Assembly (NCBI GenBank): GCA_964647665.1
Contig: CAZYIX010000001.1
Span: 11,080-75,079 of the forward strand
Source: an uncultured Candidatus Poseidoniales archaeon
GTDB taxonomy: Archaea; Thermoplasmatota; Poseidoniia; Poseidoniales; Thalassarchaeaceae
Length of the DNA: 64,000 nucleotides
Direction: 5' to 3'
Shown here: in pieces, positions 1 through 64,000 of the stretch
How the letters are laid out: each line of letters starts with the position of its first letter
Position numbering within the stretch: the first letter of the stretch is position 1
Program-made: the position numbers and the translations under genes
The notes under the pieces: model-generated
What the model was told of the DNA's origin: nothing
The model's database searches: none
The model's input: the letters and a program-made list of their open reading frames with translations, nothing else

Positions 1-46
1 GACGGCTGGGGGCCGTCAGACTCCGGTTCAAATCCGGACGGGCCCA
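1..46 (+). tRNA. tRNA-Pro(GGG), 3' part (5' end outside window)
   Basis: Anticodon arm GACGG-CTGGGGG-CCGTC, T-arm TCCGG-TTCAAAT-CCGGA, 3' acceptor strand CGGGCCC+A, followed by a T-run. Confidence 0.88.
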
Positions 47-105
47 CTTTTTCACGGTGACCGTTCACGGTAGGTTTGAAGCGTCACGGATTTCTGCGCA
101 GCGTT

Positions 106-3100
106 ATGCGCAATTATTCTGCAGGTGTACTGCTTCTCAGTCTCCTATTGTTGACTTCTGCCCTCGCGTGGGTGCAAGCGCCGGCATCAGAGATGCCGAC
201 ATCACCTCAATCGGGTGTTGTCTATACCTCAGATGTGAATTGGAGTGGCATTTTCAATCTGACTGAAGATGTGACTATTGCCAGCGGAGCCACCCTAACT
301 ATTGAGCCGGGAACATTTGTCACCGTGACCGGCGATTATACCATCCGAATTGAAGGTTCTTTCATCGCATTAGGTACCGATCAACAACCTGTGAAGATTA
401 TTTCAAATTACACCTTTGCCCCCAACACCCCACCGATTTGGGAAGGCTTCCAGATTGCCGCAGGTGCTACCGCAGATGTGGCGGATATGAGTATCTACCA
501 TGCCCGTGGTGGTTTTGATATTGACATGGGTGCAACAATGACAATTTTTGACCTTTACATCGCGACAGGATTTGTCGGGATTCGCAACGCAGGCACCCTG
601 ACTGAAGTATCAGGCGGCACGTCGAATTTCGAGCCGGGATTGACCTGTGAAGGTGTGATTAATGCTTGTTTAATTGTAGTAAATGGCGACGTTGACATCA
701 TTGAGATGGAAACCCAGACCACAGGCCAGGGAGTTAGGGTGTCCGGTGGCGACGTCAATATTGACGAGTTGGTAGCGTGGAGTTGTGGGCAAGGAATTGT
801 GTTGGAGGATGGAGCTACATTCACCGGATTCATCACCTCGGCTTACTCAACTAGCATAGTGACGGCAAGCGGTCAGGTAGATGCGGATGTGGATATTGAG
901 ATGAGCGCCGGCAATAGCCGTATTATCGATGTCTCAGGCATATCTGGGCTGCGCATCGGAGAAATATCCTCGGATGGTTTGTGGACAGAATCGGTAGGAG
1001 CGTTGCTGATTGGACGGGATGTGATTGACCTCCGGTTTTCGTTAGGCTCAGTCGCAACGCTTGACGCATGGGCTATTGATGCTGAGGTTAGTGGATTGTT
1101 GGATTTGGGCAATTTGGATATTGTTGGAGTTAGTGGTTATCGCCTAAGTGGTGATGGAACCGTTTACCTGAATCCGCTAAGCAATTTTTCTGCTACTGGC
1201 TTTGATGTGCTTGGGGCAGGAACTTTGGAAATGGATAATGTGGATTTGACCGCAGAAACTCTTGGCTCGGTATCAGGATGGAATATTGTTGCTGATGAAA
1301 GCACTCTTTCTGCACCCGCTGGTGGTGATGGGCTTGAGATATTATCAGGAGAGCATCAATTTGACCAAGTGAATTTCCTCAGGACATTTGAGAATACGGA
1401 TTCTATCTCAGTTGGTTTGCGGGTCGTTTGGGCTTCCGTTGAGATGGATGAAGTCGTATTCATTGGCTGGAACCAAGCGGTTCGTTGCGAGGATGGCTGT
1501 GAGTTGCAGGGCGATTCTCTCACAGCCGGTTCCGGCGGCCGCAACAGCGGCGCTGGGCTAGTAATCAGTGATGGAGACGTGCACCTTGATTCACTGACCA
1601 CCTCAACTAGCGACCGCGGTATCGTAATCGAAGACGGAGACTTACATTTGTCCTCATGGATTGTCTCCTCAGCACACCGCACTTATGGCCTCGAATTGGA
1701 TGGTGAGAGCACCGCTATCATCCGCGACATGCCCTCTTACACTTCTTCTGGACCGTACGATGTCTTAGGAGGTGGCACGCTGCTGTGGGGCTCAAGTGGC
1801 ACACCTTCGATGGCGGTTGGTAGCGAAGACCAGTTTAGCGAATCTACTGTTCGCACCACCGACTTGGCCGGTAATCCACTAATCGATTCTGAGGTAACAG
1901 CACACGGGTTCACCGAGACTGTTGATTCCTCTGCTAATGCTAATCTCCCGCTATTATCGGGTGGATCGGATATCTCTGGCCTGCATACGCCCAGTGGAAT
2001 GGGCGCTCAAGCGACTCTAAGCCCACCGGGTGGCGACGTGCAGATTCCAGTTTTGCCCACCAGCGGCGACTGGACGATTACTACTGGTGTGCACGCCATT
2101 CTTTCTGGCGGTGAACATTCTCTACCAGAAAATCTCACCATTCAAAATGGGGCATCACTCACTCTCGACCATGCAAATCTAAGCATATCAGCATCTGCGA
2201 TGCTGACAGTACTCCCCGGCGGTGCTCTTGGTGGAGATGAGGGCCTATTCTCGGGTGGTTCTGCGACCTTGCATGGTGAGAAGCCATTGCGAGGCAGTGG
2301 CGATGGTTTGACGATGGCATCAGATGCCGATTACACCTGTTATGACCCATGGACTTGGACCAGTGTCACCCTCACAGGGGCTCTTACTCTCTCACAAGAT
2401 TGTGACCTCACTCTGTTGCACGGGCATGCATTAGGCAGCGTGAACCTTGGAACGGATGCGGTATTACACGAGCGTAGCGAGTTGAACATTCGGGTGTTGG
2501 ACAAAGGCGTGGAAGTTGAAGGTGCAACCATTTCTGTCAGCGGTAATTCCGATACTACTGATTCAGATGGTGAGGCAGTTTTCGGGGTGAATCACCGCAC
2601 TGTAAATGATGCCGGTGAGACTACAGTTGGCACTAGAACGGTCGGCATTCAACATGCCAACGTGACGAAGTATCGTTCATGGGACCCTTCGAGCAGTGAA
2701 TCGATGAACGTGATGATTTCAACTGTCACACCCGGTCAGACAAGCGGTTGGGTACGGCTAGAGCCGGTATTTTCTCCATACCACCTCGGCGATGACTTGG
2801 CAGTCATGGAAGGGACCACTTTTGAAATCAGGCCACTGGTTTCCCTTACCGCCGCTACCGAGGTTACAATCAACGTTCGTGGGACCTTCATTCTAGACAC
2901 TGCAACTCTGCAAGGAAATGCTTGGGATGGCGTTCGTTTGAGTGGAGTAGGTGGCTCTGTAATCATGTCTAATGGCTTCTTTTCTGGAGGAACGCTCAGT
3001 TCAGCTGCTCTTGATACCGCTTCACTCAGCGACATGACAATTTCGGATTCCACACTTCTCACCAATGAGGGGACACTGAAAATAGATGGTGGCTTGATTC

Positions 3101-4845
3101 ATCAGAGCGAGGCGTGTATATACGCCGATGATGGTCACTTGATACTATCAAACGTGACATTTCGCGACTGCGATGATTATGCTATCTGGGCAGTCTATGC
3201 AGAGATGTCAATCCAAGACATTGTCCTTGATACTGGCAACAATATTGGTATCTGGGTGGGTGATTCTGATGGATTCATCAGCGGCGCAAATGCAAGTCAG
3301 CATGATGGAGATGGACCAGCGCTCTACCTGATGGGCCAAGATGGCGGATTAGACCTACAACAACTGACTTTGTCTTCTGGTGGTTCTGCTCCAGCACTGA
3401 AGGTTGTGCAAAGCACTTCTGTTAGCATCGAAGATTCGCTAATTTATGGGACTCCAGGAGCACTGTTTGAGGAGAGCACGTTCTCGCTGACCAGAGTTAA
3501 TTTCCTTGGCTCAGGTAGTGGTGTAGGCATTGAGGTGCAAGGTACTAGGATGACTGCGAGTACAATTTCTGAATGTGTCGTTGATGGTTATTCTGTTGGG
3601 CTGAAATTGCTTGGCGATCAAAACGACTGGGAGAATCCCTTGACCAAGAGCCAAGATACTCAATGGCAAACTGACGTTGCCTTCTTTGCTACAGATATTG
3701 GCTTTAACTCACTACGAGATACAATAGAAGGAGAGGTGGTATTGGAATCGATTGCTAAATCCTTTGATGCGCGTATTGTCGATGCCGAAATCAGTTCGGT
3801 GAACATCACGGGTCCTGCGAAGATGTTTGAGGCGCGGGAATGGCTGGTTGACCCTTCAGTGCAAGCAGTAGTCACCATCACCGTTCCTGTTTACCACCCC
3901 GAGGTGGGCGAAGCGTTGTATGAACGGGAATTTGTTCCAACCGACCCAATTCCGATAGTGATTGACCATCGAATTCATGATTTTGACAACTCGTATGATG
4001 CCGGACTTGCCTCGTGGGTTGCAGTAGCGGATGGCTATCTCCCCGCTTCAGATGATTTGGTAATACATCCTACAGGTGAAGCGTTGCTGCAAATCACTCT
4101 CACTGTTAACCAACCGCCAACGGTCAATATTTCTGAACCTCAAGACGGTCTGACTACAACCGAGGGAGCCACGCTGACTCTCGATGCGAATGGATTTGAC
4201 CCCGATGCGAGTTTTGGTTCAGCCTTGGGTTGGGAGTGGTGGTTGATGGAAACCGATGGTAACCCACATCAATTGCTGCTCAGTACAAGCTTTGGCCATG
4301 TTTCTGATCTACCGAGAGGAGATTGGGTTTTGCTAGTCAAAGCAACTGATGAGTGGGGAGGTACTGGTGAAGATAGTATCTCGATAACGGTCGATGCTGC
4401 CGACAGTGATGGTGACTTCACCGACTCCTGTCCTACTAGCGGGCCATCGGCATGGTATGACATTAGCAATCTGATTTGGTGCGGACCGGACATCTATGAC
4501 CAAGACGATGACAATGACCAAATCAAGGATGATCGAGACGATTTCCCAACCGATTCTTGTGCGAGTACCGACACAGATAATGATGGATTCCCAGATGATA
4601 TATTCACGAATTGTGAGACCGATCTTGTTGTTGATGATGACGATGATGATGATGGTGTACCCGACAACGAAGATTCCGACCCTAAGGACCCGCAAAAGGG
4701 TCGTAGTGACACTCCATCCGGGGGTACGGGTTCGATATTTGTGACCATATGCTCACCTGCGGTGGTGCTATCGGTACTTGGCATCGTAGTTGCAACGTTG
4801 TTTGTGGCAATGCGTTCGAGGAGAGAACAAGATGGCGATTCCTGA
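106..4845 (+). CDS. Very large membrane-anchored surface protein (right-handed beta-helix repeats, Ig/PKD-like domain, Asp-rich thrombospondin type-3-like Ca-binding repeats, C-terminal TM)
   Basis: Long ORF; N-terminal signal-like helix; Gly/Ile/Val beta-helix periodicity; DxDxDG repeats; C-terminal hydrophobic helix followed by RSRR. ATG at 106 preferred over TTG at 76. Confidence 0.8.
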   Translation: MRNYSAGVLLLSLLLLTSALAWVQAPASEMPTSPQSGVVYTSDVNWSGIFNLTEDVTIASGATLTIEPGTFVTVTGDYTIRIEGSFIALGTDQQPVKIISNYTFAPNTPPIWEGFQIAAGATADVADMSIYHARGGFDIDMGATMTIFDLYIATGFVGIRNAGTLTEVSGGTSNFEPGLTCEGVINACLIVVNGDVDIIEMETQTTGQGVRVSGGDVNIDELVAWSCGQGIVLEDGATFTGFITSAYSTSIVTASGQVDADVDIEMSAGNSRIIDVSGISGLRIGEISSDGLWTESVGALLIGRDVIDLRFSLGSVATLDAWAIDAEVSGLLDLGNLDIVGVSGYRLSGDGTVYLNPLSNFSATGFDVLGAGTLEMDNVDLTAETLGSVSGWNIVADESTLSAPAGGDGLEILSGEHQFDQVNFLRTFENTDSISVGLRVVWASVEMDEVVFIGWNQAVRCEDGCELQGDSLTAGSGGRNSGAGLVISDGDVHLDSLTTSTSDRGIVIEDGDLHLSSWIVSSAHRTYGLELDGESTAIIRDMPSYTSSGPYDVLGGGTLLWGSSGTPSMAVGSEDQFSESTVRTTDLAGNPLIDSEVTAHGFTETVDSSANANLPLLSGGSDISGLHTPSGMGAQATLSPPGGDVQIPVLPTSGDWTITTGVHAILSGGEHSLPENLTIQNGASLTLDHANLSISASAMLTVLPGGALGGDEGLFSGGSATLHGEKPLRGSGDGLTMASDADYTCYDPWTWTSVTLTGALTLSQDCDLTLLHGHALGSVNLGTDAVLHERSELNIRVLDKGVEVEGATISVSGNSDTTDSDGEAVFGVNHRTVNDAGETTVGTRTVGIQHANVTKYRSWDPSSSESMNVMISTVTPGQTSGWVRLEPVFSPYHLGDDLAVMEGTTFEIRPLVSLTAATEVTINVRGTFILDTATLQGNAWDGVRLSGVGGSVIMSNGFFSGGTLSSAALDTASLSDMTISDSTLLTNEGTLKIDGGLIHQSEACIYADDGHLILSNVTFRDCDDYAIWAVYAEMSIQDIVLDTGNNIGIWVGDSDGFISGANASQHDGDGPALYLMGQDGGLDLQQLTLSSGGSAPALKVVQSTSVSIEDSLIYGTPGALFEESTFSLTRVNFLGSGSGVGIEVQGTRMTASTISECVVDGYSVGLKLLGDQNDWENPLTKSQDTQWQTDVAFFATDIGFNSLRDTIEGEVVLESIAKSFDARIVDAEISSVNITGPAKMFEAREWLVDPSVQAVVTITVPVYHPEVGEALYEREFVPTDPIPIVIDHRIHDFDNSYDAGLASWVAVADGYLPASDDLVIHPTGEALLQITLTVNQPPTVNISEPQDGLTTTEGATLTLDANGFDPDASFGSALGWEWWLMETDGNPHQLLLSTSFGHVSDLPRGDWVLLVKATDEWGGTGEDSISITVDAADSDGDFTDSCPTSGPSAWYDISNLIWCGPDIYDQDDDNDQIKDDRDDFPTDSCASTDTDNDGFPDDIFTNCETDLVVDDDDDDDGVPDNEDSDPKDPQKGRSDTPSGGTGSIFVTICSPAVVLSVLGIVVATLFVAMRSRREQDGDS

Positions 4846-5389
4846 CCCTAATCAGGTCGCTGCGGCCGTTCTCTTGTTCACATCAGCAATCGTGTTGGTC
4901 GATGCGTATAAACTGCTCAAAGTTCAGCGAGAAGTGCCGACTCTTGGACATCTTGTCAACGGAGGATTTGCTTGGGAAAGTGAAGTTGGACATGAGGTGA
5001 TTCGCAACCTCACTCAATTGCTTGCATTGACGGTGATGATGGTTACCCCGTGGTTCCTCGCAGAGCGTAGTGGTACCCCATTGGGTTGGTTGGTTGTATT
5101 CGATGGATTGCTCGCCATTCACTGCATTACATTACTGCTGCCGAAAAGGTATGCACTCACTCGAGATAGGCTGTGGGCCGATGGGATTCGTTACGATTGG
5201 AATAACCTCGCTTGGAAGGGTTGGAAAGGTGGCTCTCGCGTCGTGCTATTCCGCAAGGGATGGTGGCTGTTTGCACCCCTCCCTCTCGGAGGTTCACCTG
5301 AAGATTTGATTCAGATTGCTGCCCGCATTGATGCTATTGACGAGGGCTGCTGGGACGATTTTGTGGCTGGTTTGGACTCAGAAGAATGA
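4832..5389 (+). CDS. Membrane protein with 3 TM helices and a small C-terminal soluble domain (DUF5673-like)
   Basis: ATG at 4832 preceded by GAGGAG; overlaps the upstream stop; hydrophobic segments. Confidence 0.65.
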   Translation: MAIPDPNQVAAAVLLFTSAIVLVDAYKLLKVQREVPTLGHLVNGGFAWESEVGHEVIRNLTQLLALTVMMVTPWFLAERSGTPLGWLVVFDGLLAIHCITLLLPKRYALTRDRLWADGIRYDWNNLAWKGWKGGSRVVLFRKGWWLFAPLPLGGSPEDLIQIAARIDAIDEGCWDDFVAGLDSEE

Positions 5390-5448
5390 ATTGGTAACAA
5401 AACACCCAATCGGACCCCTGAAGAACCCCCCACGCCTCTGTAAGAGGC

Positions 5449-7569
5449 GTGGAAGGTCTAGACATGCCAGCAGATGATGCTCCGCCGACTGCAAATGATG
5501 TTGAGGCGAAGGTGACGTACCTTGCAGAGCAGGTTGCCTACCATTCTGACCTGTACTACAATCAGGCCGCGCCAGAAATTAGCGACGCTGAATTTGATGC
5601 GCTTTGGGACGAGTTGAAGCGACTCTCGCCAGATAATCCACAACTATCACGGGTAGGTGCTGAGATTCCACCTGGCTCGGTGAAGGTGGACCACCGGTTT
5701 ACCATGCTCAGCCTTGACAAGGCAACTACTGCCGAAGAAGTGGCCCATTTTGTGGCAGAGACCACTGCACATGGTCGCCGATTCATTGCCCAACCCAAGT
5801 TGGATGGTTCCGCTCTAAGCCTAGAGTATCGAAGAGGCCGATTGGTTCGTGCCGCTACCCGTGGTAGTGGCGAACGTGGTGAAGATGTGACGGCAAACGC
5901 GTTGCGCATCCCGAACGTCCCTCATCGACTTGATTGGGATGGTGATTGCCATGTGCGAGGTGAGGTGGTAATGCCACTTGCGATCTTCCGAGAGAAATAC
6001 GCAGATGTTGCCCCTAATCCACGTAATTTGGCTGCGGGTAGTCTGCGCCAAAAAAATCTAGAAGCGGGCAAGGGAGACGCATCTGACCTACAATTCCTAG
6101 CCTATGACGTCTGCTTTATTCCCGATGAAGAGAAACACCCCGCCAGTCCTTCAGCCCCCGGACATCTGCTTGATAGCGAATCGATAGCATGGTTGGCTTC
6201 TGTTGGCATTCAACCCGCCGAGGCAACGGTGATAGAAGGGTCAACTGACCAGGCGGTCAGCGACTCTATGCTCGCTGATACCGAGAGATGGACTGAGGCA
6301 CGAGCGGATGCGGAGTGGGAGATTGACGGCGTCGTATTCAAGCTCGATGATATCGCCAAAAGAGATCTTCTCGGAATGACTGCTCACCACCCCCGCTGGG
6401 CCTTGGCGTGGAAATTCCCTCCCGAGGAGGCGACCTCAGTGGTGATGGGTGTTGATTGGCAAACCGGCCGTACCGGTGCAGTGACTCCGGTTGCTAGATT
6501 AGCACCGGTGATGGTCGGCGGTGTGACGGTGGAGAATACCACCTTACACAATGTCGGCGAAGTCGAACGTCTTGGATTGCAGATTGGTGACCGTGTCAAG
6601 GTGGTCCGCCGCGGTGATGTCATTCCGAAGATAATCGAAGTGCTCGGTGCGGCCAGCGCAACTGACATCACCGGTAGGAAGCATGCTGATGGAACCCGAT
6701 TTGAAGCAGAATTGCCCGAACGGCAGCAGCCTGAGCAACCGAGAAACTGCCCCGAGTGTGCCACCGAACTGGTTCTAGATGGCGCTTTCCTGCGCTGCTC
6801 ATCACTGGAGTGCCCTGCCAGAGTGCAACACTCAGTTTTGTATTGGTGCCGAGCATTGGAGATGGATGGGATTGGCGAAAAACTTGCAGAACAGATGTGT
6901 GAATCCGGGCTTATCAGCGGAATTCCCGGTCTTTACCGACTGCAGGTAACTGACCTTGAGAATCTCGACAGAATGGCGGAAAAGAGCGCTGGTAATGTAC
7001 TGTCTCAACTCGATTCTACTCGTCGACTTTCCCTCACTGATTTCCTCTCAGCATTGGGTTTGCCAGGCATCGGCCCAGAATTGGCAGCCGGTATTGCAGG
7101 CGAGGTAACTTCGCTTGCTTCGTTGATGCAATTGGTCGATGCAAGGGATGATGCTGCGGGTGAAGCGGACGATGGTTCGCAGCACAAGCACAACTCTGCA
7201 CTCCTCACGTTGATTGGAATCGAGGGTGTTGGCGAGACCGTGGCTCGGTCTTTGCTAGATGGGCTTGCAACTCGGCGAATCATGGTCGATGAATTGGCTG
7301 AACTACTCGAAATAGAGGATGTAGAGCGTATTGAGGCCCCCGTAGGGGGCCTGTCCGGACTTTCGTTCTGTATCACCGGCACGTTGAGCCGACCACGCAA
7401 AGAAGTCGCGCTGATGATTAAGGCGGCCGGTGGAAAGGTGGTATCATCAGTATCAGGAAAGTTGGACCATTTAGTGGCTGGAGAGAGTGCTGGGTCGAAA
7501 TTAGACAAGGCCAACCGCCTCGGTGTCTCAGTACTCTCTGAGGACGATTTGTCGGCATTACTCGACTAG
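5449..7569 (+). CDS. ligA: NAD-dependent DNA ligase
   Basis: YY..P.ISDAEFD domain Ia, KLDG adenylation motif, TRG.G..GEDVT, NPRN.AAGSLRQ, AWKF, OB fold (GRTG.VTPV), Cys4 finger, HhH, BRCT. Confidence 0.97.
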   Translation: MEGLDMPADDAPPTANDVEAKVTYLAEQVAYHSDLYYNQAAPEISDAEFDALWDELKRLSPDNPQLSRVGAEIPPGSVKVDHRFTMLSLDKATTAEEVAHFVAETTAHGRRFIAQPKLDGSALSLEYRRGRLVRAATRGSGERGEDVTANALRIPNVPHRLDWDGDCHVRGEVVMPLAIFREKYADVAPNPRNLAAGSLRQKNLEAGKGDASDLQFLAYDVCFIPDEEKHPASPSAPGHLLDSESIAWLASVGIQPAEATVIEGSTDQAVSDSMLADTERWTEARADAEWEIDGVVFKLDDIAKRDLLGMTAHHPRWALAWKFPPEEATSVVMGVDWQTGRTGAVTPVARLAPVMVGGVTVENTTLHNVGEVERLGLQIGDRVKVVRRGDVIPKIIEVLGAASATDITGRKHADGTRFEAELPERQQPEQPRNCPECATELVLDGAFLRCSSLECPARVQHSVLYWCRALEMDGIGEKLAEQMCESGLISGIPGLYRLQVTDLENLDRMAEKSAGNVLSQLDSTRRLSLTDFLSALGLPGIGPELAAGIAGEVTSLASLMQLVDARDDAAGEADDGSQHKHNSALLTLIGIEGVGETVARSLLDGLATRRIMVDELAELLEIEDVERIEAPVGGLSGLSFCITGTLSRPRKEVALMIKAAGGKVVSSVSGKLDHLVAGESAGSKLDKANRLGVSVLSEDDLSALLD

Positions 7570-7593
7570 AACGAAGACGCAGATGATTACCAA

Positions 7594-8400
7594 TCAGCCG
7601 TATAGCATTGAGTGGCCGGTAGCGACTTCCTCATCGTCTACCATCGCTTGCTCTGCTCCGAGTTGATGCGCAATCATCATCTTGATTTGCTCCTCGATGC
7701 GCTCAGCCTCCTGCACCAATGGCTCAGGGTCGAGGTGGATTGCAGGTAGCAATGCATTGAGTTTCTCAATCACTCGCGCGGCCGCTCGTGCATCGGGGAT
7801 ATTGCCGGCAGCCTCAGCGAGAATGCACATCATGTCCAACTTGCGTCGGCGACCTTCACCGAGCAGCACGCCGCTCATTCCAGCAATCATTCCTGCTGAT
7901 AGCAGTGTGACTTCCATGTTCTCTAGTTGTTCGCGTGCCCAATCGGTCGCACCGATGCCAAGCAATGTCTCATCCGTATCATCATCATCAACGACCTCAT
8001 GGCCGCTTTGCTGTTGATGGCTGAATGCATCAATCAGAATACCTGCTCTGAAGTTACCCTGTTTGCTGAACTCGAGCAAGGCCTCTGAAAGAGGTAGGCA
8101 CATCCGTGCCGGAACCGGGGCCTCTGAGACGATAACCACCACATTATCGCAGGTATCCATATTGCACACAGGCTTGCCAGCATAAACCCTGACAGGAGGC
8201 ATGGGTTTGCCTTCTTGCACCAAGGCCACCGGGGGGAATCTGGGATGAAGAACGCCACCGACAAAATCCAACTCCAATCGCTCAATCAAATAGTGTGCGA
8301 CGATGCTGCTAACATGACTCACAGAGGGGAAACATGCGACTACCAGGGCATCTTTTGTGTCCAATGAAGCGGAGACCTTCACTCTCGGGGTATCAACCAT
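7594..8400 (-). CDS. PAC2-family proteasome assembly chaperone with C-terminal HbYX motif (-LYG)
   Basis: FPSV..V..I...YL..L, PPVRVY, G..G.LL, PDARAAA motifs; ends SMLYG. Confidence 0.88.
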   Translation of the reverse strand: MVDTPRVKVSASLDTKDALVVACFPSVSHVSSIVAHYLIERLELDFVGGVLHPRFPPVALVQEGKPMPPVRVYAGKPVCNMDTCDNVVVIVSEAPVPARMCLPLSEALLEFSKQGNFRAGILIDAFSHQQQSGHEVVDDDDTDETLLGIGATDWAREQLENMEVTLLSAGMIAGMSGVLLGEGRRRKLDMMCILAEAAGNIPDARAAARVIEKLNALLPAIHLDPEPLVQEAERIEEQIKMMIAHQLGAEQAMVDDEEVATGHSMLYG

Positions 8401-8486
8401 GTTGCTCGCACCTACGGCGATGGAGTTAATGATTGGGGATGCGAGGGAGGGGGGCTGGCACAGCGGGATTGGGGACTAGGTTGTCG

Positions 8487-9650
8487 ATGAGTGATTGGAC
8501 ATGGGAAGAACGCGGCCACCAATTGTCGCCCAGTGCATGGAATAATTTCGCATCCTGCCCGCGCAAGTATTGGCTTTCTCGCCAGAGGCTTCCGCGCAAG
8601 GCCGGGATGGCTTCTGCTGTTGGGACTACGGTACACAATACGGTTGAGGACCTGTGCAATATCGACCTCACTGATCGTGATGGAGAGGAAGTGGACTGGT
8701 TACCTCCCACCGCTAAAGCGATTCTTGAGAAACAGTGGGAGGGCGAGCGCGACTCGTTTTTTGCAACACCACGCCACCCTAAATGGAAGGAAGAAGAATT
8801 TTCACGTTGTCATACGTTGTTGATTGGCTCACTCAACATACTGTTTGCCAAAGCACGCACTGGTCGCGTTTCCCTCAGTCAAGTTAGCATAGATATGTGG
8901 CGAGACATTCAGGAAATGGTATTGGCGGCTGAAGGCACACTTCGCACTTCATGCGGCCGTCTGATGGGTCGTCTTGACCTGCTTATCGCCGACCGCGACG
9001 AGGACGGGAAAGTCATCGGTTGGGTTGTAGCCGACCTGAAGACCGGAAAACCACCCGGCGATGAGTTGTACGACACGGTCAGTCGGCAACTGCGTTTTTA
9101 TCGGGATGTTCTCATTGAAAACAACCCAGACCATCCTCCAATCAAGGCCGAAGGATGGTATTCCAATGGTTCCGTTGTATTCCAAGCAGAAGGCCCGAGT
9201 GTACTAGATGAGGCATTTGAGGCATGGGCGGCGACCCGACCTTGCGAAGACCCGCTGCCTGCAATCCCTGATACCGATGCTTGTTCATTTTGCGATTGGA
9301 AAGCGTGGTGCCCGGCTTGGTTGTGGGCTAGGGCCAACGGTTCTCTCCAACCTACTGGCATTTTCAGAGACATGGTTGCTACCTTAGTTCGCGTAGAAGA
9401 AGACACTGGAATTTGTCTGGTAGAAAGGATGGCTCCCGCAGATGAACAAGGAGCGCTCGCCACCACAGGGCAGCGGCATGGAGCGGTATTCGTCGGTAAG
9501 GCACTCGAGCGACTTGTCGAACTGCAAGCATCCGATTGGGATGGGCCGGTTTACCTCGGTGGAGTCCGACTTGATGGTGATACCTGGAAACTCGGGGATT
9601 GGTGCGATGTATTGCCTTGGGACCCTATATTGAAGTCAAGACGTAGTTGA
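8487..9650 (+). CDS. PD-(D/E)XK (RecB/Cas4-like) nuclease with Fe-S cluster cysteines and a C-terminal extension
   Basis: LSPS...CPRK, GT..H, GRLD, DLKTG, QLRFY, CxxCx5C. Confidence 0.88.
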   Translation: MSDWTWEERGHQLSPSAWNNFASCPRKYWLSRQRLPRKAGMASAVGTTVHNTVEDLCNIDLTDRDGEEVDWLPPTAKAILEKQWEGERDSFFATPRHPKWKEEEFSRCHTLLIGSLNILFAKARTGRVSLSQVSIDMWRDIQEMVLAAEGTLRTSCGRLMGRLDLLIADRDEDGKVIGWVVADLKTGKPPGDELYDTVSRQLRFYRDVLIENNPDHPPIKAEGWYSNGSVVFQAEGPSVLDEAFEAWAATRPCEDPLPAIPDTDACSFCDWKAWCPAWLWARANGSLQPTGIFRDMVATLVRVEEDTGICLVERMAPADEQGALATTGQRHGAVFVGKALERLVELQASDWDGPVYLGGVRLDGDTWKLGDWCDVLPWDPILKSRRS

Positions 9651-9705
9651 TTGCACTAATTGTATTCAGCGCGTCTTTGAATAATCGCCACTCATTGGGC
9701 TTGTC

Positions 9706-10488
9706 ATGGCGGAGGATGACCCCAAGGCTACCGCCGACGATGGCGAATGGTATGACGAGGTCGTTGACGATGGCGGTGAAGATGACGGTCGTTTCGGAGG
9801 CTTTGCCGTTCGCCGCCCCACTATGACCGGTCGAGACCGAGTAGAAGGAGCCGAGTGGGGTCGCTATTTTGAGAAAAGTTCCTCAAAGGATTTCAAGTCC
9901 AAAAAGCAAGAAATAGAATCTGGTTGGGATGCGAAAGATGCAACCTTCGCAATCTCCAGTCTATTCGCCGGATTCAAAACACTCACTATGGGCCTATCCG
10001 CTATACTCAACGCCCTCCCTGCACTTGGGCTTGCTGCTGTGTTGTTGGTCAGTGCACCCTATGCCGCTGAATCGATTTCAGGTGGCGGCGGCCTAGCAAT
10101 ACAATTCCTTCTTGCGATACTGGCATTGGCAGTAACTCTAATCGGTTCGTTGCAAGTCATTATTTTCAGCGTAAATCAGGGTATGCACGAACGCAGCGTT
10201 CGTTCAGAGGGTGACAGTGTCATAGAATTGTTGAGTTGGGGCCAGTCACTATCTGCAGCCTGCATGTTATTTGTCGAGACACTGCTGACTTTGGCCATCG
10301 TCTGGTCTGTAACTGCCATCGGTCTGTTTTTGCTCGCTGACGGTATGTTCGGACTTTCACTACCACCAATCGATACCACACACCTCTCTGCCGGAATGCT
10401 GCTCTATCTGCTCGGAGTCATTGTTTCAATAATCGCCATGGTAGGAATGCTCCCCTATACGATTAGGCGTAGCGTTGAACTGTCTTGA
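9706..10488 (+). CDS. Hypothetical membrane protein (acidic N-terminus, about 4 TM)
   Basis: 260 aa ORF with hydrophobic helices; TTTGAATA box about 25 nt upstream of the ATG. Confidence 0.65.
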   Translation: MAEDDPKATADDGEWYDEVVDDGGEDDGRFGGFAVRRPTMTGRDRVEGAEWGRYFEKSSSKDFKSKKQEIESGWDAKDATFAISSLFAGFKTLTMGLSAILNALPALGLAAVLLVSAPYAAESISGGGGLAIQFLLAILALAVTLIGSLQVIIFSVNQGMHERSVRSEGDSVIELLSWGQSLSAACMLFVETLLTLAIVWSVTAIGLFLLADGMFGLSLPPIDTTHLSAGMLLYLLGVIVSIIAMVGMLPYTIRRSVELS

Positions 10489-11304
10489 TTAGTTCAGTGC
10501 CTTTTGCAATTCTTGGCTTGCTCCCTCGTCGATGGGGCTGGCAGCAGACTTGAGCCAGGAGATGTAAGCAGGGTCTAGGGTTGAGATTTCGCTGACAGTA
10601 CGACCCCGGTGTCTACCTCTGCCGATAACGAGGCCTGATTCGACGCGGCGTAGCCAACCTTGACTGCCGGGAATAACTGGTAAGTCATCAACATCTGGTC
10701 CTAGACTACTCGCTCTCCCCGCTCCGCCGCCACTTGCCCATACTGGGATGTCCTGCACTTCGCGACGGAATGATTGAGGGTGTCTGCGGATGATTTCCCA
10801 TAGTAGCGCGAGAGTCGCCGCCGCGTCAGCTGCGGCTGTGTGAGCGTTTTCCAGCGGAATGTCAAATCTTTTGCACAAAGTGCCAAGTTTGTGATTTCGT
10901 GGCAATTTGAGTCGCTTGGCGATGGTTAGAGTATCGATTATTGCGAGTGGTTCTGGCATCACCGCGCCCGCGCGAGTAAATTCCATTTTGAGAAATGGCC
11001 AGTCGAACCTCTCAACATTGTGGCCTACTATCACGGCCCCTTTCATTGCATCAGCAATTGTTTGAACATGAGCGTTGAATGTGTCCTCACCTCGAACGTC
11101 AGCTTCGACTATTCCATGTACCCGCGTAGATGCGATAGGAATGTCCCGTTGTGGGTTTATCAGCGATTCCAGATGAACTTCCTCACCGTTCTCGTCACAA
11201 CCGATGAGGGCGTACTGAATGATTCTGTCATTCTGTGGAGAGAAACCGGTCGTCTCGAGGTCAAATCCGAGAACTCGGTGGCCTGCCAAAGGGTCGTGTG
11301 CCAT
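10489..11304 (-). CDS. DEDDh 3'-5' exonuclease (DnaQ/ExoX-like)
   Basis: DLETTG, GHN..FD, IDT and H.A..DA motifs; C-terminal GRHRG....DPAYISW subdomain. Confidence 0.92.
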   Translation of the reverse strand: MAHDPLAGHRVLGFDLETTGFSPQNDRIIQYALIGCDENGEEVHLESLINPQRDIPIASTRVHGIVEADVRGEDTFNAHVQTIADAMKGAVIVGHNVERFDWPFLKMEFTRAGAVMPEPLAIIDTLTIAKRLKLPRNHKLGTLCKRFDIPLENAHTAAADAAATLALLWEIIRRHPQSFRREVQDIPVWASGGGAGRASSLGPDVDDLPVIPGSQGWLRRVESGLVIGRGRHRGRTVSEISTLDPAYISWLKSAASPIDEGASQELQKALN

Positions 11305-11396
11305 TGAAGTGAGCCGAACAGCGACGCTGTTTGAACTCTCGCACCTTGAACATCGTAGCCGCAAACCCAATTCCCTGCGGCCTCTTTGGCTCTGTT

Positions 11397-11831
11397 ATGG
11401 GGCTATTTGATCGATTGTTCCGCTCACGCCGCAAGACGACCGAAGAAGCGAGTCCGAGCATGGACGAGGTCGCCGAAGCGGCGTTGCGCGAAGAGTATGC
11501 AGATGCGAGGGGCGACGCTGCAGAATCAGCCTTCGACACCCTCAATGCTCCAGATGAGTCTCCACTCACTGCTGATTCAGCGAAACAAGCCCCGGTCGAA
11601 TTTGATGCGGGTGATGCTGACGCAGAGGATTTGTTGGCCGAGGATAGCATGGTCAGTCACTATGATATGGCTACCAGCGAATCAATTGATTTGGTGGATT
11701 CAGATTCCCATTTGAAGCAGGCAACCATCGATTCCCCAGCAGGGGATGGTGATGCCTATTCTCAGGTCGAAGTACCACTTGGAGATGACGACATGCCAGA
11801 TGATTTGGCGGAGTTGAATGATGAGGACTAA
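11397..11831 (+). CDS. Hypothetical acidic, probably disordered protein with N-terminal amphipathic MGLFDRLF
   Basis: Divergent from the exonuclease gene; biased composition typical of real genes. Confidence 0.6.
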   Translation: MGLFDRLFRSRRKTTEEASPSMDEVAEAALREEYADARGDAAESAFDTLNAPDESPLTADSAKQAPVEFDAGDADAEDLLAEDSMVSHYDMATSESIDLVDSDSHLKQATIDSPAGDGDAYSQVEVPLGDDDMPDDLAELNDED

Positions 11832-11875
11832 ACTGACCTCCACAAGGGGTCATCTATCCGTCACGCTTTCAAGGA

Positions 11876-13090
11876 TTGAGTTGGCGTCGTATGCCCATGA
11901 CAGGGCAGAAAGGCAGCATATTGCGGTCTCGTTCAGCGATGGGTTGTCTGCTAGTTGTCTTGTTACTCGCGCCGATTTTATCTGGCTGTACTAGCGTGAT
12001 GGGACCACCTGACCCCAGTGCGAGAATGTCGGCAGACAGGGAACAAATCGACGCTGGCGATTCGGTGAATTTCGATGCGCGTGAAACTACTACTCCCGAT
12101 GGCACGATGATAGTATCATATCGGTGGGATTTCGGTGATGGAATTCAGATAGAGACCGTTCAGGGTTACACTAGCCACACTTACGATTTGCCCGGAGTAT
12201 ACGAGGTGGCGGTAACAGCGGTGAACGACCAAGGCGGCGAAGATTCCACCACGGCCACCGTTTTTGTCAATGGATTCCCTGAGGTATTGCTCTCGATGCC
12301 GGTTGCAGTCAGAACTGGTGATGTAGTGGTGATGGACGCCTCGTCTTCCTTCGACCCAGAGGGTGGTGTTCTCACATACCATTGGGATTTCGATTGGAGT
12401 ATTGATTCCGATAATGATGGTGACCCGAAGAATGATGTGGATATGACTGGCTCTGAGATTACCATCACTCCGGCGGTTTCAGGAGAATATTCGGGTTCGC
12501 TGACGGTTATCGATGACAAGGAAGCGACAGTAATCCGCACTTGGACGATTAACGTGCTTCCACGAACTTGGCAAGTGACTTGGGAAGAACACCGCATCAA
12601 CCTCGATTGGGATGGATATCTTGACCAAGGCGACAAACATACTATTCTCCACTTCCCAAGTGAAGGAGGCCGATTGTATTCGGTGAACGCCACACTGACG
12701 CTTGAGATGGATATACTTCCATTCACTCAGCCACAGGATAATTTTTCATTAACAGTCATTCTTGCTAATGACGGATGGACAAGCACAGTGCGCACCCAGC
12801 AGGAGAATATCACTCGAAACTCTAGCGCCAGCATCGAGCGCAACGGAATGAATACTTGGCCTGAAGCACGGGATAATTACACTGCAGATTCGCTTGAGCA
12901 ACTAATGGATATGTTGCACAATGAAACCGGCCACAGATTCGGTCAAGGCGAGTGGCAGTGGGTGATTGAAGCCGAGGAGGCAGATCCTGACTTTTTGATT
13001 GACGATATGGACCCAGATGGTGGTAATAACTGGGAATTGGAGATTATATTCATCATGTTGGTGCCAAGAATCAGCGAGGTTGGCGTCTGA
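11876..13090 (+). CDS. PKD-domain lipoprotein
   Basis: Lipobox LSGC; YRWDFGDG and YHWDFD PKD motifs; start codon uncertain. Confidence 0.85.
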   Translation: MSWRRMPMTGQKGSILRSRSAMGCLLVVLLLAPILSGCTSVMGPPDPSARMSADREQIDAGDSVNFDARETTTPDGTMIVSYRWDFGDGIQIETVQGYTSHTYDLPGVYEVAVTAVNDQGGEDSTTATVFVNGFPEVLLSMPVAVRTGDVVVMDASSSFDPEGGVLTYHWDFDWSIDSDNDGDPKNDVDMTGSEITITPAVSGEYSGSLTVIDDKEATVIRTWTINVLPRTWQVTWEEHRINLDWDGYLDQGDKHTILHFPSEGGRLYSVNATLTLEMDILPFTQPQDNFSLTVILANDGWTSTVRTQQENITRNSSASIERNGMNTWPEARDNYTADSLEQLMDMLHNETGHRFGQGEWQWVIEAEEADPDFLIDDMDPDGGNNWELEIIFIMLVPRISEVGV

Positions 13091-13137
13091 TTATGCACGC
13101 GCAACCGATTTGAACCGGAAATAGGTGGGACCCTTCG

Positions 13138-13488
13138 ATGGTCACTTCAGTTAACATTCGTAAGGTCACTGCGCGTGATAGAGTGGTGTTGGATTTGGAT
13201 GTCTGGATGGATAACCCAGAGGACCAAGATTTTTCTCCGCGTGTGCGATTGGCAGGCTCAACAATCGAACTCTCAAACGAGGGCTCAGATGGTGCGTTGG
13301 CCTCCATCGAACTCGATGATGATACGCTTGCTATGGCTGAGCGTGATAGAGTAGTTGAGGCCCGCATCAAATTCAGTGTGCACGGCATGCACGGCACCTT
13401 GGTTCACAAAACCGACAATCCTCGCGATGGACCAAAGGCGAAGAAGTTGGCTGAACCACGCTGGAAAACCGTCCTCCCGTTATTGTGA
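13138..13488 (+). CDS. Hypothetical protein
   Basis: 116 aa ORF with AGGTGG upstream; followed by a T-run. Confidence 0.65.
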   Translation: MVTSVNIRKVTARDRVVLDLDVWMDNPEDQDFSPRVRLAGSTIELSNEGSDGALASIELDDDTLAMAERDRVVEARIKFSVHGMHGTLVHKTDNPRDGPKAKKLAEPRWKTVLPLL

Positions 13489-13562
13489 GCGCCTTTTTTG
13501 TCGGGGGGGTCCCGGGTCGCCCCCATTCTTCCCTCATATACCGCGGAACACAGAGTATTGCT

Positions 13563-13808
13563 ATGGCCAAAGGTACACAGAAGGCGGCGAGGCTCCGCCG
13601 CCTCCGAGAAGAGATACTGAGTTTTGTCAGTTTCAACCCAGGATGCACAGCGAGTCAAATAGTAGCGTGGTTATCGATAGAAAGACGAATGAAAAATCAT
13701 GGATTGACCCCCAGAAAGGTCGGATTCTTCATCCCCCGTCATTGCAAGGAACTCTCTTGGTCGCAAGACCGAATGACCGGCAAGCGGGTTTACGTGCTGT
13801 CAGATTGA
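13563..13808 (+). CDS. Small basic winged-helix-like protein
   Basis: IL.FV..NPG.TASQI..WL helix pattern and C-terminal wing (RVY). Confidence 0.65.
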   Translation: MAKGTQKAARLRRLREEILSFVSFNPGCTASQIVAWLSIERRMKNHGLTPRKVGFFIPRHCKELSWSQDRMTGKRVYVLSD

Positions 13809-13860
13809 ACTGATGCACAACCGTTTGGGTTAAGTCGAGGCGTCTAGTCGCCGCCTCGCT

Positions 13861-13937
13861 GGACCCATAGTGTAGCCTGGATATCACTGGGGCTTGCGGA
13901 GCCTCAAACCCGTGTTCGAATCGCGGTGGGTCCGCCA
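13861..13937 (+). tRNA. tRNA-Arg(GCG) with encoded CCA
   Basis: Acceptor GGACCCA/TGGGTCC, anticodon arm GGGGC-TTGCGGA-GCCTC, T-arm CCGTG-TTCGAAT-CGCGG, ends GCCA. Confidence 0.95.
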
Positions 13938-13969
13938 TATTGATTGGCCGTGCTCTGGGGAGCGTAGCC

Positions 13970-14383
13970 ATGGCAGTGGTACTGAGTAGGCGTGTTGATT
14001 GGCCAATGCTTGATGTCGCAGCAGTCGTGTTTTATCCACAGTATTTCGATATCGCACACCGTTTCTTTGAGGAATCTTGGCAGCAGATTTGTGGAATTGA
14101 CTATCCAACCCTCACTCTGGAGCGGAGGTTGGGATTCCCAGCGGTGCGGACTGAAGCAGACCATGTCGCACCGTTGCGTTACGGTGATGAAATTGTCTGC
14201 ACGCTTTGGGTCGAGAAGGTCGGTAGCAAATCCACAACCTGGCGATATCGATTTGAGGACCAGAATGGAACTGTGACTTGGAGAGGAATGGTTGTCACGG
14301 TTTGTGTGGATTTGGACACCTTCGAGTCAATACCGATACCCGATGAAATCGCCGAAGCACTGCGAGACTGCACCGAGGATTGA
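13970..14383 (+). CDS. Acyl-CoA thioesterase (4HBT/YbgC hot-dog family)
   Basis: D.A.VVFYP.YF, PLRYGD, KVG.KS, V.VD...IP motifs. Confidence 0.9.
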   Translation: MAVVLSRRVDWPMLDVAAVVFYPQYFDIAHRFFEESWQQICGIDYPTLTLERRLGFPAVRTEADHVAPLRYGDEIVCTLWVEKVGSKSTTWRYRFEDQNGTVTWRGMVVTVCVDLDTFESIPIPDEIAEALRDCTED

Positions 14384-15009
14384 AGGTGTGTCTGATGCCG
14401 CGCAGCGGCATGGATGAGGATGAAATCGGGTCAGTCATGCTCAGTGAGGGCGAACCAGAACTAGTCGCACCTGAGATTGAGGTGCAACCTAATGCAGCGA
14501 TGGTTACTGTTGCCACAGTTATCCTGATTATTGGCGCTATGCTAACTTCTTACAATGCCTTTTTCAATTTAGTTGATGATGAACCGACCGATGCTGAACT
14601 GCAAATGATGATTGATGGATTTGAAGGGACAGATATTGAAGTGACCCTTGAGGATATGCGACAATGGTCTGACTCCCTATACGATTCCAACTATTTCACC
14701 GTGCTCGGTATCGTTGAGGTCATCGTAACCTTATGCTTCGCAGTTGGCGCATTCTTCCTCATTCGTCGTAATAGAATCGGCATCTATGTTGGTGGCGGTG
14801 GTGCCGGATTATACACCGCAGCAGGCTTGTGGGGAAGTTGGATAATGTTCGACGCTGCCTCCGAACTTCCTAGCATTCTGTCCACTACTTTTGGATTGAC
14901 AGGTGTAATCCTGTCATTCTGCAGTTTGACATGTATGGCCATCATATTCCTACCGTTGATGTTTGCATCTGGACGCGCTGCATTACCTGTGGATTTGCAA
15001 ACGGCGTAA
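14380..15009 (+). CDS. Hypothetical 4-TM membrane protein
   Basis: Hydrophobic helices; start probably 14395 or 14410. Confidence 0.65.
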   Translation: MKVCLMPRSGMDEDEIGSVMLSEGEPELVAPEIEVQPNAAMVTVATVILIIGAMLTSYNAFFNLVDDEPTDAELQMMIDGFEGTDIEVTLEDMRQWSDSLYDSNYFTVLGIVEVIVTLCFAVGAFFLIRRNRIGIYVGGGGAGLYTAAGLWGSWIMFDAASELPSILSTTFGLTGVILSFCSLTCMAIIFLPLMFASGRAALPVDLQTA

Positions 15010-15031
15010 AAAGTGATTCGACTGTGGAAGG

Positions 15032-15427
15032 TCAGGCCTCTCGTGGCCATTTCTTATCGAGGGCACTTTCGAGCCCTTCGTCCAATTTTGCGTCCCACCA
15101 ATTGGCTCCTCGCCACACTGCATAACGCCCTCTAATTCCTCGCAAATCTGCGCTATCCAACCGCGCATTTTGCAGGTTGGCCAAACCAAATCGGGCCTTG
15201 GTTGCCTTTGCATTGCGCAGGTCAGCACTATCGAGGGCTGCTTTGGAGAGATCAGTCCCAACCATCGAGGCTTCACGCAGATCGGCTCCAGACAGGTTTG
15301 CCCCGGTCAGATCAGCTCCGTCTAGGATGGCTCGACGCAGATTAGCCCCAGCAAGATTCAGTCCACGTAAGTCAGCCCCGATGAAGGACTGGAAGGAAAG
15401 GTCAGCTCCGGGCCTGATATCGGCCAT
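15032..15427 (-). CDS. Pentapeptide repeat protein
   Basis: Tandem A[DN]Lxx repeats. Confidence 0.93.
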   Translation of the reverse strand: MADIRPGADLSFQSFIGADLRGLNLAGANLRRAILDGADLTGANLSGADLREASMVGTDLSKAALDSADLRNAKATKARFGLANLQNARLDSADLRGIRGRYAVWRGANWWDAKLDEGLESALDKKWPREA

Positions 15428-15436
15428 GTCAGAACC

Positions 15437-15952
15437 TCAAGAACTGGAACGTCGGTCCAGATGCGCTCGTCCCTCGGGAGTGAGTACTGCAAATCGGTTC
15501 TTTTCGGAACCACCCGGTGGGTAAGATACGAATCCACGCTCGTGAAGCCGGTTCAGATACAGAGAGAGATTGTCAGGGGATTCAAGTCCAGCATCGTCGA
15601 AGAGTTTCTTCAGTACTCTCGGTGGTGAATCATTGATGCCTTCGACATCACGCAGGTAGTGAATCGCGGCAAGAACTTGGTCAGGTTTCTTTGTTAGGCT
15701 ACTGTTATCGATTAGCGCGTTGAAGGAGGAGCCTCGCTCCGGCAATCCATGCTTCTTTGCTGCCTCCATTGCGGCTGAGATGGCTGCTTCGCGAGCGGAA
15801 CGAACTTTGGCAAGAGCGGTCGACCATTCTTCTCCTTCACTGATTTTCATCATCTTCGCATCGACCTCTCTTTGTGAGCCAGTAATGTCAATATCGACTT
15901 CGCCTACCCTAATCAGCACACGACTCTCTACTGCCCCTTCTGAACCAGTCAT
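15437..15952 (-). CDS. Hypothetical protein with C-terminal winged helix
   Basis: AGGTGA SD; NLSLYLNRL..RGFV...LTPEG wHTH pattern. Confidence 0.65.
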   Translation of the reverse strand: MTGSEGAVESRVLIRVGEVDIDITGSQREVDAKMMKISEGEEWSTALAKVRSAREAAISAAMEAAKKHGLPERGSSFNALIDNSSLTKKPDQVLAAIHYLRDVEGINDSPPRVLKKLFDDAGLESPDNLSLYLNRLHERGFVSYPPGGSEKNRFAVLTPEGRAHLDRRSSS

Positions 15953-16043
15953 TAAGTCGTCACCTGACCTTTTCCAACCAGTGGCCGGGTTACTTTAATC
16001 GTTGCTGTGCTAACTTTTCTTAACGCCTCTCTGGAGGTGAATA

Positions 16044-16064
16044 ATGGACTACGTTGAGTGGTAG
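16044..16064 (+). CDS. Candidate micro-ORF MDYVEW
   Basis: Perfect GGAGGTGA SD at 16033-16040, ATG at 16044, TAG ending 16064; TTTAAT box upstream. Confidence 0.3.
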   Translation: MDYVEW

Positions 16065-16195
16065 GTTTTAGCAAGAGTCATCATCTTGGATTAAATTCTA
16101 ACTTGTTTGGAGGGCCCCTTAACCTCCTGCTGACGGCTCCAATACCCTCATGTCGCCGAAGGCGACTTAACCTCCGGAGCGTTGAGAGGCAACCG

Positions 16196-19100
16196 ATGAC
16201 CCCCTCGCATGCGCGTAGTTCGGCGAGCGCTTTGCGCTCGTTTTGGCTCGCAGTACTGCTTTTGATGGCCTTTATTCCACTGTCACCTATAGTTTCGGCC
16301 GATTCTCAATCAAATCCGATATATTTGTTCTCAGATGGTTCGACAGCAGTAGAACTTGAATTGGATTCATCTTCTGTCAATTCAGTGAACGTCAGCGTAT
16401 ATCGCAACACTACTCTCACACAATCGAGTTTCGAGGTATCCTACGATGTTAGCGACCCTTCTCCGGGAACCGTGCTGCTTGATGTTGGCGCCGATATGCA
16501 ATATGAATGGGGATTTGTCGGGGCAGGTGCAGGTAAACTCGGAGAGCAACATCGCTTCGTCGATGACTCTCTGTCAGATGACACACCGGTTAGCGGTAAT
16601 CAATCATGGAACAACCTTGAGGCGTGGAAATTACCACATCTTGCAATGCTCAGTGCCAGTGAACTAACTGTTGAGTTCGCTCCAGACTTTGGTGGCGATT
16701 TCCTTACAGTTGGTGATATTGCTGATTTGCACACCGCCGACATGGACGGTGATAGTCTGCCCGAGCCCGTATTCCTAGTTCGTGACCACTCCGGCACTAA
16801 CGGAACATCATGGCCACACTTTGGTTGGACCGATTGGACGGTTGCTGGTGGCCTTTCAACCAGTTGGATACCAACTTGCGAGGGAGCAGAAAGGTTGGTC
16901 ACTGGCGATATTGACGGTGATGGCAGTTCCGATGTAGTGGCAATCGCAAGTGATGATGAGAATATCTGCATTCATTTGTCTGGAACCAATTCATGGCAGA
17001 GCCCAATGAATCACTCGATAGGAGGGCAGTTCGCTGACGGCACCCTTTCTGACATGGATGCCGATGGACAGGCCGATTGGATTTATGTCAACACCACGGG
17101 AGACCTCGGTGTCAATATCTTCAGTGGCGGCTCGTTCACTTCCGCAGTCACCACTACGGTGTCAAGCGGCAGCGGAATGCCACAGGTAACATTGTCTAGC
17201 CTTGCAATAGGCAGTTTCTATGGTTCAGGCAAATCCATTGCAATATCTGAACCCGGCCCTACAGCCAACTACAATAAGTTCTACAATTATTCTTCAGGCC
17301 AATTGGTGATATCCGATGACAATATCGAATGCATGGGTGGTGCCATGCAGGTTTTTGACTTCGATCAAGACGGCAGCGATGACTTGCTTGGCTCGACTTC
17401 GAGTGGCGGTTGCTCAGCTACATATGATGGCACACAATGGGTTACACAAGACCTGAATGGCGTAATTTCAGATAATTTCAGTATGTCAGATTATGACCGT
17501 AGTGGTAGTGTCTCATTGCTACTTGCAATTGCCGGCGCACCAGACAATAACGACGCTACCTTCACCGGTCAGTTGGATGTATTCGGCTTCAACTCAACCG
17601 GCTCTTTGGGTGCGCAGCAAGCCACTTTGAGGCCACATACTTCACCCCGCGACATCGTCATCGCTGACCTTGATGGTGACGGACTGCCAGAGCAGTTGGC
17701 AGTGAGTGGTGAGAGCAGCCCAGGATTGTGGCTTGGAGGTTGGCACAACGTAGAATGGGACCTCAATGGCGATGGTACGGCAGAGGGCGGAATGTCTGGT
17801 TACGCTGGGGACGGCAATGGAGCAGTCCCTCCCATCGATTGGATTGATGAAGGCAACATCTCATCGATGCTTACCTCATTCCTAGCCTCGCTTCCCACTA
17901 CAACGGACGACTTCGCCATCGAGTGGTCGCAAGTCATGCCTGCGGCCCGAACCAGTGGTGCCGGAACAGTATCTCAAAGCAATCTGAACATCACCTACAG
18001 TGTGGTTATGATAGTAGAGACAGGTCCCTTCGGTAATCTATCCAGTTCGTTGAATCTATTCATGGAACTCGGTAATAGCAGCACGATGTTTGAGGTACCT
18101 CTCAACTTCACCTCAACTCATGACGGCAACATCACTCTCGATTCCTTGAGTCTAGGATGGACAGCCGGCAGTGCAGTTCCACCACCTCCCGCCCCTTCTC
18201 CACTACAATTGATCAGTGTTGACCACACTGAGGTGAATGTGATGTGGGCCGATATGGCTCCTAATCACCCCGATTTGATTGGGTATCAGTTGTTCAGGGT
18301 TGTACGGGGTGGAATGTTCGAAATGAATCTACCATTAGCAACGCCGCCGTCTACTGATTATGGGTACACTGACACATACAATATTGTCAACACCAATTTC
18401 ACTTATGCTGTGCGCTCTGTCCATGAGAACGATGTATACTCACCACTTTCCAACTTCCTCGATGTCGACGTTCCCGACATCCCGCCAGTAATCGATGTAA
18501 CGCCACCTGATGCTCCTGTCGTGAGCCTATTTGACACACCGGATGATTGGGGTGGCTCTCTCAACCTGTCATGGGTTCCCTCAGCCGATTCAGACGTAGC
18601 ATACACGCTGATTTTCCTTGAGACCTCCGCATTCAGTAACGCTAGCGGCTTGACACCTTACGCCAATATTTCGTCATTGGATGATACCACCGACATGCAG
18701 GTAACCGGTTTGGCCGATGGCTTGAGACACTGGGCTGCTGCTGTGGCGGTTGATACCAGCGATAACGCGTGGTGGAATGTGACAACATCCGGGCCAGCAT
18801 ATGCTTTCAACAACAGTATTCGAAGCAGTGAGATGACAATGACGTTGACCGCTGACGGCTTCTACGATGATGGTACTCATAGCGGCGCCAATATCCATGC
18901 AGGTCATCCGTTAGTGATTGAAGTTAATCTCTCAAGTGAGGGTGAAGGCCTCGGTGGTGAAATGATTACGCTCGGTCTTGAGCAGGGAGGTAACGAACTA
19001 TTCTCATCTCCAGTAGTGACCAATGGACAGGGCCGCGTAGTATTCACGAAGAGCGATTGGTTGGAGGCGATTGCCGAATTCGGTGCGGTTGGAGGTGAAA

Positions 19101-20449
19101 TCAACTTCTTTGTCGAATGGGATGGTGGTTTGTGGGGTGCTCAGGACCAACCGATTGCTGCGGCCAGCGCGTCTGCTGACGGCGTTGTAACGGTAGATGC
19201 CTCTCTATTTGCAACTCCATCTCCTTTGCATTTGGATTCCCAAGGCAGGGGTGTGGTCAGTATCACCTTCACAACCGATAACACAGCAGAACAGTCAGTT
19301 CTCGCTGGGATGGACATTGCTTGGGGCATTGGCAATGCGTCCAATGGAGTATCTGCTGGTTCAGGCACCTTGATTCCTGATTCCAATGGTGCTACCAGCA
19401 TCAACGTCGATTATCCACTTGGTGGCGAGTTGTCACTTGGTGTCTCACCTCCTTGGTGGTTGAATATGCCCACTTCAGCACTTGAAGTGATTATTCTACC
19501 CCCTACCGAAGAAGGAGAAGGGCCCGGTGGTCCTGAGGCCGACCCTGAACTGCAGGATGTCACCGTGAGTTGCGTGAAAGACAACTGGACTATTTCCGAT
19601 GATGCAAGGGATCTTTGGGACGACGCAAGCCAGTATTCGCAGACGTGTACTTTCTACAATCCGAATGATACCACGGTTTGGCTGGCAATCAGCACTTCTC
19701 AATCCAATGCAATTCCTGCAATCGACATCGGTCTTTCCAGTACTGAAATGGTTGGTGCATCCGACAACTTGACTTTCACGATGGAGCCCACATTCTGGGC
19801 TGCAACAAGCGGAACACCGACTAATGGCACAATCGACATCGATATTGGCATGAGTGCAACCGACTGGGACCCTAATGATGTTTCATTCTCGTTCTCCTTC
19901 ACGATGCATGATGAGGGAGATGATGTCAGTACTGGCGGTTCAGTTGATCCAGATAGTGGTGGCTTGCCATCATGGCTATTCATACTCATAGCATTGGCCC
20001 TGTGCGCTGGAATTGGGATAGTAGCTTGGCGAATGACTGTCTCTCGTCGCGAGGAAGAACAGCCCGATGAAGACGAAGATTGGGACCCTGACGATGCACC
20101 GGGTCCGCGCTCAAAGGCAGCAGCAGCGCGTGGAGAATTACCAACTGGACGCTCATTGGAGGAATTGACCACCATCAGCTCTGGCAAGGCAAAGGACAGG
20201 CCAAAGAAATCACCAGATGGACCATACATCCCATCAGATGAAGACGAATTCATCGCTTCACCCGTGCGTTCTGGCGATATGTCTTGGGACGAAGATAATG
20301 ACGAATCAGAGGGCGAGGGTGAAGAGTGGGACTACACCCAGGATAAGGATTACCACGTCGATGAAGATGGCGTTGAATGGTGGAAGGACGAGGTCGGAGT
20401 TTGGTGGTACAAGTACCCAGATGACGAAGATTGGGAATCCTACGAGTGA
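16196..20449 (+). CDS. Large surface protein with FG-GAP/VCBS repeats, fibronectin type III domains, C-terminal TM and an acidic Trp-rich cytoplasmic tail
   Basis: Repeated D[MILF]DGDG motifs; Fn3 W...Y...Y.Y.V pattern; TM helix; DEDGVEWWKD tail. Confidence 0.85.
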   Translation: MTPSHARSSASALRSFWLAVLLLMAFIPLSPIVSADSQSNPIYLFSDGSTAVELELDSSSVNSVNVSVYRNTTLTQSSFEVSYDVSDPSPGTVLLDVGADMQYEWGFVGAGAGKLGEQHRFVDDSLSDDTPVSGNQSWNNLEAWKLPHLAMLSASELTVEFAPDFGGDFLTVGDIADLHTADMDGDSLPEPVFLVRDHSGTNGTSWPHFGWTDWTVAGGLSTSWIPTCEGAERLVTGDIDGDGSSDVVAIASDDENICIHLSGTNSWQSPMNHSIGGQFADGTLSDMDADGQADWIYVNTTGDLGVNIFSGGSFTSAVTTTVSSGSGMPQVTLSSLAIGSFYGSGKSIAISEPGPTANYNKFYNYSSGQLVISDDNIECMGGAMQVFDFDQDGSDDLLGSTSSGGCSATYDGTQWVTQDLNGVISDNFSMSDYDRSGSVSLLLAIAGAPDNNDATFTGQLDVFGFNSTGSLGAQQATLRPHTSPRDIVIADLDGDGLPEQLAVSGESSPGLWLGGWHNVEWDLNGDGTAEGGMSGYAGDGNGAVPPIDWIDEGNISSMLTSFLASLPTTTDDFAIEWSQVMPAARTSGAGTVSQSNLNITYSVVMIVETGPFGNLSSSLNLFMELGNSSTMFEVPLNFTSTHDGNITLDSLSLGWTAGSAVPPPPAPSPLQLISVDHTEVNVMWADMAPNHPDLIGYQLFRVVRGGMFEMNLPLATPPSTDYGYTDTYNIVNTNFTYAVRSVHENDVYSPLSNFLDVDVPDIPPVIDVTPPDAPVVSLFDTPDDWGGSLNLSWVPSADSDVAYTLIFLETSAFSNASGLTPYANISSLDDTTDMQVTGLADGLRHWAAAVAVDTSDNAWWNVTTSGPAYAFNNSIRSSEMTMTLTADGFYDDGTHSGANIHAGHPLVIEVNLSSEGEGLGGEMITLGLEQGGNELFSSPVVTNGQGRVVFTKSDWLEAIAEFGAVGGEINFFVEWDGGLWGAQDQPIAAASASADGVVTVDASLFATPSPLHLDSQGRGVVSITFTTDNTAEQSVLAGMDIAWGIGNASNGVSAGSGTLIPDSNGATSINVDYPLGGELSLGVSPPWWLNMPTSALEVIILPPTEEGEGPGGPEADPELQDVTVSCVKDNWTISDDARDLWDDASQYSQTCTFYNPNDTTVWLAISTSQSNAIPAIDIGLSSTEMVGASDNLTFTMEPTFWAATSGTPTNGTIDIDIGMSATDWDPNDVSFSFSFTMHDEGDDVSTGGSVDPDSGGLPSWLFILIALALCAGIGIVAWRMTVSRREEEQPDEDEDWDPDDAPGPRSKAAAARGELPTGRSLEELTTISSGKAKDRPKKSPDGPYIPSDEDEFIASPVRSGDMSWDEDNDESEGEGEEWDYTQDKDYHVDEDGVEWWKDEVGVWWYKYPDDEDWESYE

Positions 20450-20488
20450 GCGACGGGTTCATGACAGACTGTGATGCGGGTGAGACCG

Positions 20489-21259
20489 ATGTCTGATGAG
20501 AGGCCGGGGTACGAATTGGTGCTGCACGCTGGTGCAGACGCATCGAAGACAGGTGGCGTGGCCATCTGTGGCTTCTCATCAACAGGCATGGTCGGCGTCA
20601 TCGCAGCAAGTCATTTGATTCGGGCTTTTGACCTCAAACAACTGGGCACCGTCCTCGATGACGAGTTCCCGGCAATGGCTTTGGTTCACGACAGCGTCCC
20701 AAAGCATCCTGTTCGGGTGTACGAGGGAGAAGGCATTGGTGTATTCACCTCTGAGATTCAGTTCCCTTCCGCATACGATGTCAAGTTCGCAGAGACAGTT
20801 CTCGATTGGTTCACTGAGGGCCGATTCGACCGACTAATCATCATCGATGGAATAGTCGGGGCGGAACTCGGTGAGAAGAAGGATAGCGATTTGTGGGGTG
20901 TGGCGAGCCATCCGCAAGGTCGCAATCGGCTAGGAAAGGCTGGAGTTACTCGAATGGAGCAAGGAATTGTTTCTGGTATCGCCGGCTACCTATTGTCTGA
21001 AGGAGACCGACGAGGAATTGACGTGACTGCACTGCTTGCTGAATGCAACCCGATGTATCCTGATGCGCGGGCGGCTGCTATTGCTAGCGAAGCGTTGGCG
21101 GACTTGCTTGACGTTGAGATTCCACTCGAGGAACTGTTGGATGAAGCCCGCCGCATCGAGGAGAATGTTCGAGAGATGTTCGAGAAGTCTCAGTCCATGC
21201 TACCCGCGCCTGACGGTTATGATGTCAGTCAACAGGGCGGCGACCCGATGATTGGCTAA
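20489..21259 (+). CDS. PAC2-family proteasome assembly chaperone (no HbYX; ends -MIG)
   Basis: GF...GMVG.IAA.HL, HPVRVY, G.VSG..G.LL, PDARAAA. Confidence 0.9.
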   Translation: MSDERPGYELVLHAGADASKTGGVAICGFSSTGMVGVIAASHLIRAFDLKQLGTVLDDEFPAMALVHDSVPKHPVRVYEGEGIGVFTSEIQFPSAYDVKFAETVLDWFTEGRFDRLIIIDGIVGAELGEKKDSDLWGVASHPQGRNRLGKAGVTRMEQGIVSGIAGYLLSEGDRRGIDVTALLAECNPMYPDARAAAIASEALADLLDVEIPLEELLDEARRIEENVREMFEKSQSMLPAPDGYDVSQQGGDPMIG

Positions 21260-21284
21260 TCAGAGGGTACCCAACTGCTTCAAT

Positions 21285-21848
21285 TCAGTAGAATGGATTG
21301 GTCCCTGCCGCGTGGTCGGTGTTATCGACTACTGCGGTGATTGCTGGGATCCGCTCAGTAATCATCGTCTCAACACCTTGTTTGAGGGTGACATCAGCCA
21401 TTCCGCATCCTTGGCAGCCGCCGCCGAATGCGATGATAGCAGTCTCCTCCTGCACCCCGAGTAGGGTGACATGTCCTCCGTGAGCCGCTACAGCAGGATT
21501 GACTTCATTGTCAATGATTTCCGCGACCGCTTGCTCGGTTTCGCCGAGCCACAGTGGATTCGGGTTTTCAAAGTGGAATCCGCCACCCATGAGAGATTCA
21601 ACGAAGTCGAGAGTAGCGCCATCCATGTATTGGGCACTCTTCTCCTCGATTGAGACCGATGTTCCATCGACCTCTACAATAACATCTGACTCTTCGGTAT
21701 CTTCCTTGCCAATGAGTTGCAGGTCGTATTGGAACCCCTTGGGCCCACGACCAATGATTGCGACCCTGAGAACCAGTTCGCTTCCTTCTTTTGCTTGACT
21801 CGAATACTCCTCGAGTTTCTCTCGAGCCTTATCGGTGATTGTGAGCAA
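21285..21848 (-). CDS. nfuA: Fe-S cluster carrier NfuA (degenerate A-type domain plus NifU-C domain)
   Basis: ITITD.A, F.FENPN, VNP.VA.HGG, GGGCQGCG, LKQGVE, TDH..G.NPFY. Confidence 0.9.
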   Translation of the reverse strand: MLTITDKAREKLEEYSSQAKEGSELVLRVAIIGRGPKGFQYDLQLIGKEDTEESDVIVEVDGTSVSIEEKSAQYMDGATLDFVESLMGGGFHFENPNPLWLGETEQAVAEIIDNEVNPAVAAHGGHVTLLGVQEETAIIAFGGGCQGCGMADVTLKQGVETMITERIPAITAVVDNTDHAAGTNPFY

Positions 21849-21958
21849 CGGGGGCCATCTCCATGCAGACGGCCCCCGTCACTCGTTTTAATCCACGTGT
21901 TGTCATCTAATGCATTCTGGCACTAGTCACCATGTCAACACGTATCGTCATCCTTGGT

Positions 21959-23587
21959 TCACAATAGGCCGAACTTGCGGCGCAGTAGGCTCAGACCGAG
22001 CAGCGGAATGCTACCCAATACGCCGCCTGCAGCAGCATCTTCGACATCGACGGTGAAGCCGCCCTGAGTTGAGAGAACCGGCTTCTTACCGATTTCCTCT
22101 AGGCTCTCCTTCACCTTGACGGATGTGATCTTCACTTTTCCGGAGTCGTCATCTTCGTCGACGACCTTGCAGTCACGAGTTGCAGCGACATCGGAATCAC
22201 GGACCTTGCGTACGGTTGGCTTGCAGCGAGAGTCATCAGGTACTTCGACGATATCGTCTCCGTACGGGATAACAACGCGCTTGCAGATGATTACGACCTG
22301 TGTGGTCGTGTTACCTACAGGCTTGACACTGTCGCCATCGTTTGCATCCGGGCCCATTGGGCGCGGGTGTCCGGTGAACTTCCAGAAGTCAGGAGCGAGC
22401 TCCCTTGCTAGCACAGTACCACCGTTGTCGATGTTGACATCGGAGGTGATTGTGACCTTCTTGCAGATCATCGTCGGTGCGATAGGCTTCGGCATCGGCA
22501 CTGGGTCGATGTTGTTACTGCAGTCAGCCTTCCACTGACCACGGAACACGCCTTGTCCCTCGCCGTTACCCTTGTACTGGCCTGCTAGAACACCGTCTAG
22601 ACTTCCGCTCAGTGTGCTCCACTCTCCGGAGTAGGTACCGTTGCCGTATGTGCCACTGAGGGTAGCCAATACCTGGCCATCCATGCTTGAAGCCACGCCT
22701 CGGAAATGTCCGGCTGCGAATTGACCGCTCAAGGTTCCACGAATGTTGCCTTCTGAGTCAATGAAGTAGCCCTTGAAATCTCCACCACGGTGGGTGTCGC
22801 TTAGAGCCCACTTGCCGTTGAGGTAGCCGCTGGGGCAGATTACATCCTCGTCATCGGTGTCATTGTTGTCACCGAATCCGTCCCAGTGTGCCCGTAGGTA
22901 CAGGAGCACACGGCACGCGAATGCCTGACCCTGTGACCAGTCGGATGCGTCCTCGTTACCGACGATGTCGTCAGTCAACGGGCAGCGGTTCATCAGGTCC
23001 TCGATGGTGATGTTGTTTTGCCACATCCAGTTTAGGATACGGCGGACCAGAAGGTGGCTCTGGTCTACATCGTCCTCGTCGTCACTGTCGTCATCGTTAC
23101 CGAAGTCGGTCCAGATAACAACCACGATGCCATCGAAGTCTGCTAGCCTCTCACGAACTATTGAAAGTTCCATGAGACCCGTGCGGAACACGTCGTAGGA
23201 CCAGTCTTCGTAAATTACGATGACCATGACCCAGGCCATGTCGCCGTCTGTGTAGACAACGACAACCACTTCGAGGACTTCTAGTGCGCCATCATCGATG
23301 GAGCTGAGGTCCAGTTCGTCTCTTTCTTCAACGTCAGTCAAATCGAGCGCGGCCTGGTAGATGTTGTAGGAATCAAGATCCCTTACTTCACCATCTAGGT
23401 CAAGGAATTCGAACTCGGTGTCGAGTCCAACTACCTCTATGCGCTCATCCGCAGCTGTCATCGACGTACTCTGCTCTGCACTCGCCATCCCGCTGAGCGG
23501 GAGGATGAGCAGAGCGAGCATGAAGACGAGGCCGCGCATGGCCAACGTTCCACTTGCTTGCTTGCTTGTTTGGGTGATTTTTCCCAT
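21959..23587 (-). CDS. Hypothetical secreted/anchored acidic protein with Gly-rich beta repeats
   Basis: Signal peptide, C-terminal TM+RRK, strongly biased codon usage. Confidence 0.75.
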   Translation of the reverse strand: MGKITQTSKQASGTLAMRGLVFMLALLILPLSGMASAEQSTSMTAADERIEVVGLDTEFEFLDLDGEVRDLDSYNIYQAALDLTDVEERDELDLSSIDDGALEVLEVVVVVYTDGDMAWVMVIVIYEDWSYDVFRTGLMELSIVRERLADFDGIVVVIWTDFGNDDDSDDEDDVDQSHLLVRRILNWMWQNNITIEDLMNRCPLTDDIVGNEDASDWSQGQAFACRVLLYLRAHWDGFGDNNDTDDEDVICPSGYLNGKWALSDTHRGGDFKGYFIDSEGNIRGTLSGQFAAGHFRGVASSMDGQVLATLSGTYGNGTYSGEWSTLSGSLDGVLAGQYKGNGEGQGVFRGQWKADCSNNIDPVPMPKPIAPTMICKKVTITSDVNIDNGGTVLARELAPDFWKFTGHPRPMGPDANDGDSVKPVGNTTTQVVIICKRVVIPYGDDIVEVPDDSRCKPTVRKVRDSDVAATRDCKVVDEDDDSGKVKITSVKVKESLEEIGKKPVLSTQGGFTVDVEDAAAGGVLGSIPLLGLSLLRRKFGLL

Positions 23588-23717
23588 GCCTAATGTTTAG
23601 TCAACCGACTATATGACTGAAAGACGGGCGCACCCGGGGGCTATACCTCCATACCGTTTCGTATACCAACCCCGGCGTTAGGAAGGATTGAGAGTGGAGT
23701 CGTTCCAAAGCGGCCTG

Positions 23718-24773
23718 ATGGCCCCACCTCCTGACGCTGATTCAGTGGCTTCTTCACCGGTGGATATGCGGGGAAGACCGTTGCAGGAGATACGTATCTC
23801 TGTGACCGACCGATGCAACATGCGTTGCCGTTACTGTATGCCAAAGGAGGTATTCGGTCCTGACTACCCTTACCTGCCCCGTGCCGATGTCCTGACCTTC
23901 GAGGAAATGGATAGGTTGGCTGGTTTGTTCGCCGGTCTAGGAGTCAGTAAGATTCGATTGACCGGCGGTGAGCCGTTGCTACGTAGGGAATTGCACAAAT
24001 TGGTGTCTATGCTGAAGCAGCATGTTGCTGAGGTCGCATTGACCACAAATGGCGTATTGCTGCCGCGTCAAGTCGCAGAATTGGCAGCAGCAGGCCTTGA
24101 CAGGGTGACAGTCAGCCTAGACGCTCTAGATGAGAATACTTTCCAGGCAATGTCAGATTCAGGCTACTCGGTGGCTGACGTACTCGCAGGCATCGACTCT
24201 GCCATCGAGCATGGACTTGGGCCAGTCAAAGTGAATGCGGTGGTGAAGCGCGGTGAGAACGAACAGGAAATCCTTGCCTTAGTCAACCGGTTTGCACCGA
24301 TGGGAGTAGCCACCCGCTTCATCGAATACATGGATGTAGGCTCATCGAACGATTGGCGGCTGGATGATGTGGTGAGCGCAGATGAGATTCTTGACACCAT
24401 CCGCAGTGAACACTCACTGCTCCCCATCGACCCTGCTCAGGCTTCAGAGGTTGCTAAGCGCTGGCGCATGATTGAGCCGACCGAGCAGGATAGCGGTGAG
24501 ATTGGGGTGATTGCATCGGTCAGCGAGCCGTTTTGCGGTGATTGCAATCGAGGCAGGTTGTCCGCTGATGGTCGCTTTTACACCTGTCTATTCGCCACTG
24601 ATGGGTTGGATTTACTAACTCCAATTCGGGCAGGAGCAGGCGATGAGGAACTATCAGAATTGATTCAAAACCGATGGACTAAGCGCGTGGATGCATATAG
24701 TGAGCACAGAACAACAACTACTGCCAAGCGTGCACAATCACCTCGTATTGAGATGTCATACATCGGTGGCTGA
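23718..24773 (+). CDS. moaA: GTP 3',8-cyclase (molybdenum cofactor biosynthesis)
   Basis: RISVTDRCNMRCRYC, TGGEPL, FCGDCNR...C, C-terminal MSYIGG. Confidence 0.97.
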   Translation: MAPPPDADSVASSPVDMRGRPLQEIRISVTDRCNMRCRYCMPKEVFGPDYPYLPRADVLTFEEMDRLAGLFAGLGVSKIRLTGGEPLLRRELHKLVSMLKQHVAEVALTTNGVLLPRQVAELAAAGLDRVTVSLDALDENTFQAMSDSGYSVADVLAGIDSAIEHGLGPVKVNAVVKRGENEQEILALVNRFAPMGVATRFIEYMDVGSSNDWRLDDVVSADEILDTIRSEHSLLPIDPAQASEVAKRWRMIEPTEQDSGEIGVIASVSEPFCGDCNRGRLSADGRFYTCLFATDGLDLLTPIRAGAGDEELSELIQNRWTKRVDAYSEHRTTTTAKRAQSPRIEMSYIGG

Positions 24774-26153
24774 ATCCGGACGTGATTCCGCAGCTTCGGC
24801 TGCGGTGATGATGGTAGGCCATGCCGCATCGGTGCGAACTGATGGATTGCCGTAGCGGGCGATGGCCGCCCCACAACCGGCTTCTCTCAACTCCTCAACG
24901 AGCCGAGCGGGTGATGGTGGTCCGAGCAGCGAGGCATATTGATGCAGGTCATCGACTATCAGAACCGTCGGTGAAGTCGCTACCGTCGCCTCCTCGCAAA
25001 GATGGCGCACAGCGCGCATCGCAGCCCTATGCGCCAATTTCACATCTCTCTCAGAAGCGCCAACTGCCTCAATCAGTGCAGCATCAAATTCGACCGCAGG
25101 TGAACACAATTCGGCAGCCCGCTCCTCAGCAAGTGCTTGCAGTACCTCTCCATCGTACAGAGTCCCTACCCAAAGCGGCCCAGAGATTCTAGCATCATTC
25201 CTGTTGACTGGATGTGCAAGAGGAAGTAGGCAATGCGGTTGTGGGTGTGTATCACCATTGGGGTGAAGCCCGGCTTGCACTGCCGCAGTCAATTCAGCCT
25301 CAGTGGGCTCAGCAACTCTCCAGCCCAGTTGTTCGGATAGTGCGTTTGCTCCTTCGATTGAGCGACGAACCCTGAAAGAGATACGCAGGTGGTGCGAGTC
25401 CCAAGATGACAACATCGGCTCAATACTCCTGTCATGCATAGCGGCGATTTTCGCGCAGGTAGCGAGCAGTAGTCGTAGTCCAGAGTCATGTGCAAGTCCA
25501 TCACAACGGATTGTAGCGCCATAGCGTCGTTTGCAAGCAGAGCGCGAAGAGCCGGTCAATGCGGCAGTATCGGTAGCGGTCACTTCCATCACTGCTCTGC
25601 GAGAGCATGATTGGAAAGCCGCATCGAGGAAAGCGGTTGGTGCGCCGAACGGGTCGATGTCTATCCACTGCCAGCCTGAACGAGCGAGAATTCCTCTCGC
25701 ATCTTCGCAGTGTAGTGTGAGGCTACCATGTCCATGCTGTGGCGGGAATGCCGCATGATTCGCCTGTGCCCATTCAATGGCTTCTGTATCCATATCACAG
25801 GCGTGCGCCTCAAGTCGAGCTGCGTGTTCCACAGGCAACTCATTGAGCCAGCGCCGGGCTCGAATCCCACTTGCACACAATGCATCCAAAGCTCGTATCG
25901 GCTTGTCGGCGGGACCAAGCCAGCCCGATTCAAGCACGTGTGCCATCAGCAGCACGCTTCTAGTTCGACAAGCAGTCATCGCTGGATTGTGGAAAACAGA
26001 ACGGTGTTCCCGGCTTGCCGGTCCTCTCCCATGCCGTTCACGTTGTACCTCGGTCCTCTCAGTCGCCGTTACAGGCAGATTAGAACGAGTTCTCCCTTCA
26101 AGGACAATCTCGCCGGGCCATCCTTCCGGTAGGCTATCGAGTGTGTCAGGCAC
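24756..26153 (-). CDS. trm1: tRNA (guanine26-N2)-dimethyltransferase, divergent
   Basis: VFHNPAM, LDALCASGIR, IDIDPFG, VTATD, GLRLL, GPLWVG. Confidence 0.9.
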   Translation of the reverse strand: MPDTLDSLPEGWPGEIVLEGRTRSNLPVTATERTEVQRERHGRGPASREHRSVFHNPAMTACRTRSVLLMAHVLESGWLGPADKPIRALDALCASGIRARRWLNELPVEHAARLEAHACDMDTEAIEWAQANHAAFPPQHGHGSLTLHCEDARGILARSGWQWIDIDPFGAPTAFLDAAFQSCSRRAVMEVTATDTAALTGSSRSACKRRYGATIRCDGLAHDSGLRLLLATCAKIAAMHDRSIEPMLSSWDSHHLRISFRVRRSIEGANALSEQLGWRVAEPTEAELTAAVQAGLHPNGDTHPQPHCLLPLAHPVNRNDARISGPLWVGTLYDGEVLQALAEERAAELCSPAVEFDAALIEAVGASERDVKLAHRAAMRAVRHLCEEATVATSPTVLIVDDLHQYASLLGPPSPARLVEELREAGCGAAIARYGNPSVRTDAAWPTIITAAEAAESRPDSATDV

Positions 26154-26203
26154 AGACGCCGCTCGTATCCATCCACTTAGTCATCTTCGATGTTGAGTTG
26201 AAC

Positions 26204-27580
26204 TCAGACATCTATGTTAGCCAACGCATTGTGAATACGTTCGAGTTCAATCTGTAAGCGAGCCATGTGGTCGTTCAATGCCATCCGTTCTCCCTCGGCC
26301 TGTCCGTAAGCCCTCCCTCCACCACTATTGGCAGCGTTGATTGCCGCCGCCACCTGATACACCTTGGTGGCGACCGCCTTGTCATTGAGCAGTGCAAGGG
26401 TTTGCGAAGCCAATCTATCTCCAAGAGGTAAGTTGTGACCACTATCATACAGACAAACTGCGGTTAGAAGTCGCAATGGTTCTAGGGTTCTAACCGGATG
26501 GATGAGGTATGGGGAATTGTGAGCACCATTCCCTGGCCTGATTAGCCATTGGACTCCACTGGTTCCCTTGACTAGAAGACCATGAGCACTCGCAGTAACT
26601 TCTTCATTTGAGGAAGCGATTCCACATAGCATCTGGAAGGACCTCTCATGCGGAGTGATAGTCGCAGCATTGGCACCTAATCCGATACGCAGCCCAGAAA
26701 CTAGGCAATAGGCTCGCAGTCGCATGGCTGCAGCACTACCATGTCTACCTCTCCAAGTGTTGGTGAATCGCTCAAGCACTCGCGGGTCCTGTGGCAGAGG
26801 TAGGACTCTGCGTTCACTATTCTTACCGACTATGCCGAGTAGATAGCCTTCGGAATTCCAATCGCACATCGGTGGTGCTTGACCTCCTCTGCTTCGATGG
26901 TCACTAACAGATAACATCGGAGCCTTTGCACTGCCTACCGGCATGAACATCATTCCACGCAAAGCCATCGCAATGCGTGATTGCGGCTCATTACTAGTAC
27001 CTCTATTTGCCCCGGTCAATGCTGAATGTATTGCCAAGAATCCGTTGACACCTTGCAAACTATCTGTCAACATTCGAAGTAGAAGTGAACCGGGGCCACC
27101 TTGAATCAGATGTTCACCAATACGTAGACCGTCTTCTTGCAATACCATCACATGTTGAGCAACTGCCATGCGTTCAAATTGGTGTTTTTCTCTTCCTCTT
27201 GAAGGGTGCAGCCGCTCATGTCCATCCATGAATAGGGGAGAACCTCGTTTTACCAGAGTATCTCTTGTTCTCTGTATCTGTTCCTCAATATTCTCATGGA
27301 TTTCTCGCTGTGGCGCAAGGTCACGTTCAGTTATTGCCATCAGCGCTATTCTCCAACTTTCATCGTTGTCAGGCATCGGAAGTCTGCCCATCTCCAGTTT
27401 CTCGCCAATTTCAACGAGGAACTCGGGCATATCCTCAATCAGATGTTGTTGCCATACTGGTTTCTGCCAAGATCTGATTACAGCCGCGTCATTCCAAGGC
27501 GCACAAACAGCACACAGGGGCTCAGGACTGCTTTCAAGCATTGGGCTACGACAGCATTCGCAGAGGATAGAATTGGACAT
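26204..27580 (-). CDS. Hypothetical protein, Cys4 finger + 'LPLGD' domain family, paralogue 1
   Basis: N-terminal CxxC...CxxC; C-terminal KGTSG...GAH...VCL...LPLGD shared with 51604 and 53196. Confidence 0.8.
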   Translation of the reverse strand: MSNSILCECCRSPMLESSPEPLCAVCAPWNDAAVIRSWQKPVWQQHLIEDMPEFLVEIGEKLEMGRLPMPDNDESWRIALMAITERDLAPQREIHENIEEQIQRTRDTLVKRGSPLFMDGHERLHPSRGREKHQFERMAVAQHVMVLQEDGLRIGEHLIQGGPGSLLLRMLTDSLQGVNGFLAIHSALTGANRGTSNEPQSRIAMALRGMMFMPVGSAKAPMLSVSDHRSRGGQAPPMCDWNSEGYLLGIVGKNSERRVLPLPQDPRVLERFTNTWRGRHGSAAAMRLRAYCLVSGLRIGLGANAATITPHERSFQMLCGIASSNEEVTASAHGLLVKGTSGVQWLIRPGNGAHNSPYLIHPVRTLEPLRLLTAVCLYDSGHNLPLGDRLASQTLALLNDKAVATKVYQVAAAINAANSGGGRAYGQAEGERMALNDHMARLQIELERIHNALANIDV

Positions 27581-27626
27581 GGATAGAGTATGGAATACTC
27601 ACCGTTCTTGAACACCTGCATACGAT

Positions 27627-28751
27627 TCAGTAGGAATCAAAGTGGATTTGATCATTTACGTGGGTGACACGGTGACCATTATCTTCCACTAATCCCACCG
27701 TTTGACATCCAGCCATTCGCTCGGTCACCCAAGCCTCTACTGCAGTTGCGGCACTAGCATCCAAGATGACAACCATCCCCATGCCGAGGTTGAATGTACG
27801 AGCCATCTCACGAGATGAAACGCTTCCTTGCTCGGCAATCCAAGTGAATTCAGGTGGGGTGGGCATTGGCTCGCTGATGTGGAAGCCAAGAGATGGATGA
27901 AGGCGCAGCAAGTTGGACAGTCCACCACCGGTAATGTGGGCGATGCCATGGATGTCTGAGAGTGCGCATGGACCCTTTCCGTCACGAGCAGAGTCGATGA
28001 GGTCGACGATTGGGTCAACGTAGATTCGTGTTGGATTGAGGATGACTTCACCCAGAGTGATGTCTCCCTCGCTAAATCGCTTGATTTCACGACCGGGGTG
28101 GTCAGTATCAAATGGTGCAGCCGCGACTAGATTAGCTCCGCTGACCTCGATGACTTTCCTCACTAGTGAATAACCGTTGGAGTGAATGCCGCTTGAGGGC
28201 AAACCGAGTAGTACATCACCCGCAGTGATGTTCTCTCCAGTTATCGCATCATCCTTCGGTAACCAGCCTAGAGCAGTACCAGACAAATCGAGTTCGGTTA
28301 CAATTCCGGGCAGGCTGGCTGTCTCGCCACCTGCAAGGGTCACTCGGGCGAGTCGGCAGGCCTCAGCCAGAGATTCACCGAGAGCGGCGTGAACCTCAGG
28401 GTCTGGGCGCGGAGTCGCGATGTAATCGACGAATGCGATTGGCTCGGCTCCGACGCATAGCAGGTCATTGACATTCATCGCCATGCAATCGATTCCCACT
28501 CCGCCCCACCAATTCAGTGCGGAGGCGATTTGCAACTTGCTTCCGACTCCATCGGTAGCAAGCGCTAGCAGATTGTCTCCAAATTCCACCAAGCCGCCAA
28601 ATCCACCGGGCAAATCCACCGGAGCACCAGGGGTGCCAGGTTTGCGTACAGAAGCAGATAGAGAAGATACCAACGAGGCAACAGAGACTCCTTCGAGGTC
28701 AATATCGACCCCACTGCCGGCGTAGTCGAGGCCAACCTCGTCCTCGCTCAT
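27627..28751 (-). CDS. purM: Phosphoribosylformylglycinamidine cyclo-ligase (AIR synthase)
   Basis: Y..SGVDI, TDGVGSK, GIDCMAMNVND, GGETA, SSGIHSNGYSL, HITGGG, TFNLG. Confidence 0.97.
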   Translation of the reverse strand: MSEDEVGLDYAGSGVDIDLEGVSVASLVSSLSASVRKPGTPGAPVDLPGGFGGLVEFGDNLLALATDGVGSKLQIASALNWWGGVGIDCMAMNVNDLLCVGAEPIAFVDYIATPRPDPEVHAALGESLAEACRLARVTLAGGETASLPGIVTELDLSGTALGWLPKDDAITGENITAGDVLLGLPSSGIHSNGYSLVRKVIEVSGANLVAAAPFDTDHPGREIKRFSEGDITLGEVILNPTRIYVDPIVDLIDSARDGKGPCALSDIHGIAHITGGGLSNLLRLHPSLGFHISEPMPTPPEFTWIAEQGSVSSREMARTFNLGMGMVVILDASAATAVEAWVTERMAGCQTVGLVEDNGHRVTHVNDQIHFDSY

Positions 28752-28868
28752 CGAATGCGGCGAGTCGCAGCCCCTCTTTCATGCTGCCGTCGACTTTTGC
28801 ACCGGTTTTCCATCCACGTGCTACGCACGAAAAGGTGTCAATCGTTATACCAAAGCGATTATCATGCG

Positions 28869-31685
<2,817 letters not shown>

Positions 31686-31813
31686 CCGTTAATGTCGTGT
31701 AATTTTCCAATTGGGAAATTCACTTTTCAATTGGTGAAATGAGCACCACTTTTCGGTTAGTTGAACCCAGTAATCAATTCAGCCTAACGCATTTCATGAC
31801 GCATGCTGTATCC

Positions 31814-32428
31814 TCAGGGGTTCATCAGAAGTTGTGCCGCCTCTGGTATTCGTTCGAGTGATTCAAGCAGCCTGTGCTCATCTTCAACCTCAATGAGATT
31901 TATTTTGGCTGGATACTGTTCAGCCATTTTCCTTGACCTCTCAATCGGCACGATGGTATCTCCAGTTCCGTGGATGATTACGCATTGATGAGCAGGCACG
32001 GGCCACGACATCTTGTCGGCTGCTGTAAAGAAATCATATCCGAGTTTGATGGTTTGGCCCAATCCCCGATGCTGGTAAGGAACCGAACCTTTGAGTTTCC
32101 AACCAGCCAATTGCAATTTACTGTAGTCACGACGCAGCCCGTCAACAAGGCCAAAGGCGGGTGCAAGTAATAGCAGTTTGAAGTTGGAATCGGGCCGCTG
32201 CGCTGATGCGTTCAGTGCAGCGAGCCCTCCCATTGATGAGCCGGAGATAATGTCAGTATCCGGGTTTTCATCAATGACCTCAAGCAAAACATCGGTCTCA
32301 TTCTCGATGGTCCAACCTTTGGTTGACAGTACTGGAGCGATGACATCCCATCCTAACTCTTCGCGCATGTAAGTCGGCTTAGATCCATCAGGGCCTCCCT
32401 CAAACCCGTGCGCAAAGATGACTTTCAC
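31814..32428 (-). CDS. Alpha/beta hydrolase (YqiA/YcfP-like esterase)
   Basis: HGF, GSSMGG nucleophile elbow, HG..D..VP, DEH. Confidence 0.9.
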   Translation of the reverse strand: MKVIFAHGFEGGPDGSKPTYMREELGWDVIAPVLSTKGWTIENETDVLLEVIDENPDTDIISGSSMGGLAALNASAQRPDSNFKLLLLAPAFGLVDGLRRDYSKLQLAGWKLKGSVPYQHRGLGQTIKLGYDFFTAADKMSWPVPAHQCVIIHGTGDTIVPIERSRKMAEQYPAKINLIEVEDEHRLLESLERIPEAAQLLMNP

Positions 32429-32430
32429 AC

Positions 32431-32874
32431 TTATTCCACCTGCTCTAAGAGCAATGGGATGAACTGGCTGTCAGCGAGTCTGCAGCGAGTCATTGGCATC
32501 GATGTGCCCTCAGCAAGAACACGCAGATGAATCTCGCAAGTAACATGAATGATAGCGCTGAACAGATGTCCGCCGTGGACAACATGGTCATCGTCAGAAA
32601 CAACTGTGTGCAAATGCGTGAATGGCTCACCTTCGAGCATTGCGACATTACCTTGTAACGACAATAATTCCACTGATTCTCTAATCATCACTCGTTGGTA
32701 AGTGCCTCCATCGTCAAGGTAGCCGATGTCAACATCCCTAGCCCGGCCGATGCCGCTAGTTACTGCTGCTCCAGTGATTCCTAGATTAGTACACACGGAT
32801 TGAATGGAGGCATGAATTTCCTCATCCGGGTCAAGCCGAATGAAAACGTCGTCGCCTGAACGGAGGTGTTCCAT
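32431..32874 (-). CDS. PPC/DUF296 domain protein
   Basis: RL.P.EE, GIG, ELLSLQGNV, HLH, GGHL. Confidence 0.9.
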   Translation of the reverse strand: MEHLRSGDDVFIRLDPDEEIHASIQSVCTNLGITGAAVTSGIGRARDVDIGYLDDGGTYQRVMIRESVELLSLQGNVAMLEGEPFTHLHTVVSDDDHVVHGGHLFSAIIHVTCEIHLRVLAEGTSMPMTRCRLADSQFIPLLLEQVE

Positions 32875-33033
32875 ACATCGACGTGAACAGACTCCCCCCA
32901 AAGGGATTCGCACGTGCGATGCCCTATCTCGGCGCTTGTAGGGGCCACCCCTCTCAATAGTTCAAATTCAATTGAAATCACCTCCACCGGAACCGGGTCC
33001 TTTTGCTAAACGAATGCCGCGAAGCACGTCATT

Positions 33034-33054
33034 TTCCAGTGGAAATAATGGGGT
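33034..33054 (+). promoter_or_regulatory. ORB-like (Orc1/Cdc6-binding) box TTCCAGTGGAAATAATGGGGT
   Basis: Matches the archaeal ORB pattern: TTCCA-N-TGGAAA dyad followed by a G-string. Confidence 0.65.
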
Positions 33055-33126
33055 CTTTGCGTGCGTATGCGTGTTGTTTATGGAGTGTCGTGTCCCGGTT
33101 CACTCGCCCTGTGTGGAGGATTCAGT

Positions 33127-35247
33127 ATGCTTCAGGTCCATGATTCGGCTGCTCGTTGGCGAACCTTGCTTGAGGAAACCTGTGCTAATGAGATGACCTC
33201 GCTTGCTGCGGTATGGCCCGACCAGCGCAGCCTAGAATTGAAGTTCGATGTTATTCAGGCATGGGACCCGCAGTTCGCTGAAGCACTTCTCGGGCATCCG
33301 AGACAAATTTTGCGCCATGGTAGCGATGCTTTGCAGGCACTATGCCGTGAAGCTGGTCACGACATCGATCCTATGCTACGAATCATTGAACTCCCACCAG
33401 ATGCCAACAGGGATTTGCGCGATGTTGGTTCAAACGACATTGAGCGCCTCATCGCTGTTGAAGCGATTGTGACCAAGGTCAGCGCTCTCAAACCCCGTGT
33501 CTATTCTGGGACCTTCGTTTGTTCTACCTGCGGACATATCCTTGAATTTGAACAGGTCAATGAATTGGAATTGGTTGAACCATTGGAGTGCTCAGAGGAA
33601 GATGGCGGCTGCGGTAGGAGAAGGTCTGGAGGACAGACTCGATTCGATTTACTGACTGAGAACTCAACTCTAATCGACAACCAATGGATGGAGATTCAGG
33701 AACTGCCAGAAAATGCTCCCAGTGGTTCACAGCCTGCACGAATGCAGGTTCTAGCAGAAGCGGACTTAGCTGGAATCCATGCTCCGGGCTCTCGCATTAC
33801 AGCCAATGTAGTTCCATTCATTCGAAGCGAGAAGCGCGGAGGCCATAAAACGCCGATGTTTGATACATATCTCTCGGTGATGTCAAGTGAACAGCAGAAC
33901 ACACCTCTTGAGGAGATTGACATAAGCGAGGAGGACCTTGTTACCATTCAGGAGTTATCTGAACGAAGCGACTTGTTTGAGATGTTCACCCGTTCGATTG
34001 CTCCGAGTATATTTGGAACTGAACGACTTGCGCTCATCAAAAAAAGTCTAGTATTGCAATTGTTTGGCGGAGTGCCACGAATGCAGTCTGACAACACACG
34101 CACTCGTGGCGATATTCACATCCTGCTTCTTGGTGACCCCGGTGTGGCTAAATCACAACTGCTGACCTTTATGGGCAAGATTTCTCCACGAGGCCGATTC
34201 ACTACCGGTGGTGGTGCTACTGCTGCCGGTCTGACCGCCGCCGCCGTGCGCGATGCATTCAACGACGGCCGCTTCAGTTTGGAAGCGGGCGCATTGGTAC
34301 TAGCAGACATGGGTCTGTGTGCAGTTGATGAGTTTGACAAGATGGGTACTGATGATCGTGGTGCTATGCACGAGGCGATGGAACAACAAGTCATCAACAT
34401 CAGCAAGGGTGGAATCAACGCCACCATGCGAACTCGCTGCGCGATACTTGCTGCATCGAATCCTCGCAGCGGGCGATTCCGAGATGATGGTCCTAATTTT
34501 GACGAAATTAATCTGCCACCGGCTCTGGTTTCGCGCTTTGACATCATTTGGTTGATTCGTGATGACATTCGACTTGAACAGGACAAGCGTATCGCTCGTC
34601 ACATCATCGAGAGCCGCCGCAGAGGTGTGCCAGAACAACTCATTGACTCAGGTAGAGAAGTGGACCCTGTTGCCATGTCAGACAATAGACAGATAGAAGT
34701 TGATGCTGATGGCAACGATGTGCTACCAATACACTTGTTCCGCAAATATGTAGCCTATGCAAAGAGGAATGTTTTCCCTGAACTAAATGATGATGCTATG
34801 GAGAAACTCATCGAGTATTATACAGAAACCAGAAACAAGTTCCGAGAGGATGATGGTTCCGTCCCAGTCACTGCTCGTGCACTGGAGGCACTCATCCGTT
34901 TGGCGGAGGCAAATGCCAGAATGGGATTGCGTGAGGAGGCTGGAGTTGAAGATGCTAAAATCGCTATTGCGTTGTACAAACATTGGCGATACGAATTGAT
35001 GGGTGACGAGTACGATGAATTGACAATTCAGACCGGTGAAACTACCCGTAAACGTAGCGCTGACAGAGTAGTCAGCGGTATCGTGCGAAACCTGTGTCGC
35101 GAGAGAGGAGAGTGTCATACCATTGACATTTACAATACAGCCGACGATGCCGGTTTTGACGAGGATACTGTTGACCGTGTGCTCAGAGCACTGCAACAGC
35201 GTGGTACGCTGTATAGTCCAACTCCAGACGTTTGGCGCTTGGCATGA
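33127..35247 (+). CDS. mcm: Replicative helicase MCM
   Basis: Zn finger, RGDIHILLLGDPGVAKSQ, GLTAA, LEAGALVLAD, DEFDKM, SRFD, TAR.LE; GGAGG SD. Confidence 0.97.
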   Translation: MLQVHDSAARWRTLLEETCANEMTSLAAVWPDQRSLELKFDVIQAWDPQFAEALLGHPRQILRHGSDALQALCREAGHDIDPMLRIIELPPDANRDLRDVGSNDIERLIAVEAIVTKVSALKPRVYSGTFVCSTCGHILEFEQVNELELVEPLECSEEDGGCGRRRSGGQTRFDLLTENSTLIDNQWMEIQELPENAPSGSQPARMQVLAEADLAGIHAPGSRITANVVPFIRSEKRGGHKTPMFDTYLSVMSSEQQNTPLEEIDISEEDLVTIQELSERSDLFEMFTRSIAPSIFGTERLALIKKSLVLQLFGGVPRMQSDNTRTRGDIHILLLGDPGVAKSQLLTFMGKISPRGRFTTGGGATAAGLTAAAVRDAFNDGRFSLEAGALVLADMGLCAVDEFDKMGTDDRGAMHEAMEQQVINISKGGINATMRTRCAILAASNPRSGRFRDDGPNFDEINLPPALVSRFDIIWLIRDDIRLEQDKRIARHIIESRRRGVPEQLIDSGREVDPVAMSDNRQIEVDADGNDVLPIHLFRKYVAYAKRNVFPELNDDAMEKLIEYYTETRNKFREDDGSVPVTARALEALIRLAEANARMGLREEAGVEDAKIAIALYKHWRYELMGDEYDELTIQTGETTRKRSADRVVSGIVRNLCRERGECHTIDIYNTADDAGFDEDTVDRVLRALQQRGTLYSPTPDVWRLA

Positions 35248-35292
35248 TTGACGGCCGTTCATCCTATGTGTGAGAGAATCGTCCGTAGGACG

Positions 35293-37356
35293 ATGAGGGA
35301 GGAACCTATCGGCGATGTCGCCGATGCTGATGCTATCTCGCCCGAGGCGGTGGGCTTCATGTGTGGGCTTGAGGTTCACCAGCAACTCGCTACCGGAAAA
35401 CTGCATTCCCGTGAGCAAAGTACACTGTACGATTTCGGTATTGATGAGATTCCCGTCGATTGGCCGCGAGCCAATCGGCGACTCCGCGCTGCTCGTGGAG
35501 AAGGCGGCCGTATCGACGTCGCTGCTCGCTTCGAGCAGCGTCGCAACCGCTTCTTCACCTATGTTCAATCTCCAAATGCCGGCCTTATCGAGATGGACGA
35601 GGCACCGCCGCTCTCCCACGATGCCGACGCAGTCGATGTGGTTCTCACCATGGCGGCGATGATGGCAGCAAAACCGGTCAGCACTCTGCAAGCGATGCGC
35701 AAGACCGTCGTTGATGGCTCAAACACCAGTGGATTCCAGCGCACGACTCTGGTCGCTACCGACGGCAACGTCTCGACGGAAGGTGGCGATGTCGGTATCG
35801 ATGTCATCTGCTTGGAGGAAGACTCAGCCCGCCGCCTCGATACGATTTCCACCAGTGATGGAGAACAGGTGATCTACACCCTTGACAGGCTTGGAGTACC
35901 CCTTGTGGAAGTTGCTACTGCCCCCGAAGTCAAGACTCCAGAACACGCCAAGGAAACCGCACTTGCCCTCGGCACCCTACTACGAGATACACGTCGAGTC
36001 CGGAGGGGTCTTGGAACAATTCGGCAGGACCTCAATGTCAGCATCGGAGCAGGCGACAGAGTAGAAATCAAGGGTTGCCAGGACCTTGAGTGGATTCCAC
36101 GCATCATCAGACTGGAGATGGCGCGGCAATTACACTTCTATCGACTCGCTAACGAATTGCGTGAAGGCATGGCACTACCACCATTACCCAACCACCGTGA
36201 TGATACCGATGCAGCAGTCGAGGCTGAAGTTGCAGAAGCCGTCGAGGAAAAACTGCCTTTGGAGATAATCGATGTAACTGAGTCGTTCGTTAAATGCGAA
36301 TCTGCAATGGTGAAGAAGTCACTTGACAGTGGAGCGGTGGCGCTTGGCTTACCACTTGTTGGACTCGGTGGAAAACTTGGTACCAAGACTCTGGATGAGC
36401 ATGACTCACAACTGCCCCGGCTTGGAAGGGAGTTGGCTGGAGCGGCGAAACTTGCGGGTGTTGCCGGCATTTTCCACTCCGATGAATTGCCGGCATACGG
36501 CATTACTGATTCCGAAGTGACTGCGGTGAAGGAAGCGATGCTGCTCGCCTATTCCGACGCTTTCGTGCTGTGTTTAGCCCCGAGATGGCAGGCAAAACTT
36601 GCCCTTGAGTCGGTACTTGCCCGCGCTCGACTTGCATGGCATAGAATCCCGCAAGAAGTTCGCAATGTGGTAGTTCAAAAGGGCTCACCAGAAGATGGAA
36701 CGACAACTCCCATGCGTCCCCTTCCCGGAGGGGCGCGGATGTATCCTGAGACAGATGTTCCAACCTTGCCGATTTCTGACCAGCGATGGACAGCGATTAG
36801 CAACGACCTGCCACCGACTCGTGACGAGAGAATTCAACGTCTTTCACCGACAGGATTGTCGAATAATCAAATCGAGGCGTTGGTCAAAAGCGAACTCGAT
36901 GAGGACCTGCTTGCAGGGTGTGATGGGACCCTTGCTACCGGCATCCCTGCCTTACCCGCCAAAGCATGGGCTACTGCCATGCTTGAATCGACAGAATCGT
37001 CACGAGTTGTGCTCGCTGCTGCGATTCACGCCCGCGAAGCGGGCGATTTGACCCGAGAAGGCGTCGAAGAACTGGTCGAAGCAGCTGCAGCATCCGGTAT
37101 TTCTGATGGCAGCGCGCTAATCTCTTGGATTACATCAGAAGCAGATTCCCGCGGCTTCAAGCCCGCCGACACAGGCGCAGTCGAGGCTGCGGTTGCCGAG
37201 GTGTTGGCAGAACGCGAAGACTTCGTTGCTGAGCGAGGCATGGCTGCCATGGGTCCACTGATGGGAGTCGTGATGGGCAAACTCGGTGGTGGTGCTGATG
37301 GAGGTGCAGTATCTGCTGCACTGAAGGATGCGCTGCAGAGAATCACTCAGGGTTGA
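35293..37356 (+). CDS. gatE: Glu-tRNA(Gln) amidotransferase subunit E
   Basis: GLEVHQQL...KL, MRKTVVDGSNTSGFQRT, LEED, RGLGTIRQD, HSDELP.YGI, RPLPG.ARMYPETD; start uncertain (35248-35293). Confidence 0.97.
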   Translation: MREEPIGDVADADAISPEAVGFMCGLEVHQQLATGKLHSREQSTLYDFGIDEIPVDWPRANRRLRAARGEGGRIDVAARFEQRRNRFFTYVQSPNAGLIEMDEAPPLSHDADAVDVVLTMAAMMAAKPVSTLQAMRKTVVDGSNTSGFQRTTLVATDGNVSTEGGDVGIDVICLEEDSARRLDTISTSDGEQVIYTLDRLGVPLVEVATAPEVKTPEHAKETALALGTLLRDTRRVRRGLGTIRQDLNVSIGAGDRVEIKGCQDLEWIPRIIRLEMARQLHFYRLANELREGMALPPLPNHRDDTDAAVEAEVAEAVEEKLPLEIIDVTESFVKCESAMVKKSLDSGAVALGLPLVGLGGKLGTKTLDEHDSQLPRLGRELAGAAKLAGVAGIFHSDELPAYGITDSEVTAVKEAMLLAYSDAFVLCLAPRWQAKLALESVLARARLAWHRIPQEVRNVVVQKGSPEDGTTTPMRPLPGGARMYPETDVPTLPISDQRWTAISNDLPPTRDERIQRLSPTGLSNNQIEALVKSELDEDLLAGCDGTLATGIPALPAKAWATAMLESTESSRVVLAAAIHAREAGDLTREGVEELVEAAAASGISDGSALISWITSEADSRGFKPADTGAVEAAVAEVLAEREDFVAERGMAAMGPLMGVVMGKLGGGADGGAVSAALKDALQRITQG

Positions 37357-37432
37357 GTTATTCAGTATACATTTGTTTGACAAACCGTTATGTGCTTGTC
37401 ATTGGAACACATTTTCACTAGTAGGTGATTGT

Positions 37433-39376
37433 ATGGAAAATACCCTTCGGACCAATGTAGTAACCTTGCTGATTGTAGGCCTGCTCGGCCTCTCAATGAT
37501 GACTCTGACCGCTCCTGAGGCCGAGGCTTCACAAGCCAGAGCAGACCATTCGGTGAACATTCAGAATTTCGCATTTTCACCCTCCAGTCTGACTATTGAT
37601 GTTGGAGACACTGTGGAATGGACGAACAATGACGGAGCATCTCACACAGCAACCAGCACTAGCGGCCCCGCGTCCTTTGATTCTGGCACTATTGGGTCCG
37701 GGTCGTCATTCTCATTCGCCTTCACCACTGCGGGAACCTACGATTACCAATGCAATATCCATACTTCGATGACGGCCACAATCACCGCAGCGGCAGCAAA
37801 TAGTCCACCAGAGGTCTCTGGCGTTGCCCTTACTCCAGACCCGGCGTTAACCGATGATGTCCTATCGGTTTCAGCAACGATATCTGACGCTGATGGAGAT
37901 CAGGTCACGCTCAGTTATGCTTGGTCAATAAATGGCGTCTCAATTAGTCATACAGGCAACACTCTCGACGGCGCGGTATCATTTGACAAGGGTGACCAAG
38001 TCGAAGTTGATGTCACACCGAATGATGGGAGTGTAGATGGCGCAGCCGTCACTTCTAACACCCTGACAATTTCCAATAGTATACCTAGCATTACCTCAGT
38101 TGCGATTATCCCCTCCCCGCTCAATAACGAGTCTGTGGCCACTTGCACTGCGAGTGGTTGGATTGATGCGGATGGTGACCCAGAAGGTTACCAATACACG
38201 TGGCAGGTGAATGGAGTTGTTTCTGGCACAAATCAACTATCTGGCCCATTCATTGCAGACGATGTAGTCTCTTGCACTGCCACGCCTTTTGATGGGGAAT
38301 TGTCAGGGACACCGGTTGCGAGTGGCGATGTGACAGTTGTCGCTTCCGATGCTCCAGATGATGACGCAGATGGTGTTCCTAATTCCGTTGATGACTGCCC
38401 GGGAACTCCGTCGTCTGAAGTGGCGAACTCAAACGGATGTTCGCCATCGCAATTGGACACTGACAATGATGGTGTCAATAACGCTGAAGATATCTGCCCT
38501 GACACTCCAGTGGATTCGCTAGTCAATTCTGCAGGCTGCCCAGTGATTATCGTGACAGCATTGGTCAATCTTGCTGATGGTAACAGCCACGAGATGAACG
38601 TCACTCTCACCGGCAACGAGACCGGCTGGAATGCAACCGTTGCCGTCCTCGACGCAAACAACATCTCCTACAACGCGAGTGAGGGCGAATTCGGCATCTT
38701 CGTCGGTTCCATCGATGGTTCGCTTTCAGATGCGCAGTGGGGCGAGTTCGACTATTGGTGGTGGGGTCTTTTCGTCTGGAATGAATCCACCAGCATCTGG
38801 GAACAATCTTGGATAGGAATCTCTGATATCGTGCTTGAGAATGGCTCCAAGTTCGCTTGGACGCCGACCTTCGATGGGGTATGGACCGAGCAAGCATTCC
38901 CAGAGCAACTTGCACAAATGCAAGCCCTGCAAATTCCAGTGGATACCTGTAATGCCGCTGATCACACTGTCACTATCGGTGGGGATGGTGTTTCTTTCGA
39001 GCCGCCGTCTCTTGAGGTAGATGCCGACGAATCTGTGTGTTGGACTTGGACCAGCACTTCGTTGGGTCACAATATTCGACAGGTCGCAGCCGAGGGTGAA
39101 ACCCAAGGCATGGACGGTGGATTTGGAGTGGAGACACCGGATTCAGACGTTTGGTATACCTTCGTCTTCAACGACAACGGCACCTATCCCTACGTCTGTG
39201 AGCCGCACGCAATCATGGGCATGACTGGCACCATCCAAGTGGGTCCTGCACCGGAACCAGAACCCGAGCCAGAGCCAGAACCCGAGCCACATACGCAAGA
39301 TACACCTGGCTTCGGCTTAGCACTGGGTACCCTCGCAATGTTCGGTGCGGCCACGCTTGTTCGCCGCAACGATTGA
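37433..39376 (+). CDS. Surface protein: cupredoxin - Ig-like - TSP3 - DUF4430 (transcobalamin-C-like) - cupredoxin - PGF-CTERM
   Basis: Type-1 Cu ligand sets H...YQCNIHTSM and H...YVCEPHAIMGM; FGIFVGSIDG...WW...GISD; (PE)n linker; TPGF+TM+RR. Confidence 0.85.
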   Translation: MENTLRTNVVTLLIVGLLGLSMMTLTAPEAEASQARADHSVNIQNFAFSPSSLTIDVGDTVEWTNNDGASHTATSTSGPASFDSGTIGSGSSFSFAFTTAGTYDYQCNIHTSMTATITAAAANSPPEVSGVALTPDPALTDDVLSVSATISDADGDQVTLSYAWSINGVSISHTGNTLDGAVSFDKGDQVEVDVTPNDGSVDGAAVTSNTLTISNSIPSITSVAIIPSPLNNESVATCTASGWIDADGDPEGYQYTWQVNGVVSGTNQLSGPFIADDVVSCTATPFDGELSGTPVASGDVTVVASDAPDDDADGVPNSVDDCPGTPSSEVANSNGCSPSQLDTDNDGVNNAEDICPDTPVDSLVNSAGCPVIIVTALVNLADGNSHEMNVTLTGNETGWNATVAVLDANNISYNASEGEFGIFVGSIDGSLSDAQWGEFDYWWWGLFVWNESTSIWEQSWIGISDIVLENGSKFAWTPTFDGVWTEQAFPEQLAQMQALQIPVDTCNAADHTVTIGGDGVSFEPPSLEVDADESVCWTWTSTSLGHNIRQVAAEGETQGMDGGFGVETPDSDVWYTFVFNDNGTYPYVCEPHAIMGMTGTIQVGPAPEPEPEPEPEPEPHTQDTPGFGLALGTLAMFGAATLVRRND

Positions 39377-39416
39377 TTGCCGCTGATTTCAGACAACGGT
39401 CACCGGAGGTGACCGC

Positions 39417-41417
39417 ATGTGTGCTCGTGCGAAGCTATTGGCTGCATTTGTTGTTCTATCATTGCTTGCTTTCGTGCCGAGTGCTGAGGTCGATGCAACC
39501 TCCGCTCGTCACGGTGGTGAGCCGTGGGTAATACCGCCAGTGCAGTGGAACGTGAGCCTCGATGCTGGCTACATTTCCACGGCCCCGTTGATTACTCCTC
39601 AGGGCATTGTAGTGGTCAAGGTCGGCGGCTCTGTGCCGGGAAGTGATGGCAATGAATCGGCTGGATTGTGGGCCTTCCGCGCAGACACTGGTGAAGTGGT
39701 CTGGCGCTACAATCACTCTACAAGTTCGACAGGTTTTGAAGTCGCTCCGATGATGTGGCTCTCTGATTCACAAAGCTCCAGCACGGCTCCTTGCGGAGCA
39801 GACCGACTGATGGTGGTAACTGGCTGGACCAGCGGACAATTCACCGCAATTGACCTTGCAAACGGAGAAGAAATATGGTCACATCAGACCGAAGTCACCT
39901 CTTGGGGAATAACCGGTGCTGCCAGAGACGTGTTCGGGCATCTTGCGGTTGCTGGAGAGAATAGTATCGAGGTGATTTGTGCTCTCAATGGCACGTTAAT
40001 CGGTTCATCTGACTATGGAAATGACACAGCCTATCGCAGTGGTGTTGGAGTCTCTTTCACCTCCCCCAACACCCTATTTCGCTTCCTTCAGGGTACTGAA
40101 TCCGGTCACTTGCTCATCACTGATGACGACGGTAATCTGCTTTCGAACACCGACCTTGTTGCGTTAGCTAATCTCAGCGGTGAATATAGCATTCAAAGCA
40201 CACCTTCTGGCTTCTGGATGGCAAATGGCACCGTCCATTTGAAGGGTGATACTGGAGGGATTCTGCTCCACTTGCACATCGATGATGATGGTAATGTCAC
40301 GTTGTTGGACCAGACCGAATTACCTGCGGGAGCCGGCACCAATCTCGACTATGCTGGTATGTTTCCCATCACATCTACTGGGGAAGGGGTGACATTCTGG
40401 ATAATCACAAACGATACACTGCAGCCTGCATGGGTGGTCAATGCAACCTCGGTGGCAGGAGAAGTGAGCATTGCCAATCATGACTCTCATGGGATGTTCT
40501 GTATTCCGCAGAATACACAGAATGGCTCTTGGCTATTGTATCACGTTGATGATGGGGCGATTGAATGGCAACCGGACCGTGTTGGCTACCTGACGGCGGC
40601 GTGCGCTGGTGATGGCTTGATGCTGGCTGGCGCAAATGATGCTTCTTGGTTGGAGGTTCGCTACCGCGATGAGGACTATTCGGTGGTGGCAGCTCGCGTC
40701 GCTACTCTACTCGGCTCGCCTGATGAGGAACCCGAACCAGAAGACGGCAATCAGTCCGAGCCTACCGTCTCAACCGGTGAAACCATACCGGTATTCCTGT
40801 CGATCCCATTCTTTGGTGTCGCACTGATTGTCGGGCTCTCGTTTTTGACTCCAGACAAGGATTTACGCCGCCAGATACTGATATTCGCCGCCATTGCAAT
40901 GCTAGTTGCAGTATTGATGATCACGCCTTTCCTCACTGGAATGCTTGAGACTTCACCCGAGGCGGCGTCGAGTGATAGACAGACTGCCTCATCGTATGTT
41001 GATTGGAAATCCAACGCTCCCGAAATGGTATCTGTTGCCTTCCATTTCCCGCATGACCTCTCACCGGGGGGGGATGGGGAATGTGGACTTACTCACTTGC
41101 GTGGTAATTCGGTTGCGCAATACACATTGCCTGCTGATTCTGAACATTGTATCATTGTGGTTTCTTTGGACGTGGAGTCTGGGATGACAGTGGGTGATGC
41201 AACCGTGCAATCACTCGATACAGCCGACCTTGACCACGTGCTGGAAAATCAGCTTCTCGGACTTTTTGTCAAGTCAATAGGTCCTGCTGATGGAGGCGAT
41301 GACAACCGGTGGTGGACCTACGATTTGAACGGAGAATATGGGTCGATCGGCATCTCGGATAAGACAGTGATTGCTGGCGATGAAATCGACTGGCACTTCG
41401 ACGACGGTGGTTACTGA
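39417..41417 (+). CDS. PQQ-like beta-propeller membrane protein with C-terminal DUF4430 domain
   Basis: GGAGGTGA SD; A.....GE..W blades; 2 internal TM; GLFVKSIG...WWTY.LNG...GISD...GDEIDW. Confidence 0.82.
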   Translation: MCARAKLLAAFVVLSLLAFVPSAEVDATSARHGGEPWVIPPVQWNVSLDAGYISTAPLITPQGIVVVKVGGSVPGSDGNESAGLWAFRADTGEVVWRYNHSTSSTGFEVAPMMWLSDSQSSSTAPCGADRLMVVTGWTSGQFTAIDLANGEEIWSHQTEVTSWGITGAARDVFGHLAVAGENSIEVICALNGTLIGSSDYGNDTAYRSGVGVSFTSPNTLFRFLQGTESGHLLITDDDGNLLSNTDLVALANLSGEYSIQSTPSGFWMANGTVHLKGDTGGILLHLHIDDDGNVTLLDQTELPAGAGTNLDYAGMFPITSTGEGVTFWIITNDTLQPAWVVNATSVAGEVSIANHDSHGMFCIPQNTQNGSWLLYHVDDGAIEWQPDRVGYLTAACAGDGLMLAGANDASWLEVRYRDEDYSVVAARVATLLGSPDEEPEPEDGNQSEPTVSTGETIPVFLSIPFFGVALIVGLSFLTPDKDLRRQILIFAAIAMLVAVLMITPFLTGMLETSPEAASSDRQTASSYVDWKSNAPEMVSVAFHFPHDLSPGGDGECGLTHLRGNSVAQYTLPADSEHCIIVVSLDVESGMTVGDATVQSLDTADLDHVLENQLLGLFVKSIGPADGGDDNRWWTYDLNGEYGSIGISDKTVIAGDEIDWHFDDGGY

Positions 41418-41494
41418 ACCAATCAGCATTTTCCGCCTTGAATTAAGGCGAACGCATATCGCCCTTGTAGAGGGCGATATCTGCGGGAGTCACG

Positions 41495-43507
41495 ATGTCG
41501 GTATGGGGATGGCAGGGTGAGGCGAGCGCTCGGCTCGGTCCTCCGCGGCACTTCCGTCTACCATTTCTCATCGTTGCAGTAGTAATTCCTCTAGTGGTAG
41601 ATGATCCGAGATACATGGGCGGCTGGGCGGCTTTCCTCGCTTTGTGGTCACTGACAATGGTTGGCCCGAGTACTCTTGCGAGATGGGTCAAATTGTGGAT
41701 TCCATTGACAATGGTCTACGGTGTATTTCTGTACGGTTTCGGGGTTGCAACAGAGCCCTTAGCAATCGCCATGCTAATCTCTCGCTTATTGCTTGCTTTG
41801 CTCGGAATGCAGATTTTGCAATGGTCGGTTCCGCCTTCAGATGTAGTCTCATCTTTTGAATGGGTTTTACCACGACTTGGCGTTTCTCTCGCCATCGCAT
41901 TGAGATTGGTTCCAAGACTCGAGAGGTCAGCGCGATGGCGACTTGCCACACTCTCCGAGCGTGGATTCAACGATGAAGGCTCCACTATGCAGAAACTGCG
42001 GTTACGTTCGTCGCTCTGGCCGGGGTGGTTTGCCGATTCACTCGACCATGCCCATGACCTCGGTGATGCTGTCCAATCACGTGGTTTGCTCTCGCCTCGT
42101 AAACCGACTGGTGGGGTTTTCAGAGCAACTCTACAAAGTGTGCTAGGAGAGGACAAGGGGGAGCAAAGTCCGCACATAGGTCCGTTCTCGGATATGGTGC
42201 AATTGGGCCTTGATATTGAGATGCGATTGCCGGATGGGCGCTCCATTGGTCGGCACAAGCGATTGTTGCGCGGTGGCTCGGTGATTATGCTCAAAGGACC
42301 ATCCGGTTGCGGCAAATCGAGCCTGCTGAGAGTATTGGCCGGAGTCTCACCGTGGCAGCATCCGGTGACTGTCCACGGCAAGGCGCATCTATCCGGGCAT
42401 CCGGTGCTTGGAGAGGTGGACATCTCATCAGGTCCGTTCTCTGACTCGATTGCCTGTTGGATTCCGCAAGACCCAGACCGCCATGGGATTGCTGAGTCGG
42501 TCCGTCGAGAATTCAGTATCTCTCGCCGCTTGGCCGGTGACTGGAGCCAGGAGTCGATGCTTGAGGAGTTAGAGGCCTGGAATCTCTTGGAAATGCTTGA
42601 TGAGAAGCCGGAGGAACTCTCAGATGGGGAACAGCAGCGATTGTTGCTCGCTGCACATCTTGACCCAATTCAGCCGCTCTGGCTGCTCGATGAAGCCGAT
42701 GTCCATCTCGACGAAGTTGGATTCATCCAATTGGGCAAGGCGGTGGTCAAGCACCGAGCCCGCGGTGGACTTGTCATCGTAGTAGCCCACCGCCATGCTC
42801 GCTGGTCGCCGATAGCCGACGAGGTCATCGAGATGGTTAGTGGAGAAGCACCGACTGAGTTGCCGATATGTGAGGCACCCTCAAAGCGTACTGAGCAGGA
42901 ATGGACCCCTCCGATTATTCACTTATTCTCCAATCAAGTGGAGCCTGTACTTGCTGGAGACCTTGTGGTGGTTACCGGTGAGAACGGTACTGGCAAGACC
43001 ACTTTATTGCGTGAATGGGCTGCTGCAGAGGGCATCCCGTGGTTGCCGACTTCACCTGACCGACGCCTACTCGGCATGACTGTTGGCCAAGAGTTGACTC
43101 TGCAACATCCACTCCTGCGACAGGCCTCAGTCCTAGTCGAAGGAGCTCGATTATCCGACGAGGCGAAGCGATTGCAGATACGTCAGTCGGGACTTCGTTT
43201 GAACCTAGGCCTTTCTCACCTTTCTGATGTCACTCCTGTTCACGACCTTTCGTGTGGGGAACGGCGTCGGCTCTCGCTGCTACCTCTATTGATTTCAGAG
43301 CCAAGAATCATGCTACTCGATGAGATTGATCACGCACTTGATGATTCCATGTTGGCAGAATTGCTACGCCTGCTCGGCGAGGCTCGCGCTGACGGTTGTA
43401 CGCTGATTTTGACCAGTCACAGTCCGGACCTTGCACTGTGGGCTTCGATGTCCGGGGGTCGTCGATGGTTGATTGAGGATGGAGTGATGTCGGAGGTGAC
43501 GGTATGA
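41495..43507 (+). CDS. ECF transporter module: EcfT fused to two ABC ATPase domains
   Basis: TM region with ALRLVP, ERG and SRG coupling motifs; GPSGCGKS/LSDGE/LLDE/H and GENGTGKT/LSCGE/LLDE/SH. Confidence 0.88.
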   Translation: MSVWGWQGEASARLGPPRHFRLPFLIVAVVIPLVVDDPRYMGGWAAFLALWSLTMVGPSTLARWVKLWIPLTMVYGVFLYGFGVATEPLAIAMLISRLLLALLGMQILQWSVPPSDVVSSFEWVLPRLGVSLAIALRLVPRLERSARWRLATLSERGFNDEGSTMQKLRLRSSLWPGWFADSLDHAHDLGDAVQSRGLLSPRKPTGGVFRATLQSVLGEDKGEQSPHIGPFSDMVQLGLDIEMRLPDGRSIGRHKRLLRGGSVIMLKGPSGCGKSSLLRVLAGVSPWQHPVTVHGKAHLSGHPVLGEVDISSGPFSDSIACWIPQDPDRHGIAESVRREFSISRRLAGDWSQESMLEELEAWNLLEMLDEKPEELSDGEQQRLLLAAHLDPIQPLWLLDEADVHLDEVGFIQLGKAVVKHRARGGLVIVVAHRHARWSPIADEVIEMVSGEAPTELPICEAPSKRTEQEWTPPIIHLFSNQVEPVLAGDLVVVTGENGTGKTTLLREWAAAEGIPWLPTSPDRRLLGMTVGQELTLQHPLLRQASVLVEGARLSDEAKRLQIRQSGLRLNLGLSHLSDVTPVHDLSCGERRRLSLLPLLISEPRIMLLDEIDHALDDSMLAELLRLLGEARADGCTLILTSHSPDLALWASMSGGRRWLIEDGVMSEVTV

Positions 43508-44295
43508 TTGACATCGATTCGATTGTTGAATGGTCTGCAAGTCCGGGTGGAATTGCAATTTGGTTGACCATGCTGCTCGGTCTGATTTTCGGTAGCATGC
43601 TGCTGAGTGCCGACCGCAGCATGAAATTAGGTCGTGAGGCGGCGCTGCTCGCGCTGCTCGCAGCGGTTGCAAGCGCAGCACGAGTGCTATTCGCAGCATT
43701 ACCCAATGTGCAACCAGTCACCATTCTGATTCTGCTGATTGGAATCCATTTGGGACCACGACGAGCAACAGCAGTGGCAGTGCTAGTCGCCCTACTCTCA
43801 AACATGGCTCTTGGACACGGGCCGTGGACGTTCTATCAGGCTGTGGCATGGGCTTTGGTTGGCATCTCTGGCTGGGTGCTTCGACCATGGCTGGTGAGTC
43901 GTGATGGCATGACAGTTCGAGTGCTGCCTCTGGCGATTTTAGGCTTCATCTGGGGTTTCCTATATGACTGGCTAGTTTCCATCACTATGCTTGCAATAAC
44001 TCAGCAAATTGAATCATATATCTCCTACTTCATGCTCGGTTTACCCTTTGACCTGATGCACGCAGTTGGCAATGTTCTGTTCGCGATTTGGCTCGCTCCT
44101 TCGCTGCACCGGTTGCTGTGGTTACACTGCAGACACGATGCAGGAGGCTGGGTTGACGATCTTCCTGAGGACGTTCTGCGTCGCGAAGCGTTCATTTCAG
44201 GTGGGTCCGACGCCACATTGAGCGAGAGCAAGTCTGGCGCCGACCCGATGGCAGGAATCCGTAGATTCGACACGATTGATGAAGGAGGTGACTGA
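43504..44295 (+). CDS. ECF S component, CbrT-like (probable cobalamin)
   Basis: LPNVQPVT, SN..LG.GPWT.YQ, GLPFD..HA.GN motifs; GGAGGTGA SD; ATGA overlap. Confidence 0.85.
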   Translation: MIDIDSIVEWSASPGGIAIWLTMLLGLIFGSMLLSADRSMKLGREAALLALLAAVASAARVLFAALPNVQPVTILILLIGIHLGPRRATAVAVLVALLSNMALGHGPWTFYQAVAWALVGISGWVLRPWLVSRDGMTVRVLPLAILGFIWGFLYDWLVSITMLAITQQIESYISYFMLGLPFDLMHAVGNVLFAIWLAPSLHRLLWLHCRHDAGGWVDDLPEDVLRREAFISGGSDATLSESKSGADPMAGIRRFDTIDEGGD

Positions 44296-44670
44296 ATGGC
44301 TGCAAAGAAGCAGGATGAACTGACCATGGTTCTGGTAACTCGCAAGGATTTGGCACTGTCGCGTGGCAAGTTGGCTGCGCAGTGTAGCCACGCCGCTGCT
44401 GAGTGTGTACTCAAGGCAAATCGCGATGTTCCTGCCACGCTGAACGCATGGAGGGATAATGGGGCACGCAAGATAGTCTGCGAGGCTTCCTCACTCGATG
44501 CCCTCAAGCGGCTATTCGGTGAAGCACAGGCGGCTGGTTTGGTATGCTACATGGTCAAAGACGCCGGTCACACCGAGATTCCAGCAGGTACTGTCACTGT
44601 CGTAGGAATCGGTCCTGGCCCACGCCGCTCAATTGACTCTTTGACCGGTTCACTGGGCCTAGTACGCTGA
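44296..44670 (+). CDS. pth2: Peptidyl-tRNA hydrolase 2
   Basis: R.DL..SRGKLAAQCSHA, W...G.RKIV, DAGHTE..GT.T..GIGP. Confidence 0.96.
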   Translation: MAAKKQDELTMVLVTRKDLALSRGKLAAQCSHAAAECVLKANRDVPATLNAWRDNGARKIVCEASSLDALKRLFGEAQAAGLVCYMVKDAGHTEIPAGTVTVVGIGPGPRRSIDSLTGSLGLVR

Positions 44671-44760
44671 ACCGGTGGATTCTTTGCTCACGCCTGAGCA
44701 CATGTGTGTGAGTCGTGTGCACGCCGCGGCTCGTAGAGCCGCGCTGTGAGATGAGATTCG

Positions 44761-46446
44761 ATGGATGATATTGACGTCTTTGAAGCGGAACTGCTCGACG
44801 ACGACGAAATACTCGAAGCAACCGTCCTTGAAGATGACGAAATTGTTGTAGCGGCCATTCTTGATGACATCCACCTCGACAAAGATCGCCGTGAGAAGCG
44901 CCAACTCGACATCGCAATGGCAGCAACAGGTGCCATCGTCATCGTGTTTAGCGTGATTTCTGCAATCTTCGGCACCCCAGTAATTGAGCATATCAACGAC
45001 TTCAACATCTCTGGCTACCAGCAGGTGGATGTTGAGTGGCATGAGTCAATATACATGCCACGTCACCCCAATTGTGTCGACCCGAACAATGGACAGGATA
45101 TGCCTGAATACGGCATCGGATACGAGCCATCACTAGCCATTGACAGCCAAGGTAACATGTTCATCACTGCCCACAAGGATTTGCGTTGGTCTTCTCCCGA
45201 TGGTGGCCTTGCCAACCCCTTAGACGGGCAGGCGCACATCTATCCCGACGGTGCTTGCCTCGACGGTTATTCCACCTCGTGGGACTACTTCGCCTCGTGG
45301 TTCTGGGTTTCCAACGACAATGGTAGCACATGGGGCTGGGGAGACAACTTTGAGGAAACTCCGGGCACTGTAGTTGAGGGGCAGGTGACCAATGGAGCGA
45401 GCGGTAGTGCTTGTCTTGGAGATGAAGGAGATATTGCAATCGATGAGATGGACCGCATTTACTATCTCGACACCTACCTTGAGGACAACTGGATTCATCA
45501 ATTCACCAACGGCGGCAACACCTTCGAAAGTGGATTCTGTGATCGCCAATACTCAATGGCTGCTGACGACAGACCGTGGATACAGGCACAAGGGCAGGGT
45601 ATTGTCCACTATCTCGGTAATTCTGGAGTATCGGTGCAAGACTGTGAGAATGGTGCTGCACGTTACTGGTATTACCGCAGCACCGACCAAGGCCAGACTT
45701 GGAGCCAATGTTTCTCGATGCCTGGCGGCTGGTCGACAATTGCCAGCGAGCGAGGCGGCCCCTACGTCTTCGTAGCGCAGGAGAACGCCGATACTTTGAC
45801 TGGCCACGTGCAGGTACGCATTTCATCGGATACCGGAGAGAATTGGGGTACCCCGATTAATGTCGGACCTCGTGAAGGCAACCCACCTGAGGGCTATCCG
45901 CTGGTTGAGACCAATGGCGTCGGCACCGTTGGCGTTGTTTGGGCCGACGCGCCTCAAGGCGGCACCGGAGTATGGGCGATTCGCCTTGCGATGTCGTATG
46001 ATAGAGGCGAGAGTTGGGAGAGTTGGGACATCACCCCGCAATGGCAAGGCATCACTATGTATCCTTTCATTTCAATCAGTGAGGACAACATCACGACGGT
46101 GACGTTCTACGGACTTGATTTCGAGCGGGCTGATGGCAACTACACAGTTGGTCATCAATGGCATCTTTACTCCGCTGCTTTGCGAGAACCGCATGAGAAT
46201 GACACCTTTGATTACGAGATTGCAGCATGGAATGAAGATGGCACCCCAGAAGCATTGCACACCGTCACTCAGTATGAGGAGGATACCGGGGATGTTCACG
46301 CTCTACACGACTTCTTTGAGACAGTTATCTCACCCGATGGGACATGGATGGGCATAGCCTACCAGCAGAATATCGGGGCACATCCATTCGAGGACGATGA
46401 GGAGCAGCGATACATCAAATTCCTCCGCGGCGACTTCGACGTCTGA
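44761..46446 (+). CDS. Membrane-anchored Asp-box (BNR) beta-propeller, sialidase-like
   Basis: SNDNGSTW, STDQGQTW, SSDTGENW, SYDRGESW; DRPW; N-terminal TM. Confidence 0.85.
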   Translation: MDDIDVFEAELLDDDEILEATVLEDDEIVVAAILDDIHLDKDRREKRQLDIAMAATGAIVIVFSVISAIFGTPVIEHINDFNISGYQQVDVEWHESIYMPRHPNCVDPNNGQDMPEYGIGYEPSLAIDSQGNMFITAHKDLRWSSPDGGLANPLDGQAHIYPDGACLDGYSTSWDYFASWFWVSNDNGSTWGWGDNFEETPGTVVEGQVTNGASGSACLGDEGDIAIDEMDRIYYLDTYLEDNWIHQFTNGGNTFESGFCDRQYSMAADDRPWIQAQGQGIVHYLGNSGVSVQDCENGAARYWYYRSTDQGQTWSQCFSMPGGWSTIASERGGPYVFVAQENADTLTGHVQVRISSDTGENWGTPINVGPREGNPPEGYPLVETNGVGTVGVVWADAPQGGTGVWAIRLAMSYDRGESWESWDITPQWQGITMYPFISISEDNITTVTFYGLDFERADGNYTVGHQWHLYSAALREPHENDTFDYEIAAWNEDGTPEALHTVTQYEEDTGDVHALHDFFETVISPDGTWMGIAYQQNIGAHPFEDDEEQRYIKFLRGDFDV

Positions 46447-46455
46447 GGTGGACGC

Positions 46456-47520
46456 ATGGAACTCATCGATGCAGACATTACGGCTGCACACACCCTGCCT
46501 TCATCGTATTACACCGATTCTGAGACTTTTCAGTCGGTACTATCCACCTTCGGTGGACACTGGCACTTCGCTGCTCACAAAAATCAACTCGCAAACGCGA
46601 ATGTACTTCCAATCGATAATCCGCTGAATGAGATGATGTTGCTGTCCATGCACGAAGGGAAATTGCTAGCGTTATCCAATGTGTGCACTCACCGAGGAAT
46701 GTTGGTCTGCACCGAAGCGAGTGAATGCAAGCAGTTGCAGTGTGCCTATCATGGCCGCACGTTTGGGCTGGATGGCACCTTCAAGAATATGCCCGAGTTC
46801 GATGATGTTGCTGATTTCCCCACCCCCGCTGATAATCTTCGCACCTTTCCGTTGGCCGAGTGGAAAGGACTGTTGTTCAACACGGTAGACGCTGAGGATT
46901 TTCAGGGATTTATTTCAGCGGTTGAGCAAAGGGTAGGTTGGCTTGCAATAGAAGAATTCCAGTATGATCCGTCTCGACACCGTGACTATCAAATCGATGC
47001 TAACTGGGCATTATACGTCGACAATTATCTCGAGGGGTTCCATATTCCATATGTGCACGGTGACCTGCATGATGTTCTCGATTACGATGGTTATCGCACC
47101 GAGTTATTCGATGGTGGAGTGCTGCAGATTGGTATGGCCAAAGACGGAGACGTTTGCTTTGACTTGCCAGAAGGCCATCCTGATGCAGGTCAACGTGTAG
47201 CAGCCTACTACTTCTGGCTGCATCCGGGATTGATGTTGAATTTCTATCCATGGGGCCTTTCAATCAATCTTGTAATCCCGGTTGATGTCAATCGCACACG
47301 CATTGTGTATCATGGCTTGGTTGGAGATTCAGGTCAACTTGCAAAGGGCGCAGGCGGCGACCTTGACAAAGTGGAAGCGGAGGACCAATTCATCGTCGAG
47401 TCCTGCCAGAAGGGTGTTCAGTCTTCCGCATACCAACGCGGTCGTTACTCTCCGACTAGAGAGTCAGGAGTGCATCATTTCCACCGAATTATCTCCTCGG
47501 GCTTGAGTCGTGAAGTCTAA
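46456..47520 (+). CDS. Rieske non-heme iron oxygenase alpha subunit (choline monooxygenase-like)
   Basis: NVCTHRG...CAYHG; NW..Y.DNYLEGFH...VH; ED; GRY. Confidence 0.92.
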   Translation: MELIDADITAAHTLPSSYYTDSETFQSVLSTFGGHWHFAAHKNQLANANVLPIDNPLNEMMLLSMHEGKLLALSNVCTHRGMLVCTEASECKQLQCAYHGRTFGLDGTFKNMPEFDDVADFPTPADNLRTFPLAEWKGLLFNTVDAEDFQGFISAVEQRVGWLAIEEFQYDPSRHRDYQIDANWALYVDNYLEGFHIPYVHGDLHDVLDYDGYRTELFDGGVLQIGMAKDGDVCFDLPEGHPDAGQRVAAYYFWLHPGLMLNFYPWGLSINLVIPVDVNRTRIVYHGLVGDSGQLAKGAGGDLDKVEAEDQFIVESCQKGVQSSAYQRGRYSPTRESGVHHFHRIISSGLSREV

Positions 47521-47544
47521 GGATGGTGCAGCCGAGGGGTTCGC

Positions 47545-48069
47545 ATGGTCGCTGTTCGCACCCTTTCTGAATCTGACCGCGACGATCTAATTTCTTGTTG
47601 TAAGGGCATTGCTGACACCGTTGCATGGTTGGATTCCATCGACCGCCGACCTGGTTTGGACGAGATAGGCGAGAAATTGACAGCAATGCCAGTCAATCTT
47701 GAGGCAATGAGACGACACGTCTCTTATTCCGAAGATGGATACCAACGTAATATCATCAAGAAAACCGAGCATTACGAGATGGTTGCAGTATCGTGGAAGC
47801 CGGGCCAAGACACCCCTATCCATGACCACAAAGGAAGCGACTGCGTATTCCTCATCGTCGAGGGTGTCTCAACTGAGACTGTCTACCAACTCGATAATGA
47901 CGGACTTGCCCATGCGAAGGGAGTTCGCCTCTACCAACCCGGTGAGGTATGTGCAGCCGATGAGCCGGACATCCATCGAGTATCCAATGACACCGATGGC
48001 AATTTGATTAACATACACATTTACACGCCTCCATTGAAGGGATTCGGCATCTATGAATCTGCTGAGTGA
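47545..48069 (+). CDS. Cysteine/thiol dioxygenase family protein
   Basis: Y.RN, W.PGQ.TPIHDH..S.C, IHRV.N, HIYTPP. Confidence 0.9.
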   Translation: MVAVRTLSESDRDDLISCCKGIADTVAWLDSIDRRPGLDEIGEKLTAMPVNLEAMRRHVSYSEDGYQRNIIKKTEHYEMVAVSWKPGQDTPIHDHKGSDCVFLIVEGVSTETVYQLDNDGLAHAKGVRLYQPGEVCAADEPDIHRVSNDTDGNLINIHIYTPPLKGFGIYESAE

Positions 48070-48070
48070 C

Positions 48071-48778
48071 TCATAACGAAAAGTTGCTGAACTCATCCTT
48101 TGGCTGTTGATGTTCAGCCTGTTGTAGTGTCAGAGCCATCTTTTCCTCAGGGCTCTTCATAGTCAATCCAAGTATCAATCCAATCATTGCAAACAATCCG
48201 CCGCATCCACAGCACATGCTGCCTCCAACAGTTCCACCCATCATGGCGCCGAGTCCGCCAACTAAAGCGCCTAATAATTCGTCATCATTAGTGACCCAAA
48301 CAGTAGTGTTCGACTCGAATTCCACCGTTCCCTCGTAGCAAGCAAGACAAGCCCTACCCACTTTGATTAGGCCTTCCCCCACCCTGTCAAAATTCTTGTT
48401 TTCGTCATCTGCCTCGCACCCATCATACCAATCATTGACCTCGTAGTAGAATGAGCCATTTAGTTCTCGAGATTCCCCCCCCCAATCACTGATTTCAGGG
48501 TGTGATAGTATGGTGATGTTGGTCGCTTCGCAGTGGTCCCATCTCCCATTGTCATCTTCATCCAGATATTCGCCCTTTACCCAGAAAGTGACTCCTAGAT
48601 CTCCGTTCCCATCATCATCTGCAATCTGTATGGTTCCTGATGTTTCGTTCTCAACAGCAAAATTCCCGAGTTCACCAAAATCATCTACACCTTTTGTAAC
48701 GCCGCCAAACATCATTGCAGCACCAAGTATCATCATGATGATTCCCGCGGGGAGTAGAATTTTGCCACTGATGTGCAT
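48071..48778 (-). CDS. Hypothetical membrane protein (2 TM flanking an acidic Cys-containing loop)
   Basis: Hydrophobic ends; CCGCGG in the C-terminal TM. Confidence 0.65.
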   Translation of the reverse strand: MHISGKILLPAGIIMMILGAAMMFGGVTKGVDDFGELGNFAVENETSGTIQIADDDGNGDLGVTFWVKGEYLDEDDNGRWDHCEATNITILSHPEISDWGGESRELNGSFYYEVNDWYDGCEADDENKNFDRVGEGLIKVGRACLACYEGTVEFESNTTVWVTNDDELLGALVGGLGAMMGGTVGGSMCCGCGGLFAMIGLILGLTMKSPEEKMALTLQQAEHQQPKDEFSNFSL

Positions 48779-48859
48779 GACTATTCGAGACAATCTTTGG
48801 CAATAAGGATTCACCAAGGTCAACCTTGTCCTTGGGTCGAATGAGCATCAATACACTGC

Positions 48860-50116
48860 TTAACAACTCGACGATTTATCGCGCACGACATCGAGTTTGT
48901 AATCTTCAAGCACCTCACTGAAGATTTGAATATCGGATTCAAACGTCTTTGGCAATAATGGTCCGAAAGAAAAGCGGAAGAATCGAGAATATGGTGTAAC
49001 ATAGTTGGGGTCTTTTGAATGTGGACGGGCCATATCGCATTCAGAAGCGCATAGGATTGCGGCACCGCGCTTGAATAGTCGCTTGTTGAGTTCGTCGCTG
49101 GTCATTCCCTCAGGAAGTTCAAGCCAGTGGTAGAATCCACCGTTGCCCGTGTAGATTCCTAGACCCATTTCCTCGAATGCCTTCCCGTATCGCTCCCGCT
49201 GCCAGTTGTAGTGCTGCTCTACAGCCTTGCGGGCTCGCTTGACGCGGCTAGGTTCGAGAAGCTTGACTGCGTAGTGTTGCGACGGATGGCTCACGCCACC
49301 CATGCCGAAACTAGAGTAATTGGCCATCGTCTCGACGTTGTTCTTGCTTGCGATAATCCAACCGACACGGATTCCCGGAGATTGTAGGCCCTTGGTGCAG
49401 GCGCCAGAAATGAATACGTTGCTGTTGTCTAGGTCCTGTACGAACTCGATTCCACTAACGGAAGGAGAATGAAACATCTCGTATGCTTCATCCAGCAGTA
49501 TTCCGTTCCCGGGCTGCTCGGCCATCTGGATTAGTTCCCTGAGTTCCTCTCCTGAACGGGTCTGGCCCGATGGATTCTGGGGGTTGGATATGACCGGCAT
49601 GATACGTGTATCAGCGTCGAGATTATCGCGGTCGTAGTAGGCGGCGTTATTCGGATGGAAGTTGTTCTCCTTGGTGAAGGGGACGATATGGTATTGGGTA
49701 TTGGTCTGCTCCATGATGTCTAGATAAGCGGGCCATTCGATGTTTCCGATTGTCACCTGCACATGCTCTTTGAGGAATGCCATCACGGTGTAGATGCCTG
49801 GCCGTCCGCCCGCGAAAATCATGACATTCTCGGGTGTGATGCTGGAACCGTATCGGGAGTTGTAGTAGTCAACAATAGCCTCACGCAATGCCGGATGTCC
49901 CCATGCTTTGGGGTAGAAGCGATCTTCCCAAGTCACGTCGACGCTCGAGGGAAGTGGAGGGCCTCCGAACTCCTCCAGCGGCGTTGTCAGAGGGAATCCC
50001 TGCGACCACGGGTGCGTGCCTTCGGTGCCCATGAAACTGCCAAACGAGTCCCTGAACGCGTACAGTGTCTCGTAGATACCCATCGGGGGGCAGTTGTCAG
50101 ATAGGAAGGATTCCAT
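48860..50116 (-). CDS. PLP-dependent aminotransferase class I/II
   Basis: QGFP, G...LREAI, NPQNPSG, DEAY, TK....PGIRVGW, RFSF; start could be 50155. Confidence 0.9.
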   Translation of the reverse strand: MESFLSDNCPPMGIYETLYAFRDSFGSFMGTEGTHPWSQGFPLTTPLEEFGGPPLPSSVDVTWEDRFYPKAWGHPALREAIVDYYNSRYGSSITPENVMIFAGGRPGIYTVMAFLKEHVQVTIGNIEWPAYLDIMEQTNTQYHIVPFTKENNFHPNNAAYYDRDNLDADTRIMPVISNPQNPSGQTRSGEELRELIQMAEQPGNGILLDEAYEMFHSPSVSGIEFVQDLDNSNVFISGACTKGLQSPGIRVGWIIASKNNVETMANYSSFGMGGVSHPSQHYAVKLLEPSRVKRARKAVEQHYNWQRERYGKAFEEMGLGIYTGNGGFYHWLELPEGMTSDELNKRLFKRGAAILCASECDMARPHSKDPNYVTPYSRFFRFSFGPLLPKTFESDIQIFSEVLEDYKLDVVRDKSSSC

Positions 50117-50512
50117 TTGAGTGCCCCTTGGTCTACTATGCTGCTCCACAGTCATGCTATTTTTGAGGTTCACGCCGCGGCATTCTTGCCAACAAAGGTA
50201 ACCATATATTGCTTTGAAGATGAGCACCGATTATATCTTGTTTGCAGAAAGTGAAGGTTGATGCGGGGCTACACCATTCGGCCATCATGGAGAGGTGCGC
50301 ACAATGCACGAGAATCGCTCGGCAACGCTGCCGGCTTTGTTCCTTATCGAATTGCTCTTACCATATGAGACAAGGTATCTGCACCGGCTGTTCTCACCTC
50401 AAGGGGCGTCGTTGATTCCACCATCATCAGCACTACCAACTTTGTATACACATCTTTCAAGTCATATTTTCTGCACATGAATGCTAAGTGTGCGACCCTA
50501 ACTCGACAGACC

Positions 50513-51559
50513 ATGCGCGAGTACCCTTCCGACCGCGTAGATTTGCGCAGTGATACGGTTACACAGCCGACTGCGGCCATGCGTGAGGCGATTGCAAACG
50601 CCGTTGTCGGCGACGATGTTTTGGGAGACGACCCGACTGTGAACGCACTACAGGAAAAAATCGCAGCGATGCTTGGTAAGGAGGCAGGATTGTTTGTTCC
50701 ATCAGGTACAATGTCCAATGCGGTAGCTGTTCGAACACATACATCTCAAGGCGATGAAATCGTCATGGAGGGAACTAGTCACATCTACCTCTACGAAGGC
50801 GGAGGCTATGCTCACCTTTCCGGCTGCTCAGTCGCTTTGGTTGAAGGCGAAATGGGATTGCTGGACACTGAGACTGTTGAGGCAGCAATTCGTAAGGCTG
50901 AGGGCAGCATGTCTCACTTTCCAGACTGTTCCCTAGTATCTCTTGAGAACACATCCAATCGGGGTGGCGGCACTTGCTATCCGCAGCAGGTCATCGATGA
51001 AATCTGTGCAGCAGCCCATGAGCATGGCTGTGCAGTTCACATGGATGGCGCTCGTCTATTCAATGCGGTCATCGCCACCGGGACCGATGCTGCGAGGATG
51101 GTGAAGGATTGTGATTCCATCTCCATCTGTCTGTCCAAGGGACTGGGTGCACCGGCAGGTTCGATATTGGTAGGTTCTTCTGAATTCATTGCAGAGGCAC
51201 ACCGTTGGCGGAAGATGTTTGGCGGCGGCATGCGACAGGCTGGGATATTGGCCGCCGCTGGCTTGTATGCACTTGAGAACAATATCGAGCGATTGGCAGA
51301 GGACCATGCCCGAGCGAGACGATTAGCCGAGGCAGTGGATACGATGTCGGGTTTCTCAGTTGACCTTGATAGCGTCCAGACCAACATGGTTTACGTCACC
51401 ACAGAAAATCCGGCAGATGACGTTGTCGAGGCTCTGGCTGCTCATGGTGTGGACCTATTCGCTCTCTCACCGAACAGCCTCCGCGTGGTTATTCATCTGC
51501 ACATCACCGATGACGATGTCGGGCGCGCAATAGCGGCTTTTGAATCGCTCCAAGCCTGA
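50513..51559 (+). CDS. ltaE: Low-specificity L-threonine aldolase
   Basis: [46 protein letters not shown]. Confidence 0.95.
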
Positions 51560-51603
51560 GATTTTGCGTGTATTCAAATAGGGCCAATAGTGATGAGGAC
51601 GCC

Positions 51604-53190
51604 ATGTCTGCATCCTGTGTCGCTTGTAATGACCAATCTAAGCCGTTGAGCAGTGGTTGGTGCTCCCTCTGCACCCTGCTTCGTCGACCTCTTCTCGGTA
51701 TCTCAGCGGATACCGAACCGTCGTTGGCAGACCGTGTTGAAGCCAAGGCACTACTCGCTGAATCAGAAGGTATGCACGATGATATTCGCTGGCAAATGCT
51801 AGCCGAGCAAATTGTTGACCGTGTACCAGCTATCACTGCTCTTTTTGAGCGTAGATTGGCAGTAAATTGGGGTGTATCCAACCGTGACGAGTGGCGTCAG
51901 TTTGTCGAAGATTGGCAACCGCGTGCTCAGGGCAAGCGTGCCAACGCGCTCCCATGTGTACCAAACATCAGTGTCAACTTTCCATCCAATGGTACGTTGA
52001 GTCGTCGCGACAAGGACCTGTTCATTCAGGATGTTCGTCTACTCGGTCCGTTACCTATTGCCGACGTTGCCGATTGGCTCAGTAATGGCGCCGAGGCGCG
52101 TCCGCGTGCATACGAGGATTGGAACGAGGCGTTGGGTATGATGTCGGCTTGCACATGGCCTGTGAACGGCATCATCGACAGTGAATGGTTGGTAGAGAAC
52201 ACACTGCCTGGAATTCCGTTCCCGGGGGGCCTTAACCCTGCAGCAATCGAACAATTCGATGTTGAGACCTTCGCTATGTCCACAATGGACCAGCCACAGC
52301 ATCCGTTTTGGAATTGGGTATGTACTCAAATTTCATCCAAAGCCGACCTCTCAACCGCTTTACTGGTTGGTAATATTGGTGAGGAACTATGGGTCGAAAT
52401 TGCTCGTCGTGGTGGTGAACTCACCGATTTGTGGCGAGCGGCCCTCAAGGATTGGAAGGGCACTCACAACGCACCGATTCAGCCAGCACTTGTGGTTAAG
52501 GATGACCGCTTGTACCTGCTTACGGTGAAGGATGGTAGCTTCCAACCAACACCAATTCCACCCCTACCACGTGTCTGGAATATGCTCATCGCCTGTTCTA
52601 TGTCACCCCCTGGCAGCGAGCCAGCACGTCTGCTCGCTGCGTTGCGTTGGTGCTGGAATGATGATGATACCAGTTTGGTTCCAGACGAACGACAGATGCG
52701 TGGTCTCTCCATGCTACGACAGGTCTGTAGCAGCCACGCAGAGCGTGTATCAACCCTCGATGATGGTGAAGGCATCCTCATTCAGGGTGATAGTGGCATG
52801 TGCTACAAGGTGTACACTCGTGAGTCGTTGATGGGTCGCCGAGCCTTGAAAGTCATCGCTTTTCGCCACCGAGCTGCCTACGATAAGGGCGAGAACGGTA
52901 TGCCGGTTTGCATCGAGGCCAACGACCTCTCCGCTTCTGCTCTTCCGCTTGGGGACTACGCTGCTTCCTTCGTGCTCGGTTTGCTCAGCGATGTAATCAT
53001 GGCGCAGAAGGTAGCGACCCTACGTCTGCTCCACGCTGAGTGGAATCGTGCCCCACGTCACGACTCCCGAAGATGGCGTGAACTGATTGACAAGTACCCA
53101 ATGGGTATTGCCCTTGAGCAAGAGGATGAGGAAGAATACGATGACGAGTATTGGGATGACGAGGATTACGATGAATCTTGGGATGAGTGA
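51604..53190 (+). CDS. Hypothetical protein, Cys4 finger + 'LPLGD' domain family, paralogue 2 (acidic tail)
   Basis: CVAC...GWCSLC; ALRW, QGDSG, VCI, LPLGD. Confidence 0.8.
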   Translation: MSASCVACNDQSKPLSSGWCSLCTLLRRPLLGISADTEPSLADRVEAKALLAESEGMHDDIRWQMLAEQIVDRVPAITALFERRLAVNWGVSNRDEWRQFVEDWQPRAQGKRANALPCVPNISVNFPSNGTLSRRDKDLFIQDVRLLGPLPIADVADWLSNGAEARPRAYEDWNEALGMMSACTWPVNGIIDSEWLVENTLPGIPFPGGLNPAAIEQFDVETFAMSTMDQPQHPFWNWVCTQISSKADLSTALLVGNIGEELWVEIARRGGELTDLWRAALKDWKGTHNAPIQPALVVKDDRLYLLTVKDGSFQPTPIPPLPRVWNMLIACSMSPPGSEPARLLAALRWCWNDDDTSLVPDERQMRGLSMLRQVCSSHAERVSTLDDGEGILIQGDSGMCYKVYTRESLMGRRALKVIAFRHRAAYDKGENGMPVCIEANDLSASALPLGDYAASFVLGLLSDVIMAQKVATLRLLHAEWNRAPRHDSRRWRELIDKYPMGIALEQEDEEEYDDEYWDDEDYDESWDE

Positions 53191-53195
53191 TTCCC

Positions 53196-55193
53196 ATGCG
53201 CTGCGAAATATGTGAAGGCGAAGTTGAGCAGGTCGATGATGGCTGGTGCAATGTCTGCGCGATGTTTCGTCCCTCGTTATTCGGCTCCGCTGGCGGGAAT
53301 CCACCATCCCCTGAGGTGAGAGCAAACTTCGAAGGGAAGTACGGCGACAGCAGGAGCCGGGGTAATCGTACACGATGGCGTCATCTAATGACACAGAATC
53401 GCCTTACTGAGGATGCGGCATGGCTTCGTGTTCGTGTTGAGCAGGTTCCCGACGCACCCCTCGGCCCGCTACATCGTGAAATTGACGAAGTTGAGATGCT
53501 TGCACATTGGCGCTGGCTGAAGAATAGACTACAACAGGTTGGTTGGGATAGTCAGGAATCGAAGCAACTTCTTCAGCGCGGATTTCCACTGCCCGATGGC
53601 TCTTGGCTGTCATGTTCTGGTGAAGCGTGGTCAATTGACGGCCACCTGTTGATTGATGTGCCATATCGCTCGTTGCTGATGGCGTTCACAGATTCTATCG
53701 CTCATTTCGATGAGTTGGTCCAATTTGATTGGCATACTCTCCTTGAGTTGATGACAGTCACCCAGGTCGATGCGCAGGCCATTCATCGCCACGACCTTGT
53801 ACAGGAGCACGCCCGCAGATATCGCCATCTGCAACGGGGGCGCCACCGCGGCCGTCGTCGCGGCGATCCACTCGGCGCTGCTGGCCGGTTCGGTGGATGG
53901 GCGAGAGGGATTTGCAGCCGATTGGGCCATTCAACTCCGAACTACTACTATTCCCAAGATATGCATGAACAGCACGTCATCAATTCCAATTTTCTGAATC
54001 ATCAACTGGGCAATCTAGCCGGCCTGCACCATCCATGGATTAACCGGTGGTTGAACGCATCACAGGGTGGGCGAATATGGACAAGTCATGCAGCGCTCAA
54101 GTCGACACGTTCGCTTCGTGTACACCGAGGGCGACTACAGATTCGGTTGCTGCGTGAGGACCGCTGGGTTTGGTTGGTCGTGCCACCATGGCCAGAGTTG
54201 TGGGCTGTACTGTTGTCATGGGACATCTCTCCTCCAGCGCACTCAAGTTATCAGGAATTGATGGCACTCCGGTGGTTGTGGCATTCACCCGAGGGTGGAC
54301 TAAGGCCTAGTGAGGCCCAGACGCGCGCACTTTCGATGCTCGTCGGAGTTGCTCGAAGCAATGAGCGCGTCCACATTTGCCCCGAGGGGAAACCGGTGAT
54401 TGCGATTGAGGGCACGTCGGGTCTGTGGTACGGATTGACTATGCGCGTTGGCGCTCACTCCTCCAATTTTCTGATTCGAGGCTGCTTATCTCGTCGTGAA
54501 GCCGCTGACGATGAGTTGGGCGAACCGCTTTGCCTGCACCCCAACAGGTCAGGTCGTCGCTTGCCGTTGGGTGACCAGGTTGTCAGTGCGGTGTTATCGC
54601 TATCCGATGATCTTGCTACACGTCATAATCTCGCGCCGCTGAGCAGTTTCATTTCCCGTTGTCGCAGCAAGATACCACGAGGCGAAGATGAACCGGCCGC
54701 TAGAGGTGTTAATGCCCAGCAACAAGTGATGCAACGACTACGCGCAGCTGCCAATGGCAATCATGGCGGTGGGCGCTGGGTCTTCCTATTCCCGCGCTTG
54801 TATGAGATGCTGATTCGTATTCCAGAACGTGGCGTGATGATTATGCCGAGGGTCGGGGGAATCCTCTTTTTCGGCGCTGAGAATTTTACCATGACCATCC
54901 GCTCACATGAGGAGCGTGAGTTGGCCGTATCGCTAGCCCGTGCGACTGGATGGGCGCTGGATGAGGAGGAAGAAGACGGCGATGATGAACGCTGGGTACG
55001 GCATGCCGTTCCAGAGAACAATCTCGTGCGCGCATGGATTTACGAGGTCATCGGCCCCTATCAGCGACGGCATGGGACGAGGGGTGATGCACCGTGGTGG
55101 ACCCACTATCGAATTCCCAATGTGAATCCGGGTGGAGTGATACCTCGGGCAGTCAATCGGCGTTGGGACGACGGCGCTTTTGATGCGGCTTGA
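53196..55193 (+). CDS. Hypothetical protein, Cys4 finger + 'LPLGD' domain family, paralogue 3 (extra C-terminal domain)
   Basis: CEIC...GWCNVC; ALRW, EGTSG, GAH, LCL, LPLGD; abuts paralogue 2. Confidence 0.8.
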   Translation: MRCEICEGEVEQVDDGWCNVCAMFRPSLFGSAGGNPPSPEVRANFEGKYGDSRSRGNRTRWRHLMTQNRLTEDAAWLRVRVEQVPDAPLGPLHREIDEVEMLAHWRWLKNRLQQVGWDSQESKQLLQRGFPLPDGSWLSCSGEAWSIDGHLLIDVPYRSLLMAFTDSIAHFDELVQFDWHTLLELMTVTQVDAQAIHRHDLVQEHARRYRHLQRGRHRGRRRGDPLGAAGRFGGWARGICSRLGHSTPNYYYSQDMHEQHVINSNFLNHQLGNLAGLHHPWINRWLNASQGGRIWTSHAALKSTRSLRVHRGRLQIRLLREDRWVWLVVPPWPELWAVLLSWDISPPAHSSYQELMALRWLWHSPEGGLRPSEAQTRALSMLVGVARSNERVHICPEGKPVIAIEGTSGLWYGLTMRVGAHSSNFLIRGCLSRREAADDELGEPLCLHPNRSGRRLPLGDQVVSAVLSLSDDLATRHNLAPLSSFISRCRSKIPRGEDEPAARGVNAQQQVMQRLRAAANGNHGGGRWVFLFPRLYEMLIRIPERGVMIMPRVGGILFFGAENFTMTIRSHEERELAVSLARATGWALDEEEEDGDDERWVRHAVPENNLVRAWIYEVIGPYQRRHGTRGDAPWWTHYRIPNVNPGGVIPRAVNRRWDDGAFDAA

Positions 55194-55247
55194 GTAGAGT
55201 CCCGCAACCGTAGGATTGACAAACAACTCGCTGCGCTACCCCCACCG

Positions 55248-56255
55248 ATGAGAGCGACGCGTTACGCCCTGCTATTGGCCGCATTGATGCTAACGGCCAT
55301 ACTTGCCACGGGTATGCCGGTGCAGGCGGCATCTACCGTTGACATATCAGAAAAACAAGGCCTTGTAGGTGGCCTCAGTCTTAGCCTCACAGCAGATTCC
55401 CAAAATACGACTATATCGGCAACGCTTGAGGAAATGCCCAGAATCGTTGAAGTTTACACTGCAACTTGGTGTGAAAACTGCGTTGGCGCAGAACACGCGC
55501 TTGACGATGCAGTAGAAGGTAAAGACGTGACCATGTTGGTCCATCACCGATACATTGGAGAGACTGAGGACCCATTTGGCTCTCAGGAAGGCGATGACCG
55601 TTGGATAGCGCGGTATGGCCCAGCATCGAAAGAATCGGTTGGGGTTGAGCGCGCTCCACCAACAATGGTTTTCGATGGATGCCGAGTCAAAGCAGGCAAT
55701 GTAGCGAGCGGCGATTCACTGCAGGCAGATTATCAGGAACTTCTTGTCCAACCCCTCTATTCAGCCGGTGCAGTATCCTCGGAGTTGGCTTGGGATGGCG
55801 ACAATAGTAGTGGCACAGTATCGTGGCATTTTTCTACTGAGAATCGTGACGCGGTTTGGACTCATCGTTTGATGGTTGTTGAGGAAACTGCGTACTTCCC
55901 TGAAGGTGGTAATGGACTGGATAATTACACCCATATTGTTCGGCAAGTTATCACTCTTGACGCGCTGAATTACCTTCCAAACGAGAGTGAGGGCGAGGTA
56001 ACACTCGACTTACTGGAAGCATGGGATGGCGATGACCTCTCATTGGTATTGGTTCATGAGTGGGAGTACGAAGATCAACCCCTTGGAGAGGATAATGGTG
56101 GTGTATTTGCAGTAATGGCAGGTGCGATGACCGGACTAGTCGTAGCCGCTTGTGTTGTTCTTGCCATCACCGTGGCTGTCATTGTGACCGTGGTAGTCCG
56201 CGCCTCGAAGTCGCAGCAACCGCCATCAGAGCCAGATTCAGGCCGCCACACCTAA
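55248..56255 (+). CDS. Membrane-anchored thioredoxin-like protein (Omp28-like architecture)
   Basis: Signal peptide, EVYTATWCENC, PT.VFDG cis-Pro loop, C-terminal TM. Confidence 0.78.
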   Translation: MRATRYALLLAALMLTAILATGMPVQAASTVDISEKQGLVGGLSLSLTADSQNTTISATLEEMPRIVEVYTATWCENCVGAEHALDDAVEGKDVTMLVHHRYIGETEDPFGSQEGDDRWIARYGPASKESVGVERAPPTMVFDGCRVKAGNVASGDSLQADYQELLVQPLYSAGAVSSELAWDGDNSSGTVSWHFSTENRDAVWTHRLMVVEETAYFPEGGNGLDNYTHIVRQVITLDALNYLPNESEGEVTLDLLEAWDGDDLSLVLVHEWEYEDQPLGEDNGGVFAVMAGAMTGLVVAACVVLAITVAVIVTVVVRASKSQQPPSEPDSGRHT

Positions 56256-57251
56256 CTTCTGTAGTAGGCTTAGATTCGTCTCTACACGCTGCTTGATACT
56301 AGCCGGACAACGACCGAGGGCGTCAGCGACAGCACCATGCCTTCGACTCACTTTTTGGTCGATGAAGACCAAACGGAACATCATGCCAATCAACATGTCA
56401 GGCATTGCGTTAGGAATTGCCCCGTCAAGAGTTGGCTCACCGATCTTCTTCAGGCGGTCATATACGTCGTTGATGATGTCATTGGCACGGTGGCGGAGAT
56501 TGTCTCGGGTCCACTGTGTCATGTGGTTGAGGACACTGGCGAACTGCATTGAACGAACCACCTCTGGATCACGCTGAACCCTTACTCTTAGCATGCCTTC
56601 AAGGCTTAGTCGGTCAATACGAGCTAGAATTGAGTTTTGTGCTCGCAGCACCTCGTTTTCGTCGAGTTCATGTTCCTGTATCCACTGGCGCCACAGGAAG
56701 GGTTCCATCAAGCCAAGTTTGCTGATAGCCATCACCACAGCGACTGCACTAACCTCGATAGCGTAATTCGGACGCATTACTTTCTTCTTGCGGATGAAGC
56801 GGAGTTCGTTTCTTGGCAGTGGTGCCAGTTTTCCACGTAGTTCTTGGTCTTGATTTTCCTTCTCGCTGTGGGTGAAGCAACCCATCACTACCTCGTGCGC
56901 GACATTCCGTACCATTTTGCCCAGACCCATCGCCTTGATGGCCTTCTTGATGTCGTTTGCTCGGCGGTGACGGTATCGTCGTCGACGGTCTAGGATGAAG
57001 TGTCGCAGTCCGATGGTCTTACCACTACTCAGTCTAATGTCTAGCAGAGTCATTTCGCTGCCGAGGGCTGCGTTACGGTCTGCACCGCTTCGGTTGTCTT
57101 CAGTAGCCCATTGACCGCCTTCGGCAGTATAGGCAGGATGAGACTCATCGATCATGTTGTCTTCGGCTACTATACCGCAGCCCACGCAGACTATTTCTCC
57201 GCGTCTCTCGTCGCATTCAGTGGCTTCGCCACACGCTTTACATTTGTGCAT
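56238..57251 (-). CDS. Divergent transcription initiation factor IIB (TFB)-like protein
   Basis: CKACG...D..RGEIVCVGCG.V..D..ID Zn ribbon; two cyclin-like helical regions; C-terminal VA.ALG....I..R HTH; AGGAG SD. Confidence 0.78.
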   Translation of the reverse strand: MHKCKACGEATECDERRGEIVCVGCGIVAEDNMIDESHPAYTAEGGQWATEDNRSGADRNAALGSEMTLLDIRLSSGKTIGLRHFILDRRRRYRHRRANDIKKAIKAMGLGKMVRNVAHEVVMGCFTHSEKENQDQELRGKLAPLPRNELRFIRKKKVMRPNYAIEVSAVAVVMAISKLGLMEPFLWRQWIQEHELDENEVLRAQNSILARIDRLSLEGMLRVRVQRDPEVVRSMQFASVLNHMTQWTRDNLRHRANDIINDVYDRLKKIGEPTLDGAIPNAMPDMLIGMMFRLVFIDQKVSRRHGAVADALGRCPASIKQRVETNLSLLQKLGVAA

Positions 57252-57278
57252 TTATTTCTCTCCTTTTTTCAATTAGTC

Positions 57279-57335
57279 TTAGAGACACTCATCAGTTTGA
57301 GCATTGAACATACATTCTTGTCCGGGTTTGCTCAT
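57279..57335 (-). CDS. Candidate micro-ORF MSKPGQECMFNAQTDECL (18 aa)
   Basis: GGAGGTG SD 5 nt upstream; ATGA overlap with the preceding micro-ORF. Confidence 0.45.
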   Translation of the reverse strand: MSKPGQECMFNAQTDECL

Positions 57336-57394
57336 ATGAGCACCTCCGGGGGCTGATATCTGAACAATTGCGCCATTCTGTGGTTACTGACCAT
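57332..57394 (-). CDS. Candidate micro-ORF MVSNHRMAQLFRYQPPEVLI (20 aa)
   Basis: GGTGAGGCGG SD-like upstream; its stop overlaps the next start. Confidence 0.4.
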   Translation of the reverse strand: MVSNHRMAQLFRYQPPEVLI

Positions 57395-57571
57395 GATTGA
57401 CCGCCTCACCGAGCCTTTGCTCCGTTGGCAGAGGTGTTAATGAATATATCCCTAAATAAGGACAAGACCTTATCTTGTCGGCTTATCAACCGATAATGAT
57501 ATCATAAATTAATTTCTATATAATAATTGAATAGTGGCCGGGGTAAATGCGATACTGCGAATCAGTATTTT

Positions 57572-57678
57572 CGTGCGCGGGCGCGCGCTAGAGCGCGAGC
57601 ACACACGCGCGCTTGCACACGCGCGCTTGCACACGCGCACGCCTGCGCTCGCGCACGCGCATGTCGCGCCCGCGCGCC
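57572..57678. repeat. Alternating purine-pyrimidine (CG/CA) tract including a 14-bp tandem repeat CACACGCGCGCTTG x2.6 (57602-57638)
   Basis: Directly visible. Confidence 0.85.
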
Positions 57679-57802
57679 TTGGCGACGAAAAAAGCGGAAA
57701 AAAAACCAATGAGAGTCAACGTAGGAACCCACTCGGCGCAGCACAAACATCCAACCCCTTATACACCGTCGCAAATGCATAAGGGTGCTCGTAGGTGAGG
57801 AA

Positions 57803-60800
57803 ATGACAGATTCGAACATGCACACTGGACCTGCGCAACCGCTCACCATTGAGCACGTGCACAGCGGATATCCACCAGCATGGCTCATCGAGCACTTCCA
57901 AAATCAGGCATTGGATCCTAGTGTCGGACTTACCTCAGAAGGTAGCGGACGCTTGTTGTGCATCCATAGCAGCGACGCATCGCGTCAGCAGATGCTGTCA
58001 CTTCTTGACGATGGCAGTGTATCATCCCCCGTTGATAGAACGCATCATCACAGCCTATCTTCACTCAGCAAGAGCCTTGCGGCGGACTGCAGACTTGCGC
58101 GGGTTTTACCCGCCGGAGGAGCCACAGCGGTTTTGGTTCACGGAGCCTGCGTAGATGCGGCGAGCAAGTTGGCCTTCCCTATACTGCATCCAATTCCTGA
58201 CAACCGATGGAGTCGGACCAAGACCGATTCTTTGGCCAAACTGAACCGTGCACTGGTCAAGGAAGATGTCCGCCGTTGGGATGGCCCTGGCTGGCTTGGT
58301 TACCGCAGCGCAGTAGGTTCGGTGGAGTCGGGACTTTCCGGAGTGCATGAGGACAATCTCGTCGTTGCAGTATGTGAAGCGGTAGAGCGACGAGAGGATA
58401 TTCCATTCACTCTTGCAGGGTTTGACGGTATTCTGCTGATGGACCAGCCTCCTACTCTTTCTCGCTCGGAAGTTCGCCTATTGCAATCGCTGCGCCGTTA
58501 CCTGCCCGTGCATCAGTTGTGCCAGCACGGAGGACTGCCGATTGGCAATCATCGGCTTGGTTTACACGGGCTGATTCTAGAGGACGTGCCAGCAGTGCGT
58601 AATTCGGAGGCATTGCCGGAATGGATTCCTCAGCATGAGGTGTGGGATGCGATTGGGGGAAGCGCACCAGAGAGTCAGATTGACCGATTACTGATTAGTC
58701 GTGCTTCGGTAGGGGTGAAATCCGCTACCGAAGCCATTGCTTCTTGGCTTTCAGATTCCTCAAACGCTAACGCGCAAGTGCTCATCATCGACCCGAAGGC
58801 AGAAGCACGCAGCGATGATTGGAATCGCTCTTTGGGTCGACTCGGTCTTGCTCTCAGTTCACGGTCCGAGCCGTTGCTTACCAGTCCGTCCGTGCATTGG
58901 ATGCTGAACATGGCGTCTCTTGGTAATGGCCCGGCGGCATGGTCACTGGATTCATTGAGAGGAGTGGCAGGCCAGCGTTGCCTACCATTGACCGACCGTT
59001 GGTTGTTCGATGAAGCACATCCCAGTGAGCCGAGCTGGACTCCACGGCCCAATATTTCACATTTAGAGAACCTCGCCCGCTCTTGGCATATTGTCGGCGG
59101 CCTCGGCTCGCTAGAGAAGTGGTTGGCAGCGGTAAGAGCGCCCCCTCGCCCAAGCCCATATCAGAGCGAGGCACAAGCTGCTGAGATGGCTGAGCGCTGC
59201 CAATGGTGGTTGCTTTCCCTTGCGAATCGGTTGCGACCGCTACTGAGTCGAGCCGATGCCGCCTTGCTTGATGAGTCTGACTTGCGACTCGGTTGTTCTA
59301 GCGGCGTGGAGTTGCCACTTCCTCCATCGCCTACTGTAGGTGATGATTGGCTTGCCGCCCTGATGCGTTCAGTGGATTGGGCGGCACTTGCTGACAGAAT
59401 GGATGGCTCAACCGATAGTGTGACCACTGGACTTTCGCAATTATTGGAGTCACACCACAGCATGCGTGCAGGTCAGCGAACACTTGGGCAGGTCGCACCA
59501 CGATTTGGATTGGATTGGATTGAGGAAATGCGTCAGATGATATCCGGCCTTACCGTACCTACTCCAGATGAGGCATTGGGTTCCGTCCGGGTGTTGACGC
59601 CTACCGAAGCGCTGGGATGTACCGCTGACCTAGTGGTTCTTACCCACCTAACATTGACCGACTGGCCGTTGAAGTCAGAATCACTTCCCTTCGTTGATGA
59701 GGCTGAACGTTGCCGATTGAACATTGCTCGACTCGATGCACCGTTACGTGAAGCCCGTCACTGCTTCGAGCATTTGCTTCACAGCGGTTGTTGCATCCTA
59801 CTCATCGATGCCAGTGGCTTGGATGAGGACACCCAACCTGCTGCACCGCTTGCTGAGTGGCTTTCTGGCCATCAGGGGGCGGATTCTGCCGACTCTGTGC
59901 AGACCCCCTCCTTCTTGCCATTGGGTGAGGATGGATGGTTAACCGCAAGTGGCTCTCGCACCAAGGGCCACCACCTCGCTTACATTCCTGAGCGAATTGC
60001 TACGATTGAGGTTGAAGGAGAGCGTCAGATACAGGTCACTGTTGCTGGGTCCTCTGCGAGAGACCGCAGGCAGCGAACAGGCCTTGCATTGCATGAATCC
60101 AGAGCAGGCGACCCCCCATTGAATCCGTCAGCGATTACTCTCAGCCTTGAGGAAGAATTGTTCCGCGACCGCATTGCACGGATGCCTAATCAGGTCGCAT
60201 CGGACGAGGAATATCTTGACCCAGCATTCCGTCCTCGCATGGTCAGCGTTGAGGGACTCACCATTGTCCCTGGTAAATCAGGTCCAGCAGGTAAGCCGAA
60301 GCCGCGCAAGGCGCAGAATTGGCCCACACTTGGCGGCAAGAAAGGCAACTCAAACCTGATGGCCATTGACCCAAGGCCCCTCGCTCCAAATCCGACAGGC
60401 CTGTCCGTTCACGACTCGCGTACAGGCCATTCCGACCGCCCCTCTCAACAATCGATTGTTTGGTCACCCAGTCGCCTTCTAGATTGGCTGAATTGTCCAC
60501 GCAAGGGTTGGCTGACACGCGCCCTGCGAGCCGACGCAGAGGAGAAGCAGAAAGAGGATCTCAATGCGATGGAGCGTGGCAATCTGATCCACAATGGTCT
60601 AGGATTCTTGTTTGAGACTGCACTGGGAATGACCGAAGGCGTCGAGCGTTCCGAGCAGGGTGCAACTTCACTGGCAGGATGTGGACAAAGTGCGGAAGAC
60701 CTGATGATTCATCTGTTGGAATTCGCGGCGGACAACGCCCCTTGGATGGAGCGCAGTGATGCGATGGCAAGCCAGCGACGCTTCGACATGATAGCAATGC

Positions 60801-61681
60801 CTCGCGATAGATGGCTAGACTGGCTGGCTTCACCGGGCCCTTCGCCACCTTCTGGGCGTCTGGGCGCGATGCTCAATGCTGAACTCGCCATTGGCGACGC
60901 CGTCCCGTTAGTGTTGGAGTGGGCGCTGGATAACGATTCACGTGACGGTTACGTCGAATTGCATCTACCCGAATCACCTGATAACAGTCTGCAACTACGA
61001 GGGTTCATTGATAGGGTCGACTTTGTCGATTTGACGGGAATTGATGATGTCCCAGACCGCTTTATTCTGAATACGGATACTGAGGCTTCAGTCGCTCCGC
61101 TTGATTTCAATGCTGAATCGGACTGGAGACCCCACCGTCTTGTCATCATCAGGGACATGAAAGGCGTTGATGGACCCGGTGGCAATCAGAAAGGAATGCG
61201 GCACCGCAATGCACTGTTCAAAGACCTGCAATTAGGTCTGTATGCAAGAGCGTGGGAGATTACACATCCGGGGGATTTGGTCATCGCAGTAGGCATCTCT
61301 GAGGTCGGGCATTCAACCATCCATTCTCTCGAGACAACCCCTGAGCTGATTCCATTAATGAGCCAGATTCAACTTTCGATTGGAGATACCGTCCGCTCTT
61401 ACACCGGTGACACCCATCGACTGCCGGGCGAGGAGCGTACTACTGAGGTTAGCCTCGACAAAGATGGCGAGGAACAAATCGAGGTTAATGAGCCAGATTC
61501 TGACCCATTCAGAGCGTGGATGCGAGAGCGACTTACCACCGCAATTGCCGTAGCACGTAACGCCGAGGATGGCCGAGTTCATCCGACTCCGGTCAAGGAT
61601 GTAGCAGTCTGCTCCTACTGCAGTGTGCAGGCAGTATGTGGGCTAGCGCCTACCGTTGGAGGTGACAAGAAATGGAGTTGA
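57803..61681 (+). CDS. AddB/RexB-like protein: degenerate helicase scaffold plus C-terminal PD-(D/E)XK nuclease with Fe-S cysteines
   Basis: WSPSRL...CPRK, RG.LIH, LRGFIDRVD, RDMK, QLGLY, CSYCSVQAVC; no Walker A seen; AGGTGAGG SD. Confidence 0.85.
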   Translation: MTDSNMHTGPAQPLTIEHVHSGYPPAWLIEHFQNQALDPSVGLTSEGSGRLLCIHSSDASRQQMLSLLDDGSVSSPVDRTHHHSLSSLSKSLAADCRLARVLPAGGATAVLVHGACVDAASKLAFPILHPIPDNRWSRTKTDSLAKLNRALVKEDVRRWDGPGWLGYRSAVGSVESGLSGVHEDNLVVAVCEAVERREDIPFTLAGFDGILLMDQPPTLSRSEVRLLQSLRRYLPVHQLCQHGGLPIGNHRLGLHGLILEDVPAVRNSEALPEWIPQHEVWDAIGGSAPESQIDRLLISRASVGVKSATEAIASWLSDSSNANAQVLIIDPKAEARSDDWNRSLGRLGLALSSRSEPLLTSPSVHWMLNMASLGNGPAAWSLDSLRGVAGQRCLPLTDRWLFDEAHPSEPSWTPRPNISHLENLARSWHIVGGLGSLEKWLAAVRAPPRPSPYQSEAQAAEMAERCQWWLLSLANRLRPLLSRADAALLDESDLRLGCSSGVELPLPPSPTVGDDWLAALMRSVDWAALADRMDGSTDSVTTGLSQLLESHHSMRAGQRTLGQVAPRFGLDWIEEMRQMISGLTVPTPDEALGSVRVLTPTEALGCTADLVVLTHLTLTDWPLKSESLPFVDEAERCRLNIARLDAPLREARHCFEHLLHSGCCILLIDASGLDEDTQPAAPLAEWLSGHQGADSADSVQTPSFLPLGEDGWLTASGSRTKGHHLAYIPERIATIEVEGERQIQVTVAGSSARDRRQRTGLALHESRAGDPPLNPSAITLSLEEELFRDRIARMPNQVASDEEYLDPAFRPRMVSVEGLTIVPGKSGPAGKPKPRKAQNWPTLGGKKGNSNLMAIDPRPLAPNPTGLSVHDSRTGHSDRPSQQSIVWSPSRLLDWLNCPRKGWLTRALRADAEEKQKEDLNAMERGNLIHNGLGFLFETALGMTEGVERSEQGATSLAGCGQSAEDLMIHLLEFAADNAPWMERSDAMASQRRFDMIAMPRDRWLDWLASPGPSPPSGRLGAMLNAELAIGDAVPLVLEWALDNDSRDGYVELHLPESPDNSLQLRGFIDRVDFVDLTGIDDVPDRFILNTDTEASVAPLDFNAESDWRPHRLVIIRDMKGVDGPGGNQKGMRHRNALFKDLQLGLYARAWEITHPGDLVIAVGISEVGHSTIHSLETTPELIPLMSQIQLSIGDTVRSYTGDTHRLPGEERTTEVSLDKDGEEQIEVNEPDSDPFRAWMRERLTTAIAVARNAEDGRVHPTPVKDVAVCSYCSVQAVCGLAPTVGGDKKWS

Positions 61682-64000
61682 ATGTTGGACAGCGGCTTGC
61701 GCTGAATATTGACATGCACATCATTCTCGATGCTGGAGCGGGTACTGGCAAGACTCAGAGCACGGTGAATCGTATCATCGAGCACTATCTTGCCATCGAC
61801 CAGCGTGCAACCCGCATCCTTCCACCTGGGCCAAGGCCACAAGCGCTACCTTCTGGAGCGTTGATGGTTGGATTGGCTGAGCGGGAGGACTTGAGCAATT
61901 GGAATGGATTGCTGCCCAGTGAAGTGGTCGTGCTCACATTCACCAATCGTGCTGCGGAGGAGATGAGGCACCGGCTCTGGCTTGAGTTGGACCGTTTGCA
62001 AACTGGTCCGACTTCTGATGATGGCGGAGCAGTACGCAGTGATGCGAGAGTGACAGCCCCCGGTTTGCCCGAGCAGTTGAAGGCGATGCTGGAGGATGCG
62101 CCGATTGGCACAATTGATTCATTCCTTACTCGGCTGGTTTCCCCTTGGAAAGTAACCTTGATGGATAGGCCGACCGATGAGGTTGTCTCAGAATCCCGTC
62201 GTTTGGTTCTCATCAGCGAATCTCTTGACGTAATCTGGCGCCTCCGTTCTGCTGGCGATGCCATCGATGCAGGAATACCGGGAGAGATGGCAGAAGCCTT
62301 CCTTGCTTCTCGTGAGCGACTAATCCAGCGATTTGCTGACCGTCGCACAGTTCACACGGTTCTGGGTTCCCTACTAAACCACCAAATCTTCGTCGACGAG
62401 GTTGCTCGTAGGATGGACGCTGAGGGTGGTGTAAGCGCTGAGACTATCCGAGCGCTGATTCTCAATATCATCGAGGAACTTGCTGATGAAGTCGCAGACC
62501 TATGTACCACACTTCGAGACGAACATCTGGAATGGCGTGATGCTGTACTCGATGCTTCAGGTGACCTTGAGGTTGCCACCGCTCTGAGAGAAGGGATGAA
62601 TCGTTATGCTGCGCTCGATTCACTGCTGGAGATGCCACTGCCCGATACCATTTGGGAACAATTGCTGTGGATTCGCGCTTTGGCGGTTACCACACTGTCA
62701 AAATCAGTGCTCGACAAACCATCTCCAAACGTATTTGGTAATGGAAATCTCACCGGTAGTGCTGATTGGCCACGCGGCATCACTACTCTTGGCAAAATCA
62801 AGGATGCAGCGCTGAAGGCGACGGTCACAGGAACCTGCCGCACAGCCGCTGGCCGCATCAAACAGTTGTGGGGTTCCGCCAGCGGACGTCGGGCACGAAA
62901 GTTGGCTACGATGGTCAGTCTGCTCGACGACTCATCCCTGCCAGTGCCCTGCCGCCCGGCGAATCACCCGTCAGCATGGCAACCGGTCACTCTCCCAGCC
63001 CCACATCACCCACCGGCTGGTACCCTCTCTCTCGACATTGACGGGGAGGCACAAGCGATGAGTGACCTCATCTGTGTGCACCGGGGGTTGGTTGAGGTAT
63101 TCCGGGAGTTGAAAATCAACGAAGGTGTGCATGAGTTCGGTGACATTGCTGACCTTGCTGAAGACCTGCTGCTGACCCGCTGTCCGCGAATAATGCGCCC
63201 TCGCTATCCCGTTAGTGTAGTCGCAGCATTGGATGGCATTTCCCAAAGAAACCCTTGGCGCGACGACCATATTGAAAATGCAATGGCAATTCTTGACGCA
63301 TTGCTTGCTGCTGGTGAGCCTGCACAAGGCTTGAGTGTTGAGGAAATTACAGCCTTGCATCAGGACCTTGTCGAGCGCTGGGCTCGTTTGAAACAGATTC
63401 GCGCTCGTTATCGTGCCTTCATCATCGATGAGGCGCAAGACAACTCCTCGCAACAGTGGCGCTTGCTTTACCGGCTATGGGGTGAGCGAGAATTGTCTGA
63501 TAGCCGTCCCCGCCCTGACACCTCTTGGGAACCGACAGTTTGCTGTGTTGGAGACAGAAAACAGAGTATCTACGCCTTCCGGCAGGCCCGAGTGTCTGGA
63601 TTCATCGAGTTTGGCCACAATCTGCGTTCAATCAATCAGCATGAGTTTGCCTGCGTCCCTGAACTCACTCGTTTGCCTGAGTTGCGTCGAGCAGAGGAGG
63701 CTCGTGACCCCAGATATGCGGATGACGGCTCGTTTGTCACCGCCGCTGAGATGACCGCGTCACGAGGGATTGCTGAGGATGCTTGGGTTCGATACGATGT
63801 GGCGGAAGATGATAGCACACTGCCTGCTGTAGAATCACGAGCACGTTCCGAGGGCCATGTGGAATTGGTGGTGAACTACCGTTCTGCGGGTGATTTGCTT
63901 GAGTCAATGAACGATTGGTGGGATGGGCTATTCGACGAGAGTCATGACGGCCTTCCCGGTGATTGGTACGCGAGGTCCCAATCCCTAGTGCCATTCCGCA
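61672..64000 (+). CDS. AddA/UvrD-like SF1 helicase, 3'-truncated by the window edge (absent from ORF track)
   Basis: GGAGGTGA SD, then MELNVGQRLAL...DAGAGTGKT, LTFTNRAA, IGTIDSF, IIDEAQD, VGDRKQSIYAFRQA, NYRS read from the DNA. Confidence 0.92.
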   Translation, partial: MELNVGQRLALNIDMHIILDAGAGTGKTQSTVNRIIEHYLAIDQRATRILPPGPRPQALPSGALMVGLAEREDLSNWNGLLPSEVVVLTFTNRAAEEMRHRLWLELDRLQTGPTSDDGGAVRSDARVTAPGLPEQLKAMLEDAPIGTIDSFLTRLVSPWKVTLMDRPTDEVVSESRRLVLISESLDVIWRLRSAGDAIDAGIPGEMAEAFLASRERLIQRFADRRTVHTVLGSLLNHQIFVDEVARRMDAEGGVSAETIRALILNIIEELADEVADLCTTLRDEHLEWRDAVLDASGDLEVATALREGMNRYAALDSLLEMPLPDTIWEQLLWIRALAVTTLSKSVLDKPSPNVFGNGNLTGSADWPRGITTLGKIKDAALKATVTGTCRTAAGRIKQLWGSASGRRARKLATMVSLLDDSSLPVPCRPANHPSAWQPVTLPAPHHPPAGTLSLDIDGEAQAMSDLICVHRGLVEVFRELKINEGVHEFGDIADLAEDLLLTRCPRIMRPRYPVSVVAALDGISQRNPWRDDHIENAMAILDALLAAGEPAQGLSVEEITALHQDLVERWARLKQIRARYRAFIIDEAQDNSSQQWRLLYRLWGERELSDSRPRPDTSWEPTVCCVGDRKQSIYAFRQARVSGFIEFGHNLRSINQHEFACVPELTRLPELRRAEEARDPRYADDGSFVTAAEMTASRGIAEDAWVRYDVAEDDSTLPAVESRARSEGHVELVVNYRSAGDLLESMNDWWDGLFDESHDGLPGDWYARSQSLVPFR

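Follow-up and report, generated by a model that had tools for sequence, protein, structure and literature searches.

A probable cobamide uptake locus with two surface proteins and a fused ECF module in a Marine Group II archaeon

Results

Organisation of the locus

The window, i.e. the whole stretch of DNA analysed, comprises 64,000 nucleotides from an uncultured Candidatus Poseidoniales archaeon (GCA_964647665.1, CAZYIX010000001.1:11080-75079) and harbours, between positions 37433 and 44295, four co-oriented ORFs on the + strand, here referred to as g1 to g4 (Table 1; numbered genera are always written with the word genus). Judged from their sequences these encode two surface proteins, an EcfT-EcfA-EcfA' fusion and a CbrT-like S component. 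The close spacing described in the original prediction was found at exactly the same positions, with 40 bases between g1 and g2, 77 bases between g2 and g3 and an overlap of 4 bases between g3 and g4, and Shine-Dalgarno-like motifs (GGAGGTGA/GGTGA) are located upstream of g2 and g4. Housekeeping genes flank the locus tightly, GatE ending 76 bases upstream and Pth2 starting 0 bases downstream, and since the array continues into them without real gaps the spacing alone does not delimit an operon.

Contigs from four marine metagenome runs, each of a different study and one of them perhaps the source assembly, show the same gene order and a T-A junction of g3 free of indels. An Rfam scan of the window revealed no cobalamin riboswitch and no other Rfam family, and a Pfam scan of the locus no CbiM/CbiN-type partner. 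The g2-g3 spacer is predicted to form two RNA hairpins with a fold energy equalled by 2 out of 200 shuffles, and in an alignment of three genomes the second hairpin is preserved with compensatory changes in a second genus.

Table 1. Position of the genes, domains and RNA hairpins of the locus, counted from the first base of the window
Feature	Position	Strand	Basis
g1, 647 aa surface protein	37433..39376	+	
g1 N-terminal cupredoxin, residues 21-119	37493..37789	+	PF13473 4.1e-9, PF00127
g1 DUF4430-like (transcobalamin-like beta-grasp) domain, residues ~392-479	38606..38869	+	
g1 C-terminal cupredoxin, residues 513-603	38969..39241	+	PF00127
g1 PGF-CTERM-like archaeal surface-anchor signal	39302..39367	+	motif visible in translation
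g2, 666 aa protein	39417..41417	+	
g2 beta-propeller, residues ~43-440	39543..40736	+	PF13360 PQQ_2 8.5e-9
g2 membrane hairpin, residues 454-512	40776..40952	+	Kyte-Doolittle segments 454-479, 482-512
g2 DUF4430 domain, residues 611-662	41247..41402	+	PF14478 35.2-39.4 bits, cut-off 23.8
Two RNA hairpins, g2-g3 spacer	41434..41485	+	fold -29.1 kcal/mol, z -3.15
g3, 670 aa EcfT-EcfA-EcfA' fusion	41495..43507	+	
g3 T domain, residues 1 to ~205	41495..42109	+	divergent EcfT
g3 two ABC ATPase domains, residues ~259-401, ~478-650	42269..43444	+	PF00005 4.9e-27, two stretches
g4, 263 aa CbrT-like S component	43504..44295	+	

The surface proteins g1 and g2

From the N-terminus, g1 consists of a signal peptide, a cupredoxin, a repeat/thrombospondin-type-3 region, a DUF4430-like domain, a second cupredoxin, a Pro/Glu linker and a PGF-CTERM-like tail. 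The cupredoxin expected in this protein was recovered, Pfam Copper-bind (PF00127) matching in both stretches (1.3e-23, 83.7 bits). In the N-terminal domain, which shows 61–63% identity to its counterparts in g1-like proteins from two further genera, the ligand pattern His...Cys-x2-His-x2-Met can be read off the translation, and in the C-terminal domain H162, C205, H208 and M213 (fragment numbering) are invariant in all five aligned proteins. No equivalog cut-off of NCBIfam was reached (halocyanin domain 77.9 versus 93.8), and both domains are, by family model and the His-Cys-His-Met set, predicted type-1 (blue) copper domains.

The DUF4430 domain proposed for g1 failed Pfam PF14478 (13 bits, E 0.12–0.22), but hhalign aligned it to a profile built from 21 of the order's DUF4430 domains with a probability of 96% (E 3.8e-9, 77 columns), and it is for this reason called DUF4430-like and not a curated PF14478 member. 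The three named Atlas clusters nearest to this domain carry PF14478, with scores (0.86–0.89) that have the level of a lead only, and an AF2 model of the DUF4430-like and cupredoxin unit from a five-row alignment was unusable, with a mean pLDDT of 54 and less than 50 in the DUF4430-like part. Likewise, the PGF-CTERM proposed for g1 is visible as a PGF motif with a hydrophobic and a basic tail, but its scores remained under the cut-offs of both PF18204 (15 bits versus 18.8) and TIGR04126 (17.6 bits versus 24.5). An orthologue in the same genus is split across two contig ends. When residues 385–620 were searched against a set of 5.8 billion proteins two homologues of near full length (P0118 and P0119) were among the matches listed, in a search that excluded proteins shorter than 355 aa, the 347-aa form of genus g2 among them.

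The second protein, g2, is built up of a signal/anchor, a PQQ-like beta-propeller, an acidic linker, a two-helix membrane hairpin and an extracellular C-terminal DUF4430 domain. Propeller, two hydrophobic segments and DUF4430 domain were thereby all found as anticipated for a beta-propeller/DUF4430 membrane protein, the DUF4430 domain passing the HMM check against PF14478, a model matched by 20 of the 21 members of the alignment of the order's DUF4430 domains. A phmmer search of the PDB with the C-terminal 172 residues, which include this domain, gave 0 matches. Of 20 loci examined, 8 have a homologous protein with propeller, hairpin and DUF4430 domain in this slot. The propeller has Pfam matches of the PQQ_2 type only, and a BtuG-like role for it, which was considered, would be an analogy. 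Complex prediction with residues 1–215 of g4 and the DUF4430 domain of g2 returned a score of 0.00, which is no answer and is neutral on binding.

The fused ECF module g3

The N-terminal domain of g3 is a divergent EcfT in which four membrane helices are predicted, besides two long coupling helices that bear the Arg-Gly motifs R156-G157 and R196-G197. A pair of coupling helices, with a conserved Arg-Gly motif in either one, is a hallmark of EcfT; in the model of the domain long helices are situated at residues 126–155 and 164–195, and across 15 aligned T domains P140, R156 and G157 do not vary and R196 hardly does. The EcfT/CbiQ model PF02361 gave no match at E <= 10 for residues 1–252 and none at E <= 1 when the whole genome was searched. 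The PDB matches of the domain are nonetheless EcfT chains only, 5d3m_D (E 0.003) in a sequence search and 4hzu_T (0.024) and 4huq_T (0.037) in a profile search. When 1.84 billion proteins were scanned 14 matched, PF02361 being passed by 10 of the 12 of these that were run against it, and the nearest outside clusters, P0120 (E 5e-51) and P0121 (1e-48), are T-A-A' fusions passing PF02361 (a search for loci of P0120 returned a single unrelated ABC ATPase locus). In Foldseek ranks 1–10 were all ECF T components, with probabilities of 0.99–1.0 and TM-scores of 0.32–0.53 for a model with a pLDDT of 59.9. Together with the two ABC_tran domains, the EcfT homology seen in the PDB, the clusters and Foldseek upholds the EcfT-A-A' fusion that had been suggested; the matches below threshold include the NCBIfam models cbiO and ECF_ATPase.

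An assembly or frameshift artefact as the origin of the T-A fusion was rejected, since the contigs of the four runs are without indels and since 42 homologues of 597–690 aa all have the N-terminal domain and ABC_tran (PF00005) on one chain; none of the 42 has a precomputed PF02361 match. With the only T component found in the genome, g3 is a dedicated energy-coupling module.

The CbrT-like S component g4

A phmmer search of the PDB with g4 revealed CbrT (6fnp_A) as the sole match at E <= 10 (E 1.7e-15, 154 residues), aligning residues 46–199 with residues 12–164 of CbrT and placing the motif PNVQPVT, common to both, in register, in agreement with the CbrT-like S component with a PNVQP motif that had been proposed. 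When comparing with curated models PF20221 (DUF6580) was passed with 34.3 bits (cut-off 27), PF12822 remained at 26 bits, below 30.7, and in NCBIfam no model matched. In addition g4 has an N-terminal helix and a conserved C-terminal extension of ~60 aa, the latter absent from T-less forms in the alignment.

In a tree of 37 CbrT-like proteins the three rows of genus g1 and genus g5 fall outside a clade (support 98/96) formed by the other 25 rows of the order and on the side of 9 outside matches. The ECF motor in these two genera is either an addition or a retention, and as the tree is unrooted and its branches are long no choice is made between a retained ancestral ECF form and re-acquisition by transfer.

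B12 and haem metabolism of the genome

The genome, which is 98.9% complete, encodes adenosyl-B12 enzymes (MM_CoA_mutase at two places, B12-binding domains and NrdJ) and a PduO adenosyltransferase, while CobS, CbiB, CbiC and FecCD/BtuC gave 0 matches, so that the suggested combination of B12-dependent enzymes and absent cob genes was borne out. In the same genome g3 and g4 are the only ECF module and the only S component, g4 also being the only PF12822-type match. Marine Group II has been reported, in the part of the source available, to be B12-auxotrophic and to rely on B12 made by others (PMC9296465).

ALAD (PF00490) likewise gave 0 matches in the genome and is missing in 18 of 21 relatives searched, yet haem-copper oxidase subunit I was found in all five genomes checked, including this one. 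A need for haem import consequently exists too, and the missing ALAD suggests that haem is another compound this archaeon must acquire.

Distribution in the order, the phylum and bacteria

A homologue of g4 is present in all 61 genomes of the order and CbiC in none (0/61). The DUF4430 gene sits between GatE and the CbrT-like gene in each of the 20 loci examined, and the pair of DUF4430 and CbrT is given for 61 of 61 genomes. A T component could be detected in only 5 of the 61 genomes, leaving 56 with none detectable, and the conserved core in the order is the DUF4430 protein and CbrT only. Since a solitary CbrT of Lactobacillus delbrueckii gave no growth support and needs its ECF module, according to the part of the paper available (PMC5997447), the pair in these 56 genomes either works differently or has an unseen partner.

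In a sample of 301 genomes of the phylum, ALAD being missing from 214, CbrT-like genes were found in 0 of 48 CbiC-positive genomes, in 22 of 42 with ALAD but no CbiC and in 78 of 211 with neither; comparing 22/42 with 0/48, the distribution tracks the loss of corrin synthesis and not that of ALAD. A naive Fisher p of 5e-10 overstates the exclusion of CbrT and CbiC, as the CbiC-positive set covers only five families and 34 of its 48 genomes come from a single one. Among other Thermoplasmatota DUF4430 genes are located nearby in all eight CbrT loci picked. Of the bacterial loci encoding the nearest named homologue family of g4, 27 were found and 14 scanned; a Cobalamin or AdoCbl riboswitch lies upstream on the same strand in four, the other 10 being without, and in one locus (L098) the order is riboswitch, DUF4430 gene, S component. 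The named bacterial homologue closest to g4 lies downstream of an AdoCbl riboswitch and has a DUF4430 gene as neighbour.

Discussion

Comparison with known systems

The closest proven system is ECF-CbrT of L. delbrueckii (PDB 6FNP), described by Santos et al. in 2018, which moves cobalamin and cobinamide, hemin not competing (PMC5997447, as far as the available part of the text goes). Its CbrT is homologous to g4, its EcfT is the only PDB match of the T sequence of g3, and the two organisms share B12 auxotrophy as well as NrdJ and PduO; in L. delbrueckii cbrT is situated in an nrdJ-cbrS-cbrT-pduO cluster. There, however, three separate proteins make up an ECF module that is shared (group II), while the module here is dedicated and forms one T-A-A' chain, with a T domain that, unlike the known module, escapes Pfam CbiQ; the N-terminal helix and ~60 aa extension of g4 and the large surface proteins are further additions.

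Transcobalamin-like SLBB proteins encoded together with CbiO/CbiQ genes were described by Burroughs, Balaji, Iyer and Aravind in 2007, who predicted B12 scavenging (PMC1796856). The available part of that paper shares with the present locus extracellular DUF4430/SLBB domains, two paralogous SLBB proteins per operon, a beta-propeller fusion (Clostridium), co-operonic ECF-type ATPase and T genes and hosts without B12 synthesis; its systems are mainly from Gram-positive bacteria, and a cupredoxin fusion, a membrane-hairpin tether and a T-A-A' fusion were not found in that part of the text. A B12 role in archaea was doubted there because the archaea seen by the authors make B12, which the archaeon studied here, unlike those, does not. 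In Lactobacillus sakei the ECF-like system Lsa1836-1840 (Verplaetse et al., bioRxiv 10.1101/864751), likened here by description from the available part of the preprint, combines within a single transcription unit S, fused A-A', T and one or more surface proteins resembling transcobalamin beta, but includes an alpha/alpha-toroid (transcobalamin alpha-like) protein that the window lacks, and is linked to uptake of haem, not B12.

A further relative, locus L086 in another family of Thermoplasmatota, has propeller, DUF4430, T, duplicated ATPase and CbrT-like S in the same order on one strand. It differs in that propeller (the head gene, an unfused 566-aa PQQ_2 protein, 2.8e-33) and DUF4430 are separate genes, in a separate T that passes Pfam CbiQ (80 bits) and in having no cupredoxin protein. 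For the T-less pairs of DUF4430 and CbrT in 56 of the 61 genomes an analogy is offered by BtuM and other solitary S-component-like B12 carriers (Rempel et al. 2018, PMC6072759, part of the text), which are small membrane B12 binders without an ECF module; these belong, by description, to another protein family, and the window does have an ECF module.

The kind of system is already known, predicted in 2007 and proven for ECF-CbrT in 2018. New here are the fusions, the DUF4430-like/blue-copper protein, which is new relative to the described systems, and the order-wide pair of DUF4430 and CbrT, mostly without a detectable T. The original prediction did not recognise the architecture as described in marine archaea, and a literature search indeed gave no paper describing such a system or naming uptake machinery in Marine Group II, although the kind itself had been described in 2007, as the available part of that text shows (PMC1796856).

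Proposed function and alternatives

We consider it probable that the locus is a scavenging and import system for cobamide (vitamin B12) in a B12-auxotrophic Marine Group II archaeon, most likely an ECF-CbrT transporter of group I (dedicated) that is assisted by two surface proteins. The corrinoid scavenging proposed from the start is supported by the CbrT homology, the auxotrophy pattern, the exclusion of CbrT and CbiC, the bacterial B12 riboswitches and the modules of L086, and from these we infer substrate binding, hand-over and direction of transport.

Import of haem, or of tetrapyrroles generally including haem, with DUF4430 proteins that capture haem, is a live but unlikely rival. It is kept alive by the missing ALAD, in this genome as in most relatives and most of the phylum sample, and by the L. 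sakei lsa1836-1840 operon, whose transcobalamin alpha- and beta-like proteins are assigned to haem uptake in the available part of the preprint (bioRxiv 10.1101/864751); the presence of haem-copper oxidase subunit I also fits it, as does the finding of no other tetrapyrrole importer (FecCD 0 matches in the genome). Hemin was however no competitor of cobalamin in the one characterised CbrT (PMC5997447, part of the text), CbrT-like genes occur in ALAD-positive genomes that lack CbiC but in no CbiC-positive ones, 12 ALAD-positive genomes of the order retain the locus, and the bacterial homologues lie behind B12 riboswitches. That the transporter serves some other micronutrient (cobalt or nickel ions, a different vitamin), its likeness to CbrT being one of family level only, is highly improbable: it would agree with g4 passing only the unnamed family PF20221, with PF12822 under its cut-off and no match in NCBIfam, and with related S components of the family that also match the riboflavin-type model PF07155, but CbrT and no other S component was matched by g4 in the PDB, the S gene is throughout paired with a transcobalamin-type domain, its homologues follow B12 riboswitches and the locus has no CbiM/CbiN-type partner.

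The place of g1 is less settled, and the reading that it is a halocyanin-type surface electron carrier merely adjoining a transporter of g2–g4 has a substantial chance, though we do not favour it. Only 3 of 19 genera (the genus of the window, genus g2 and genus g3) proved to have a gene of the g1 type at this locus, the protein in the slot of genus g3 having a cupredoxin and repeats without a DUF4430-like domain; genus g7 has a g1-like gene on another contig, genus g5, the next genus with a full ECF operon, is without g1, and the spacing is tight throughout the region, housekeeping neighbours included. Against this stand the fusion of the DUF4430-like domain to a copper-ligand cupredoxin in all five aligned proteins, which come from two genera and from two metagenomic clusters, the recurrence of such proteins in the exact slot upstream of DUF4430/CbrT genes, and the pairing of paralogous surface SLBB proteins in one operon, a feature of the class in the part of PMC1796856 available.

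In the B12 import favoured here, the DUF4430 domain of g2 would be held just outside the membrane by the two-helix hairpin, next to a beta-propeller as its probable scaffold in the S-layer space, and would catch scarce corrinoid and hand it to the S component g4. This may then topple within the membrane, against the EcfT domain that g3 contributes, and the two fused ATPase domains of g3 would power release into the cytoplasm, where the PduO-type adenosyltransferase would produce adenosyl-B12 for methylmalonyl-CoA mutase, an IcmF-like fused mutase and class II ribonucleotide reductase. The putatively PGF-CTERM-anchored g1, with its divergent DUF4430-like domain between two type-1 copper domains, could be a lineage-specific outer stage of capture or processing.

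A bolder proposal, which we hold to be rather doubtful, is that g1 is an extracellular redox-active corrinoid receptor and that the tethered DUF4430 protein and solitary CbrT of the order constitute an ATP-independent B12 importer. The transcobalamin-like domain of g1 would hold the cobamide while the adjoining blue-copper centres swap an electron with cobalt, e.g. taking Co(III) hydroxocobalamin to cob(II)alamin and loosening the upper ligand, before the cofactor passes to g2 and CbrT; the lineage of the window would have coupled the importer to a fused ECF motor.

Significance

With the one characterised CbrT dependent on its ECF module, the predominance of T-less genomes poses a mechanistic question to the ECF field, and the natural variants of one system, with and without ECF motor, propeller and copper protein, could show what each part adds. 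The fusion of a DUF4430-like domain and cupredoxin hints at extracellular redox handling of a cofactor. The missing ALAD, with the haem acquisition that it suggests, bears on nutrient dependencies in the surface ocean, and for Marine Group II the locus is a concrete candidate for the machinery of B12 uptake.

Organisation of the locus

All four genes were found as open reading frames on the forward strand, co-oriented and where the original prediction had put them. Genes g1 and g2 are separated by 40 bases and g2 and g3 by 77 bases, whereas g4 begins inside g3 with a shared ATGA; g2 and g4 are preceded by Shine-Dalgarno-like GGAGGTGA/GGTGA motifs. The GC content of the region (37433-44295) shows no anomaly. 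Upstream lie MCM and GatE, the latter ending 76 bases before g1, and Pth2 starts immediately 3' of the g4 stop codon; since these housekeeping genes are flush with the array, the limits of the operon are not set by spacing alone. Contigs of four marine metagenome runs (four studies), one of which possibly supplied the window, cover the stretch with at least 95% identity and zero indels, one contig of 13.6 kb reaching from g1 to the first of the ATPase domains in g3 and a second from the end of g3 to Pth2.

Coordinates of genes g1-g4 and of further features in the window, its genome (G000) and fetched loci (L072, L090, L091)
Feature	Location	Strand	Description
Gene g1	37433-39376	+	ORF, 647 aa
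Gene g2	39417-41417	+	ORF, 666 aa
Gene g3	41495-43507	+	ORF, 670 aa
Gene g4	43504-44295	+	ORF, 263 aa
g2-g3 spacer hairpins	41434-41485		two stable RNA hairpins
g4 C-terminal extension	44130-44292		g4 residues about 210-263
BNR/Asp-box-like protein	44761-46446		561 aa, 3' of Pth2
Fused mutase frame	G000:C4:74364-77606		1208 aa, outside the window
ORF of genus g2	L072:7197-7850	-	218 aa
Long CbrT-like ORF	L090:4405-7167	+	921 aa
Long CbrT-like ORF	L091:5835-7028	+	398 aa

The spacer between g2 and g3 contains two stable RNA hairpins (-29.1 kcal/mol, z -3.15), the second of which is kept within the same genus and recurs in genus g5, where the changes in its stem are compensatory. The hairpins could serve to adjust how much read-through from the genes of the surface proteins reaches those of the transporter. 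The protein encoded 3' of Pth2 has weak BNR/Asp-box matches, and several genera carry 47–70% identical counterparts 3' of the locus (genomes G028, G002, G014, G019, G003 and G030). Family f3, the order's second large family, has two Pth2-like genes in tandem after the locus instead of one (L027-L031, L040, L041), with 44–58% and 34–39% identity to Pth2 of the window. The upstream MCM match is in two pieces in L033 (G009) and L071 (G003), with a gap of ~50 residues in one case and a frame change in the other; possible causes include an intein, a frameshift and an assembly error.

Transporter components

The N-terminal 250-residue membrane domain of g3, which is followed by two ABC ATPase domains, gave no match to Pfam CbiQ (PF02361). 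Searches against PDB returned EcfT chains as the sole sequence matches, with E 0.003 for the single sequence and E 0.024 and 0.037 for a profile of 5 rows; in each case the alignment covered the coupling-helix region. When 1.84 billion representatives were scanned in full with HMMER, 14 proteins came up, and 12 of them were run against Pfam, the exceptions being P0024, which is the family of the query itself, and P0122, a fragment of 119 aa. Ten of the 12 pass PF02361, among them the two closest outside clusters, both of them T-A-A' fusions as well, and P0128 and P0129 do not. In a Foldseek search with the low-confidence AF2 model of the domain (pLDDT 59.9; the AF2 models rest on shallow alignments of 21 and 5 rows) ranks 1–10 were all ECF T components, followed by a sharp drop, and the coupling-helix proline and both Arg-Gly positions are conserved across 15 aligned T domains. 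Judged by these comparisons the domain is an EcfT despite the absent Pfam match, and the proposed EcfT-A-A' fusion thus stands.

For gene g4, predicted to encode a CbrT-like S component, the only PDB match was CbrT from the ECF-CbrT complex of L. delbrueckii (E 1.7e-15, the alignment including the PNVQPVT motif), and the protein also passes PF20221. In both genera with the ECF fusion the CbrT-like proteins end in a conserved extension of ~60 aa, absent from solitary forms and bacterial homologues, which may contact the T-A-A' chain. In an unrooted CbrT tree of 37 rows, the order's other 25 rows form a well-supported clade that excludes the ECF-coupled proteins. Among other Thermoplasmatota the CbrT-like domain was seen at the C-terminus of the longer ORFs in L090 and L091, which are further S-component fusion forms.

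Surface proteins

The protein encoded by g1 contains two cupredoxin domains (residues 21–119 and 513–603; Pfam Copper-bind 1.3e-23) with thrombospondin-type-3-like repeats between them, and a PGF-CTERM-like tail that scores slightly below both curated cut-offs. Its proposed DUF4430 domain reached only 13 bits in Pfam but matched a profile of 21 DUF4430 domains of the order (hhalign probability 96%, E 3.8e-9, 77 columns), and is therefore named DUF4430-like; the three closest named Atlas clusters, taken as leads only, all carry PF14478. For g2 the assignment held outright, the C-terminal DUF4430 domain scoring over the cut-off behind a PQQ-type beta-propeller and two hydrophobic helices (residues 454–512).

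In genera g1, g2 and g3, cupredoxin proteins occupy the slot ahead of the DUF4430 gene. In genus g2 the protein consists of a signal peptide, a DUF4430-like domain, a cupredoxin and PGF-CTERM and nothing more, and it shows 31–33% identity to the C-terminal half of the gene g1 protein, the four copper ligands being invariant. One genome of this genus has a 218-aa ORF between the propeller-DUF4430 and CbrT-like genes (L072), with no hydrophobic segments seen in its translation.

Distribution in the order and the phylum

A homologue of g4 is present in 61/61 genomes of the order. In 20 loci, fetched out of 60 relatives and picked for long contigs and spread, the arrangement on one strand was without exception GatE, at least one intervening gene, the CbrT-like gene and Pth2, and the intervening slot always holds a DUF4430 protein, either as a small anchored form (152–220 aa, 12 loci) or as the propeller-hairpin-DUF4430 form (540–665 aa, 8 loci). 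When searching with the protein query, its own profile and a broader 15-row T profile, the T domain was detected in only five of the 61 genomes, from two genera; the broader profile gave one extra borderline match (E 0.0099), and PF02361 was over cut-off in none of the 61. The conserved core is thus a DUF4430 protein together with a solitary CbrT-like protein, and the window, with its ECF motor, is the exception within its order.

Outside the order, DUF4430 genes were found near CbrT in all eight picked Thermoplasmatota loci. One of these contains propeller, DUF4430, CbiQ, a duplicated ATPase and the S component, unfused and in the same order as in the window, which thus holds a condensed, fused version of a cluster spread across the phylum.

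Cobamide and haem requirements of the host

Homologues with 60–63% identity are named Candidatus Thalassarchaeaceae, a family of Poseidoniales (Marine Group II), or Thalassarchaeum, which suggests the same placement for the host. Its genome (1.91 Mb, 98.9% complete) was checked for B12-dependent enzymes and for an absence of cob genes: methylmalonyl-CoA mutase, a PduO-type adenosyltransferase and a ribonucleotide reductase of class II are present, and CobS, CbiB and CbiC gave no match. A further open frame with MM_CoA_mutase and B12-binding matches is read by us as an IcmF-like fused mutase, which counts as a third client of adenosyl-B12 in a genome this small. With the enzymes and the adenosyltransferase present and the synthesis markers absent, the cell needs complete cobamide from outside. 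Neither BtuC-type permeases nor any EcfT or S component beyond g3 and g4 were found in this genome, and the locus is its sole recognisable candidate cobamide importer.

ALAD (HemB, PF00490) likewise gave no match in the genome, and neither 18 of the 21 relatives that were searched nor 214 of the 301 genomes sampled from the phylum have it. All five genomes checked contain haem-copper oxidase subunit I, and external haem is therefore likely to be required as well. This suggests that haem auxotrophy is widespread in the order, on which no literature was found for Poseidoniales.

Substrate of the system

The cell's probable need for haem, and the assignment of an L. sakei operon of the same type to haem in the part of bioRxiv 10.1101/864751 available, open the alternative that haem is what the system takes up. 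Against it, the sole characterised relative, ECF-CbrT, transports cobalamin and cobinamide, and hemin is no competitor in the portion of that paper available (PMC5997447). The phylum sample points the same way: CbrT-like genes (E <= 1e-10) occur in 0/48 CbiC-positive genomes, in 22/42 that are ALAD-positive and CbiC-negative and in 78/211 that lack both, and thus track the loss of corrin synthesis rather than that of ALAD, although the CbiC-positive genomes come from five families only and a naive p-value for the exclusion overstates the case.

For the closest named bacterial homologue family of g4, 27 loci were found and 14 scanned for riboswitches; four have a Cobalamin or AdoCbl riboswitch directly upstream on the same strand, and in one of these loci a DUF4430 gene (127 aa) comes next, with the S component after it. 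The ten scanned loci without a riboswitch, and the lack of any found in the window, count against B12. With the transport data, the auxotrophy pattern, the CbiC exclusion and the bacterial riboswitches all favouring B12, the cobalamin-capture interpretation was supported: genomic sequence argues that the four genes probably serve cobamide uptake, haem being an unlikely substrate.

Relation to known systems

The kind of system is already known. In the sections available of Burroughs et al. 2007 (PMC1796856), extracellular transcobalamin-like SLBB proteins are described, often as two paralogues per operon and once fused to a beta-propeller, in operons with CbiO- and CbiQ-like genes; B12 scavenging was predicted for the hosts, which lack B12 synthesis, and was doubted for archaea because those known at the time are B12 producers. 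ECF-CbrT was proven by Santos et al. 2018, who also point out an nrdJ-cbrS-cbrT-pduO cluster (PMC5997447, as far as available). No description from Marine Group II was found in the open-access main texts searched, and the words cobalamin, B12, haem, vitamin and ECF are all absent from Rinke et al. 2018.

New here are the archaeal, B12-auxotrophic host, two kinds of fusion (T-A-A' and propeller-hairpin-DUF4430), a surface protein of DUF4430-like and blue-copper domains for which no described counterpart was found, and a CbrT/DUF4430 pair that is universal in the order, with the ECF motor absent from nearly all its genomes. The blue-copper surface protein and the mostly motor-less pair are the questions worth experiment.

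Follow-up and report, generated by a model that had tools for sequence, protein, structure and literature searches.

Three paralogous genes in a 64,000-nucleotide stretch of DNA from an uncultured Candidatus Poseidoniales archaeon (hereafter the window), here called A, B and C, probably, if by a modest measure, encode a divergent family of E2-like carriers in a ubiquitin-like (Ubl) system of the Poseidoniales. Gene neighbourhood and phyletic pattern tie the family to an operon that encodes a Ubl, its E1 and a JAB peptidase. Its conserved core is predicted to adopt a UBC (E2/UEV/RWD)-like fold, according to a structural model with modest match scores, and an invariant cysteine in this core is predicted, by topology and the ranges aligned, to occupy the position that the active-site cysteine has in E2s. 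Because of this predicted fold and the neighbourhood and phyletic ties to the Ubl, E1, JAB and a divergent TFB paralog (TFBL), we conclude that the family belongs, as a strongly diverged component, to a system of a known kind and is not wholly new. A reading of the window from its sequence alone (the sequence-only reading) had proposed an undescribed system; the family is indeed new to the libraries searched, whereas the system in which it is a predicted E2-like part is of a known kind.

Gene A (51604-53190, forward strand) encodes a protein of 528 aa with a zinc ribbon, a helical middle, the conserved core and an acidic Trp-rich tail. An alternative GTG start lies at 51568 on the same strand, and the ATG at 51604 is backed by a 92%-identical homolog, likewise of 528 aa. 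The N-terminal Cys4 zinc ribbon (residues 5-23) is encoded at 51616-51672 and the conserved core (residues 295-480, with the UBC-like part from about residue 358) at 52486-53043, including Cys436 (52909-52911), Asp451 (52954-52956) and Asp463 (52990-52992). The acidic Trp/Tyr-containing C-terminal tail (residues 499-528, 53098-53187) was also seen in further A-type proteins. Gene B (53187-55193, forward strand) encodes 668 aa from a GTG at 53187, which overlaps the TGA of A by 4 nt, or 665 aa, the length of an 88%-identical homolog, from an ATG at 53196, which is located 5 nt past the stop. Its parts are an N-terminal Cys4 zinc ribbon (residues 6-24, 53202-53258), an Arg/His-rich variable insert that is predicted to be disordered (residues 195-229, 53769-53873, pLDDT < 50), the first half of the conserved core with a three-stranded meander and two helices (residues 309-371, 54111-54299), and the predicted UBC-like domain (residues 372-499, 54300-54683) with Cys449 (54531-54533), Asp463 (54573-54575) and Asp475 (54609-54611). 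An extra C-terminal domain (residues ~525-640, 54759-55106) is found in B-type proteins only, and its structural matches were weak and mixed (Z ≤ 4.0). Gene C is located on the reverse strand (26204-27580, 458 aa), with the zinc ribbon at 27503-27562, the core at about 26351-26863, Cys376 at 26453-26455, Asp388 at 26417-26419 and Asp400 at 26381-26383. In all three proteins, the middle region between zinc ribbon and core is rich in helices and strands. The A-type clade comprises proteins of 520-600 aa and the B-type clade proteins of 620-850 aa, and C-type members have neither the acidic tail nor the Arg/His-rich insert.

In BLASTP comparisons, A and B were 34% identical over 180 aa (E 7e-22), with a separate match in the N-terminal Cys4 segment (E 2e-7), and C was similar to both A (E 4e-8) and B (E 1e-10). 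The sequence-only reading, which had described a tandem pair and a third paralogous copy, was thereby borne out, as were its positions for the open reading frames and its account of the acidic tail of A and of the insert and extra domain of B. A search with the domain HMM (with --max) of all six-frame ORFs in the same genome recovered A, B and C as its three copies (E 2e-57, 3e-54, 5e-51); a fourth copy was not found in this 98.9% complete genome, where the next-best match had an E-value of 0.53.

The motifs noted from the sequence alone are present: CxxC-x8-11-CxxC (the Cys4 finger), G[TD]SG, the cysteine and LPLGD. Conservation was counted over 132 family representatives with sequence across this region, which are otherwise only about 20% identical. 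The cysteine, which is flanked by hydrophobic residues, and the two aspartates (Cys449, Asp463 and Asp475 in B numbering) were invariant in 132 of 132, and the two glycines of GxSG were kept in 130 and 121 of them. As had been suspected, the invariant Cys and Asp residues are a sign of a functional site. In the segment from strand 4 to the cysteine, no position was conserved in 75% or more of the 132 representatives, and thus no motif like His-Pro-Asn (HPN) was seen; neither did these sequences contain an invariant histidine for a Cys-His-Asp triad.

Searches of the libraries agreed with the claim that the family was unrecognised. No match to A, B or C was found in Pfam (E ≤ 1) or NCBIfam, and the best matches in PADLOC (Avs1a, E 0.064) and PHROGs (E 0.09) were taken as chance. 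No Pfam family recurred among 77 family members even at E ≤ 10, and the suggested likeness to DUF4132 found no counterpart in Pfam at that threshold. Sequence or profile similarity to E2, UEV or RWD proteins was not found in Pfam, NCBIfam, PADLOC or PDB sequences; the profile search of the PDB sequences gave four chance matches, with no E2 among them. Recognisable archaeal E2s have been reported mainly from Aigarchaeota and Asgard archaea, and eukaryote-like E2s are known in the TACK/Asgard archaea, to which the Poseidoniales do not belong. UQ_con (PF00179) had no match at E ≤ 1 in the genome that contains the window, and by this search there is no other E2 candidate in it. The family profile matched only 281 clusters among 1.84 billion representatives, and genome scans placed the family in a single order, the Poseidoniales. 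A word-indexed protein search returned close relatives only (1 for A, 12 for B), the ESM Atlas gave no usable match for B and a single unnamed cluster (0.84) for its residues 368-500, and viral contigs searched with C gave no match. No description of the family was found in the main texts returned by literature searches on Poseidoniales/Marine Group II ubiquitin-like systems and archaeal E2-like proteins. The nearest mention found is a passage that notes RING E3s and a UCH peptidase in a single-cell genome of Marine Group II (PMC4327156).

We examined the genes for the Ubl, E1 and JAB in the genome of the window, where they do not adjoin A, B and C. The set consists of a candidate Ubl of ~73 aa that ends in GG-SQ (contig C8, 235-~453), a minimal ThiF-type E1 (C41, 8222-8884) and a JAMM/JAB peptidase (C41, 7629-8222), all on the reverse strand, and a small 87-aa protein. 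The candidate Ubl has no Pfam match and is called from its size, position and GG tail. The E1 of ~220 aa is distinct from a MoeB/UbaA-like E1 in the same genome (C16, E 3e-81) and from a ThiS/MoaD-type protein there that ends in GG. In genomes G011, G194 and G178, the gene order is Ubl-like ORF, E1::JAB, small protein and TFBL, followed by convergent B and A, with the Ubl-like ORF ending in GGQ, GGN or AAG. The E1::JAB proteins matched ThiF (E 2e-8 to 6e-14), and the JAMM motif H-x-H-x7-8-S-x2-D was present in all eight JAB sequences. In G026, the E1, the JAB and a 369-aa family member follow each other on a single strand, without TFBL. By the listed coordinates, a family member lies within ~1.7 kb of the E1 or JAB in 17 genomes from six genera. 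For the double zinc-ribbon protein encoded beside A in other genera, the genome of the window yielded no homolog (E ≤ 0.01).

The phyletic patterns were nearly identical: of 201 genomes, which are related and hence do not provide independent events, 93 contained both the family and the E1-JAB genes, six the family only, four E1-JAB only and 98 neither. Even where the family is rare the two went together, since the one genome out of ten in g11 and the one out of six in g4 that contain the family are also the sole genomes with E1-JAB in these two genera.

The AlphaFold model of the core domain (pLDDT 88.6) contains a helix, four antiparallel strands, a loop that bears the cysteine, and three helices. 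In this model, the UBC-like fold corresponds to the second half of the ~190-aa conserved core and is preceded by an additional unit of three strands and two helices. The model was compared with 48,161 PDB chains in a search independent of Foldseek, and the 50 best rows were read by title. At least 42 of these 50 were E2, UEV, RWD, UFC1 or FANCL structures with Z scores of 3.5-5.4, a range in which similarity may reflect a common arrangement only, as it may for any Z below 8. Among them were FANCL (Z 5.4, rmsd 3.5, 84 aligned), UBE2S (1zdn; Z 5.2, rmsd 4.3, 107 aligned), VPS37A (Z 4.7), the UEV domain of Tsg101 (Z 4.7) and RWD domains (Z ~4.3), and the matches covered model residues 75-205 and almost the entire E2 chains. 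Foldseek itself gave no match at E ≤ 0.001, with top rows that were E2s nearly throughout, and the full-length model agreed. Re-scoring of the Foldseek candidates gave UBC-superfold rows throughout, with UBE2S (5bnb_C; Z 5.4, rmsd 4.2, 102 aligned) as the best. E2s hold their catalytic cysteine in the loop that joins strand 4 to helix 2; in the model, the family cysteine is located ~16 residues past strand 4 and 12 residues ahead of helix 2, and by the aligned ranges it would fall close to Cys87 in Ubc13 and Cys95 in UBE2S.

The UEV, RWD and FANCL-type pseudo-E2 domains score level with the true E2s in these searches, which would also suit a family that works in the same Ubl system and carries no Ubl, whether as a non-catalytic adaptor of the UEV/RWD type, as a receptor for the Ubl, as an E3-like selector of substrates or as the main target, with the Cys and Asp residues in structural or binding roles. 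Neighbourhood and co-occurrence, moreover, show a link and not a chemistry. The HPN motif upstream of the cysteine in canonical E2s has no conserved equivalent in the family, although it is also absent from several non-canonical E2s. Sampylation-type systems, to our knowledge, need no E2, and we know of none in sampylation, the best-studied Ubl system of archaea; since sampylation works without one, an E2 is not required in an archaeal Ubl system. However, a scaffold would not be expected to keep a cysteine in 132 of 132 sequences at ~20% identity, and at the place of the E2 active site. UEV and RWD domains are, as far as we know, devoid of an active-site cysteine, and so the fold of these pseudo-E2s fits the family whereas their Cys-less state does not. 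We therefore regard a non-carrier role as unlikely, though a serious contender.

The invariant Cys-Asp-Asp triad, the weak Z scores and the lack of a sequence link to E2s could alternatively be reconciled with another Cys/Asp enzyme, such as a deconjugating peptidase or a transferase acting on the Ubl or its targets, in which case the likeness to UBC would stem from the model or from convergence. We consider this improbable: there is no invariant histidine to complete a Cys-His-Asp triad, the system already contains a peptidase in JAB, and a single superfold accounts for no fewer than 42 of the top 50 rows in the independent structural search.

We also inspected the gene that is convergent with B. 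TFBL (56238-57251, reverse strand, 337 aa) is a divergent third TFB paralog in a genome that also encodes two canonical TFBs. The Zn_Ribbon_TF model scored 28.4 bits on TFBL (cut-off 29) and 40.1 and 33.8 bits on its orthologs, and PF00382 had no match in TFBL. Alignment with a canonical TFB of the same genome by hhalign (98.7%, E 4e-16) ran over 291 columns and the full length, and the predicted zinc ribbon and two cyclin-like repeats fit a TFB/TFIIB protein. Strong matches to TFBL (E ≤ 1e-25) were located within ~2.2 kb of a B-type gene and convergent with it in 72 of 78 cases, as read from coordinates, and the family was present in all 74 genomes with a strong match. The pairing of B with TFBL is kept across three different gene arrangements, while B occurs without an adjoining TFBL in some lineages (g2, g10 and part of g19). 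A thioredoxin-like membrane protein encoded between B and TFBL was not counted in the module because it is missing from the second gene arrangement. Apart from a generic zinc ribbon, hhalign showed no relation between the alignments of B-type proteins and of TFBL (3.9% probability).

The coupled A and B genes, the acidic tail of A and basic insert of B, the tight link of B to TFBL and the weak winged-helix likeness of the C-terminal domain of B (PhnF, Z 3.9; Cdt1 C-terminal domain, Z 4.0) would accord with an A-B heteromer on nucleic acid, as the sequence-only reading had suggested, or with transcription-factor subunits acting with TFBL independently of Ubl chemistry, but this gained no support and is very improbable, given that no nucleic-acid-binding or nuclease family in Pfam, NCBIfam, PADLOC or PHROGs matched A, B or C, that C-type members have neither tail nor insert, and that both the near-perfect co-occurrence with E1-JAB and the G026 member right after E1 and JAB without TFBL would be left unexplained.

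If the family acts as E2-like carriers, JAB would remove the residues after the GG of the Ubl, the E1 would adenylate it, and the Ubl would then move to the invariant cysteine of the loop that follows strand 4 and precedes helix 2 (Cys449 in B, Cys436 in A, Cys376 in C). The choice of partners or targets may fall to the zinc ribbon and the extensive non-catalytic parts, on the model of E2/E3 hybrid enzymes. We infer the pairing of A with B, the targets, the order of the steps and the thioester chemistry. Since the A-B pair is translationally coupled and genomically tied to the TFB paralog, transcription initiation is most likely the field in which A and B act. More tentatively, and as a possibility that falls well short of even, the Poseidoniales may run a Ubl cascade that is complete in itself and equipped with very divergent E2s, in which A and B as E2/E3 hybrids would carry the Ubl on the cysteine and either place it on TFBL or use TFBL to reach RNA polymerase or promoters. 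The start of transcription would then be under direct control of protein tagging in an archaeal group that is among the most abundant in the surface ocean.

A Cys-bearing family of UBC fold that escapes sequence profiles and closely co-occurs with a Ubl, E1 and JAB set would mean that carriers of the E2 type occur more widely, and have diverged further, than profile searches indicate. It would also give biochemists a manageable group of three to five proteins, and by way of the dedicated TFBL one could test directly whether protein tagging is linked to the initiation of transcription in archaea. The family also provides an annotation for two to four formerly "hypothetical" genes in most Poseidoniales genomes.

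We compared the family with known systems. Canonical E2s (UQ_con, PF00179; UBE2S, Ubc13, UbcH5) resemble it in predicted topology (helix, four-stranded sheet, Cys loop, crossover helix, C-terminal helices), in the single invariant cysteine that the model puts between strand 4 and helix 2, and in the association with a Ubl, E1 and JAB peptidase. In contrast to them, the family has no detectable sequence or profile similarity and no HPN motif, and its domain is embedded in longer proteins (460-850 aa) that also contain a zinc ribbon and further sizeable regions. The UEV/RWD/FANCL-ELF pseudo-E2s share the superfold with equally good structural scores, but the cysteine is invariant in our family. 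The E2 of Caldiarchaeum subterraneum is a recognisable UBC protein, whereas UQ_con finds nothing in the Poseidoniales genome. The eukaryote-like E1/E2/RING cascade of that archaeon likewise includes an E2 step in an archaeal Ubl pathway (PMC5654768). Sampylation in Haloferax volcanii (SAMP1-3, UbaA, HvJAMM1) has the same archaeal trio of Ubl, E1 and JAMM and, with the reported Ubl-modified TBP2, offers a precedent for a Ubl on a basal transcription factor (PMC4895103); the minimal E1 of the Poseidoniales sets their system apart. With the Ubl-E1-JAB(-E2) operons of prokaryotes (Iyer, Burroughs and Aravind, 2006, PMC1779556) and the systems descended from them that have been studied, Bil, CBASS Cap2 and Bub (PMC11601596), the Poseidoniales genes share a small Ubl with a short tail past GG, a ThiF-type E1 (JAB-fused or separate) and an E2-like partner in one neighbourhood. 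The partner in the Poseidoniales differs from these in that it matches no Prok-E2 or defence-system model (Pfam, PADLOC), and the system differs from mobile defence islands in being chromosomal, syntenic and confined to one order, and has a link to a TFB paralog.

The paralogous genes A (51604-53190, forward strand, 528 aa), B (53187-55193, forward strand, 668 aa from a GTG start) and C (26204-27580, reverse strand, 458 aa) were compared with BLASTP. The proteins A and B share 34% identity across 180 aa (E 7e-22), with a second match in the N-terminal Cys4 segment (E 2e-7), and C was matched by both A (E 4e-8) and B (E 1e-10). These matches establish the family of three paralogs that had been proposed in a sequence-only reading, the description of which, including the motifs, the acidic tail, the basic insert and the extra domain, is correct on the A, B and C proteins. 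The GTG start codon of B shares 4 nt with the TGA stop codon of A, and an alternative ATG start for B is located at 53196, 5 nt past the stop of A. An unfiltered search with the domain HMM against every six-frame ORF of the genome (1.91 Mb in 54 contigs, 98.9% complete) retrieved exactly A, B and C (E 2e-57, 3e-54 and 5e-51), with the next match at E 0.53.

No Pfam or NCBIfam matches were obtained for the three proteins, and matches in PADLOC and PHROGs were at chance level only. Among 77 diverse members of the family, there was no recurrent Pfam family even at E up to 10, and the likeness to DUF4132-associated proteins suggested from the sequence alone was thus not borne out. The family profile retrieved neither an E2 nor any other meaningful chain from the PDB sequences. 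A published description of the family was not found in the literature searched, the scope of which ended short of supplementary lists on prokaryotic E2-like proteins.

In the predicted structures, the first half of the conserved core consists of a three-stranded meander and two helices. The second half opens with a helix and four antiparallel strands, which are followed by a short helix, the loop that holds the invariant Cys, and three helices. The full-length model of B has an overall pLDDT of 73.7, with values of 81-93 across the core, and the core folded alone from an alignment of 77 sequences reached 88.6. Foldseek searches with the models gave no matches at E up to 0.001, and the top rows were E2 enzymes almost throughout (E 0.2-0.85, probability up to 0.44). 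We also used a Foldseek-independent aligner to compare the core model to 48,161 chains. Of the best 50 rows, at least 42 were titled E2, UEV, RWD, UFC1 or FANCL, six were ambiguous and two unrelated, with the classes assigned from the titles. The matches included FANCL (Z 5.4, rmsd 3.5, 84 aligned) and UBE2S (Z 5.2, rmsd 4.3, 107 aligned), and a realignment of the Foldseek candidates agreed, with UBE2S (5bnb_C) as the best match (Z 5.4, rmsd 4.2, 102 aligned); these Z scores are low in absolute terms, the aligner advising caution for Z under 8. The argument for a UBC-like fold rests on the uniformity of the matches, which span model residues 75-205 and almost the entire E2 chains. Outside the core, the structural matches of B were weak and mixed.

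Judging from the topology of the model and the aligned ranges, the invariant Cys occupies the site of the E2 catalytic Cys. This residue, Cys449 in the numbering of B, and also Asp463 and Asp475 were invariant in all 132 representatives that span the region, and glycines were present at positions 409 (130/132), 412 (121/132) and 462 (121/132). No His or Asn was conserved family-wide in these 132 representatives, and the HPN motif is missing from the family. The main rival to an E2-like carrier is a non-catalytic adaptor of the UEV/RWD type, both of which are among the titles of the best structural matches; such an adaptor would still be part of a ubiquitin-like protein (Ubl) system.

A search with a 17-sequence profile against 1.84 billion cluster representatives yielded 281 proteins under an E threshold of 1e-3, of which 159 passed 1e-10 and 80 passed 1e-30. 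The nearest relative, with 88% identity, is labelled Candidatus Thalassarchaeaceae, order Poseidoniales. In a scan of the class, 99 of 201 genomes had a family match, distributed over the taxonomic families f1 (25/65), f3 (72/90), f4 (1/43) and f5 (0/2). A scan of 301 genomes across the phylum placed the matches exclusively in f1 (8/21) and f3 (37/42), with none in any other family sampled. The sole f4 genome with a match is a 73%-complete bin. In the 73%-complete genome G083, from a family of the class other than that of the window, a lone strong B-type match (E 8e-108) is located on a short contig (G083:C196:69-1781); since no E1-JAB genes were found in that genome, the contig is possibly mis-binned. 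The tree of the 132 representatives contains three clades: A-type proteins of 520-600 aa, B-type proteins of 620-850 aa with an extra C-terminal domain, and C-type proteins of about 240-450 aa.

Genes for a Ubl system were identified next to family members. In three genomes (G011, G194 and G178), the gene for TFBL, a divergent TFB paralog, is preceded by a gene for a protein of 402-409 aa in which a ThiF domain scored above the cut-off (E 2e-8 to 6e-14). The JAMM motif H-x-H-x7-8-S-x2-D was present in the C-terminal half of this protein in 8/8 aligned homologs. This E1::JAB gene has on its 5' side an ORF whose product of about 70-76 aa ends in GGQ, GGN or AAG, and is followed by a gene for a protein of 77-87 aa. 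In other genomes, E1 and JAB are encoded separately, by genes for about 220 aa and about 180-200 aa, respectively, as in G026, where E1, JAB and a 369-aa family member follow each other on one strand. According to the listed coordinates, a family member is located at most about 1.7 kb from the E1/JAB genes in 17 genomes of 6 genera. The genome studied here carries the set on other contigs than the window, all on the reverse strand: a putative Ubl ending in GLVGG-SQ (C8:235-~453), an E1 (C41:8222-8884, ThiF E 3e-10), a JAB with HTHP...S.TD (C41:7629-8222) and the small protein after JAB (C41:7384-7644). Probably, the start of contig C8 and the end of C41 abut, such that the Ubl operon is split across the contig boundary. 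Across the 201 class genomes, 93 contained both the family and E1-JAB, 6 the family alone, 4 E1-JAB alone and 98 neither, counts that come from related and often incomplete genomes and are to be read as an association, not as a statistical test. In genera with a patchy distribution, both were found in the same genomes (G011, 1/10 in genus g11; G178, 1/6 in g4), and both were absent from all 10 genomes of g17.

TFBL (56238-57251, reverse strand) contains a TFIIB-type zinc ribbon (28.4 bits, as compared to 40.1 and 33.8 bits in orthologs) and aligns over its full length to the canonical TFB of the same genome (hhalign 98.7%, E 4e-16, 291 columns), which has two ordinary TFBs besides TFBL. It was found at 11/11 A/B or B loci that are uncut by a contig end. 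In the class scan, 72 of the 78 strong full-length matches to TFBL (E up to 1e-25) were convergent with a B-type gene of the same contig that lies at most about 2.2 kb away, as read from the listed coordinates; of the other six, one is on a different contig, one has a B gene with an unlisted position and four are second or partial copies. Each of the 74 genomes that have a strong TFBL match also contains the family. The pairing with B is kept across three gene arrangements. In the window and in most genomes, B is followed by a membrane protein and then by convergent TFBL; in G011, G194, G178 and G202, TFBL directly faces B and A; and in G075, TFBL is located upstream of B and shares its strand. 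B without an adjoining TFBL was observed in genera g2, g10 and part of g19. The protein upstream of B in G075, a Poseidoniaceae-side genome, is a weak TFBL-like zinc-ribbon protein of 446 aa (L046:2245-3582, forward strand). Second TFBL-like copies distant from B were identified in some genomes (G015:C33:476-1468, G107:C61:8842-9840, G196:C233:6-923; E 1e-38 to 2e-42). A double zinc-ribbon protein of 154-165 aa (Zn_ribbon_TFIIB, E 4e-10) adjoins A in the second arrangement (L022:7336-7830, L023:11642-12103, L024:11415-11903, all forward strand), with no homolog at E up to 0.01 in the genome of the window.

A and B lie among housekeeping genes (for a threonine aldolase-type lyase, an aminotransferase, Trm1, PurM and MoaA), from which TFBL stands out, and the base composition of the window is even; the surroundings are not an island. 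The gene between B and TFBL (55248-56255, forward strand), which occupies this position in most genomes, codes for a protein of 335 aa that has a signal or anchor at the N-terminus, a thioredoxin-like WCxxC motif and a membrane helix at the C-terminus, without a Pfam match; it is probably merely syntenic, since it is absent from the second arrangement. On the 3' side of the module, a PD-(D/E)XK nuclease domain is encoded in a gene for a protein of 1298 aa (57785-61681, forward strand), and the large ORF after it (61672-63999, forward strand) runs past the end of the window; this pair, perhaps AddAB-like, is kept in both families. Elsewhere in the window, a 250-aa ORF without a Pfam match (48071-48823, reverse strand) is flanked by cysteine dioxygenase-like and aminotransferase genes, and a secreted protein of 976 aa (28755-31685, forward strand) contains repeats rich in Asp and Gly (units of DGGG and recurring "C.NTPAGT" segments) that precede an apparent pair of solute-binding-like halves.

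On balance, we lean towards the family supplying the E2-like carrier step of a Poseidoniales-specific Ubl system, as the simplest account of four facts: the UBC-like core, the invariant Cys at the E2 position, the adjacency to and co-occurrence with Ubl-E1-JAB genes, and the finding of no other E2 candidate in the genome. For this system we infer the chemistry, the order of the steps, the targets and the pairing of A with B: targets would be selected by the zinc ribbon and by the large additional regions, and A and B, suggested earlier to form a heteromer acting on nucleic acid, may be a coupled pair that serves the TFB paralog or its contacts. The family is not filed as a member of the UBC family, because no E2 family was matched by sequence and the HPN motif is missing. 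The Ubl set of the genome is distinct from three other genes encoded there, those for the MoeB/UbaA-like E1, the ThiS/MoaD-type protein ending in GG and the Prok-JAB match.
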